NCBI RefSeq assembly: GCF_009914755.1
Contig: NC_060928.1
DNA: 64,000 nucleotides
From: the human T2T-CHM13v2.0 reference genome, Homo sapiens
Reading direction: 5' to 3' (one strand)
Below, piece after piece: positions 1 to 64,000 of the stretch; positions within the stretch are counted from its first letter, which is position 1; the number at the start of each line of letters is the position of its first letter. A model generated the notes under the pieces. The model did no database searches. It saw nothing but the letters and a program-made list of their open reading frames with translations, and was not told the DNA's origin. The translations under genes were made by a program, and so were the position numbers.

Positions 1-1053
1 TGATCTTGTGGTTATGTTAAGAAATACAGGACTCTCTTAGAGATTCATACCAAAATACTTACAGATGAAATAATTTTCTGTGTGGATTTTCTTTAAAATA
101 ATACAGTGGAGGAAAGGAGAAATGGCGAGGTATGTAGATGAAACAAGATTTGCTATATATTGATAATTCCTGAAACAGGATGATGGCTACATGGAGATGT
201 TTTGATGTTCTTGCTACTTTTGGTTTGTTTAAAATTTTCATAATAAAAAGTAAAAGACAAGTCCCCAAAGGAGGATCAGAGAGGAGTCCTGCTATACCTC
301 TGGGTAATCACATTGCATAATGTCACTCCAAGTGTTTTTGCTTTGATGTTCCACTTGAGATATTTTATTTACTTAATGTGACCTTGCTCATACTGAAGAG
401 ACTTTACAAGATACTACATTAAGCATGATTTTTTTTTTTTAAAGTCTATATCCCATGGACATTTCCTCTGTGTGCAGAAAGTGCCAAGCCCTAGGGGTGG
501 GGTCCAGGATAGGCTCACAGGCTTGGTCACTGGCTTCCGGATTAGGACACCGTTAGGCCAGGAATGGGCTTAACTTGAGCCAGATGGGGGTGGAGTGGGG
601 TCTAAAAGAGGGGACTTTACTTCCAGTGTGATTTGATTCTGCTTTTGCGCAGCCTCAGGCAGGACTCCCACATCAGATTTCCCATACCTACCTACGGCTC
701 ATCTCATCTCTGTTTAGTAATTTTCTCTTTTCTCCATTTCTTAAAAAATTCCTTTGCTTCAGGACACCTTATTAAAGCAACTCTCTTCTGGCTGTTAGCG
801 TTAAGAATCTGTCAGTGTTTTCTATTATACACCTCTCTCAGCTGACACTCTATTCTTAATTGGCACTATTGTAGTGGGAAAAAAGACAAAAAGCTTTAGT
901 TAATGCTAGGGACCAGGCTAGGGTTTCAATCTTAACACTGTGCATCCTAGGTTAGTAGGTTTAAGTTAGTCCCCTAATTTACTTGAATATCTTTTAGTCC
1001 CAGGGAACTTCTCTGTTATTTGCAGTGAGTGCTTTGTCTACACACACTGGCAC

Positions 1054-1142
1054 ATTCAATAGTCTTGTCAGAGTTCTTGTCACTGCCTCTTTGGGACAGC
1101 ATACACTATGCCAATCATTTTAACAACTGCTTTCTGTGTTAA
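1054..1142 (+). repeat. 89-bp direct repeat, copy 1 (copy 2 at 3108-3196)
   Basis: ATTCAATAGTCTTGTCAGAGTTCTTGTCACT...CTGCTTTCTGTGTTAA aligns ungapped to 3108-3196 with 6 mismatches. Confidence 0.95.
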
Positions 1143-1256
1143 CCAACCAAAGGGAAGTCCCTTTGCCAGGGTGATTAGATTCTTCACCTAAATTCAGCCC
1201 AAGCTCAATGGTTTTCCAAATAGGCAAACTCTTGGAAATATTGGAGGAAATACCAA

Positions 1257-1316
1257 TCCTTCCAATTGGTATATTCCACAGGGTGGTAACACTATAGAAT
1301 ATACCAATTGGAAGGA
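1257..1316. repeat. Perfect inverted repeat, 20-bp arms, 20-nt loop
   Basis: TCCTTCCAATTGGTATATTC (1257-1276) is the exact reverse complement of GAATATACCAATTGGAAGGA (1297-1316). Confidence 0.95.
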
Positions 1317-3107
1317 CTTTTAGAAATTATCTTATCTACTACCTTCATTTTATGGATTTTAAAATAGGCTAGAATATTTGAATGGCTATTCAAAGTCAGA
1401 AATCTATTTAGTACAATACAGTCTCTTGACTTCCATTTAGAAATGGATTCAGCCATTAGTATTTTTAAAATTCACTTTTTAAATAAGGATTTTCATCATA
1501 AATTAATGTGGGAGTTGAAAAAAGATATACTTCTTAAATATTTATTTTACCTTAAAACGTGTCAAATATCCCTTCATTTGCAGTTTGTGAAAGCTGTCCT
1601 AATTGGATACCCATAAGTATCATCTTTAATTTTCACTTTCTTTAAAGGAACTTGAGTGGACTAAAATGTATAGATATTTGTTAAGGAATCTGACTGCAGA
1701 ATTCTAAATTTTTAAGACTAAGTCTTTTACCATTTAGTACTTAATAGCTAACTTAGCAATATTTTTAGCAACTCACTTCATTGAGTCTTTCCGAAGAATA
1801 CAAGCTGTTTCAATAGAAACAATAAGTTCTTCTCTTTACATACTCATATTTTATCAGTTACCTTAATATTTAATTAAATTATGGAGTTAAAATTACACGT
1901 ACCCAGGCAGTGACAGGTTTAGAAAGCACAGTCTTGGTAAGCACAGTAGCTGAGGGACACAAAAGTATAGGGGTATACCAGGGAATTACCTACGATCCAC
2001 AAGCAGGCTTTAGTCAGTAGGTTTGCAAAAGTAATAGAGAGTTTTAGTTTATCTGGCTGGATGGTTATGTGGTGGCCATTTAAAACATCATTTTAAAAAT
2101 AAGCACTTTTCCTACTGATGTGCTTTGGGGCTTGTGGGCTAATGTTGGAGACCTGGTTCCAGCTTCCCTGTCTCCTGGAAACTTTGCCACCTCCCTATTC
2201 CTGGTCCTAGGGCCCGTGTCCAGGAGCATAGCTCTGTAGGAAGACTGTGGGATTAGCTCACACTTCCTGCTCTGTGAAATCTCTTTCTGCTTTTAAGCAC
2301 CTGGATATTTCTATTTCTATATTTCAAACTCAGTTATGCATTACTTTTTTGGATCATATTTTATCCAGAACATCTATCTGTTTTTTGGAAAAGAGAACCC
2401 ATTCCCATCAGCTTAGTTCATTCCCACTGCTTAGGTCAGCAGTCCTCTGGAAGACCTTCGTAGTCCAAGTAATATTGATTCAGGAAGAAAGAGCTGTGAT
2501 TCTTTTAGTGAAATGTCGCAGTGGGGTCTTTGTTTGTTTTCCAGAAGGCAGACACAGGCTTCCTATCGGGGGAATCTCCTTTGCTTATGCCCACTCAGTA
2601 GTAGAGGTGTCTTTGCTCTGACATCCTCCCTAGCCCGCCGCATTACTCCCACATTGCCTTGGAAGTACTCCAAGTTATCATTGCTTTTTGTCTCCCTGGA
2701 AGCCAAGTTTTAATTCCACTTCCTATTATCCCATCACTCTGTCTCTTGGACATTCTTCCTTTGATACAGAACTGTCAGGCCCCTTTGTAAAGTGTAAACT
2801 TATTACAGTCCCTTTACTCACCCCGGCACTAATGTCTTGACTTCAAATAAATGTCCCGAAGCTCTGTTGGCTGGCCTTTACGGAGCAGCACATTTTTAAG
2901 TTACTTTCCATCTACTGTCCTCTTTTACTTTGTTTAAGATGTAAAATGAGGGCAAAGAATCAGGGGCTTAACTGATGGTGTGCAATTTCCTGCTGTCTCT
3001 ATACCTTTTTTATGACATTAATTCATTGCCACTTCTCTGACCTGTGGAATCTCTTCTGGATAGAAATGACTATGAGTTAAAATAAAGTTAAAAAAAATAC
3101 CAATTTG

Positions 3108-3196
3108 ATTCAATAGTCTTGTCAGAGTTCTTGTCACTACCTCTCTGGGACAGCATACACTACTGCAGTCATTTTAACAACTGCTTTCTGTGTTAA
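3108..3196 (+). repeat. 89-bp direct repeat, copy 2
   Basis: 83/89 identity to 1054-1142, offset 2054 bp. Confidence 0.95.
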
Positions 3197-3576
3197 AACA
3201 CATATCTTAATTACTCATCTCCTCTACCTGAAGGTTACAGTTTTGATTTAGTTTCCTTTGGTTAGAAAATAAGTGACATCCACTTAAAGTACTTAAAGTC
3301 ATCTAAATTTCCTGCCTCTACTGACTTCTCTATTTTGTTAATTTTCTCCAAACAGATCATTATGGTACAAGTACCAAGAAAAACATCCAGTTTGAGTTTT
3401 TTGTTCTCAGCATTATCATTTGATATTCTACTGTCAGAGTTTCTCAAATGTGTAGGTAGGTTGTTTGGGTTGTAAATAATAGATGCTGATTCTAGTTCAT
3501 TTAAACACACAATAACAATTTATTGGTGGATACTAGGTGCTCTGAAAATCAAGGGGAGGCCTTCAGGAAATGGTTG

Positions 3577-4500
3577 GTGTGTTAATCAGTTATTGCCACA
3601 ATAATGTTACATAAAAAACCACCTCAAAATTCAGAGGCTTGAAACAGGGTTGACTGTGGGTTGGTGGATCCTGGATGGGCTTGGCTGAGGTGGTAGGTTG
3701 AGTATTTGCCACCCAAAATAGGTATTCCTGTGACATGGGGATATAACCTTAAATGGCAAACATACAGTATTTAAGGACCTAGTGATAGAAAGATTATCCT
3801 GGATTATCTAAGTTGGTCCTAAATGTATCATAAGTGTCCTTATGAGAGGGAGGCAGAAGGAGATTGTGCACGGAAGGCAGATGTGTGATGTACAAGACAG
3901 AGATATTTGAGGACACCATGCTGCTGGCTTTAAAGATGGAAGAAGGGGCCATGAGCCAAAGAAGGAAGCTCTACAAGCTGAAAATGGCAAGGAAACAGAT
4001 TCTCCCCTAGAGTCTCTGGAAGGAGCATGGCCCTACCCACACCTTGGTTTCAGTTCAGTGGAACTTCTTTTTGGGCCTCCAAAACTGTAAGAGAATAAAT
4101 TTGTGTTGCTTTGAGCTACCACCTTTGCAGTAATATGTTGGAGCAGCCGTAAGATTCTAATACAGCTGTGTAGCTCTGCTTCGGGTTGCAGGTTGGCTGG
4201 GCTCAGCTCCAGGCTTTGAGTTGGGTTTAGATGTGCTCCATGTGTGTACTTCTGGGGACCCAGGGAGAGGAAAGACCCTTCCTGGGCCATGCTCTTTTTA
4301 TGGCAAGTCACTAGAGCATACACATTAAGTCAAGCCACACAAGCATGTTTAAGTCCTCTGTGCATCCCCTTGGCTAATTCCTTTGACCAAAGCAAGTTAC
4401 GTGGCCAAGCCCAACATCAGTGGGGCAGGGAGTCATAGTCAGCCTACAGTGGAAGGTAGGGGTTGAGGAGAATAAATGTTAGCTGAACTATAATCCAGTC
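3577..4500 (-). mobile_element. Old MaLR LTR (MLT1J/L-like), split by a younger MLT1 insertion
   Basis: MLT1-type ends (gttaatcagttattgccacaataatg...; gaccaaagcaagttacgtggccaagcccaac) on both sides of 3689-4164; boundaries approximate. Confidence 0.6.
3689..4164 (+). mobile_element. MLT1C/D-like solo LTR
   Basis: Typical MLT1C/D body (gattatcctggattatc, gattctcccctagagtctctggaaggagc, aataaatttgtgttg), ends ...taataca; 5-bp TSD GCTGA/GCTGT. Confidence 0.8.
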
Positions 4501-6139
4501 CATTACTGGCAGGGATCAAGTGAATTGGCTGACTTGAACCACAGCCAGGGTGGTCTACCTACCACAAGGACAGCCTCCTTGTAGTCATTCTGTATTGGGG
4601 GCTGCTACTACTGGCTCCTGGGCACAGGAGACTGCCATTACCACTTAATGAATTCTAAACTGCTTCTTCCTTTTTTTTTTTGTTTAAATCACCTGTCAAG
4701 TGTCAATGTCCTACGTACAAACATTTGATTGGCCAAATCTAGTTTATAAGTTCAGAGAAAGCAATTGTCTCAACTTTTCAACTTCTGTATCAAGAGGCGG
4801 GGTCCTGCCTATTGCATATGAATTTTGGGTGGACACAAGCATTTAGAACACAGCAAACAATTAGACCACAGCAAGCAATTTACCTTTACACTAGGGCAGC
4901 AAGTGTTGAACATTTACTGCCTGCATTTTTCTGGGTGAGGTTCAGGTGATTAGGACTGGTCTTCTCCCAAGCTCTGACCCTTATTCTCTTGGCCTGGGCT
5001 TTGTACATTTGTGTTTTCCTTGTCTCCCTCTATATGTTAAGAAGTTTGCTCCTGCAGTGAGACCCAACATTGTAAAGGGTAGATGGGTTTATTCCATAAG
5101 GAAAGTATTAGAAAACCCATTTAGGGGAAGGTTCAGGTGCAGGCTTGAATCTGGCACTGTCAGCTATTAAGCTGATATTTTGATATCGATTTGACCTCTG
5201 TGTCTATTTTTCAACTGATTCCAAATTTATAATATGAGGGGGTGCAATTGGCAACCTCAAACTCGCTGACATTATTTTAAAGGGAGGCAAAAAGTAAAAC
5301 TTGAAGTAGAGAGTGGTCAGGCACTCTCAACTCTAGCCCTATCTTATTGAACTAGTTTCATATCCTATAAAATAGTTTATTTTTATATACATGAATGGCT
5401 AAATGCCGAATGTCAAAAATAACCTGAGAAGGCAGATGACAATAGTTGAGTGGTAACCACAGTGATGAGCAACCTAAAGTGTTTGTAGTCCTGTGAGTGG
5501 GCTCAGAGAAGCTGACTATGACAGTAGCACATTATTGGGAGCTGGGACAGATCAGTTGCTGACTGCCTCCTATGTGTTAAAGTTTCTCTACTTTTGGATT
5601 ATACTGGCTACATGCTTTCTGGGGAGTGCAGACGGAGCTGAGCGGACCTCACTCCAGCTCTTTCACCATGTGGGTGCAAGGACTTTCGCAGCAAGTAGTC
5701 TCTAGAGTGGGAAGTCATTATGGTCTTCTTAAGGTGTTAATAGTTATTTCTTTTCAGAGCAGCAGGAGGATGGACAGAAGAACCATCAATTCAAGGGTAA
5801 TTCTTTCCTTTAATTTCTCCATCTTGACCCAGTCCACACTTCTTTTCAGATTTGAGTATCCTGGACAAGTCTAAGATGAAGCTTCACTTTTCTATGTGTT
5901 TGGAGAGCATGAAAGATACCAAAGCTTATCCTGAAGTATACTTCCTCTGCAATTCAGAGAAATTAGACTTGAAAATAGTTCCTCAAGTTTGTATAGTTAT
6001 GTAGACATGTCTTTAATAGGACTTTTCCAAAGCGAATTTTATAGATCAAAGCAAAGATGCAACCCAAGATTAAAGACACCTAAATAGAAACTTAATGAAA
6101 ACTTGATACAAATGACAGACATATGTAGCTAGAGTTATA

Positions 6140-6578
6140 TGAGAGTGGCATGGACATTGGATTTTATTTCCCACCCAGCATCATTTTCCAGTCTTCTGAT
6201 ACTAGTAATTTTATTTTTCTTGAGTGAAATCACCCCTCCTCTACCCTCATTCTGTGTGATTTGGATGGGGCTGACTCTACTTTTTGCATATTGAGAACTG
6301 CTGTATGACCCAAATTGATCCAATGAGCTAAAATCTCATGGATTTTGATAGGACAACTAGCGGTCCTGTGTGTGGATGCAGCAACAGAGATAAGCAAAAT
6401 CAAGAGATAAGGAGAGTAACAACTAAGTACTAACAATATAAGTTGAATACCTGGGTTCAGTCAAGTCTGAAACTCTGCTGCCTCTGGACTTCTCAGGATA
6501 TTTGAGCCAACGGATCTGCTCCTTTTACTCAAATTTGGATTGTACTTTTGTTACAAATTAAGGAGCTCCTACTCATAT
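6140..6578 (+). mobile_element. Degraded MLT1K/L-like LTR
   Basis: 3' part resembles the MLT1K end (cctctggacttctcag...tgagccaa...ttttgttac); approximate. Confidence 0.45.
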
Positions 6579-7902
6579 AAAGAGCAGGGAGAAGATAAGA
6601 AAAATACAGGCAGCATGATATAGCAAGTGGAAAGAGCACAGGCCTGGGTTATTGGCCCCAGTTCCATAACGAAACACTTCTGGGACTTTTTCTTTACCCG
6701 TGAAATGAAGCTAAAGCTTTTTCAATGTTATTTGTTTAATTGAGGATCAAAAAGACTACAGAGCCATGCAACTAGTTTCCAGCACAGTCCTATAAGGAGC
6801 AGCTGACCTATGTTCTCATTTTGGGGTTCTGTTCACAAGCCTTTCTCTCCAAGACTAGTTTCCTTTTATGGTATTTGATTGACACTCTCCATAACCTTTG
6901 GGAATTCACATGGAGAAAATGATAATAAGAATAGGTCATGAACGAATATTTCTTTTATGACAGAGAAACACTCAGTATTAGATACAAGAAGAGGCAGTGG
7001 AAAAACTGACCCATGCTTTAGACCAAGGATTGATGCATTAGAGATTTTTCTTTCTCATTATAGTCTTTGAGAAATGTTTGAGGAGGATTTAAGTCAACTA
7101 TTTATTAGATCCCCATTGCCTGGTAGTATGCCTGCTTCACAGTGAGTACTCAATACATATTTACTAAACAGTTGAGTATTTGCGGTTATTTCTGCTTGGA
7201 TTACAGAGTCCTTCATTTAAATTAATAACATTTCTCCCCTAAAAAAGGAGATCCCAGAAGTCTATTTCCTTTTTTATTACTAAAAAATGTTTTAAAGTGG
7301 TATTTTCTTATTCATGGCAACACATTTTTTAAAAGGGACTTTATTTGTGATAGTTATTGCATTTTTTTCTGTAAAATTTTACATTTGGCCCCTTATTCAT
7401 TTTCTCAAATTTGTTTGATTTACTTTTCATGTTTCTCTAAAAGATTAACTTCCTCCTTTCTAAAAAAGTCAATATTATTCATGGTTGAAGTTGTATTTTC
7501 TTAAATGTTAGCACATTCTATCCTCTTGCATCTTATTTGCCATGGTAGTTCCTTTACTGCACGGAGAATCTGAAACAGATTTAGATAGAATTGGGTCACA
7601 GATTATTAAATAACCAGCCTCTCTACCTAGTCCTGTAAAATTTACAGATGAAAATATATTTCCTTTTTTTTTGTCCATCACTGCAGAGCATTTCTCACCC
7701 CTGAAACTGAATGGAAATTTGTTCATGATCTGAATTTATTCAGTGGTATCTCTTATTTGTACCCCTTGTTGAGGTCATTTTTAAGCCCTCAAACCAGGTT
7801 TGCAAGTAGTTTTCCTCCTTTCAGCTATTTATTTTTTCATATTCCCTTCCTCTCTCATATACACTGGCCTTGCATCTCTTCAACCATTCCATTATTACTA
7901 AA

Positions 7903-8458
7903 CTTCTTTCCTTCCTTCCTTCCTTCTTTCCTTCTTTCCTTCCTTCCTTCCTCCTTCCCTCCCTCCTTTCCCTTCCTTTCCCTTCCTTTCCCTTCCTTTC
8001 CCTTCCTTTCTCTTCCTTTCTCTTCCTTTCCTTTCCTTTCCTTTCCTTTCCTTTCCTTTCCTTTCCTTTCCTTTCCTTTCCTTTCCTTTCCCTTCCTTTC
8101 CTTTCCCTTCTGTTCCTTTCCTTTCCCTTCCTTTCCTTTCCTTTCCTTTCCTTTCCTTTCCTTTCCTTTCCTTTCCTTTCCTTTCCTTTCCTTTCCCTTC
8201 CTTTCCCTTCCTTTCCTTTCCTTTCCCTTCCGTTCCTTTCCCTTCCGTTCCTTTCCTTTCCCTTCCTTTCCTTTCCTTTCCTTTCCTTTCCTTTCCTTTC
8301 CTTTCCTTTCCTTTCCTTTCCTTTCCTTTCCTTTCTTTCCTTTCCCTTCCTTTCTCTCTTTCTCTCCTTCTCTCTTTCCTTCCTTCCTTCCTTCCCTCCT
8401 TCCTTCCATCTTTCCTTCTCCCCCTCCATTTCTCTCTCCCTTCCATCCATCTTTCCTT
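7903..8458. repeat. Polypyrimidine simple repeat: (TTCC)n flanks with a (TTTCC)n/(CTTCC)n pentamer core
   Basis: Directly visible; produces the low-complexity FPFLS / KERKG ORFs. Confidence 0.98.
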
Positions 8459-8789
8459 AATAAATGCTTCAGAACTGATTTACTATTAGATGCCTTCCTT
8501 CTAGAAATTCTTGGCCACTCACTTGGGTCCAATGCTCAGGGATCCATTTTTATTTTTTGCTTTTTACATTCTCTTTGTTCTCCTCTAATTTATGTAACTT
8601 CAGACCTCTGGGGTTTTCTTTTTCATCTTTTCTGCAAGAAATAACAGTAAAATAGAAATACAATCTAACTTTCAGGAAGCAGAACTATGAGATTACTGTC
8701 TTGTGTTCATAACTGGCTCTGAGATGTATTTTCCTGGCATGTTAGCCTTTCTGTATGTTGAGCAGAAACAGAGGAAGAGAGAGTCTAGC

Positions 8790-9060
8790 TCTCTAGTTTA
8801 GAGCAAGGGTTCTTGTTACCAGCTGTCTGGGTTGAATTCTGGCTTTGCTATTTATCAGTGTGTGACCTTAGGTAAGTTACTTAGCTTATTTGTGTTCAAC
8901 TTCCTCATTTTAAAATGAGAAGATACTAACAGTACCTAATGGATTAAAATATTAAATTTAATCCTATTGGATTATAACCTCCATGCAGCTTGGAGGTTTA
9001 AAATCAATAGTATATGATAAACTCTTGAAAATCTCCTATACATGCTAACTGTTATTATTA
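8790..9060 (+). mobile_element. MIR
   Basis: MIR core: tgtgtgaccttaggtaagttacttagc...ttcctcattttaaaatgag. Confidence 0.7.
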
Positions 9061-9148
9061 AGTGGAAATTACATCCCAAATGCCTAACTTTAGAAACAAA
9101 CATTAAAATAATCCAGTCATTCAGGCAATGAATAAAGAACTGTATATA

Positions 9149-9417
9149 TTTTTTTCTTTTTTAGACATGGTCTGGCTCTATTGCTCAGGCTGGAGTACAG
9201 TGGCCCAATCTTGGCTCATCGCAGCCTCTGCCCCACAGGCTCAAACCATCCTCCTACCTTAGCCTCCCCATGCTCGGCTAATTTTTCCATTTTTTTCTGT
9301 AGAGATGGCATTTTACCAAGTTGCCCAGGCTGGTCTTGAACTCATGGGCTCAATCCATCCATCCACCTTGGCCTCCCAAAGTGCTGGGATTACAGGTGTG
9401 AGCCACCATGCCTGACC
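9149..9417 (-). mobile_element. AluJ-type SINE with small internal deletion
   Basis: Poly-T then reverse Alu (gcctcccaaagtgctgggattacaggtgtgagccacc); J-type diagnostics (gggctcaa, ttgcccaggctggtc). Confidence 0.9.
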
Positions 9418-9559
9418 CTCAGACTATAATTTCAAAGGGATTAAGGTATATAGCATTAGAAGCAAGAGCAAAAGTCTAGAAAAAAATTCTTTCTATATTA
9501 AGGAAAATATTATGGACATTTATTAAAAGATTTTTGATATATTTATATGTTGTGAGAAG

Positions 9560-10141
9560 AGATATTTTACATATCTATTGCTGCATAATTGTCACCCCCA
9601 AATTAGAGGCATAAAACAACCACCATTTTATTTGCTCATGAATTCTGTGGGTCAGGAATTTGGACAGAGCAAAGAATGGATGATCTTGTTTCTGCCACAT
9701 AATATCTGGAATTTCTACATTGTATGAATTTTACTTGGAAAGATTCAAATGACTAGGGATTGGAATCATTTGGAGGCTTCCTCACTCGCATGTCTGGTAA
9801 TGGATAAATGGATTGAAGGCTTGGCTCAGCTGGGACTACTGATTGGTGTCTGTCTACCTGTATCCTCTCCATGTGGCTTGGACTCCCTCAAAACGTGGCA
9901 GCCTTAGGATACCTCAGGGTAGCCAGACTTCTTACTTGGCAATTCCAGGTGCCAAGAGTACGTCTGTGCTCCAGAGAACAAGGAGGAGACTCTTATGACC
10001 TAGCCTCTGAAGTCACATTGTATCACTTGCACCAAACTCTACTCGTTGAAGTAGTTTTGAGCCTGACCTAACTCAAGGGATGGAAATATAGTTAGTGAGA
10101 GAAGTATCAAAGAATTTGTGGCTGTGTTTTTAATCACCACA
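9560..10141 (-). mobile_element. MLT1F/G/H-like solo LTR
   Basis: ctattgctgcataa...tctgtgggtcaggaatttgg...gacctagcctctgaagtcaca...taatcaccac. Confidence 0.7.
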
Positions 10142-10349
10142 AAAGGCTGCAGAAAAGTTACTTGCACATCATTCTAGTTGCATCTGCTGGTTGCAATGAG
10201 TAGGGTGGTCTTATTCACAAAAACATAGGATTAAAAAATACAGAATGTTGTGGAAGGAAAGTCTTTTAATAAGAAGCATCTATAGGAAAAATAGTGTTTT
10301 GGTCTCAACCCTTTCTGATTTATGGTACTTTGATGTTGTTAAAATACTT

Positions 10350-11400
10350 GATTCTCTTTTTTAGCTTTCTCCCACTCCCAGATTATACAAGTAATATTTG
10401 TTTTGTAGAAATACAAAAAGTACATACAAATATGAGGAAGCAGACTATGCCTCCATCAACCCTCCCACAAATAGTTCTACTACCAACAGGGAGATACTAT
10501 TAGTATTCTAATATAGTTCTCTCTCTCCAGTTTTTTATAATAGTTTTTATGGTTTGCATAATACTGTATGTATGACATTATGTTGCCCAGTTTTTCAATT
10601 TAAGATTCTGTTATAAGCATTTTTCTTTATATAATTAAAAGTTACTTGTAACCTTTTCTCTTTGTCACTCTATTATTAGTAGGTTTTTAAATGAAAAATT
10701 TTAATTTCAATTAAAACAACACATGCTCATGATAAAGCTTGAAAATACACAGCTGCATAAAATTTTAAAAAGAAATCTACTTCCTCAAGCAAATCTAAGT
10801 TATTGTCTATAACTAGATGTATAATTAACATTTTTTTAAAATAGGATTTTTAGTTTATTTTTTTAAAACTTTTTCCTCCTTAACTTTAGTGAATATTGAA
10901 TGTTCACTTTAACATTTCTAGATTTACCTTTATTTACATAATTCCTTATCATGTTTTCCAATATTTGATATTATAAATATGCTGCAACAAACATCTTTGA
11001 ACGTGAAAACATTTTTTTTGCACGCTTGTAAACCTTTTGTGTAGGAGAGACCTAGGAATGAAAATATTGGTTTGAAGGACGTCCATTTAACATTTTGATA
11101 GATAATGCTGCATTTGTAATCATCTGGTTTAATGGTTGCATAATAGTTTCATATGTACATGTAATTTCATTTGCTTAATCATTTCCCAGAATTGGAAAGT
11201 GAGGTTGTCTGCAGTTTTTCCCAATGATAAATAATGCTGCATGAATATCCTCATGTGAAACCTTTGTCAGCATTACTTTAGGATTGAATTTTTACAAAGG
11301 AAATTAGTTGTTATACCGTACACATGTTTTAAATACTCCTCATTTATATTGCTAAATTGCTTTTCCAGAAGTGTTGTATCAGTTTACACACCTGGTACCT
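10350..11400 (-). mobile_element. Ancient L1ME-like fragments
   Basis: Degraded reverse L1 3' sequence (aatgctgcatgaatatcctcatgtg, tattgctaaattgcttttccagaa); approximate. Confidence 0.55.
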
Positions 11401-11684
11401 GCAAACCTTTGAGCTTGAGATCAGGCTAAAATGTTGCTATAAAATGTTATGACTGGCTCTTAATTTCCCATACTTAAGGTTAATAGTAACTGGTTAAAAA
11501 AAAAAGGCCAGTATTTGGACAGAGAATGAATACTTCTCAAGTGATTCATATATTACTCAAAATGCCACGGAGTTTCTGTTAAGAATGTCCTTTGCTGTCC
11601 CTTGGCTGTTGCTTCCTATGTCTGCACAATTAGGAAGTCTCGATAAGTATTAGTGGCAGTCAGATCACTTACCTAATATGAGTC

Positions 11685-11757
11685 TATCCTATATGAATAT
11701 GAAGTAGAGAATGCTCTATAGAGCTGCAGATTCTCTACTTCATATTCATATAGGATA
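11685..11757. repeat. Perfect inverted repeat, 28-bp arms, with inner 12-bp palindrome
   Basis: TATCCTATATGAATATGAAGTAGAGAAT (11685-11712) / ATTCTCTACTTCATATTCATATAGGATA (11730-11757); spacer GCTCTATAGAGC + TGCAG. Confidence 0.97.
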
Positions 11758-12355
11758 TGGCCTATTTGTCGCTCTAGATTTAAAAAAAAAGTTAGAAATA
11801 ATCCCTAAACATTGTTCCTGTGATTGCAACTAGATTTCCAAAACTTTTAAAGTTTTTATTTGATTATTATTATTATTTTTGTCCTTAGAGTTAAAACAAT
11901 ACCCTGAAGCAAGTGGCTTTTGGATCTTTTGGGAAAAATGCTTTAAGTTCAGCATAAAATTAATACAGGACTGGATTTCCTAATCACTCTAAATCTTGGT
12001 TTTTCTTTCCTTTTATCTTAACAATTTTTCACTTCTCATGTAGTCCATATTGCTGGGTATGACTAATTTTATTCAGTTTGTCTGTATATTTATGTTTAAT
12101 TTCAAAATTAGGTCCTTAGCTTCTCAAACACAGTAATTATTCCCTGTATATCTGTGTCCCCTGATAGTGCTAAAAAAGCTCTTTGAACACAGTAGGTTCC
12201 TCATTCACTGAGACATAGTCTCAGTGCTCATAAAATATTCACATAGTTCCCTATATTTTTCAACCACCATTGCAGTTGTATTGGGGCCATGTGACTGTTT
12301 CTGACCAATAGACAGGGAATGTTTGTCTGAGCTGAGACACTTAAGAGTGAGTGTG

Positions 12356-13118
<763 letters not shown>

Positions 13119-15082
13119 AAGAGTGAGTGTGTTGCTACTACTCTCCCTTACCCTGATGTGGCAGTGTTGGAAGCCAAATATTGAGATAATATATCACAAC
13201 ATGGAGTCTAGATGCCTGTGTGGAGGTGCACTGGGAGTTCCCATGATCCACCTCAGACTTTGTGTGAGTAAAAAATAAACTTTTGTTGCTTGAAACCACT
13301 GCGATTTTCAGGTCTATTTTTTTCCACAGCAAAACCTATTCCATCTTGAGACATTGCCCTTAAGCAGCTCACAGTCTGTGTGAAGTAAGCACATGTTTGA
13401 TTAATTTTGAGTAGGTGGCTGGGAGATAGAATGACCTCTGGACCTTGAGGTTCTTTATGGAATGAGAGTGCAATCCGATTAGTTCCTCTGAGTTTTGGAC
13501 TCTAACTATGTAGGAGTTGGAGGAAAAACAGCTTCACAGGGCCACAATTTCCTCATTTGTAAATGCAAGGATTGGCCATTTTTCCTGCTCTAATTCCAGC
13601 TCTGTTTATAAGCAGCTGTGAGAGTAAAGGAAACAGAGACCATAAGGACAGTCATATCTTTACAAAAAGAAGTACTTTTCTGTGATTTACTGGTTAGGCC
13701 CTCACAACACTACACTTGAAGTCGCAGATGGAGGCAGAAAGGGCCATTATCTTCTAACTCACACACAGATCTTTCAGTCTGTCTTCAGGAAAGCCACAAA
13801 AATTTGTTGCAACACGTTTATTACTATCAACAAGGATACCTTTTCTTTAGAAAGAGAATACTTATAACACTGTCAAACTCCCATTTAACCTTCCACACTG
13901 GATATTGCATCTTAGGACAATTAAAAAAATGTCTTTTCATCCTCTTACAAAAATGAAGTTAGTCACTACCTCCCACATGCTATCTCTACATTCTAGACAC
14001 ACTTCTATTATTTTATTTATTACATGGTATTTTATTATTGTTTTTTAAGTCGGTGTTTCTGCTCTACTGGATTGCACACTTCAGAAAAAAAAGGGTTTTC
14101 TTCATTATATCTCTAGGGTCTAACCCAGAGCCAGTACCCCATAACCACTTAATAAATGTTTCTTAAATAACTGATTGACAAGCAAGTGGATCTTTCGTTG
14201 TAACCTAATGCTTCAAGATAAACTGTACTTGGAAATGGATGAGACAGTGCTAGTACTCAAATCAACTTGCTGGTATCATAATCTCTCTCCCTCTCCACCT
14301 TTTCTCTTTTCAGAGATGGGCCATTCCAGGTGACTTGCTATGCAGTTACATTACAGAAATCATGTTTTAGCTTTAGCTTCTTAGCTTGTTTTGCAAGAGA
14401 ATTAGGAGGTATAATGCATTTGTGTTGCTAAAGAGCTTGACATCTGCTTAGGAAAGTCACTTTAGAATGCCTAAGTGCTAGTATCATAATATTTATTGAG
14501 AATTGATGAATAGAATTCCTAAAATAGTCTTGTTCATTGTGGTATCACTGAAGGCATGCTATACTAAATCCCATCTGTCTTGGATATAGGATTTCTAGAA
14601 GATGAATGAAAAGAGGAAATTGGTGGATTTTGGAGTGGATTGTATAAGAATGAACAATTTCTATAAAAGTCCCTTTTCTTAAAGTGACAAGTGTTAGGAA
14701 AATGCCTGTAGCTGTACCTACATGAGCTGGGTAATTACAAGTCTAAAAACAGTAAATCCCACATGTTGCCAGATGGAGAATATGAGAAGCACCTCAATTT
14801 TGAAGTCTGTCCTGGGATGGGGCAGAGGATATGCAAAGTCACTCCAGTCTCGAATCCGTAACGTTAGGTATGTTGTTTTTGGTCATATCCATTCTCTGCA
14901 GGAGGGGAGGCTTTATTCTTTCGTTGTGTGAAGTTTGACAGCCTTGGTACTTATGTCAGGCATTGGTAAAACAACTAAACCAAATATGTCTTCAATGATG
15001 AGAAAGGATTCAGTGGTCAGAGCAATTGCTCGCTAACGTGGGACAGTCATCTTCATTTGGGAGAACTTGGACAGTGACTCTC

Positions 15083-15295
15083 TGCTGTGGTTTGAATGTC
15101 CCTTCCAAGACTCATGTTGGAACTTGATCCCTGATGTGGCAGTATTGAGAAGTGGGACCTTTAATAGATGATTGAATCATGAGGGCTCTCGACCTTGGAC
15201 TTCTCAGCCTCCAGAACTTAAGAAATAAATTCATCTCCTTATAAGTTACCTGGTTTTAGGCATTCTTTTATAAGCAACAGAAAATGGACTATGAC
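15083..15295 (+). mobile_element. Internally deleted MST-type MaLR LTR
   Basis: tgctgtggtttgaatgtccc...cttggacttctcagcctccagaact...agcaacagaaaatggacta. Confidence 0.75.
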
Positions 15296-15881
15296 CCTCT
15301 GGAAGACAGTGAGAGGGAAAAATAATGCAACTTTATTGGTGAGGCTAAAAATTTCCTGAAGTATATATCAAACATTGAGTCTAAAACATTGCCTTTTCTC
15401 CTCCCAAAGAAGAAGGCAGTGCTGGACTTATGCTCTTCTCATTCCACTTCATTGCACTGCTGCTTGGTTACTCAGCTTTCTCTACAAAAGTCCTTTTCAT
15501 AGTCATTTAAATCTCTCATTTTATTTCTATAAAAATATATAGAGATTCTTGCCTAGTGCCCCCAAAAGTCCTGCCCTCTCTCAATTTTAAGTAATGAACA
15601 TTCCAAAATAGAGAAACTAGCCCAGTTTTTGCTCTAGGGGAGTAATCACAACTATCATTATCAACAAATACCTATAGACTACCCTTTCTGTGTCACATTA
15701 ATAGTAACAATTATTGAAAGCTTACTTAGAGGTGCTGACACTAGAAAAATTCAGGGAACTTTCAGAGTTACCATGTAGCAGAGGCAAGAACACAATCCAA
15801 GGCATATAAATTCAGCCAAGAACTATATTTAAATGACAGCTCAATAGCCATCCATATTTAGCACTTCTCTCAGAAAGTTAG

Positions 15882-18800
15882 TTTTTTTTTTTTTTTTTAA
15901 CTTTTAGTTTCAGGGGTACATGTGCAGGTTAGTTATATCGAAAAACTGCATGTTGTGGGGGTTTAGTGTACATATTATTTCATCACCCAGGTAATAAACG
16001 TAGTATCTAACAGGTAGTTTTCGATTCCTATCCTTCTCCCAACTTCTACCCTCAAGCAGTCCCAGTGTCTATTGCTCCGTTCTTTGTGTCCATGTGTACT
16101 CAGTGTTTAGCACTCACTTTTAAGTGAGAACGTGCAGTGTTTGGTTTCCTCTACCTGTGTTAGTTCACTTAGGATAATGGCCTCCATCCAGCTCCATTCA
16201 CGTTGCTGCAAAGGACATTATCTTGTTCTTTTTAATGGATGTGTAGTATTCCGTGGTGTATATGAACCACATTTTCTTTATTCAGTCGACTATTGACAGG
16301 CATTTAGGTTGATTTCATGTCTTTGCTGTTGTGAATAGAGCCACAATGAACATACACATGCATGTGTCTTTATGGCCGAACAATTCATATTCCTTTGGGT
16401 ATATAGCCAGTAATGGGATTGCTAAATCAAAGGATAGTTCTATTTTAAGTTCTTTGAGAAATTGCCAAGTTACTTTCTATGGTGGCTGGATTAATTTACA
16501 TTCCTTCCAATAGTGTATAAGTGTTCACTTTTCTCTGCAGCTTCACCAGCATCTGTTACTTTTTTGACTTTTTAATAATAGCCATTTTGACTGTCGTGAG
16601 ATGATATCTCATTGTGGTTTTGATATGCATTTCTCTAATGATTAGTGATGTTGAACATTTTTTCATATGCTTGTTGGCCACGTATATGTCATCTTTTGAA
16701 AAGTGTCTGTTCATGTCCTTTGCTGACTTTTTAATGAAGTTGTTTTTTGCTTGTTAATTTGTTTAAGTTCTTTGTAGATTCTGCATATTAGACCTTTGTC
16801 TGATGCATGGTTTGCAAATATTCTCTTCCATTCTGTGGGTTCTGCTTACTCTGCTGATGGTTTCTTTTGTTGTGCAGAAGCTCTTTTGTTTAATTAGGTC
16901 CCATTTGTCAATTTTTGTTTTGGTTGCAAATGCTTTTGGCATCTTTGTCATAATTTTTTTGCCAGGGCCTACGTCTAGAATGGTATTTTCTGGGTTTTCT
17001 TCCAGGGTTTTTGTAGTTTTGGGCTTTACATTTAAGTCTTTAATCTATCTTGAGTTTATTTTTGTCTATGGTGTAAGGAATGGAACCAGTTTTAATCTTG
17101 TGCGTATGGCTAGCCAATTATCCCGGCTCAATTTATTGAATAGAGAGTCCTTTTCCCATTGCTTCTTTTTGTTGACATTGTCAAAGATCAGATGGTTGTA
17201 GGTTTACAGCTTTATTTCTGGGCTCTCTCTTCTGTTCCATTGGTCTATGTGTCTGTTTTTGTGCCAGTACTATGCTGTTTGGGTTACTGCAGGCTTGTAG
17301 CATAGTTTGAGTCTGGGTAATGTCATGCCTCTCACTTTTTTCTTTTTGCTTTGTATTGCTTTGGCTATTTGGGCTCTTTTTTGGTTTCATATGATTTTTA
17401 AAATAGTTTTTCTAGTTATGTGAAGAATGTTATTTGTACTTTGATAGGAACAGCATCAAATCTGTAAATTGCTTTGGCAGTATGGCCATTTTAAGAATAT
17501 TGATTCTGCCTATCTATGAGCATGGAATGTTTTCCCATTTGTTTGTGTCATCTCTGATTTCGTTAAGCAGTGTTTTGTGATTTTCATTGTAGAGATCTTT
17601 CACTTTCTTGGTTAACTGTATTCCTAGGTATTTTATCTTTTTTTGTGGCTCTTGTGAATGGGATTGCATTCTTGATTTGACACTCAGCATGGATGTTATT
17701 GGTGTATAGAAATGTTACTGATTTCTGTACATTGATTTTATATCCAGAAACTTTGCTAAAGTTATTCATCAGATCTAGGAGTTTTGGGGCAGAGGCTATT
17801 GGGTTTTCCAGGTATAAAATCATATCATCTGCAAACAGAGATAGTTTGATTTCCTCTCTTTCTATTTGGATGCTCTTTATTTCTTTCTCTTGCCTGATTG
17901 CTCTGGCTAAGACTTCCAGTACTATGATGAATAGGAGTGTTGAGAGTGTGCATCCTTGTTCCAGTTCTCAAGGGGAGTACTTCCAGTTTTTGCCCATTCA
18001 GTATGATATAGGCTGTGGGCTTGTCATAGGTGGCTCTTATTACTTTGAGGTATCTATTCCTTCAATATCTATTAATGGTTTATTGAAGGTTTTTAACATA
18101 AAAGGATGCCAAATTTTATTGAAAGCATTTTCTGCATCTATTGAGATGATCATGTGGTTTTCATTTTTTGTTCTGTTTATATGATGAATCTCATTTATTA
18201 ATTTGCATATGTTGAACCAACCTTGTATCCCAGGGATAAAGCCTACTTGATTGTGGTGGATTAGCTTTTGGATGTGCTGCTGGATTCAGTTCGCTAGTAT
18301 TTTACATCTATGTTCATGAAGAATATTGGCCTAAAGTTTTATGCTTTTATTCTGTCTTTGCCAGGTTTTGGTATCAGGATGATGCTGGACTTACAGAATG
18401 AGTTAGAGAGGAATCCATTCTCCTTAATTTTTTGGAATAGTTTCAGTAGGAATGGTACCAGTCTTCTTTGTACCTCTGGTACAATTTGGTTGTGAATTCT
18501 TCTGGACTTGGGCTTTTTCTGGTTGGTAGGTTTTTTATTACTGATTTAATTTTGGAAGTCATTATTGGTCTGTTCAGTTTGAATTTCTTCCTGGTTCAGG
18601 CTTGGGAAGTTGTATGTTTCCAGTAATTTATCCATTTCTTCTGGGTTTTCTAGTTTGTGTGCATAGCAGTGTTCATAATAGTCTCTGAAGGTATTTTGTA
18701 TTTATATAAACGGGTCAGTGGTAATGTCCCCTTTGTCATTTCTGATTGTGTTTATTTGGATCTTCTCTCTTATTCTTCATCAATCTCGCTAGCAATCTTT

Positions 18801-20735
18801 CTTATTTATTCTTTTCAAGAGCCAACTTCTGGTTATGTTTACCTTTTATATGATTTTTCTGTCTCTATTTCCTTGAGATCAGCTCTGATTTTGGTTATTT
18901 CTTGTATTCTGCTAGCTTTGAGGTTGGTTTGCTCTTGTTTTTCTAGCTCTTCAAGGTGTGATGTTAGGTTATGAACTTCAGAACTTTCTAAATGTTTAAT
19001 GTGGGTGTTTAGTGCTATAAACTTTCTTCCTAACACTGTCTTAGCTGTGTCCTAGAGATTTTGGTATGTAGTGTCTTTGTTTTTATTAATTTCAAAGAAT
19101 TTCTTGATTTCTGCCATAATTTCATCGTTTACCCAGAAGTCATTCAAAAGCAGATTGTTTAATTTTCACATAATTGTATGGTTTTGAGCAATCTTCTTGG
19201 TATTGATTTATATTTTTATTGTGTGGTGGTCTAAGAGTGTGGTTGGTATGGTTTCATTTTTTTAAAAAATTTTTTGAGAATGTTTTATGGCCAATTATAA
19301 GATTAATTTTAGAGTATGTGCCATGTGCAGAGAAGAAGATATGTTTTTGGATATAGAGAGCTGTAGATGTTTATTGGATCCATTTGGTCGAGTATTGAGT
19401 TCAGGTCACCAACTGGCCACTCTGCCTTTTAACTGGGCATTTAGCCTGTTTACATTCAAGGTTAATATTGTTATGTGTGGATTTGATCCTGTTATGTTGT
19501 TAGCTGGTTGTTGTGCAGACTTTATAGTGTCAGTGGTCTATCTACTTAAGTGTGTTTTTATGGTGGCCTGTAATGGTCTTTTGTTTCCATATTTAATACT
19601 CTCTTAAAGACCTCTTGTAAGGCAGATCTGGTGGTAACAAATTCCCTCAGTTCTGGGATGAGCTCAGGCTTTATGTTCCCTCTTCAACTTGGGGGAAGCA
19701 GGGACAGGGACCTTGGCAGTAGCAATGGCAGAGGGCCTTTCACTTCTCTCTTGGGGCTCCACCCCAGAGAAATGCAGGGCCGCTACCAATCAGAGCATTC
19801 TGCCAAGGGTTGGGCAGCTGCACTTCGGGCCTAAGTTGGGGGTCCCTGCCTGGTGATGAGCAGAAGGGTGAGGGGAAGTTGACGAGTCCCTTTTCCTTAG
19901 GGAGACTGTGGCATGCTGGAAGTGTGAGTAAAGCACTCAGTGCCTTTGCTCCTTCCCAGTCTGAGGGCAGCAAGGGCAGTACCATTGTGGTGGCAGTGGC
20001 AGAGGGACTGTCAGTTGCTTCTGGGAGCTCAACCCCAGAGAAATGCAGATCTGCAGCCAATGGGAAGGTTCAGCCAGGGAGTGAGGCAGCTGCACTGTGG
20101 GGCTGAGTTGGCGGCTCTGCTTGGTGAAGAGCAGGGGGTCAGATTCACACAGGGAAGAGAGACTGGGCTCTTTCCCTTATGGTGACTGTGGTGTGCTGGA
20201 GGCACAAGTAAAGCCCTCAGGCTCTTTGTTCCTTCCCTAAGGGCAGCAAGGGCAGGACTGCTGCAGTGGCAATGGCATTGGCAGTGGCAGTGGCAGGGGG
20301 CTGTCAGTTGCCTCTGGAAACTCCATTCCAGGGAACCAGAGCCACCAGCAGTGGGAATGCTCAGTTGCTGGGGTGGGGCAGCTGCTCTGCAGTCTGATGA
20401 AGAGTAGTGGGTGAGGGCTCACAGGGAAGACAGACTGGGCTCCACTCTGTGTTATGGCTGCTGTGAGGCCTTTTGTCCCTTCCCCAGCCTGAGGGCAGTA
20501 AGGCTGGTACCACTGCAGCTGCAGTGGGAGTGGGTCTGTTGGTTGTCTCTGGAATTTCCTCCCCAGAGAAATGTAGAGCCATCACCAACTGAAGTGTTTA
20601 GGCGGGGGCAAGGTGGTTGTGCTAGGGGGCCAGATCTAGAGGCCTTGCCCAGTGAGGAGTAAGGGGGCCAGGACCCATGTGGAAAACTGGCCACTTTTCT
20701 GTGAGGCAGCTATGCTGTCCTGGGGCCCACATTAG
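15882..20735 (-). mobile_element. L1PA13-15-like element: ORF2 remnants, nearly all of ORF1 deleted, L1P4-type GC-rich 5' region
   Basis: Poly-T at 15882; ORF2 fragments ([28 protein letters not shown]); internal junctions near 19407 and 19650; degraded TSD TCAGAAAGTTAG (15870-15881) / TCAGAAAGACAG (20736-20747). Confidence 0.85.
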
Positions 20736-21860
20736 TCAGAAAGACAGGCTTCAGTGCTCCTCTGGTCAAAAGAAGAAAAATTTTTCCACCCAAAGGGAGA
20801 GTAGGAAGTATGACTGATGTGGGTGCAGATATAGTTTACATGATTGTGTGCAGAGTGTGTATGGGAAATGGTGAGTAGAAAAAAATTTTAATTGGATGTC
20901 ATTGACTTTATTTTCTCCGAAGCAGAAGTTGGAGTTTTCTGCTGTGAGTGGATGAAGGTGGTGGCTTGAGGAATGTGATTATTACTCAGAATAGTCTGTA
21001 GATTATCAGATGATGTGTCTTCAAATCATAACAAATGTAAATTGTAGGAAATTACAGAACTTAGTTTTATTCTCCATCACTATTATGATAATAAATCCTT
21101 CATCACTATTAGAGATGATAAAGCCTCTGTGTCCATGACTTCATCCGACAGCATGTACGCTTATGGAATAGCAGAGAACTGGCTGATATTGAGATGTCAT
21201 TTTTAAAGCAGTATTTCATGTTGTGTTGGACTGCGTGGGACCTAATATTACCTGCAGCTGGAGAAACTGGATGAAGACCTCCCCAGGCCTCAGTGAATTC
21301 TCATGAACTCTGAGAAGCCAGATGGAAGACAGGAGAGGCTGGCACTGTCGCCCCGCTGTGAGTGCCCCCTGTCATGCTGATTTCTCGGTCTCCTCAGTTG
21401 TCCCAGAAGAACTGGGCAGGGTACCCATTCTACACACTTCATAGAACTTTGGGGACAATCGAATCAGAAATGAAACAGTTTTGTTGTACTTTTTAATTTT
21501 GTGGGATTTTCTCTTTTGGAAAGATTCACATTGAGAAGACTCTTTTTATGTGGCTTATCTGTTCACAATGTTAGCAGTTTGTCTGCATTTTTATTCTGAA
21601 TTCAATTATTACCCCTTAGAAGCTTTTCATGTCATGTTAAAAAAAATGTATTCTCCTCTCCACAGCCATAAAAAAAGCAGAAGTAGATAATGTTATTCAG
21701 TAAGGAGTTGGTATCATTAGCTCAGCACATCAAAAATCCTCTGAATATAAAAGAATTTCTTCTGAAGTGATATAAAAATTAGAGTATTTAAGCAAAGAAT
21801 ACCATTGTCATAAGCATTTCACTCCAAAAGAATTCAAACCTTTAATTTCTCACTTTTTCG

Positions 21861-22299
21861 TTTTTTTTTTAAGCATAATTTCCATTTGATTTTTTTCCAG
21901 AGGATAGTTTTCTTCAATCTTTAAGGACTCACTCAGCTCCTTACATGGGCTTTAGTGGACATTGTGGGGTAGCAGTAGCAGCTCTAAATCTGGATGAGAA
22001 GGTGTTCAGTCCTGCTGGCTTCAGGAGATTCATTCCTGAATACCTTGCTGTAGCCACGCAGTGATGGAGCTCCTGACAGTTTGAGAAGCACATGGGCAGC
22101 AAAGATCCTTGATTTGGAAATGTCCCTGACAGTGGTGGCCTCTACTATGCCTTGAATAGAGAACTTAATGACCTTGTCCTTGGGCACACATTGAATGCAG
22201 TTTGTGCAGTGAAAAGGCTGCACGTGGCCGCAGCCCTTTTTGGCTCCATCATTGTTCCTTCTCTTCTTTGTCTTCTTGGAAGCGAGGACCCGAGAGAGG
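21861..22299 (-). pseudogene. RPS26: Processed pseudogene of ribosomal protein S26
   Basis: Minus-strand translation [38 protein letters not shown]...[11 protein letters not shown] matches RPS26. It is intronless, keeps the 5'UTR, 3'UTR and poly(A) (T run 21861-21870), has ATG mutated to AAG (22272-22274) and indels, and its stop is at 21941-21943. Confidence 0.95.
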
Positions 22300-24989
22300 C
22301 TCGCTTCTCTTTTTTCTGAAGTGCTAATCAGAGAAAGTTTAGTGTCAATACTTATAAAAGCACATTTTCCTTACTAAAGCAGCAGCATAGCCTTCTGGGT
22401 AGTAAGGCAAATTAAAATTTAGGAGGACTGGGTTCTTTCAAGCTCAACCTGACCTTGGCTATGCTGTTTACCCTCACCTGAGCCTCAAGTTCCCCATCTA
22501 TAAAGTTGGACTCATAATGTCATAATGATCTTGCATTTACACACTCCTTTGAGGATGATAAAGGGAAGGTGCTATATAAACCATGAAGGTTTTATTCTTT
22601 ATAGTTTTTAACTAAAAGTATTATTAACTGGGTTCAGAGCAGATCAATGAGGGATAGGAAGCAGGATTTTTAAAGAAAGGTTAAACTAAAATTTGTGCAG
22701 AAAGCAAATGTTTTTATATTAACTTACTTAATCCCATGAGCTTCCAATATGTGTTTGGAAATGTTTTTATAGGAAAGACCAAATGGCTCAAACTCATATG
22801 AAGAAATTTCACTTGAGAATCCTGACACTCAGCTTCAGAGGGAATTTTGCATTTGTCAAAAATATAGCCAAATTATATTTACTTCCCCTACATGCTCTAG
22901 TAAGATGTTAGATGGCCATGCTGTATGATCCCATATATATATGAAACATTCATTAGACATGAATTATCTCACTGCATGTCTGATTAGTAGAAGTCCCCAA
23001 GGAAGCATAAAATGGTGTATTTTTAGAACAGATACTAATTATCTTTATTTGGCACAATAACAGCCCTCTCTGATGTCCATAGATGTTGAGTCCCAGAACT
23101 AGACCAAAGGATGTTTCCAACAGTGCTAATGTTAACGAAACCAGCAAGAGTCCTATAATCTTTTGAGGCAACTATTGCTTCATATCTAAAATAGATTACT
23201 GTTTACATTAATAAAATTGACCTAAACTAAGTGTGATCAAGGTGTTGTTTGGAGGAGAACAGATGAACTGAAATAAAAAATATTTAATAAGACCTTATGG
23301 GTTATATGATTGTGAATTGCAAGCAGATGCTCCAACTTGCTCTCTACTCAACAGTTATGGGCAAGTAATAGCACTAGGTGCTGGGATGGTAGTAACTAAG
23401 CAAGCCTTCTGTATGTACAAAGAATTCTCTGAATCAAAGACAAAGGTAAATAAAAGAAGAAGAACAATAATAAAATACTAATTTGGGGATTAAATATTTT
23501 GCGGTAGTGGGACGACTCAGGCCTTTGAATGAGTAAAGTATGTGCAGAGAGGTACTGGCTAGAAGGATAAAGCAAATTATACACGAGAGGAAAAGAATGA
23601 AAGTGAACAGAAAAAGAGTTAAAATTCATTGTTTATGAAAGACTGACAGGACCATATTGAGGATTGTTGGAATGATTTGTATTACCTGGTGATGGAAAAA
23701 TGATTTTGAATATGTCTATTATGCATTCATATTTTCTACTAAAAACCTCTGGAATTTCCTTTCCAGCATTTTAAAGGAAAGGATGTAGAGATGTATTCTG
23801 TCATCAGAGGCTCCAAACATAAATGATGACTTGGCTTTAGGCATTAGGGAGTGGTGGAGACTGTGGTGAAGTGTCAGTTGCTAATTATATTAGAGAAAAC
23901 AGCATGGACTTTATGACCCCTTCAGTTCAAAGTTCTTGGATATAAGTAAATTTCTTTACACTGTTTTTCAGGGCAAAATTAAATTTGGCCTTCTTGACTA
24001 ATAGATCACTCTAGATAAGTTTATCTCACATAAACAAAGATATTTCAAAGCCTAAAAAAGTACAACTCATTCCCACAGTGGTATTTTCTATATGAGCATT
24101 TGGTGCCCTATTGCTGATTCCAGGCAGCATAAACTTTGTACAGCTGACATTTTCTGACTCAACTCCTGCTATAATTGAAATTACTTTATTAAACAAGCTT
24201 GAATCATTTCAATTACTTCGTGGCCTGGAGTGCTGTTGGCGTACATGATGACTACATGCTGATTAAATTAGAGCTCGTACACCCCAGAAAGATGTGCATA
24301 CCAGCAAATGGCTTTCTCTTTCTTCAGTATAAAAAAAAGCTCTCTCTAATTCATATTCACTGGATAGATCCCTTTGGGTTGTATATTAATATTCATAAGA
24401 TAAACCACATAGCTAAAGCAGAAAATTAAAGTCAAGTCTCTTAATAAAGAAGCAAAAGTAATGACTACAGTAAAATCTCCAAAAATGCCATTATCCCTGT
24501 GAAGAGTGAACACTACTACTGTACATGTGTTGAAACTGAGCAAGAGAACAATAAAAAGTGAATTATTGCAGTGATTTGGATTTTAAAATCCGCTAGAGAG
24601 GAATGAGCAAACATAAACACTTAGACTAGTAGAAAAGGATATCAGGATCAAATGGTTGTACAAAGCAACAACTTAAGAGTAGAGTTCACAGTTCTCCCTT
24701 TTCTGATAAGGGGATAGATTTGTGCTACAGGAGATAGCACTAAAATTATTTCACTTAAATAAACTATATACTTTTCTTTTGAATTCAGTACCGAATTCTG
24801 ATGATTGGGGGTAAATTAAATCAGAGCTGCCCAGTTAATTCCTTCTAGTTTATCTACTATGCTCTTACTCTTCTTTGGCCATTCTTATTAATGTCTTCTT
24901 GATGAGATTAGAAAATTACACCTGCATATACATAAGTGTTGAAGATACTTGCTTTAGAAGTGTCTTTGGAAATATTACTGCCCCATCTT

Positions 24990-25300
24990 GCTCCCTCCTT
25001 TCCTTCCTCCCACAGAAACACACTGAGTGCCCATTTTGTGCTGGAAGCTTTCTTAGGAGCTAGGGACCCAGTAATTGGCAAAACTCCTGCCCGCATGAAG
25101 TTTATATCCTAGTGGTAAACAACAATAAACATCTAAACTAATTAAAAATAATAATTTCTGGGAGTGAGAAGTGCTATGAGAAAAGCAAAGCTGATAAGGG
25201 TATGGAGGTGAATTTTTTTTGATGGGGGGTTGTGTTATTTTAGATAGGGATATCAGGAAGGGCCTCTTTCTAAGGAGATGACATTAGAGAACAGTTACAT
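24990..25300 (-). mobile_element. L2 3' fragment
   Basis: cactgagtgccc...gaagtttatatcctagtgg...aagtgctatgagaaaa...tcaggaagggcctc. Confidence 0.6.
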
Positions 25301-25319
25301 ATTAATACTATAACAGTAA

Positions 25320-25500
25320 TAATTTATTTTGGTATCATGCCTTATAGTTTATAGGGTACTTTAAAACAAAATATATCATTTAATCCTCATATCAATCTTG
25401 TGAGATCATAATTATGATCTCAATTTTCTAAATGACGCTAAGAAAGCTTAAGTGACTTGCCCCAAATTATATAGCTACTTTATGGCAGGACTTAGGTCCA
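25320..25500 (-). mobile_element. MIR
   Basis: tcatttaatcctcat...agaaagcttaagtgacttgccccaa. Confidence 0.65.
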
Positions 25501-27052
25501 TGGCTTATATTAGAAAGAGGATTTTACTATGACAATGAAAAACCAAGGATTTAAATAAATTTAAAACCCTGCTAACTGCAAAACTATTATTTTTTCATAG
25601 CTTCTTTCAGTCCATATATATGCATGAGTGTATGTGTAGTCATTCAAAAAGAATTACACTCTTTCAAAAATGTGTTACTCAGTAACAAGGTTGTACAATA
25701 AAATTTGGTCAGAACCAATTTATAAAGGAACCATGGCAGTCATTTCTATAATTTACAAATATTCAGGAAGGTATACCCTTCATGTCACAAGGCATACATT
25801 AATCCTGCAGTCCAGTTCATTCCAAGCACATTTTAGCACGTCACCTTTTTAGTTAGAGGGTAAAATGGCAACCTTATTGCAATCCTTTATGTCCTCATGG
25901 CTGTAAGGAAGAGGACTGCAAAACAAGGCTCTTGATACAATTTACTTGCAAACTACATGTTTCTATAATCTGGCTGGTTGAACAATATGATTTTAAAAGC
26001 GTTCAGTTCTTTTTGAATTACCCTATATTTTGCATCATGGCAATCAATTTCTACTTTTGTGTATTTTAAATAAGCATTAAGTGCCATAATTTGCTAAATG
26101 GTTTGATTGTCAAATGTGGAGTTCTTTTACTCCAAGCCATAAGCGCCGTTTCCCCTTCTTAAAATAATCTCCTCACCTTAAAAAGCTCATCTTGCTTCTG
26201 CCAGAGCTCAAAGAAGCTGTATATTCATTTTTGTTTTCTCCAAGGATGTCCCAGGCAGAGGAAACAGCCTACGTGAAGGCCTGGAGGCCGGCACTTAGAG
26301 TGTGAAGAGTACAGTGACAAAGATGATGATGGAGCCGCAGGTAGAGAGGCCTCACCTGGAAGGGTAAAAATGCCACAGGGACTGTAAGTTTTGTCTTTGG
26401 AGTGATGGAGAACCATGGAGAGGCTTTAAGTAGGATGTGGACACATTTACTTACTTCCTTACATTAGTTTGCAGGTGCCATTGTCTTGTTAACTTCTTGT
26501 CCTCTAAATTTCATGAGAAACTGGCTGTGTTTACTATGTGGGAGGGTGTTTTGTGCTCAATCCTGAAGTTTATTAATAGACACAACTGAAGTAGTTTCCT
26601 ACTTTCCTTCTGAGCATAGTTTCTATTGTTCTGAGGAGAGTGACAGGCCTTAAAAATATACATTCATGTTTTCAAAAGTAGTTTTCAAATATCTAGGAGT
26701 TTAATACGTCCACATTAGTGTGTTTGAGAGTGTTCATTCCATCATCTTAGAAGGGTCCATTTTTCCCTCTCCAGTTTTCCCATTTCCTTCTCAGAAAGCA
26801 GCAATTAAGTTCTCAGTCCTGTACCAAACTTAGAAAGCAACTTGGATATCCTCAGTATTATAATTTGGAGTCACACTCTTTTAAGCCATAGTCTTGAAGA
26901 AGATTGAAAAATTCGATTTCAGGATTGATCGCTGACTCAATAATAGTGGAGATTAATATTTTGTTCTGTTTGAGGAAAAGAATTGGACTGAGTGCTAGAG
27001 GACTTGATTTCTTGAAATGTTATAATGGCTTTACTATATAATAATAGCTGTA

Positions 27053-27280
27053 CAGTTGACCCTTAAGCAACATGACTTGGAACCATGCAGGTCCACTTCC
27101 AAATGGATTTTTTTCCACCTCTGCCACCCCTGAGGCAGCAAGAACAATCTTTTCTCTTCCTCTTCCTCCTCAGCGAACTCAGTGTGATGACAATGAGGAT
27201 GAAGACCTTTATGATGATCAACTTCAACTTAATGAATAGCAAATATATTTTCTCTTTCTTATGATTTTATCAATAAGGTT
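27053..27280. mobile_element. Tigger3 (Golem)-type DNA transposon fragment
   Basis: TA then CAGTTGACCCTT TIR; body gacaatgaggatgaagacctttatgatgatc...cttaatgaatag. Confidence 0.75.
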
Positions 27281-28560
27281 TTTGCCTTTTCCTTTGAACA
27301 AGATAGAAAATCATTAGAGAAATCTAAGCAGAGCAGTGACATAATATGCCTTATGTTTTACTTTGATAGCAATGTCAGGAATACACAGCAAGAGTGAAAG
27401 CTAGGAGATACATTAGGAGGTTATTGGAATAAATATGACAATTTTACAATAATCCAGATCGTTTTAACTAGGTGGTAACAGTGGAAATGATAAGAAGTTG
27501 CTGGATCTTGGATACATCTCCAAAGCCAAGCTGAGATAATTTGCTGATAAATTAGTAAGAGTAGTACATAAAAAAGGGGGAGGGGTCAAAGGCAACAGCA
27601 AAGCCTTTGGCCTGAGCAACTGGAAGAATGGAGTTGATATTTACTGAGAAGGTGAAGACAATGGGAGGAGTAAGTAAGGGTAAGTAAGGAGTGAGTTAAG
27701 GTGGCAGTGGGTTAGAAATCTATAATTTCATTTTGAGTATGTTAAGCTTGAGAAAGTTATGAGATAGCCCACTGGAGATGCCAAGTAAGAAGTTGAATAA
27801 GTAGCTGGGAGTCAAGGGAGAAGGGAAGATGTAGAGATAAGCATTTAGGAGAAAACAGCATATGTATGCTATTTAGAGACATAGACCTGGATGAGATCAC
27901 CCAGGACGTGAATGTTGATAGACAAGAAGTTCAAAGACTGAATGCTGCAACATGCCAATGTCTGAGTGTTTGGAAGGCAAGAAGAAGCAAGCAAAGGAGA
28001 CTGATGAAGAGCAACCAGTGAAGTAAAACAAAACTAAAGAGGGTGACTTGGTGCTAAGTGAAGGAAGTGTTTCAGAGAGGAGGAGACGTATGGAATAAGG
28101 TGAGGACTGGGAAGTGACCATGGGATTTGCATTATGGAAACAGTTGATAGCTTTGACAAGATGGCTTCTGTGGAGCATTAGGGTTTAAATCCTGACTGAG
28201 GAGGCAGATTCAAAAGAGAATGAGAGGAGACAGAATGGTTAGAACTTTTTGAATTTTGCTGTTAAGAGAAATAGAGAATGGGGTGATAGTTCTAGGGAAC
28301 ATATGAGGTCAAGAGAGAATTTTTAAAGATGGGAGATGGTACAGTATGTCATATGGTGATGAGAATGATATGACTGAGAGTGAAAAATTGATGGTACAGG
28401 AGAAAGAGAGAGAGGGATGGAGGGAAGTTGGGAAGGAGGGAAGAGAGAAAGAAAGAGTGAGAAACACAGCTACAGAATGTTGCTGAGCAGGTTAGAGAGG
28501 ATGGTCTGAGACAGGCAAACAGACAGTTCAGGGGCTAATTAGATTGCAGAGATTGGGGGT
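27280..28560 (-). mobile_element. L2 LINE fragment
   Basis: Purine-rich reverse L2 (tttggcctgagcaactggaagaatggagttg, ggactgggaagtgaccatgggatt). Confidence 0.75.
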
Positions 28561-29284
28561 CTATCAAAAACTCATGTGAACACAGAGACACCTATAGTGA
28601 CTGAATGAAGAGACTCCAATAGCTCGGGCAGCTTTCTGTCTTTGATGCAGAGGCTTCTGTATCCTCCTTGTGGAGACCAGAAGTCTAATCCTAGGATACA
28701 GCAAGCTGAGAGGTCCAGGGGTCAAGGAAACATGGAATATTTGATTATAGTCAGGAATACATGGGCAAGAAGTTAGGTTCTTTCTGGATCCTTGCTGTCA
28801 TGCTGATAACGCATCAAGACCTACCTAGTCAGATGTCATCTTTATTCACTCTTAAGTTCACTAACTATTTCTATGTTTCCTGAGAGCAGAGACAATACCT
28901 TATACCTCTTGATATCCTCCTCTAGTGCTTACTGTGCTTTGTACACAGTGGCTGACAGATAAATGTTTATAAAATTGAAGATACTCATCAGTACTAAGGA
29001 TTTATATTAGGCCAACGTAACAAATTGATAAGTAGAAAATTGAAACTTTAGTCTTTGACAGCCCATATGATTGATTTCTTTGTAATTAGCTGAATTTAAC
29101 TCATTGACTGGTTTAGTTATCCAGAGACATGAGGCTTCAGGAAGTGAGGCATCAGGAAAAACTGCATTGAATGACCTATTCTGCATCCCCCAACCATTTA
29201 CCAAGGGGTATTTGAAAGTTTGCTTTCCACTTTCTTTATATTTCAGGGGAAACAATGTGCTTTTACTCCCAAGTAACAAAACAT

Positions 29285-29792
29285 TGTTGGGAACAGGCCC
29301 CCAAATCTGGCCATAAACTGGCCCCAAAACTGGCCATAAACAAAATCTTTGCAGCACTGTGACACGCTCGTGATGGCCATGACGCCCACGCTGGAAGGTT
29401 GTCGGTTTACCAGAATTAGGGCAAGGAACACCTGGCTCACCCAGGGTGGAAAACTGCTTAAGGCGTTCTTAAACCACAAACAATAGCGTGAGTGATCTGT
29501 GCCTTAAGGACATGCTCCTGCTGCAGATAACTAGCCAAACCCATCCCTTTATTTCAGCCCATCCCTTTATTTCCCGTAAGGAATACTTTTAGTAAATCTG
29601 TAATCTACAGAAACAATGCTTATCACTGGCTTGCTATCAATAAATATGTGGGTAAATCTCTCTTTGGTGCTCTCAGCTCTGAAGGCTGTGAGACCCCTGA
29701 TTTCCCACTCCACACACCATATTTCTGTGTGTGTGTCTTTAATTTCTCTAGCACCGCTGGGTTAGGGTCTCGTGACTGAGCTGGTCTTGGCA
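29285..29792 (+). mobile_element. MER9 solo LTR (HERV-K9/HML-3)
   Basis: TGTTGGGAACAGGCCCCC...GAGCTGGTCTTGGCA, 508 bp, TG...CA ends, 6-bp TSD AAACAT/AAACAC, AATAAA near 29639. Confidence 0.9.
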
Positions 29793-30363
29793 AAACACTT
29801 CTGTTTTGTTTTCCAAATCAGGCCAATTGCTATAGTTACTACCAATAGCAACCTAAATCAGGGAGGGGTCAGGAGGAGGAGAGAAATATAAAGCAAAGAG
29901 TTTGAAGAAGGAGCAGAACCCTAGATAGGAGCTCTCTCTGCTTATAACTAGCTGTGAGATTTAGGGCAAGACCCTTAGGTTTCTGAACTTCAAAGTCTTC
30001 TTTTATAAATAATAATACTCATCCTGTTGACTTTGCAGATTACTATGAAAATCAGATCAAAATGCCTGGAAAAAGATAAAGCAGATGCTCCTTTCCTGGG
30101 GTAGATGGACAGGCTTCAGGTGTGTTTAGGATCCCCCTGAAACTGAATGAAAAATTTTGCGTGTATGCATTTTTGCATTTTCTTCCTAGATTCTCCAAGG
30201 TTTGTCATCAGATACTCAAAAGGTTTTGTGACAACATTGCTGTAAAGCAGTAATATTGAAGACAGTAGCGTTGAAATTATTTGCTGTGGCCAAGTGTGTT
30301 ATACCTAAATCACAATAATGTTTTCTGTGCTCAAATGGGATTTAAAAGCAACATTGCTTGCAG

Positions 30364-30556
30364 CAGTGGTTCTTCAACTTTAGTGAGCATCAGAATCACC
30401 TGGAGGACAGGTCAAGATACAGATTGCTGGGCTGCAATCCCAGGATTTCTGATTCAGTAGTTAGTTCTTAGGTGGGGACTGTGAATCTGTATTTCTAACA
30501 GATTCTCAGGTGATGCTGATGTTGTTGGTCTAGGGTCCACACTTTGGCAGTCACTG
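30364..30556. mobile_element. MER5A (hAT-Charlie MITE)
   Basis: CAGTGGTTCT...CACTG TIRs; gcatcagaatcacctggag; caggtgatgctgatg. Confidence 0.85.
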
Positions 30557-30714
30557 GCATACTCACAGTTGCTACATATGCCCTATAAGTATTTAGTAGG
30601 TAGGCTACTGGAGAGGCTTTGATTTTCAGGAAATGGGCAATACTCTGAAATATACAATGGTAATGGTATCTACTTTGGACCTCTCTGTTGAAAAGAAAGA
30701 TAAGTTTCTTTGCA

Positions 30715-31485
30715 TTTTGGGTAATCTTCTGGGGCTGTCATAACAAAATACAACAGACTTGGTGGCTTACACAGGATAAATTTGTTTTCTCATGGTTCTG
30801 GAGGCTAGAAATCTAAGATTAAGGTGCTGGAAATTTGGTTTCTGATGAGATCTTTCTTCCTGTCTTATAGATGGGTGCCTTCTTGTGTCCTCACATGATC
30901 TTTTCTCCATGTGTTGAGAGAGAAAAAGAAAGATCTCTGGGCTCTCTTCTTCTTCTTATAAGGATACTAGTCCTGTGGAATTGGGGCCCATCATTTTGAC
31001 TTAATTTAACCTTATTACCTCCTTAAAGACCCTATCTCCAAATGCAGCCACATTGGAGGTTAGGGCTTATCTTAGCCTATTTTGTGCCACTATAACAGAT
31101 TCCCACAGACTGGGTAACTTATAATGAATAAAGATTGAGTTCTTATAATTCTGGAGGCTGGGAAGTTCAAGGTCAAGGGGCCTGCATCTGGTGAGGGCCT
31201 TCTTGCTGCACTGTAACATGACAGAAGGTATCACATGGTAAGAGAGTGCACAAGAGAGCAAGAGGGGCCAAACTCACTTTTACAAAAAATCCACTCCCAT
31301 GATAATGACATCAATTTATTCATGAGGGTAGAGCCCTCATGACTTGATCACCTCTTGAAGGTTCTACCTGTAAACACTGTTGCATTGGGTATTTAAGTTT
31401 CCAACACATGAATTTTGGTGGATATAGTCAAACCATAACAGGGCTTTAACATACAAATTTTTGGGGAACACATTTCAGTCCCAAA
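30715..31485 (-). mobile_element. MLT1A-like LTR split by an MST LTR
   Basis: ggggctgtcataacaaaatac...ggaggttagggct resumes as gggctttaacatacaaatttttgggg. Confidence 0.75.
31068..31440 (-). mobile_element. MST (MSTB-D-like) solo LTR
   Basis: tatcttag...caaaccataaca; TSD GGGCT at 31063-31067 and 31441-31445. Confidence 0.85.
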
Positions 31486-33202
31486 AGGGCAGTGTTTGTG
31501 AGTTCCTTACTAAAGCTGATTGTCTTCTTTCTTGAACAGCATGCTCTTAACATCCCTTTTGGGGGCCAAAATGGTGTAATATTCCATCTGACAATATGCC
31601 TGCTATTTCCTTGCTAGTCTCAAAGAGTGGCAATGCTTTGCTTCCTAGAGCCCAGCAACTGGCAATGGCTGCCATTTGGGCTGAATGGATGGTTTAATCG
31701 AGGAAGTCACAGGGTTCTCTATAAAGCCTTTCCAAGAATTTGAAAATATGCTTTCTTTTAAAAATGAAGGAAAGAGGCTTTTGGAAATAAGTACTTTTTA
31801 AAGATGTTTACATCAATGGTGAAAAGGGAGTAAGAAATGGAAATGTAAGTACCATTTGTAGTAGTCTGAATTCTGTCTTTTATTTTTTTAAAAATATTTT
31901 TGCTGTAGAGCATGGTTCGAAGCCACCTGCATTGTTCTTTCCATAGGAAAATGATACACTCACATTTTATGTGGCTGTCTTGGACAGCTGCTAATAACAC
32001 TGGTGAATAGCATAGAAATATAAGCACTAACTAGCACCTTTCAGAATGAGAAACACTTGGGTAAAACCTGTCACCACAGAGCAGGAGAAGGGCTTGTCTT
32101 AAACACTGCAGAAATTGTACTCTATGATAGATAGACTTAAGGATAATTTCATTTGTCCCTCACAAATGCCATTTTTCAGAATCTCACTTCCTTGCTATTT
32201 TAATTTTCATTTTCCTGCCCTCATCTTCATTTTCCGTTTGCCCTTAATCCTTTAATACTTTCTTTTTATCTTTACTTGACTGTTTAGAATACTTAATGTT
32301 TGGAGAAACTCTTTTTCAATTAGGTCTGGTAGCTGTCAAGGAACTGTAAATAAGCATAGTATTATAGATTAGATTTTAAAAAGGCTATTTAAGTCACATC
32401 ACTGTGAGCCATATTAATATTTGAGATGCCAAGGGGCTTTCACAGCCCTGGAACTCAGAGGAGACTGAAATGTCTTAATCCTTAAAATATGGAAGAGGAA
32501 AAAGGAGAGAATGCTTTCACTTTTACGTGAGCAAAAGTTGTCTGACCAAGGGCATGCAGAGTCTTAGAAAAACACAAAGCAAAAGGAGCTGGCAGACAGT
32601 TGTCATTTGGGGGCAATCTTGTCTGTTTGCTTGGACAAATTTCTTCATGGCCCCCACCCCTATCTCCTTTAAAATCAACTGGGACTTCCTCAAAACACTT
32701 GCAAACTATTTTTGAACAAGTCAGGCCCAGAGTATTAAAAATGGTGAATAGCTGTAAATCCTGGAGAAATAGCATATTGGTAAAACTGCAGATATTTATG
32801 CAGTAGTTGCTGTAGTTTTGGTTTCAAACATCCCCGTTTCTCAAGGCATTTGAATATTTTTGGTTTACAAAATACTTCCGCTTGTTTTTTTAGTGTTAGA
32901 AGTGTCTACATTTTTATAACTCCTACTAAGGTGTCTTATGTTCATTACTGTCTCCATAAAAGCTAGTGATTTGGTGGCAGTGGTACACTTTATGAGCTGT
33001 CATGGGATATACTACATATTATGTTAGGACGAAGAGGGAGAAGATGACAAACAAATCATGAAGTTGTCTGTTTTCCTAGACAACTTTACATTTGTTTTCC
33101 TCAGTTTTTAAAGTATTAAATGATATATACATTTTGCAAAGTAAAATGTTTGTGTTGTTTTTTCATGCTTGGTACAATTAAAAAGCTGTGTTCTGATCAA
33201 AA

Positions 33203-33206
<4 letters not shown>

Positions 33207-33243
<37 letters not shown>
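33207..33243. repeat. (TA)n microsatellite
   Basis: Directly visible. Confidence 0.95.
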
Positions 33244-33246
<3 letters not shown>

Positions 33247-33379
33247 AACTGAAGACAGTGATGAAGAGACTTGAATGCTCATTTCTGGTTATGCTATGAA
33301 TGACCTCTGTCACTCTGAGTCATTTCTGAGAGTCTTTCCCTGCTAGAAAGGGAAAGAAACAGGTCCAGATATAATATGG

Positions 33380-33727
33380 TGATACGCTTTGGCTGTATCC
33401 CCACCCAAATCTCATCTTGAATTTTAGCTTGCATAATTCCCATGTATTGTGGGAGGGAGATAATTGAATCATGAGGGCAGTTTCTCTCATACTGTTCTCA
33501 TGGTAGTAAATAAGTCTTATGAGAGCTGACGGTTTTATAAGGGGTTTCCCCTGTTGCTTCACCCTCATTTTCTCTTGCCTGCCACCATGTAAGATGTGCC
33601 TTTTGCCTTCTACCATGATTGTGAGGCCTCCCCAGCCATGTGGATCTGAGAGTCCATGAAACCTCTTTTTCTTTATAAATTACTCAGTCTCAGGTGTATC
33701 TTTATTAGCAGCATGAGAACTAATACA
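33380..33727 (+). mobile_element. THE1 (B/C/D-like) solo LTR
   Basis: tgatacgctttggctgtatccccacccaaatctcatcttgaa...gagaactaataca; TSD TATGG at 33375-33379 and 33728-33732. Confidence 0.92.
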
Positions 33728-33899
33728 TATGGACTCCAAGATATAACACAATGGGGCAAAGTGATTTTTATATCCCAAATTGCCCATGTGGTATTTGTGT
33801 TACTGCTAGGGTGTAGTCCTAATTGTAAATTAGTAAATGCATTTTTAGTTTATAAAGCCATCTATGGAAGTTTAGTTAATGCAACATAATTCCACCTGA

Positions 33900-34300
33900 A
33901 CCTTACAACTCTTGAGAAAATTGGGTGCAAAGCTAAAGGAACATTGCATGCAAACGCAAATCTAAAAACTTACTCAAATGTGCAAGTATTCTATGTGCTT
34001 GCATATAAACGATCACCTTAATCAAAACTAAAAGGCAAATGATAAATTGGGATAAAGTGCTTACAAAGAATATGATGGCTAAGTGATTAATGGTTTCACT
34101 CTATAAAGAGATCTTCAAAATCTGTAAGGAAAACTCAAATCACAATAGAAAAAAGAACAAAGGACATAAATAGGCAATTTATTAAAGAATAAAATTAATG
34201 GCCAATACTAAAAAAAAGTCAAATTTCATTAGTAACTGAAGATATACATGCTAAAATCAAACACTATTCATCTTTATCAAATTGACAAAGATTAAAATTT
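33900..34300 (+). mobile_element. Ancient L1ME-like fragment
   Basis: aaaaggcaaatgataaattggga...caaaggacataaataggcaattt; approximate. Confidence 0.55.
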
Positions 34301-34469
34301 GATATTTAATACTCATTTATTTAATACGAATGACTGCCCTTGTACTTTCGGGATGGCCCTGAGATAATAAAAGATGAAAAATTTCCTTGGACAGTATGCA
34401 TTTTAGAATGTGGATAAATGTAGTATGTTACCATTTTCTTGCTGGACAATGAAGCAATGGGGAAGGAGA

Positions 34470-34680
34470 CCAGACTTTGAATGCAGGCACCAAGGTTAGA
34501 TTTCTAGCACTCCTACCTTCAGTATGACCTTGAAGAGGTTGCTAGTTTCTTAAGCTTTCTGCACTTCTGGTTTTTCTTTTATAAAATGAGGGTAATGCCC
34601 ACTTTGCAGAGTTATTGTTAAGATGCAATGAGATTAAAAATGCTTCTAGAAAATGTATCTGCTTCATAAATGCAGCTATT
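34470..34680 (+). mobile_element. MIR
   Basis: Degraded core ...ataaaatgagggtaatgcccactttgcagagttattgttaagat. Confidence 0.55.
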
Positions 34681-37074
34681 ATATTGCTTTAGACTATTTC
34701 CTACAGTTTCAAACACAGCATTTCAAAATTTGTATTGTGAAAGGCTTGACCGTTTAGTGTATGTGTGTCAGATATAAATATTGGGCAAGAGCTGGCTCAT
34801 CATTAAATCCCAGGCTGCTTTGTGCTATGGGACATTTGACAATGTGACTCCAGGTGTACTGTCTTTTCTATATGGGCAATCTTTTTCCAGATAATAGGCA
34901 GCCTGGAATTTTTTTCTTTCCACTGAAAATCCATGTTTGATTTTATGGCATGGGACATCAAAGTTATGCAGAACAGAATGAGACAGACTAAGCAAGAGAC
35001 AGAAAGAGGCATCATGCAAAAAGAGAAAATCTAACAGACCTGTTGCCCTGTGCAGAGAATATACAGAAGAACCAAGTCTATTGCAAGAACATCTGCAGAA
35101 GCAAATCAGGGAATGAGTGTGTCTAGAGTTGGAGGATTTCAGCTGATGAAGTTGCTGTACTTAAAATGTAAACATTGAACAATTGAAGACAGAGAGACTG
35201 AGAGAAAGGCTCTGATACCAGTAAGCAGCCTACACATGTGGTTGTGGAAGAGCTTGGAGTACAGAACAACAGGCTCAGGCAAGACCGAGTGAGAAAAGCT
35301 ACTGACAACCTCTGCCAGGAAGAGGTTTTTTTAATTGTGTAGTGATGAGCAATAGAAATTAACAGAAAAATGCTGCAAAATGTTTATAGTTTATTTGGTA
35401 TAGGTATAGCTCCCAAATCTACTAGCTAAATATTACCTCATGAGGAAAATAATAAGACTTTAGATCTTCCCTCATCCAAAATGCATCCTCTCCCTTATTT
35501 TGGGGAGTCTTTCCAGATTCACAGTCAGTTGATTGAGGTCACTAACATCCACTTCTTCTATCCATCAACTTCTTCCTCTCCGAAGCTGCCTTCTACCTGT
35601 CCATACCTGTTGCTGCAGACCCTTTGGTGAAGCACTTTTGCTGTTCTCTGATGTCATGAGAATACTGGTGTTCCCATGAAGGGTGACATCTCCTCACACT
35701 CCCAAGTCTTCTGGTTTTGGGGCACCAGATCTGAGCTTGAGTCCTAGCAGAGGCCGGGCAAAGAGCTTCCTTCTCATCTCAGTCATACTCTCTCAGGTTC
35801 CTGAAGTAGATCTACTTGTGCCCATCTTCTTCCTGTGTGGGACCCAAAACCTGCCCAAGGGATCCCAATTGGCAATAACATAGCTCTGATCAATGGCTCT
35901 TCTATGTCTTTCTTTATAGTTTCTCACTGCATCAAAGTGTCCTCCCTCCTCTCTCAGGTACAACCATTGCACTCCCCTCTCCTCATCCCAAAGTGGCCCT
36001 GCAGGGGACCAGAGATACTTCATGTGAGTGGAGAGTGTGTTCTGCAGCCTCCATGCTTCCATACCTCAATCTTACCTGCTCATGTGAATTCTGAGGGAGG
36101 GTCTCATCTACTCCACAAGGTAAGAAGCAGCCATTCTCAATCCATCTCTTTCTTGCCATTATGAAGTTTTCAAGGAAAGAACCTGCACTGTAAGAGAACA
36201 AAAGGAGTAAAGCCCAACTGGAACATTCTGTTTTCTGGAGCTGGCTGACCAGTTTGGTGGGTCTCCATCCCTTCTTGAAGGGGCTGAGAAATCTTGCTTT
36301 GGGCTGAGTGTGCTGCACACTCTCTATGCTTCCAAATAGCTTATGCTTTTTGATGCTCCATTTTATCAGTGTACAATTTTCCTTGGATAGCACCAAGCAA
36401 TTTCTCATTTCCTTTCTCCTTTGATGTACAATCTTTCAAATATTCATAGATGTTTTCCCTGCCTTTTTTGTTGTGAACCTGGCATATTTATCTTCAGTCC
36501 TTCAATCACATCAGTTTTACTTTTCTGAGTTCTCACCAAATGTGTGACAGCTGGAGGTTTCTGAAGCCTGGCTCTCAGAGTGAAATAAAAAGTTAAAAAC
36601 ATTTGGATGAATGGTCTTGGGGCTATCCAGTCTTTCTGGTTGAAATTGACCTGTCTTTCTTTGGGTTAGAGCCTCAATTTAGGTTTTCCTGCTCTTCCTA
36701 CACCAGAAAGAGAAAAACTATAGCACCTAGAGGCTATAGTTTTCAGTGGGTGGAATGACAATGTTAAATTTAAGAGGCTCTTTGTCCTTTTCTGGAGTAG
36801 AGTGGGGTTCGGGTATGGGCATAATAGTAAAGAGGGCATGGAGCTTCACAGAGCTAGCTTAGTAGCCTTGGGTAAGTGACTTAAGGTCTCTAACCTCGGT
36901 TTTCTTAACTAAAAAATGTTGATAATTTTTGAGGCTAAAATGAGATTTTTAAACATGGCTTTGACTGTGTTTGGGACACAGTAGACACAAAATAAAGAAA
37001 TTTGCTACTGTTACTCACTTTGGAGCCAGAGAAACTCAGCTTTAAATCCCACCAACAGCTAAGTGCTCTTCTGC

Positions 37075-37766
37075 CAGGGGTCAGCAAACTTTCTGTAAAG
37101 AGTCAGCTGTAAATATTTTGGCTTTGTGGGCCAGATAGTCTCTGTTGCAGTCATTTGACTCTGCCATTGTAGAGTGAAAGCAGCTACAGACTATACATAA
37201 ACCAATGGGTGTAACTGTGTTCCAATAAAACTTTATGTCTTCATCTGTTTGGGCTGCTATAACAAAATACCATAAACGGAGTAGTGTAAAAACAACAGCA
37301 ATTTATTTCTCATAGCTCTGGAGGGTGGGAAGTCCAAGAACAAGGCTCTGGCAGATGCAGTGTCTGCTCAGGGCCTACTCTCTGCTTCATAGATGGAGCC
37401 TCTAGCTGTGTCCTCACATGGTGGAAAGGACCAGTTAGCTCTCTGGGGCCTCTTTGTATAAGGACACTAATCCCATTCATAAGGACTATGCCTGCATGAA
37501 CTAATCACCTCCTAAGGGTCTCACCTCCTGACACCATTACATTGGGGATTAGGTTTCAACCTATGGATTTTGGAGGGACACAGCACTCAAAATATAGTGC
37601 TTTATTTATAGTCTTGGAATTTCTTCTCATGTTTACATGCCAAAAGATATTATTTTTGACCCCTTTTAATCATTTAAAAATGTGAAAACCATGCTTAGCT
37701 CTTAGGCCAAACAAAAACAGATGGTGAGCTGGATTTCGCCTATGGGCCTTTGTTTGCTGACCTTCC
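37075..37766. mobile_element. MER58B DNA transposon split by an MST LTR
   Basis: CAGGGGTCAGCAAACT TIR and the terminal gtttgctgacc; gtgttccaataaaacttta. Confidence 0.8.
37236..37599 (-). mobile_element. MSTD/MLT1A1-like solo LTR
   Basis: tgtctt...gggctgctataacaaaatacc...aatatagtg; TSD CTTTA at 37231-37235 and 37600-37604. Confidence 0.85.
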
Positions 37767-38067
37767 CATAAGTTACTACTTCATCTCTCTAACTCTCAGT
37801 TCTTTTTCCTGTGAATTGGGTTGGTGTTTATTTCAATGAGGTAAAGCGAGTGGTGTCTTTAAGTTTTCAATAAATTGCTGTCATTTGTTATGATTCTTAT
37901 TAACATTAAAAAGTGGAGATACATATGCTGCAATGGTCTACATTTTTAGTTGAATATGATTACAGTTAAGAAAAAGTTTTCAGTTTAATATCCTTTTGAG
38001 CTTGCCTTATGAAGAAGGGTAGTTGAAAGAAAACCATTTTAAAATGTAATTTACGAGCTTCCCATCT

Positions 38068-38740
38068 GTTGTATAAACAAACAAACAAAGAAAAAAACAT
38101 TCTTTAGTCTTTGTCCTGGGCTCCTGGGAGGGAGTTTTTAAAGCCTTGGAATTTTCCAAGTGATAAGAATGTCTTTGTTATTTGTGGGTGCTACTGGGAA
38201 CCACACTTGAGCTTATGCTCACAAGGTGACTTACCTTGGGCCACTAGTTTCAGCAGTGGTCCTGGCCATGCCAGAATGACCTACCCTATGATTAGAGGGT
38301 CGGGGCTTTGGGCCAAGTGATATCAGCCGAGCCACCTGACCTTGGGAAAGGGAGGAAGGGCTGGAAGTTGAGTACCATCCTGTGGCCAATAATTACGCCC
38401 AGGCTCTGGTGACTTCCCTGGTTAGGAAACATACATCAACATCTCAGACTCTCCTAGACCTTGCCCAATGCCTCTCTTCATTTCATTTGTCTTGATTTGT
38501 ATCCTTTATGATAAAAGTATAATTTTAAGTCTAGCACTTTCCTGAGTTCTATGAGTCATTGTAGCACTGAACCTGTGGGAGTAGTGGGAACCTTCAAGTC
38601 TACAGCCAGTTGGTCAGAAGTGTGGGTGGCCTGGCAACCCTGGAGCTTGTGGCTAAAGTGTGAAGTGAGGGCAGTTTTGTGCAGGACTGCACTAACATGT
38701 GAAGTTTGATCTAACTTTGGTAGTGTCAGAAGTGCTTTGC
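38068..38740 (+). mobile_element. MER21-family LTR
   Basis: aagccttggaattttccaagtgataag, tttcctgagttctatgagtc, gccagttggtcagaagtgtgggtggcc. Confidence 0.7.
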
Positions 38741-39003
38741 CTCATCTAAATCCAAGACATCCACATATTAGTCCAATCATTCAGTGAAAGCTATGAAATA
38801 ATGCAAGATTTGAAGTGACTCTTTGAAGCTGGTGTTTTGCAAATGTATAGCAACAAGGATGATGCCAGACTAATTTTAAAGATGCATTCTGCTCTGAAGA
38901 CAATGTGAACTATTCCAACTATGAAGACATACATTTTTATGTAGTAAGTCTATGACCTAAGAAGAGGTAAGTGTGTGTGCATATACACTTATTCTACACG
39001 CCC

Positions 39004-39127
39004 TAGGATTGCCAGAGTTAGCAAACAAAAATACAATGGACCCAGTTAAATTGGAATTTTAAGTAAACAACAAATAATTGTTTGGTAGAAGTATGTTCTA
39101 AATATTCCATAGGATCTGGCAAACTCT
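39004..39127. mobile_element. MER53-like hAT MITE (shortened)
   Basis: TAGGATTGCCAGA...TCTGGCAAACT TIRs; cccagttaaattggaatttt. Confidence 0.65.
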
Positions 39128-39939
39128 TGATGAAGGGGGAATGTTGCCGCTTCTCATCCCTTATTTCGGCTTTGCCCCATAAAGGAGGAGAGATCCATCC
39201 AGAGCCCCCTCTGTCTATTCCCATTGTTAGCTTCACTCCAAGGTCGGAGGCAAACAAATGGGAACTATGCTCTGTTTGTGGGTTATGTTTCTGCATTTTG
39301 ATATCATGGGATGATGCAATGAACTCCTTCTTCCTTCACGTCCTGAACCCAGACACTGCAGACCCTTTCCCACTTTCCCTTACACTGCACCCATGTTGGT
39401 GGCAAGGTGATAAGTGGGGCCTGGCTTTTTTGGCAGAAGGGCAGGGAGCCTTTTGATGCAGGAAAACAGAAACCCCCCCCACCCCTTCAGGTGATATGGT
39501 TTGGGCTGCATTCCGCATACCACCCACTTCAGATTTTTCTGTAGTGGGGTATCTGTGCCGCCAAGCCTGTTATAAAAAGGCACTTAATTTTGTATCTGGC
39601 TGAACCACTTGTGTACATACTTCCCTTGGCCAGACTCCAGAGGTGATAGGGTCAGGATGGGACATAGGCAAGAATCTGCCTCAGTCCCTTGATACGGTTC
39701 TCTACGGGCCCAATTTCTAATTTTTTGACGTAACATGGCAAAGTAGGAGTTATGTTATCTTATTATCCCCTTTTACAGTTGAGGAAAGTGAAGTCCAGAT
39801 ATATGGAGGGAAGAGTTATCATGTAAAAATTCACAGCTCTTCCTGCATATCAGAGAGATGACTCAAAACTTCTCATTGTATGAACTGTTGCTGTACTGCT
39901 TAGTATATATTGTCCTCCTAAACCAGAGTAATTATTATA

Positions 39940-40400
39940 ATAACAAAAAGGCTAATACACTTATTATTTACTATTTGTTAAGCATTGTTTTTATTATTAT
40001 GTTTGTGTATATGTAAAATTAACTTAATAATCATTGATGATAGATACTATTCTTCTTCTTCTTTTTTAGATTAAATAACATAGAGGCACTGAGAAGTTCA
40101 GCAATGTGTCTTAAATCACATAGCCAAGAAGTGGTGGAGCCAGGATTTGAACCCAAGCAGGCTGGCTGTGAAGTTCATGCTGTTAGTCATGAAACTATAC
40201 TGCTTCTTAAAAAAATTGTGACAGCACCCAGCAGACGGGGGACAATTGCTATGTGCCAGGAATGGCATATGCCTATCTTATTCCTGTACTAGATACTATT
40301 ATTAACATATTTTATAGATGAAACCGAAGTACAGAGAAGTTCAGTACTTGCTCAAGGGCAGAGTTGGTAAATAGCAGAATCAGACTTTGAATCCAGAGCC
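39940..40400 (-). mobile_element. Two tandem MIR fragments
   Basis: gaggcactgagaagtt...gtggagccaggatttgaacccaagcag; tagatgaaaccgaagtacagagaagtt. Confidence 0.65.
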
Positions 40401-41969
40401 ATTGCTTAGTAAAAGAATCATAAGAGTTCTCTAACTTGACTCAAGAAGAATGTTTAGGGGATAAGACTGGTGACCAGAGGGTAGACTCCACTCTGTGGCT
40501 CCAGGCTGGACATTGCTATCCTTTGTGGAAAGAAAGGGAGGGAATCAGGCAAAGGGACTGCAAAAAATTGCTCCCATAAGTTCCTAAGAGACACCATAAA
40601 TAACTAATAAATGGGGAGAAAGTCCGTGAGTTCCCTATGGCCAGCATATTGGCATCACAATAGTACATGCCCCATCGTCAAGAGAAAATGTGTCAAGAAG
40701 GCCCTTTTCAGCTTATGGCTCTCAAAGAATTGCTGAGTGGCCTGGTGCTTTTCTTGTAGCTACCAGGCAGAGAAGAGGTAGATCGGGCTGCATTTTTGCT
40801 AAAGCTGGCCATTGCGAAAGTTATTCAGACATGTGACAGTGTATTTTATCCTCAAGTCTTTATATTGAATTACAGTCTGCCACATCTTTTTCACTTTCAC
40901 AGCCTCTGCTTACAGATACTAGAGGATCAAACCTTACTTTTACAAAACTGCAACTTTTCTTGACAAGCTTTTACTGTAAAGGGCAGAGACAAACCTTTTA
41001 TGTTGTTGTTTTAAAAACATCTTTAATTGTTTCATTTTGGGAGAGAAAGAATAAACTATAAATAATTTTTACATGAGTGTGTGCATGGGTAATTATTTCC
41101 TTAAAAAGAGTAATAGACAACAAAGGATGCCCAGTGGGGTGCACAGCAGTGTGCTGGAAATATTGATCAGGGGACTGGAAGCTTGTTATCAGATGAGGAA
41201 TTAAAAAGGGGAACCTCACAGCTCATTCATGCTCCTGGTGAGCACGTTGCATCTGTGCTCTGGGTTCTGTACTGGCTTCCCATTTGCTTGGGGATGCAAT
41301 TCAAACAGTCAAGGTGGAGACTGTGATCTATGGGGTGTGCAGTGATTGGACCCTCATTTCTTAACTGTGCCCCTCTCTTTCTTTGCAAGGACCGTTGACA
41401 GCTGAAACTAGCTGAAGTCCTCCTGGGAAGAATTCTATATTGGGACTCTTCAGGCAGAGAGGTCCCAGGAGAGGGCCATCCATGGTGGAATAGCCATCCT
41501 GTTTTCCTGTGGCAGCCTGAATCTGTTGAATTTCTCTGGTTCCTGGCAGAGCTGTTGCCACTGATGTTGACTTAATGCCGGCAGATCCGGAGTGGAGGAA
41601 GAAAGTGAAGGCCACATTGACAGGGGTTGGCTTGGCTTCCTCTCTTCTCTTTTTCCCACCCGTACTCCCCTTCTCCTGTTTCCTTTCTCTGTTAATTTGC
41701 TAATTTATCCCAGGGCCACCTGTGCTGTTGCCCCAGCTGGGAACCCTGGAATCATTTTCCAGTTTTCTTTATTTCTCATGTCCAATTAGCCAGCTCAGCC
41801 TGACATTTGACCCTGGCAGCATTTTTTTCAGAAGCGACCATCCTTCTGAATGAGATCTGCCCTAGATGTACTCTGCTTGCATTAAGATAGCTTCCTATCC
41901 GATTTACTCTGCCATCAGCGTGGCCCTCTCCAATGTAATAAAAACACAGATTCCAGATAATTTTTATAA

Positions 41970-42150
41970 AGTGATGGTTCTCAAACTTTGCTTCATATCT
42001 GAATCACCCAGAGAGTTCTTAAAACATTTGATGTTCAGATCATGGTTAACACCAATTAAATCAGAATCCCTTGGGATTGGACCCTGGTGCCAACATTTTT
42101 AAATAACTCTCCAGATGAATCCAATGTGCAACCATGTCTGAAATCATTGT
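41970..42150. mobile_element. MER5-type MITE
   Basis: tggttctcaaactttg...gaatcaccc...accaattaaatcagaatc. Confidence 0.6.
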
Positions 42151-42494
42151 TCTAAATCACATTTCTGATCCCACTTCTCATGCTCAAAAGCCCCATGATG
42201 GCTCCCCATTGCCTGTGGAATTGAAAGCCCATACTCCTTAACTTGGAATTTCTAGCCCTTTACCATATGGCCCTAACCAATATTCTTAGTCCTATCTCTG
42301 CATCATTCTAGTTCTAGATGTAACTTATTGTCTTGGTTTCTCATGATTCCTTATATATGCTATGCCCTTTCTTGCTTCAGTGATTTTGTTCATATTTTTT
42401 CTTCTTCAAGATTGCTACACTGTCATCCATTGATTCAGATGGTATTTTTACTCTCTGTTTGCTATTTTCAGGCAACGGGCTGGGCATACAGTGG

Positions 42495-43218
42495 TAAGGC
42501 TCAGATTCTCTAACATCAGCTCGGTGTCCAACAATTCAATTTGATTCTGACATTAACTTCCAGAATTAGCATGGACCATACAGGTTAAGGGTTTAGGCCC
42601 TCAAGACTGTTCCTACTTTAGATGCTAGTTGCAAGTCCCAGGAACCACCTGTACTTCTGACCAATCAGCTATAAATCCAAGGATTCCCACAACTTCTCTC
42701 TCAGTTTTGATAATTCTGTAGAATGACACACAGAACTCAGGAAAATGCTTTACGTACTTTTACTGGTATATAATAAAGAATACAACTCAGGAACGGTGAA
42801 ATAGAGGAGACACACAGGGCAAGGTGTAGGGGGTAGGTGGTGACACAGAGCTTTTATGCCCTCTCAGGACATAGCAACTCCTCAGATCAGCAAACCAGAG
42901 GCTCTCCAAACCCTGTGATTTAGGGGTTTCCATGGAGATTTCATTAAATAGGCTAAATCACTGGCCAGTGGTGATTGAGCTCAGTCTTCAGGTTCTCTCT
43001 TCCCTGAAACTTAGAGAGTGGGCCTGAAAGTTCTAACTCTCTAATCATGAACTGGTATTTCTAGGGACCAGCCCCCATTCTGAAGCTATCTAGGGGCCCC
43101 TACAGTGAATCATCTCAGCATACATAACACACTCATCCTTCAACAGATTCCAAGGATTTTAGGAGCTCTGTGCCAAGAACTGGAAATAAAGACAAAATTT
43201 ATTGTTTATTATACTACA
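42495..43218 (-). mobile_element. MER21-family LTR
   Basis: tacttctgaccaatcagctataaatc, acagaactcaggaaa, ttccaaggattttaggagctctgtgcca. Confidence 0.7.
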
Positions 43219-43267
43219 GTGGCAAAAGGAGATTCTGTTCTTGGCCTCTGGGCTCTTATTGATCTAC

Positions 43268-43588
43268 TGTCATGGATGCCACTGACTGGGGCTGGTGTCA
43301 CAGGCAGTCCAAGAATTTATCAAGACAGTCGTAGATAAAGAAAGGCAAATGTATTAGAGAAGGTAAGAAGATACGTTGCAAGGGTACAATGGGCAGCACA
43401 GCAGAGAAGGGGCTGTCTGCAAAGACACAGGGGCTGGTGGGAAGTTTTATAGCATTATGCTGGAGAGGCTACATGCTGAGTGAGGTATTTGGGAACAGGA
43501 TGTTGCGCCAGCAGGTTGTCTGTCATTAGCCATTTCTCAGAACTGTTGTTCACCCCGACGTGGAGCTCTGTCTTATTAGGGCTCCACA
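43268..43588 (-). mobile_element. LTR47B-like solo LTR
   Basis: Reverse strand TGTGGAGCCCTAATAAG...catcctgttcccaaatacctc...GACA; TSD TCTAC/GCTAC. Confidence 0.75.
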
Positions 43589-43593
43589 GCTAC

Positions 43594-44150
43594 CACAGAT
43601 GTAAGATTGAAACTGTGATAGGTACTGTAAAGAAGAGACCTATGATGACAGAAAGGCTCATGGTAAGGGGATCTGACCTAGTTAGAGAGGTCAGGAGTCT
43701 CTCCCAAGGAAAAGATGCTTGAGATCCTTGGGGGCTCTAATGACTGCAGAAGTCAAATAGACTCTACCTTGAGAAAAAAGGACAGAAAAGTTGTGATTGT
43801 AATCAGAAACTCTTCTGGGACAAATTATCCAGACAGAGGGAGCCTCATGAGCAATGGAGGCAGGAGAGAGGGGGCATGGTAAGGACAAAGACTGAAAAAG
43901 GGCTGGTGGCTTAACCAGATGGAGCAGAGGAGAGTGTAGTGGGTAAGATGAGCCTAGAAGGGAGATGAGGCTCATCCTTGGATTCAAGCACCTTGGTCAG
44001 GAACAATGAAAACCTATGGAAGGGCTTTCATCAGGGGAATGTGGTGCATACCACTGACTTGGGCTTTTGTTTTGCGAAGATACCTCTGGAGGCTGGTTGG
44101 AGAATAGACTAGAAAGGGCTTAGTAGTTGTGGATAAATCAGGTGGTAGTT
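43594..44150 (-). mobile_element. L2 fragment
   Basis: ggggatctgacctagttagagaggtcagg...ggctggttggagaatagact; approximate. Confidence 0.55.
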
Positions 44151-44454
44151 AGCAGTTAAACCAACCAGGCCAGAGAGGTGTAACTTGAAGGCCCTGCTCT
44201 AGTGAGCTCAGCCAAATGGAGAGAGAGGCAAGGATGGAAGTTGGACTGGATGGTCCGTACATTTTATTCCTACATTACAAATCCCCCAGATGGTGAGGTC
44301 CTCCTGGTCCCTGGAGCAAAGTGAGTGATTCATTCTATAGTCATCACAGCCTTTGTTAATTCTGCTGCCCTGCTTGACCATGATTTCATGCCTGTAAAGA
44401 AGAAATTTGTCCTGTTCATCATCAATTCATGAGCATTCAATGAATGCTCATCAA

Positions 44455-44690
44455 AAAGAGGAATAGTCTATGGGACTTCTGGAGCCAGATAGTTTGGATG
44501 AGACTTCTGACTCTATCACTTTCTAGCTTTGTGACCTTGGGTAAATTGCCTAGCCTCTCTGTGCCTCAGTTTATTCACCCACCTCAAAAAGTCATTGTGA
44601 GCATAGATGGAGCTCATAAAATGCACTTAACACAATGCCTGGAACATGGTAAGTTTCATATATGTGTTTTCTATTATTATTATTGCTCTT
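44455..44690 (+). mobile_element. MIR
   Basis: tgtgaccttgggtaaattgcctagcctctctgtgcctcagttt...acacaatgcctggaacatggtaag. Confidence 0.8.
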
Positions 44691-44870
44691 ATATTTAATA
44701 GGATCACTCATGTCCTTTTGCCAGAGTCTTGTTGCTTTAGGAATGGGTTAGAAAGAAAGCACTAATACCCTTAAAGTTTCATCAGATCCCCTCTTCTATC
44801 CCATGTTCTACAGAGTGTTCATGTAGGGAGACTTACTACTACCTGGAACTTGCCCAGGGTATTAGGAGAT

Positions 44871-45441
44871 TGTGCTGGTTAATTTATGTGTTAACTTGAC
44901 TGGGCCATGGAGTGCCCAGATATTTGGTCAAACATTATGGTTGATGTGTCTGTGAGGGCATGCTTGTGAGACTAACATTTGAATAGTTAGACTGAGTAAA
45001 TCAGGCTCTCTCCCTAATGTGGGTGGGCCCATTCAGTCAATTAAAGGTCTGACCAGAACAGGAAGGCCTCCCCTCCCCTGAGTAAGAGGGAACTCCTCCT
45101 GCCTGCTTGCTTGAACTAGAACATTGGCCTTTTTCTGTCTTTGGATTCAAATGGAAAAATCAGTTCTTTTGGGGTCATGAGTCTGCTGGCTTTCAGACTG
45201 TAACTACAGATTGACTCTCCTGAGTCTCCAGCTTGCTGGCTGCAGAACTTCGAACTTTTCAGCCTCCATCATCCTGTGAGCCAATTTCTTATTTTAAAAG
45301 AATCTCTCTCTCTTGCTCTGTGTATTTCTCTTCCTCTCTCTCTCTCTGCTTTTCTCTCCATCTCTATATATGTATATGTATAATATGTATATATAACACA
45401 TATATAGATAAAGATAGATAGTTGGAAAATATCTCTATAGG

Positions 45442-45495
<54 letters not shown>

Positions 45496-45531
45496 CTCTT
45501 CTCTATTCTCTGTAAAACCCTGACTAATGCA
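44871..45531 (+). mobile_element. MLT2 (B/D-like) ERVL solo LTR with internal (TC)/(TA)n
   Basis: tgtgctggttaatttatgtgttaacttgactgggcc...ccctgactaatgca; TSD GAGAT at 44866-44870 and 45532-45536. Confidence 0.88.
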
Positions 45532-48325
45532 GAGATGATTAGGAAAGGGTTTCCAAATAAGATTTTATTATCCCACTTGAGATCCTTAGAGAAAGCAGTC
45601 ATGATCCAAACTAATGGGTAAAGACATCTAGTTAGTACTCCTTTGGCATTTACACACCTTAAAAAAATGTCAGTGTCAATGTCATGACCACAGTAAGAAA
45701 GGTCTCTAGCAGTATGATGCTGTGCTTAATTATAGGCCCCTCATTCATCACACCCACAGGCTGCTTTCTAGCAGGGGCCATCTCAGGAGCCATTTCCCCC
45801 CTTGGTTTAGATGAAGCAAACAATGTAAGAGTTAGAGGTGTTTCCCTTTCTCCTCTCATTCTAATTTTCTGCCTCCTTTTCCTGCCCTACATCTATCTTC
45901 ACATGGCAGAGTCAGAACGAATACCTTATTTCTTTCTTAAGTTATTACAGCATTTAAGGAAGCTAATGAATCTTTTTTAACACAAATTACTATACCTTGT
46001 GCTTACTGGTGCAGGATGTTTCACCTTCCCTGTTTTACTGCTTTCTAGCAGAATGCTGTGGCTCTCCTTTGTCCAAAGTCAAACTGTAAATCCAGTTACT
46101 TTATAACAATATCGAATGAAATGAAAATCTCTGAAGTTTCTCCTCTCTGGCTCAACATTTGGTTGGGAAAAATGAAGTTGCCATTGTTTGAGCTGATGAA
46201 GATTAAATGGACTGCCTCTGAATTTAATTGAGTCTCTGTTTGAATAATATCCATGGTGGGTCCTACTGCAATGTTTGGTGATTAATGGTGAGAATGAACA
46301 ACAGTAACATCTGGACCCAAAGCTGTTCTTGGCTTAAAAGATGTTCATTCTTTTGAGAAAAAGGATTCTCTGCATCATTGTCCAAATAATCATTAGCAGA
46401 TAGATCAGCTGGGACATTTTAATTAAAATTTCAAAATGTAGGGAGCAGAAAATTTCTTCACACTCTTATTTATCCAAGTTAAAATAAAAACTCTGTCATT
46501 AAAAAGGGAAATACATTTCTATTTCCTCAAAAGAAGAGAAGGAAAGGTGAATTATGTAGTAGCATTTGTTTGCTTACAGATAAGTGTGTAAAAAGGAGAA
46601 TTTGAGCATAGGATTTTTCCAATCAGTTGTTTTAATTATCATTTAAGAGAACTTTGAGGAATTGTTTAGATTTAAAATATAATTTTGCCTGGATTTCATT
46701 ATACAAATTTTTATAAGCTAAATATTTTAAAATAGTAGTCATGGAAAGTATTATGAGTAATTAAGATGATATAAAAATAAAAGAACAAGAATCTTTTGGG
46801 AGATGTTATTTCTAAATGTTGACTAGCTATACTAGAATTCTTACAAAATATTTGGGTAAATAAAGGGATTCTGCATCTGTGCTTGTTATAGTAGGATTTC
46901 TATGGAGTGACTCTGTGTGGAGGGGAGACAGCTAATCAAATATATCAAGTATGTTAACAAATTACTTGGAAAAGGGTATCTTAACTGAAGTTTTATTAGT
47001 CTAATCCTCAGCTGATAACACAAGAAATAGATTGAACAGATCCAGCTGATTAGAAGAGACTTAAACCCAGGAGATGGTATATCTGTTATTATAAAGCAAT
47101 AAACACAAAAAGACAAAGGAATAAAGATGTTGTCTTTATTTGATAGCAACATCCGAGTTTAGAAGTTTCATTTCACAACATAAAAAGGTACCATTGGTCA
47201 AAATGTAAATAGTCACTGGAGAAAAATAAACCAATAGATGTGAAAAACAATTGTTTTCACCCAAGTCATTATTTTTATTATTATCATTTTGGTTACCTAG
47301 CTTACTCTGTGTCAGAATGGGTATACATTACCATAATCACAAGTAACTGGATTGAGCTTAGGCCTTCACTAACATTGAAAAATAATTTGCATTATAAGGA
47401 GTCAGTGTGTCTGCCCTAATGTGTGAAATCTCCTCACCTACATGATAAATATTTGTCTTTTTGACTTTGTTCCTATTATATTGGAAAACCTATATGTTTT
47501 CTGCTCAAGGTGAAAATACTTGGTTTGCACAGAATGACAAGTTCAATGATTATCTTAGTAGAAATAATAGTTTAATAAGAGAAGAATATGTTTTTGTAGA
47601 GTATAAAAATATATGTAATTGCTTTGTAGGGTTGATATCTGTGGTCAATATATTTAGTTATTCAGCAAATAGTTTCGAGCTTCTGCTGTCTATAGGTGCT
47701 ATGCTTAATGCAAAGTATAAAATATAGGTCTGGTCCTTGTTCTCAAAGAGCTTACAATCTAGTACGGGAGTTTTAAAAAATTAGAGTTCAAAGGAGAATA
47801 TGGTAGGCATCGCTGTGGGTTGGCAGAGAGCCTCTACTCATCAGAGTCACACAGTGACTCAGCATGATGGAGCTTCATCATCTTGAATGCTGCTGCTTAC
47901 TGAATGCTGAGGGACAAGGGTACCCAAGCATTTCTCACCACACTGACAAATGAATGTTAAACATAGAAGTCTTTATCACTTCCGCTATCACTCAAGGTCC
48001 AGAGCAAGTCATAGGGCCTTAAGTCAAGCAGAAAGTGCAGATCTACCATGTGCAATGCTACATGGAACTGGAAATGAGTGGCAAGCAGAATTCATGATGA
48101 TTCCAATAATTAATCCTCTTGTGTTGGTATACCTGGATGTCCTTATTTTGTGGGATAAGATTTAATGAGAAGAATATTTAGCAGAGATAGTTTGACTTTA
48201 GATTAATGATTGCAACATATATGCAAATATGTATGCTGATGGTGTGGGTAGTGGTATTTCATATCAAATAATAAAGAGTCTCTCTCTGTAGACCTGTTAT
48301 AAGAAAATATTTTTATGTCTGTTCT

Positions 48326-48946
48326 CAACCCACGAAGTGGGAGAAAATCTTCACAATCTATATATCTGACAAAGGACTAATATCCAGAATCTACAATGAA
48401 GTCAAACAAATCAGCAAGAATAAAACAAACAGCCCCATCAGAAAGTGGGGTAAGAACATGAATAGACAATTCTTAAAAGAAGATATACAAATGACCAACA
48501 AACCTATGAAAAAATGCTCAACATCACTAATGATCAGGGAAATGCAAATCAAACCACAATGCAATACCAACTTACTCCTGCAAGAATGGCCATAATAAAA
48601 AAATCAAAAAATGGTAGATGATGTTGGCATGGATGCAGTGATGAGGGAACACTTCTACACTGCTGGTGGGAATGTAAACTAGTATAACCACTCTGGAAAA
48701 CAGTGTGGAGATGCCTTAAAGAACTAAAAGTAGAACTACCATTTGATCCAGCAATCTCACTACTGGGTATCTACCCAGAGGAAAAAAAAGGAGTCATTAT
48801 ACAAAAAATATACTTGCACATGCATATTTATAGTAGCACAATTGCAACTGCAAAATTGTGGAAGCAACCAAAATGCCCATCAATTAATGAGTGGATAAAG
48901 AAACTGTGATATATATATATATAATATAGTAATATTCCATCATATG

Positions 48947-48991
<45 letters not shown>

Positions 48992-49344
48992 GATGGAGTA
49001 CTACTCAGCCATAAAAAGGAATGAATTAACAGCATTTGCAGCTACCTGGATGAGATTGAAGACTATTATCGTAAGTGAAGTAACTCAGGAATGGAAAACC
49101 AAACATTGTATGTTCCCACTGATATGTGGGAGCTAAGCTATGAGGACGCAAAGGCATAAGAAAAATACAATGGACTTTGGGGTCTTAGGGGGAAGGGTGG
49201 GAGGGGGTGAAGGATAAAAGACTACAAATATGGTGCAGCGTATACTGCTTGGGTGATGGGTGCACCAAAATCTCACAAATCACCACTAAAGAACTTACTC
49301 ATGTAACCAAACACCACCTGTACCCCAATAACCTATGGAAAAAA
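48326..49344 (+). mobile_element. 5'-truncated L1PB1-like element with internal (TA)/(TG)n
   Basis: ORF2 C-terminus ([15 protein letters not shown]) and L1PB1 3'UTR (caccaaaatctcacaaatcaccactaaagaac); 25-bp TSD at 48301-48325 and 49345-49369. Confidence 0.9.
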
Positions 49345-49479
49345 AAGAAAATATTTTTATGTTTATTCTGTTGCTTCCCTCTGTGATTGCAAGGGGCAGC
49401 AGTAACATTTAATCCAAAGCAAAGCACTTTAGCAGAGTGACTTGCTTGTTTGATTGTTCTGACCAAGAAGGTGTCCGTT

Positions 49480-50840
49480 AGTGGGTATATATCCAAAAAA
49501 ATTGAAATCAGTATGTCAAAGATATATCTGCACTCCCATATTCATTGCAGCATTATTCACAATAGCCAAGATGTGGAATCAACCTAAGTATCTATTAATG
49601 GATGAATAGAGAAAGACAATGTGATGTATACTATTTAGTCTTTAAAAAGCTTGGAATGAAAATGAGATACTGTCTCACACCAGTCAGAATAGCTATTACT
49701 AGAAAGTCAAAAACAACAGACGCTGGCAAAGTGGCGGGGAAAAGGGAACACATATATTGTTGGTGGGAATATAAATTTGTTCAGCTACTGTGGAAAGCAG
49801 TTTGGAAATTTCTCAAAGAACTGAAAACATAACTACCATTTGACCTAGCATTCCCATTACTGAATATATATCCCAAAGAAAATAAACCATTCTGCTAGAA
49901 AGACACGTGCACTCATATGAACATCACGGCACTATTCACAATAGCAAAATCTTGCAACTAACTTAGGTGCCCATCACTGGTGGATGGGATAAAGAAAATG
50001 TGGTACATATATATCATGGAATACTATGCAGCCATAGAAAAGAATGAAACCATGTCCCTTGTAGAAACATGGATGTAGCTGGAGGCCATTATCCTAAGTG
50101 AATTAATGCAGGAAGAGAAAACCAAATACTGCATATTGTCACGTGGACATAAAGATAGCAACAATAGACACTGGGGACTACTAGAAGAGGGGGAGAGGGA
50201 AGAGGGTAAGGGTTGAAAAACTAACTATTGGGTATTCTACTCAGTATTTTGGTGATGGGATCAATCATATTCCAAACCTCAGCATCACAGAATACACCCA
50301 GGTAATGCACATGTAGTCCCTGAATCTAAAATAAAAGTTAACACTATTCAGCCTTAAAAAAGAAAGAAATCCTATAATTTGTAACAACATGGGTGAATCT
50401 AGAAGACATTATGCCAAGTGAAATAAGTCAGTTACAGCAGGACAAATACTGCATGATCTCACTTATGTGTGGACTCTAAAAATGTTGAACTCATAGGAGC
50501 AGAGAGTAGAAGGGTGATTGTTGGGGGTGGTGATGGGGACAACGGGGGTAAAGAAAATTATTCAAAGGGTATGAAGGTTCAGTTAGACAGGATCAATCAG
50601 TTCTGATGATCTCTTCAACATCCTGGTGATTATAGTTAATAATAATGTTTGCATACTTGAAAATTGCTAAGAGACCTTAAATGTTCTCACCACACACACA
50701 AAAAAGTATGTGAAGTGATGGATATATCAATTCACTTGATTTAATTATTTTATACTGTCTGGATATATCAAAACTCATTGTACACTATTAATATATACAC
50801 CTTTTATTTGTCAATTATACCCGAAGAAAGCTGGGGGAGA
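49480..50840 (+). mobile_element. L1MA8/9-like 3' end split by a younger L1
   Basis: 49480-49648 and 50343-50840 join as one L1MA 3' end (ttgaaaattgctaagaga...aatgttctcaccac). Confidence 0.75.
49649..50342 (+). mobile_element. 5'-truncated L1PA16-like element
   Basis: ccaaacctcagcatcac...ccctgaatctaaaataaaagtt; degraded TSD ACTATTTAGTCTTTAAAAA / ACTATTCAGCCTTAAAAAA. Confidence 0.8.
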
Positions 50841-51190
50841 AAGTGTTAAGCTCTTATTTTCTATGGGAACAGAAGGTTAAGTAAGATCACAAGGAGATTT
50901 CCAGTTTTCTGTGCTTTTTGGCTTTTCATAATATCTGATAGTGTTGGCCCCTTTTATTCTTCTAATCAGTTGTTTTTCTTGGCTCTTCTTGATTGCTCCA
51001 GCATATGAATGTTAGAATCATTTTTTTGCCTTGTGGCTGATGATAATGTATATTGTCACATGTATAGAAAATGGAAGTAAGCAATAACAAGCATAACAAA
51101 ATAACACAAATAAAAGAGTTAAATGGGAAACAAGAGTTAACTATGTCCAAATCAATTCTGAAAATTGAGAGTAGTAGAATAGGTTGATTA

Positions 51191-51250
51191 TATTTATAAT
51201 CACTACTTTTAGTCTAGAGATATTTATCATCACTACTCTTAGTCTAAAGA
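51191..51250. repeat. 30-bp tandem duplication
   Basis: TATTTATAATCACTACTTTTAGTCTAGAGA / TATTTATCATCACTACTCTTAGTCTAAAGA, 3 mismatches. Confidence 0.9.
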
Positions 51251-52745
51251 TTTTTATACTTATGGAACTCATTTCAGAAAGGGATGATCCTGTTGGGAAC
51301 TGTAAATAAAATGTGTTGGCAAACTTTGTGAAAGTTATATTTGTAAGTGGCTTCTGAGACAGATGAGAATATAGTCCGCTTTGAAAGATAACCTATGGGA
51401 GGACAAGCAAGACCTTATAGGACATTATTGATTCCTAAATTCTCCAAAGTCTCACCATGACAGAGAGAATAGGCTTTATTAGCATCATTTGAAATGTTTG
51501 TGGTAAGGAGCTTTGCTCTGTAACAGTGGAGGGGCTTTGACTACTCAAAACCCCACTTTTAATGAAGAATGCAAATTGCCAGGGAAATACCTTGTCCCAA
51601 AGACCAGATGAATATTCTAAAATATGGGAAAAGATTGAGATGAGATTGATTACAGAAAGAGGGTTAAAGGAGAGAGCATTTATTAAGGACTCCAGGCCAG
51701 ATTTTTTTTACTTATGTTATCTCATTCCATCCTCTCAATAAAACTTTGAGGAAGGTTTATTGCCCCCAATTTATAGGTGAGGAAATTCAGATTGAGAAAG
51801 CCTCGCCAACTAGCTTTGAACTAGGATTTGCACTCTGAATCACTCGGTTAAGGGAGGGAAATAGATGGAATAATGGAGAAATGGAACCAAGAAGATATTA
51901 GCCAGTGCTGATATTTTAATCTACTTTTCCATTCTTCCCCATGGCCTTTCAAAGCTTTTTATTTTTGACCTTTGTGCTCCAAATCTATAGATGTATAATA
52001 ATTTTGATCTGAGGAAAAAACATGAGTTGGGCTCTAGAGTTATTCTATTTTCTAATAATCCTAAGGGCAAATTCAGATTTGCTTAGTCTTCTGTAAAATG
52101 CTTTTTAGGTGCTCTGTTACTTTGCAAAATCATTTGTCTTATCTCAAATTTTAAATCAAATTTAATATTTTGAATACCTATGATTCGTTATGTTTATATA
52201 TTTTTGAACCATTTGAAGTTTAGAAGAAAAGGTTTTCTTCTAAACATGCGAGGTGTTTTCAGCATAGTTACCTCAATCACGGGACTCATATTTACTTTTC
52301 TGTGACAGGTGGGCCCTTTCAAGCCATCTTGATGATACAGAGATGTCCAGGGGCTGGTTGGATTGTCCAAGATTAAGATTTCTTTGGAATATCAGAAATG
52401 AAAATTGCTAGTGGTTTCTGGTCAAGGACAGAGTAAACAGCTCACACTAAAATCAAGCTACATTGTCTTAGAGTGTAATGGAAGCTATACATAAGAGTAA
52501 TTAAAGCTGCTTTTTCTTAGGAAGTGCCAACAGTGAATCCTATATCTGTGTAGAAAATACTCCCACAGAATAAGCACATTTCAATGTAAAACAAATGATA
52601 GCACACATTTGCACAACATTCTTCAGTTTATAAAATATTTTCTCATAGTGTTCCTCCCTGAGCTTAATAGCAATTCCATCTGGTAGTGTTAGCACGATAG
52701 CCCTCTTAATTCATGAGAAAATGGAGACTTAGAAAGTGTAAGTTA

Positions 52746-53784
52746 AGGGGACAATCGAGCCAAGATGGCCGAATAGGAACAGCTCTGGTCTACAGCTCCC
52801 AGCGTGAGTGACGCAGAAGATGGATGATGTCTGCATTTCCATCTGAGGTACCGGGTTCATCTCACTAGGGAGTGACAGACAGTGGGCACAGAACAGTGGG
52901 TGCAGTGCACCATGCACCAGCTGAAACAGGGTGAGACATTGCCTCACTCAGGAAGTGCAAGGGGTCAGGGAGTTCCCTTTCCTAGTCAAAGAAAGGGGTG
53001 ACAGATGGCACCTGGAAAATTGAGTCACTCCCATCCTAAGACTGCGCTTTTCCAATGGACTTAAAAAAGGTGCACCAGGAGATTATATCCCGCACATGGC
53101 TCAGAGGGTCCTATGCCCATGGAGTCTCACTGATTGCTAGCACAGCAGTCTGAGATCAAACTGCAAGGTGGCAGCGAGGCTGGGGGAGGGGAACCCTCCA
53201 TGGCCCAGGCTTGCTTAGGTAAACAAAGCAGCCGGGAAGCTCCAACTGGATGGAGCCCACCACAGCCCAAGGAGGCCTGCCTGCCTCTGTAGGCTCCACC
53301 TCTGGGGGCAGGGCACAGACAAACAAAAAGACAGCAGTAACCTCTGCAGACTTAAATGTCCCTGTCTGACAGCTTTGAAGAGAGCAGTGGTTCTCCCAGC
53401 ACACAGCTGGAGATCTGAGAACGGGCAGACTGCCTCCTCAAGTGGGTCCCTGACCCCTGACCCCTGAGCAGCCTAACTGGGAGGCAGCCCCCAGTAGGGG
53501 CAGACTGACATCTCACATGGCCGGGTACTCCTCTGAGAGAAAAATTTCAGAGGAATGATCAGACAGCAGCATTCACGGTTCACAACAATCAGCTGTTCTG
53601 CAGCCACCGCTGCTGATACCCAGACAAACAGGGTCTGGAGTGGAACTCTAGCAAACTCCAATAGACCTGCAGCTGAGGGTCCTGTCTGTTAGAAGGAAAA
53701 CTAACAAACAGAAAGGACATCCACACCAAAAACCCATCTGTACATCACCATCATCAAAGACCAAAAGTAGATAAAACCACAAAG
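52746..53784 (+). promoter_or_regulatory. L1 5'UTR internal promoter (YY1 site CAAGATGGCCG at 52761-52771), CpG-eroded
   Basis: Canonical L1PA 5'UTR including the ~129-bp segment absent from L1PA2/L1HS. Confidence 0.85.
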
Positions 53785-54790
53785 ATGGGGAAAAAACAGA
53801 GCAAAAAAACTGGATATTCTAAAAAGCAGAGTGTCTCTCCTCCTCCAAAGGAATGCAGTTCCTCACCAGCAATGGAACAAAGCTGGATGGAGAATGACTT
53901 TGACGAGTTGAGAGAAGAAGGCTTCAGATGATCAAACTACTCTGAGCTACAGGAGGAAATTCAAACCAAAGGCAAAGAAGTTAAAAACTTCGAAAAAAAT
54001 TTAGATGAATGTATAACAAGAATAACCAATACAGAGAAGTGCTTAAAGGAGCTGATGGAGCTGAAAGCCAAGGCTCAAGAACTACATGAAGAATGCAGAA
54101 GCCTCAGGAGCTGATGTGATCAACTGGAAGAAAGGGTATCAGTGATGGAATGAAATGAAGTGAGAAGGGAAGTTTAGAGCAAAAAGAATAAAAAGAAATG
54201 AACAAAGCCTCCAAGAAATATGGGACTATGTGAAAAGACCAAATCTACGTCTGATTGGTGGACCTGAAAGTGACAGGGAGAATGGAACCAAGTTGGAAAA
54301 CACTCTGCAGGATATTATACAGGAGAACTTCTCCAATCTAGCAAGGCAGGCCAACATTCAGATTCAGGAAATACAGAGAATGCCACAAAGATACTCCTCG
54401 AGAAGAGCAACTCCAAGACACATAATTGTCAGATTCACCAAAGTTGAAATGAAGGAAAAAATGTTAAGGGCAGTCAGAGAGAAAGGTTGGGTTACCCTCA
54501 AAGGGAAGCCCATCAGACTAACAGCGGATCTCTTGGCAGAAACTCTACAAGCCAGAAGAGAGTGGGGGCCAATATTCAACATTCTTAAAGAAAAGAATTT
54601 TCAACCCAGAATTTCATATCCAGCCAAACTAAGCTTCATAAGTGAAGGAGAAATAAAATACTTTACAGACAAGCAAATGCTGAGAGATTTGGTCACCACC
54701 AGGCCTGCCTTAGAAGAGCTCCTGAACGAAGCACTAAACATGGAAAGGAACAACCGGTACCAGCCACTGCAAAAACATGCCAAATTGTAA
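53785..54790 (+). pseudogene. L1 ORF1p, disrupted
   Basis: ATGGGGAAAAAACAGAGC start; premature TGA codons and an indel in the coiled coil; intact C-terminal RRM/CTD frame 54230-54790 (RPNLRLIG...YPAKLS). Confidence 0.93.
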
Positions 54791-54853
54791 AGACCATCCA
54801 GGCTAGGAAGAAACTGCATCAACTAATGAGCAAAATAACCAGCTAACATCATA

Positions 54854-58680
<3,827 letters not shown>

Positions 58681-58903
58681 ACAATGAGAACACATGGACA
58701 CAGGAAGGGGAACATCACACTCTGAGGACTGTTGTGGGGTGGGGGGAGGGGGGAGGGATAGCATTAGGCGATATACCTAATATTAAATGACGAGTTAATG
58801 GGTGCAGCACACCAGCATGGCACATGTATACATATGTAACAAACCTGCACATCATGCACATGTACCTTAAAACTTAAAGTATAATAATAATAAAATAAAA
58901 AAA

Positions 58904-59030
58904 GAATAATTTATCCCTACTTAAAGACAGATTGTCCAATATGTAACCACTACATACAAAAAAGTTATAAAATTGTCCTTGGTTTTACAATGATAAATGA
59001 AAAACATTAAAATTCTTTAACTGAACAAAG
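58904..59030 (-). other. 3'-transduced non-L1 sequence resembling SUMO2 3'UTR (antisense to the L1)
   Basis: Lies between two A tracts inside the TSDs (seen). Its reverse complement GAATTTTAATGTTTTTCATTTATCATTGTAAAACCAAGGACAATTTTATAACTTTTTTGTA...CAATCTGTCTTTAAGTAGGGATAAATTA matches my recollection of SUMO2 mRNA 3'UTR (not searched). Confidence 0.8.
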
Positions 59031-59409
59031 AAAAAAAAAAAAGAAAGTGTAAGTTACTTGTCCAAGGTTACTTATTGGATTTAGAATTCAAGTCCTCTGA
59101 ATCCAAATTCAGATCCTCTGAATCCTAAAGGACTCTATCCGCAAATTTATAATCACCTGTGAGATAAAATTTCAGGGTCAGCCTGACTTGTCTCAAAATA
59201 GCACTTCACTGCCCACCCTTGATAATGGTAGCTCTGGTAGCTCTTATTCTGCCATTAAGTTTTGGATGATGTTTATAAAGCACATGCTTCTGTCACTGTA
59301 AGACTTTGGAGAAGGAGATAGTAACAGCCCAGAAAGTCTTGCTTGTCCCCCTAGTTCACTGCTAATTTTCACTTCGGTCCCATGGTTGCTCTCAGATAGC
59401 ATTTCCAAA

Positions 59410-59610
59410 ATTGTGCAGATTACACGTCCTAGCTGTGGGACCTTGTACAAGTTATTTAAACCCTCTGGGTTCCTTCTGTCTGTAAATGGGGATAACAATA
59501 ATTCCAGCTGCATTGGGCTGTTGTGAGCATGAATGAGTTGCTATATTTAAACCATTTAGAATAGCGTCTGACTTATAGTAGCACTCAACGAATGTTGGAT
59601 ATTGTTATTA
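59410..59610 (+). mobile_element. MIR
   Basis: agctgtgggaccttgtacaagttatttaaaccctctggg...tgtaaatggggataacaata. Confidence 0.8.
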
Positions 59611-60939
59611 TTGCACTTGAAGTGCTTGGCACTTAGTATATGCTCAAAAAATGTGAGTTACAAAAAATAAAGAACAAAAAAGACAGGAAGACAAACTATA
59701 GTGAATTCACAGTTCTCAAAGGTGCAGGGCCTTGATGACCAGAAAGAGTGGCAGAACTAACTCCCTCACACAAACTTATAGACACAGTTACTTTGGTACA
59801 GCTGAACACTATATAGCACTATATAACCTCTTCTGATCCCAAACTCTGCTAAAGTTTATCACCATCCATCAAGAAAATGCCGACGAGCCACTGAGCTGTG
59901 ATTCATGTTGCCCATCAGAGCTGGCACCAGTAATGACCTCTGTTGCTGCCTCTTTGTATGTGGTTGGAACCGGTAAACTCAGCCATTCACCTGCACATTT
60001 TTCAGTACTTTGGACCCCTGCTATAATGAATGGACTCATAGGCACTTTTCTCAGCAAAAATGACAGCAGTTGCTTTTAGGAAGAATGTTCAAAAGCACAT
60101 CCACAAGAATGTTCAGCCAGGCATGTAAGTAAATGTGAATTAAGTTATCACATTCTGACTAATCTCTAAAGAGAATATGCCTGCCTTTGAGCAGCTAAGA
60201 AAAAGAAAAAAAAGGATTAAATTATTTGCATGCAGACCAACTTTATGCTAAGTTTGCCTTTAGGACAAAATGTTTATATTACTTCCTACCAGGTCTGCAA
60301 ACAAGCTATTGTGCTCTGGGCTAAGAAGATTATGTGCCCAGCTACCTGGGTACTGAGAACACAGGTTCAAACTGGTCTTTGAAGAGGGAAAGGCTCTTAC
60401 AGCTAGGATATGGACAACCATAAGGAACAGCAGTTCTGTGCCTTATGTTGGCACTTTGGGTTCTGTAGTGAGAATTAAATGACTAAGGACGACTTGCTTT
60501 TCTCTAAAAGAATGGACTGCAGAAAACCAGGGACTAATTACTCCTGTGGTAATCTACTCCAGAGAGGTGAAAGCAGTCAGAAGCAGGTAACTAGAAATAG
60601 AAAAAAATCATGCCTAGGTCTAGCTCCTTGAAGACACCAAGTTCCCCATTCCCTGTCTGGGGTTTGACACAATTCTCATAAAAAATGCAACGTGGGTTAG
60701 TTTGACTTTCCTTAGAGCATAATGGGAGATTACAAAGTACTTTAAAACAAAGTGATGATGACAAACATGCATAGACATTTCTTCTTTAATGAAAGTGTTG
60801 ATGATTGTGGGTTCGATTCAGAATGAAGGTAGATGATACTCATTGCTCCTCAGCCCAAAACTTTCCTTGATGTGCTTTTCCATTACTCCAGCTTCTTGTA
60901 GGGTATAGAAATATGTGATACTACTAGTACTATAATAAT

Positions 60940-61130
60940 AAAGAAAATAAGAATAGCTAAACTTATGCAGTGCTTGTTTTGTGATAGCACCTTCCTTTAT
61001 ACATATTTCATTTATTTCTTGCAAAATGCTTAAGAGGTAGATGTTTTATTAACTGCATTCTAAAGATGTAGAGAATTTAAATAACTTGCTCAGTTAAGTA
61101 TGGAGTTCAGACCTAACCCAGCTCTTAACT
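60940..61130 (-). mobile_element. MIR
   Basis: aatagctaaacttatgcagtgctt...taaataacttgctcag. Confidence 0.55.
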
Positions 61131-62066
61131 ATGACTGCTGTCACTGCTACTACTACAACTGCTATGATGAGAATGACTACTACTTCTTAACTATTGCTAT
61201 TACTGTAACTACAACAGCTACTACTGTCATAATTGCTACATCAGCAACAGCTACTACTACTACTATTATTGTTTCAGTAGGTAGCTAGTCAGGCATGAGC
61301 CGGGCAAGAGAGGGCTCCCCACCTCCCAAAAAACAAAGCAGGATTGTGAGGTAACCACCAGGTGATGGTCAGGCAGTTGTTAACTGTCTCTCTAAAATAA
61401 TCATTGGTCACAGCCAGTTCCAGGGAAGGGCAGTCTCCCAATAGACAGAAACATCTGAAATTGGTAATCAGCAGCTTCCCAGTAAGATCTCAGGGGTTGG
61501 GCGAGTGGGCTGAAGACTGCATATTAAGAGGCAAAATGGTGGAGTTTAACTGGTATATGACCTTCCTCTAAGAATGCTAGACCGGTAGGGGAAGAATGCC
61601 TCAAGTGAGCATGTGCACAACTCCAGTAAACACACTGTACATGCTCCCCTCCTAAGGGCTGGCAGGCCACTGTGCATGAAGATAGCTCACCCCAAGGGAA
61701 GGATCGGGGGAAATAATACAAGAACCCAGAAGTACACCAACGTATAGAACCCCAAGTCAAAAGGTCAAACTGTGCACTTGATCTCTCAAGTCTCTTGCTT
61801 GGCCCTCTTCCAAGTATACTTTACTTCCTTTCATTCCCACTGTAAAGCTTTTTAATAAACTTTCACTCCTCTTCTGAAACTTGCCTCAGTCTTTCCTTCA
61901 GCCTAATGGCCCTCTGCCAAATTCTTTCTTCTGAGAAGGCAAGAATTGAGGTTGCTGCAGACCTGTATGGATTCATTGCTGGTAACATAATGACTGACAA
62001 CTACAACTAGTACTACTATTGATCTGACTATAACAGCAACTATTACTACTACCACACTACTACTAG
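61131..62066. repeat. Degenerate (CTA)n/(CTG)n low-complexity tract split by MER50
   Basis: ctactactacaactgct... at 61131-61269 continues at 61988-62066. Confidence 0.8.
61270..61987 (+). mobile_element. MER50 solo LTR (ERV1)
   Basis: TGTTTCAGTAGGTAGCTAG...caggtgatggtcaggcagttg...GGTAACA; AATAAA near 61854; 4-bp TSD TTAT/TAAT. Confidence 0.88.
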
Positions 62067-62559
62067 TAGAAATGAACACTTATCCATCAAATTACTTAAA
62101 GCTCTGTGAGAAAAATAATTCGGAATCAGATCCGAGGCTCTGTTTGTTAATGATACCCTAATAACTTCTCATGCTTTTCATTTGAAGTAGCCCTAATGAC
62201 AGGTAAAAGTGAATTCAGAGTTCTGGAAGACTAGAATTTTCTAAAAGTTTGGCATTTTTTCTTAAAAAAAGACAAAGAATATCTCAAATATTGTTTTTTT
62301 TTTTCTGTTGTAACACATCTTGTTGGCTTCAAAAGAATAAACATTTTTCCCTAGAAGATTTTGAGTAAAATTGACAGCATGGAAGCTGTGCCAAGCAATC
62401 TAGTGACTTTGTGTTTTCCCAGTAAACTTAGGTGTGTGAGTTTGTGCACACTAGGTTGGAAAACATTGATACATGATGGCAAATAATTGATTGGCTGCCA
62501 TAAATAAAGGGTTGGAAGTTAATGCCGGCTCAACCCTGAGCTCTCAGCTCAAATGCTCT

Positions 62560-62810
62560 CTCTTTGAAAAGTCCTCTCTCTTTCCCCTTGTCTCCACAAC
62601 TAGGTCAACCCCTGTGCCTCAATTTTTCTTAACCATTACTAATCCTCAGTAGCTCTTAAGACTGTTGTAATTTTATAAATAGTTAAATATATGAGGGCAA
62701 ATATGTCTAGTTATTTTCCCACGGTTAAATTCCTGGGTGTAACACAGTGCCTGGCACAGAGTAGGAGCTTAACATTATTTACGGAATGAATGAGTGAAGA
62801 AAGGAATGCA
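62560..62810 (+). mobile_element. L2 3' end
   Basis: cacagtgcctggcacagagtaggagcttaa...gaatgaatgagtgaa tail. Confidence 0.7.
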
Positions 62811-63639
62811 TGAGCTTGCTGAAGCATCAGTCCTTCCCTGCTGCTGCTGGGTGCTGATGTGAGCAGGCTCTCTCAGAGTGGCAGGCTCCTGCCATCCAGT
62901 CACAGCCAGTACAACTGGCACCTCATTCACTGGCCACCTTTGGGGCATGAAGTGGTTTTTATATGTGATGTTCCAGTATAAAGGGAAATAAGTATTTAAG
63001 CTTTAAAACATTAAAACAACAGCCATTTGAACAAGCATGCAGCTGGGCACCCTGCACTGGCTAACACCACTTTTTTGGTGGAAGGCTCTGTGAGGAGATG
63101 CAGTCCCAGCTTTCCTCAGAACTGTACTTTGCTCAGAGAGGGATGACGTGTGGTAGGACATGGTTAAGTAGAGGGCAATGGTTCCCATCCATCTTCTTTA
63201 GGAGCTGACTACTACATCCCTACAACACTTACCTTCCTCGTGGGGGAAGCATATGCTTCACCTATGTGCTTTTTGGGAATTACAGGCTTACCCGCATTGG
63301 CCAGTCTTTTTTTTACAGAAATGACAGGGGAAGGAGAATCTTTAGCAGGCCTCTCTCTGTTTCTTTGGCCTGGTACTATTTTGGTCAGCCCATGCTGGGC
63401 TGTTTAAATAATGCTGTGAAATTCTCACTTATCTAGCATGATGGGGGATAGAGGCGCTCCACCTAAGCGGATTTTCCAGATAACTGAAACTTATCCTGCT
63501 AAGTTGCAAAATTAAAAAACATTGTGTTATATAAAGGCTTCTAAAGTATATGATATTTATCCCTGCCTGCCTTTTAAATGAGAATATAGTGAATATATTT
63601 CAGCTTTATCTTGATGGCTCAGGGTCAGAACTTTGAATG

Positions 63640-63830
63640 TAGAATCATAGGATTTTAGAGTTGGGACCGGGCCTTGATAAAGATTGTCTGGTTCCACTCC
63701 CTCACAATAGACAGCAAGTGAAGGAGGCCCAGAGAGCTGGCATAACTTTTTGAAGACTGCACATCTAGGCAAACAGAGATGCAGATAAAAATTCAGCCTT
63801 CAGCTTTTAGCTGAGGTCCTTCCTTTTATA
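63640..63830 (-). mobile_element. MIR/MIR3 fragment
   Basis: agaatcataggattttagagttgggaccgggcc...gaggcccagagag. Confidence 0.55.
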
Positions 63831-64000
63831 CTAGATCAGAGGTTCTTCACGCATATAGTGTTTCTCGTCTCTTCAGTAAGTAGCTCTAAACTGCCGTGCT
63901 TTTAACTTGTTATTTCTGATTTTTATATTTTTTCCTACATCCTCCATTCAGGTTTCATTTGATCTATTTGCCTCTAGTGGTACCTGGTCTTCTTATTTGC

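What the first reader, a model, noticed from the sequence alone, without database searches (positions are those of the whole stretch)
58881..59056. Full-length L1PA3/4 carries a 3' transduction that looks like antisense SUMO2 3'UTR
Seen in sequence: after the normal L1 end and first A-rich tail (58881-58903) come 127 bp of non-L1 DNA (58904-59030). These contain ATTAAA at 59006-59011, followed by a second poly(A) (59031-59041), and only then the 3' TSD, which is identical to the 5' TSD at 52731-52745. This is the established signature of L1 read-through 3' transduction. From recall, the reverse complement matches the distal SUMO2 mRNA 3'UTR, where the antisense strand reads TTTT|AGAGTAATTTATCCC, an L1 endonuclease site exactly at the start of the tag. 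Inference: the source L1 sat antisense inside SUMO2 or a SUMO2 processed pseudogene and adopted a cryptic ATTAAA. The tag would then barcode a whole L1 lineage, and transcripts through it would be antisense to SUMO2 mRNA.
Basis: partly seen in the sequence, partly recalled or inferred. Interest (0 to 1): 0.8.

Follow-up and report, generated by a model that had tools for sequence, protein, structure and literature searches.

The report
Old L1 carrying antisense SUMO2 tag
A dead, full-length L1 retrotransposon on chromosome 4 picked up 127 bases of flanking DNA, the antisense strand of a SUMO2 retrocopy's 3'UTR, when it was copied; this is an ordinary, one-off example of a textbook process.

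Summary
A 6158-bp L1 (52746-58903) ends in an A-rich tail. It is followed by 127 non-L1 bases (58904-59030), ATTAAA (59006-59011), a second poly(A) and a perfect 15-bp target-site duplication.

The tag matches the + strand of chr17 at 92%, inside the last exon of an intron-bearing gene on the - strand, and that gene's retrocopies translate to SUMO2.

The tag is an internal piece of that 3'UTR. It starts at a T-run|A L1-endonuclease-type site and ends 16-19 nt after the ATTAAA. This is a classical L1 3' transduction.

The closest relative is not the gene but an intronless SUMO2 retrocopy on chr5 (95%). It shares 7 of the tag's 10 differences from the gene. That site carries no L1 today, so the source element is missing from this assembly.

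The tag does not mark a lineage: only 1 of 38 tag-like places, this one, abuts an L1 end. The L1's reading frames are broken. No evidence bears on antisense regulation of SUMO2.

Verdict: real, correctly read in its core, and ordinary.

The parts
52731..52745 (+). 5' target-site duplication AGAAAGTGTAAGTTA
   Evidence: Identical 15-mer at 59042-59056 (family D8).
52746..58903 (+). Full-length-in-extent L1 (6158 bp). It has a 5'UTR at 52746-53784, ORF1 remnants from the ATG at 53785, ORF2 remnants up to about 58680, a 3'UTR, and an A-rich tail at 58881-58903. The ORFs are broken.
   Evidence: Pfam hits to Transposase_22/Tnp_22_dsRBD, Exo_endo_phos and RVT_1 on ORF fragments. Fragmented ORFs. 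The 5'UTR aligns gap-free at 92-93% to 39 other genomic L1 5'UTRs.
58904..59030 (+). Transduced tag: an internal piece of the SUMO2 3'UTR read on the antisense strand. It most likely comes from the chr5 retrocopy lineage, and its first bases would be the source L1's 3' TSD.
   Evidence: 39 genomic matches. 92% to the chr17 gene copy on the strand opposite the gene. 95% to the chr5 retrocopy, with 7 shared derived changes. The homology continues on both sides of the tag in the parental copies but not in the window.
59006..59011 (+). ATTAAA polyadenylation signal used by the read-through transcript
   Evidence: Read directly. The same hexamer is present in the gene and chr5 copies. The homology ends 16-19 nt downstream of it.
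59031..59041 (+). Second poly(A), the tail of the chimeric L1-plus-tag RNA
   Evidence: Read directly. The parental copies read GGTATGCAAG... at this point instead.
59042..59056 (+). 3' target-site duplication
   Evidence: 15/15 identical to 52731-52745.

Best explanation
This is a classical L1 3' transduction. The proposed sequence of events is as follows.

1. A now-missing source L1 had inserted, antisense, into the 3'UTR of an intronless SUMO2 retrocopy. The surviving empty copy of that retrocopy lies at chr5:69.89 Mb of this assembly (L002). The insertion site was the T-run|AAGAG site, whose bottom strand reads TCTT/AAAA.
2. One transcript of that L1 ran through the element's own weak poly(A) signal and its tail.
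3. That transcript copied 127 nt of flank and was cleaved 16-19 nt after a fortuitous ATTAAA in the antisense 3'UTR.
4. The chimeric RNA was then inserted by target-primed reverse transcription at a TTCT/AA site on chr4, creating the 15-bp TSD.

What is shown: the anatomy, the SUMO2 identity and strand, the boundaries of the tag, the closest relative, and the absence of siblings.

What is inferred: that the source sat in the chr5 copy itself rather than in a lost duplicate of it, and that the L1-filled allele was lost by drift. The chr4 copy is inert today because its ORFs are broken.
For: Anatomy: two A-runs, an ATTAAA 16-19 nt before the second one, and a perfect 15-bp TSD enclosing L1 plus tag. 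[quoted passage not shown]

Identity:
- The tag matches C17:76059294-76059418 on the + strand at 92%.
- SUMO2-like coding exons lie on the - strand at C17:76066255-76066317 and 76072550-76072687, matched exon by exon.
- A retrocopy ORF (L007) matches PDB SUMO2 chains at E 1e-40 over residues 1-71.
- The retrocopies' homology to the chr17 copy stops at an intron boundary (L003 position 2094), while the retrocopies continue into coding sequence.

Boundaries (by eye):
- In 29 of 29 other loci, the sequence left of the tag start is the continuing T-rich 3'UTR.
- In 28 of 29, the 3'UTR continues right of the tag end.
- In the window these positions hold an L1 tail and a poly(A) instead.

Source:
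- L002 is the best non-self match (95%, 119 of 125 columns).
- The tag and L002 each differ from the gene copy at 10 of 125 columns, and 7 of those are the same change.
- The hypergeometric P for 7 or more shared positions is 1.7e-7.
- An ML tree joins them with support 92/62.
- The tag has 3 private changes (2.4%). That agrees with the L1 body's own non-CpG divergence of 2.9% from the majority of its 29 nearest 5'UTR relatives. The 8% distance to the gene copy would be too large for direct derivation.
Against: - No L1 lies beside the tag-homologue in L002 or in any other copy. L002's upstream 3'UTR exists only once at high identity in the assembly. The source element is therefore inferred, not seen.
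- The AU test does not formally reject a tree that holds the tag with the chr17 gene copy (lnL 14.1 lower, p-AU 0.19). Bootstrap support is moderate (92/62), and IQ-TREE flagged the bootstrap as unsettled. Only 125 columns are available.
- One shared change (column 52, G to A) is shared by 14 of 30 copies and carries little weight.
- A much older copy (L034, 68% to the gene region) is drawn to the same clade (88/76). This is probably a long-branch effect.
- No outgroup primate genome could be examined.
Confidence: 0.75

Rival explanations
1. The mechanism is the same 3' transduction, but the source L1 sat antisense in the 3'UTR of the chr17 SUMO2 gene itself rather than in a retrocopy.
For: The gene copy has the same T-run|A site and the same ATTAAA. 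The tag is 92% identical to it. The AU test does not reject grouping the tag with the gene copy (p 0.19).
Against: Seven of the tag's 10 differences from the gene are shared with the chr5 retrocopy. These include two rare doublets (AG to CA at columns 46-47, CC to TT at columns 119-120), each shared with at most 5 of 30 copies. Chance P is 1.7e-7. The gene copy sits on a zero-length branch, identical to the majority of all the copies. The gene has therefore hardly changed, and the tag would need 8% private change, against about 3% for the L1 body. An L1 inside a conserved 3'UTR of an essential gene would probably be selected against (inference).
Confidence: 0.1
2. The mechanism is the same, but the source lay in a duplicate or sister copy of the chr5 retrocopy that has since been deleted. 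On this view L002 is a cousin, not the empty allele.
For: L002 shows an intact, L1-free site. L1s do not excise, so either the filled allele was lost or another copy was the source.
Against: No second L002-like copy exists in the assembly. The distal 165 bp of its 3'UTR match only L002 itself and the chr17 gene. Private changes are symmetric, 3 in the tag and 3 in L002, as expected if both date from the same split. Loss of an unfixed filled allele is the simpler explanation.
Confidence: 0.1
3. The structure is a template-switch chimera. Reverse transcription began on a separate polyadenylated antisense-SUMO2 RNA and jumped to the 3' end of an L1 RNA, with no read-through transcript.
For: L1 reverse transcriptase is known to make chimeric retrocopies by template switching (recalled from the literature, not checked here). 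The end product would also be enclosed by one TSD.
Against: The tag's 5' end would then be the start of an unrelated RNA. Instead it falls exactly at a YYYY/RR endonuclease-type site preceded by a T-run, which is what a source L1's own integration site predicts. The jump would also have to land at the very end of a complete L1 tail. This reading needs two RNAs where one is enough.
Confidence: 0.03
4. There was no transduction. An L1 simply landed next to a pre-existing SUMO2 3'UTR fragment on chr4.
For: SUMO2 retrocopies are numerous: 39 tag matches and 47 protein matches.
Against: The perfect 15-bp TSD lies outside the tag and its poly(A). SUMO2 homology stops exactly at the L1 tail on one side and at the poly(A) on the other. 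The tag is antisense, so the poly(A) that follows it cannot be a retrocopy's own tail.
Confidence: 0.01

Closest known systems
L1 3' transduction (read-through of the weak L1 poly(A) signal). The primary papers, Moran 1999, Goodier 2000 and Pickeral 2000, are cited from the reference list of PMC4859970; I did not read them.
   Same: Every structural hallmark is present: the L1 end plus a first A-run, unique flank, a downstream poly(A) signal, a second poly(A), one TSD pair around everything, and an endonuclease-type target.
   Different: Nothing differs in kind. The particulars are that the flank is the antisense strand of a retrocopy's 3'UTR, the signal is ATTAAA rather than AATAAA, and the source element is absent from the assembly.
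L1 transduction families used to trace progenitors. PMC6425141 was seen in a search listing only; Szak 2003 and Macfarlane 2013 are recalled.
   Same: A unique tag points to a parental locus.
   Different: This is a family of one. 0 of the 37 other tag-like places abuts an L1 end, so the tag traces a single event from a lost progenitor rather than a lineage.
SUMO2 processed pseudogenes
   Same: The tag's parent (L002) is an intronless SUMO2 copy. It has a C-terminal ...QQQTGGVY reading frame, one TGA inside the coding part, and three ~300-bp interspersed-repeat insertions that I recognise as Alu-like.
   Different: The window itself holds no SUMO2 retrocopy. It holds only 127 nt of the 3'UTR, antisense, delivered by an L1 and not by retroposition of SUMO2 mRNA.
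Template-switch chimeric retrocopies such as U6-L1 chimeras (recalled)
   Same: Two unrelated sequences lie within one TSD pair.
   Different: In those chimeras the extra RNA lies 5' of a truncated L1 and in the sense orientation. Here the extra piece lies 3' of a complete L1 tail and begins at an endonuclease-type site.

Membership tests
L1 3' transduction | A complete L1 3' end with its own A-rich tail, followed by non-L1 sequence | tested here: met
   L1 to 58903, tag at 58904-59030. The tag has no similarity to the L1 body. All its genomic matches are SUMO2 3'UTR copies.
L1 3' transduction | A downstream poly(A) signal 10-30 nt before a second poly(A) | tested here: met
   ATTAAA at 59006-59011. 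Homology to the parental copies ends at 59027-59030, and the A-run starts at 59031.
L1 3' transduction | One target-site duplication enclosing L1 plus tag plus second poly(A), at an endonuclease-type site | tested here: met
   15/15 TSD at 52731-52745 and 59042-59056. The bottom strand reads TTCT/AA, which fits the rule quoted in PMC4859970.
L1 3' transduction | The tag is co-linear with a parental locus and begins at the source L1's integration site (the source's 3' TSD) | tested here: met
   The tag is an internal stretch of the 3'UTR in 29 of 29 other loci. It begins right after a T-run, at ...TTTTTTTTTAA|GAG in L002 and ...TTTTGTTTTA|GAG in the gene copy.
L1 3' transduction | A source L1 still lies immediately 5' of the parental sequence (corroborating rather than defining, since source elements are often unfixed and lost) | tested here: inconclusive
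   0 of the 37 other places has an L1 3' end abutting the tag-homologue. The only L1 hits in those loci are a 63-bp match about 580 bp away in L004 and 64-72% internal ORF2 pieces in L009, L017 and L036. The source is absent from this one assembly. Other haplotypes and species were not searchable.
L1 3' transduction | The tag is absent from the L1-free orthologous site in an outgroup | not testable with these tools
   No primate genomes are held. The 5' flank (52300-52745) is unique in the assembly, so there is no paralogous empty site either.
SUMO2 3'UTR, antisense | Significant similarity to the 3' terminal exon of the intron-bearing SUMO2 gene, on the opposite strand | tested here: met
   92% over 125 nt, E 1e-43, on the + strand of C17. 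The coding exons are on the - strand. The name SUMO2 comes from PDB matches of a retrocopy ORF. SUMO3-type hits lie separately on C21 (the assignment to SUMO3 is my recall).
L1PA3/L1PA4 subfamily | Subfamily-diagnostic positions, and presence of the 129-bp 5'UTR segment lost within L1PA3 | tested here: inconclusive
   The 5'UTR is 1039 bp, which equals the recalled 910 bp of young L1s plus 129 bp. The 129-bp facts come from PMC7110667 and PMC5860796 (passages). No repeat library or deleted comparator was aligned, and diagnostic positions were not tested.

The most novel reading that the evidence does not exclude
If the degenerate L1 promoter, or any upstream transcript, still drives RNA through 58904-59030, that RNA would carry a 62-nt perfect and 125-nt 92% complement of the strongly conserved distal SUMO2 3'UTR. 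It could then pair with SUMO2 mRNA as a trans-acting natural antisense. A milder novel reading is that the chr4 copy is the only surviving record of an extinct progenitor L1 whose filled allele at the chr5 retrocopy may persist in another ape through lineage sorting.
Probability: 0.03. Interest if true: 0.5.

Novelty: new member of a known kind. Interest (0 to 1): 0.12.

Why it matters
It matters little beyond bookkeeping. It is a clean, fully resolved example of L1 3' transduction in which the tag can be traced to a specific parental sequence, a chr5 SUMO2 retrocopy, even though the progenitor L1 itself has vanished. This illustrates that source elements of old subfamilies were often never fixed. 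It also cautions annotators that this 127-bp SUMO2-like patch is neither a SUMO2 pseudogene fragment nor a regulatory element in its own right. Nothing points to an effect on SUMO2 or on neighbouring genes; none lies within 100 kb upstream according to the table supplied.

Tried and rejected
1. Search for tagged sibling L1s.
- The tag was searched against the whole assembly. This gave 39 matches at 38 places, with all 38 first-look candidates scored.
- An L1 3'-end query of 603 bp was run against 30 loci, and the whole L1 against all 38 loci.
- No place other than the window itself has an L1 end abutting the tag.

2. Search for a second copy of the chr5 retrocopy that might hold the source L1. 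The upstream 236 bp of L002 found only L002 itself at high identity and the chr17 gene at 88%.

3. Search for a paralogous empty site for the chr4 target. The 5' flank is unique in the assembly.

4. AU test to exclude the chr17 gene as the source. It was not significant (p 0.19), so the gene is disfavoured but not formally excluded.

5. Naming the L1 subfamily. No repeat library is available. Only the length argument and divergence counts could be made.

7. Literature.
- A search for SUMO2 + LINE-1 + transduction + pseudogene returned 2 papers, both off-topic by their titles and abstracts.
- Pickeral 2000 (PMC310862) is not held.
- Szak 2003 was not found.
- Genome-wide transduction catalogues and their supplements, which might already list this element, could therefore not be seen.

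8. I considered and rejected two readings: an L1 landing beside a pre-existing SUMO2 fragment (the TSD lies outside the tag), and a template-switch chimera (the tag starts at an endonuclease-type site after a complete L1 tail).

Full report
**Observation**

Direct reading confirms every coordinate in the finding.
- An L1 begins at 52746 (…GGGGACAATCGAGCCAAGATGGCCGAATAGG…) and ends in an A-rich tail at 58881-58903.
- From 58904 to 59030 lie 127 bases that are not L1.
- ATTAAA sits at 59006-59011, and an A-run follows at 59031-59041.
- The 15-mer AGAAAGTGTAAGTTA at 59042-59056 repeats 52731-52745 exactly. It is family D8, the only exact 15-mer pair that brackets the element.
- The reconstructed target reads …GACTT|AGAAAG…, so the nicked bottom strand is TTCT/AAGT. 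This fits the YYYY/RR form of the L1 endonuclease site given in PMC4859970 (passages read).

**The L1 itself**

The element is 6158 bp long. ORF fragments hit the Pfam L1 ORF1 domains (Transposase_22, Tnp_22_dsRBD), the endonuclease family and RVT_1.

It is not intact. The longest ATG-started frames are 136, 210, 121, 256 and 368 aa. ORF1, whose ATG is at 53785, has an in-frame stop after about 50 codons and a later frameshift.

The 5'UTR is 1039 bp. L1PA4 and early L1PA3 carry a 129-bp ZNF93-binding segment that later L1PA3, L1PA2 and L1HS lost (PMC7110667 and PMC5860796, passages). 1039 bp is the young-L1 length I recall (about 910 bp) plus 129 bp.

The 39 best other genomic 5'UTR matches are 92-93% identical and gap-free (only 40 of 6942 first-look candidates were scored). 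Against the majority state of the 29 fetched relatives, the element differs at 46 of 892 columns (5.2%). Of these, 20 are CpG-type, leaving 2.9% non-CpG. The relatives' own median is 3.0%.

'L1PA3/4' is therefore plausible but not proven, because no repeat library was available.

**What the 127 bp are**

A search of the whole assembly found 39 matches at 38 places, and all 38 first-look candidates were scored. The top matches were:
- the window itself
- C5:69889987-69890111 at 95% (L002)
- C17:76059294-76059418 on the + strand at 92% (L003)

The remaining places, at 91-75% identity, are spread over many chromosomes.

The flanks of these places identify them as SUMO2 copies.
- In L007 an intronless 126-aa frame matches PDB chains named Small ubiquitin-related modifier 2, at E about 1e-40 over residues 1-71.
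- The first 71 residues of that frame, searched against the genome, hit chr17 exon by exon on the - strand. Residues 7-52 match at 76072550-76072687 and residues 50-70 at 76066255-76066317.
- Retrocopies, in contrast, match contiguously.
- Homology between the retrocopies and the chr17 copy stops at L003 position 2094, while the retrocopies run on into coding sequence. That position marks an intron.

So chr17 holds the parent gene on the - strand, and the tag is its antisense.

**Boundaries of the tag**

I printed all 30 loci in the tag's orientation.
- In 29 of 29 other loci the 3'UTR continues to the left of the tag's first base (…CTAGGATTCTTTTTTGTTTTA|GAGTAATTTATCCC…).
- In 28 of 29 it continues to the right of the tag's last base (…GAACAAGGTATGCAAG…). 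The exception, L028, is a truncated copy.
- In the window these positions hold an L1 tail and a poly(A).

The tag is thus an internal 3'UTR piece. It is cut on the left at a T-run|A site and on the right 16-19 nt after an ATTAAA that pre-exists in the antisense 3'UTR. This is exactly what read-through from an L1 integrated at that T-run predicts. [quoted passage not shown]

**Which copy was the source**

Over 125 aligned columns, the tag and L002 each differ from the gene copy at 10 positions. Seven of these are the same change, at columns 38, 46, 47, 52, 119, 120 and 123. The tag and L002 differ from each other at 6 positions.
- The two doublets, AG to CA and CC to TT, are each shared with at most 5 of 30 copies.
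- Column 52 is shared by 14 of 30 copies and is weak evidence.
- The hypergeometric chance of 7 or more coincident positions is 1.7e-7.
- An ML tree of 31 rows joins the tag and L002 with support 92/62. The gene copy sits on a zero-length branch.

Against this, the AU test does not reject a tree holding the tag with the gene copy (lnL 14.1 lower, p 0.19). IQ-TREE warned that the bootstrap had not settled. A very old copy (L034, 68% to the gene region) is pulled to the same clade at 88/76.

An independent consistency argument favours L002. The tag's 3 private changes (2.4%) match the L1 body's non-CpG divergence of 2.9%. Direct descent from the unchanged gene would require 8%.

**What L002 is**

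L002 is an intronless SUMO2 retrocopy on the - strand.
- It matches contiguously over residues 3-69 with one TGA.
- It has a C-terminal frame ending …QQQTGGVY.
- It is interrupted by three ~300-bp interspersed repeats that I recognise as Alu-like.
- It derives from a long 3'UTR isoform. Its distal 165 bp match only itself and the chr17 gene among the 18 hits.

Its putative integration site, …TTTTTTTTTAA|GAGTAATTT (bottom strand TCTT/AAAA), is intact and free of L1.

**No lineage**

With a 603-bp L1 3'-end query, only the window's own locus has an L1 end abutting the tag, out of 30 loci. The one other hit is a 63-bp, 81% match in L004, about 580 bp from the tag.

With the whole L1 against all 38 loci, the only other hits are 64-72% internal ORF2 fragments in L009, L017 and L036. 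None ends at the tag.

So 1 of 38 places is tagged. The source L1 is absent from this assembly, and no second L002-like copy exists. The simplest reading is that the L1-filled allele at the chr5 retrocopy was never fixed.

**Rivals**

| Rival reading | My odds | Main point |
|---|---|---|
| Source in the chr17 gene | about 0.1 | Disfavoured by the shared changes; not formally excluded |
| Source in a lost duplicate of the chr5 copy | about 0.1 | No second L002-like copy in the assembly |
| Template-switch chimera | about 0.03 | Does not explain why the tag begins at an endonuclease-type site directly after a complete L1 tail |
| L1 landing beside a pre-existing SUMO2 fragment | about 0.01 | Contradicted by the TSD lying outside the tag and its poly(A) |

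**Function**

Nothing suggests a function. The element's frames are broken, and the supplied table lists no gene within 100 kb upstream. The tag offers a 62-nt perfect antisense run to the SUMO2 3'UTR, but expression could not be examined. Antisense regulation remains pure speculation (about 3%).

**Comparison and novelty**

3' transduction is a textbook property of L1. PMC4859970 describes it (passages). One recent abstract puts transductions at about 25% of insertions in tumours (PMC13009371, search listing only).

This element is an ordinary new instance. Its particulars are an antisense retrocopy-3'UTR tag, an ATTAAA signal, a missing progenitor and no siblings.

I found no paper on this specific element. 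The search returned 2 papers, both off-topic by title and abstract. However, the older genome-wide catalogues were not available to me, and their supplements may list it.

**Verdict**

The core interpretation is supported, while the 'lineage barcode' and functional extensions are not. Interest is low.

Noticed in passing
L003 (G000:C17:76059294-76059418 and flanks): The chr17 SUMO2 gene copy of this 3'UTR stretch is identical to the majority state of 30 copies of very different ages, and it sits on a zero-length branch in the tree. The distal SUMO2 3'UTR has therefore hardly changed over the time span sampled by its retrocopies, which points to strong constraint.
   Followed up: partly
L002 (G000:C5:69889751-69891730): This SUMO2 retrocopy extends about 165 bp beyond the 3' end shared by the other retrocopies. 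In that stretch it matches only the chr17 gene. It therefore came from a longer, distally polyadenylated SUMO2 mRNA isoform. It has also received three ~300-bp Alu-like insertions.
   Followed up: partly
window 59085-59126: A 21-bp tandem duplication (AATTCAAGTCCTCTGAATCCA / AATTCAGATCCTCTGAATCCT, 86%) lies just 3' of the insertion site (family D5).
   Followed up: no
G000:C21:43169330-43174379: A second intron-bearing SUMO2-like locus is matched exon by exon on chr21, at 96% over residues 7-52. I presume it is the SUMO3 gene (name recalled). It has no match to the tag.
   Followed up: no
window 52746-53200: The first ~450 bp of the L1 5'UTR are not among the masked stretches listed in the supplied table (the list shows masking from 53201). 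The tag's first 13 bases (to 58916), by contrast, are included in the masked L1 block.
   Followed up: no
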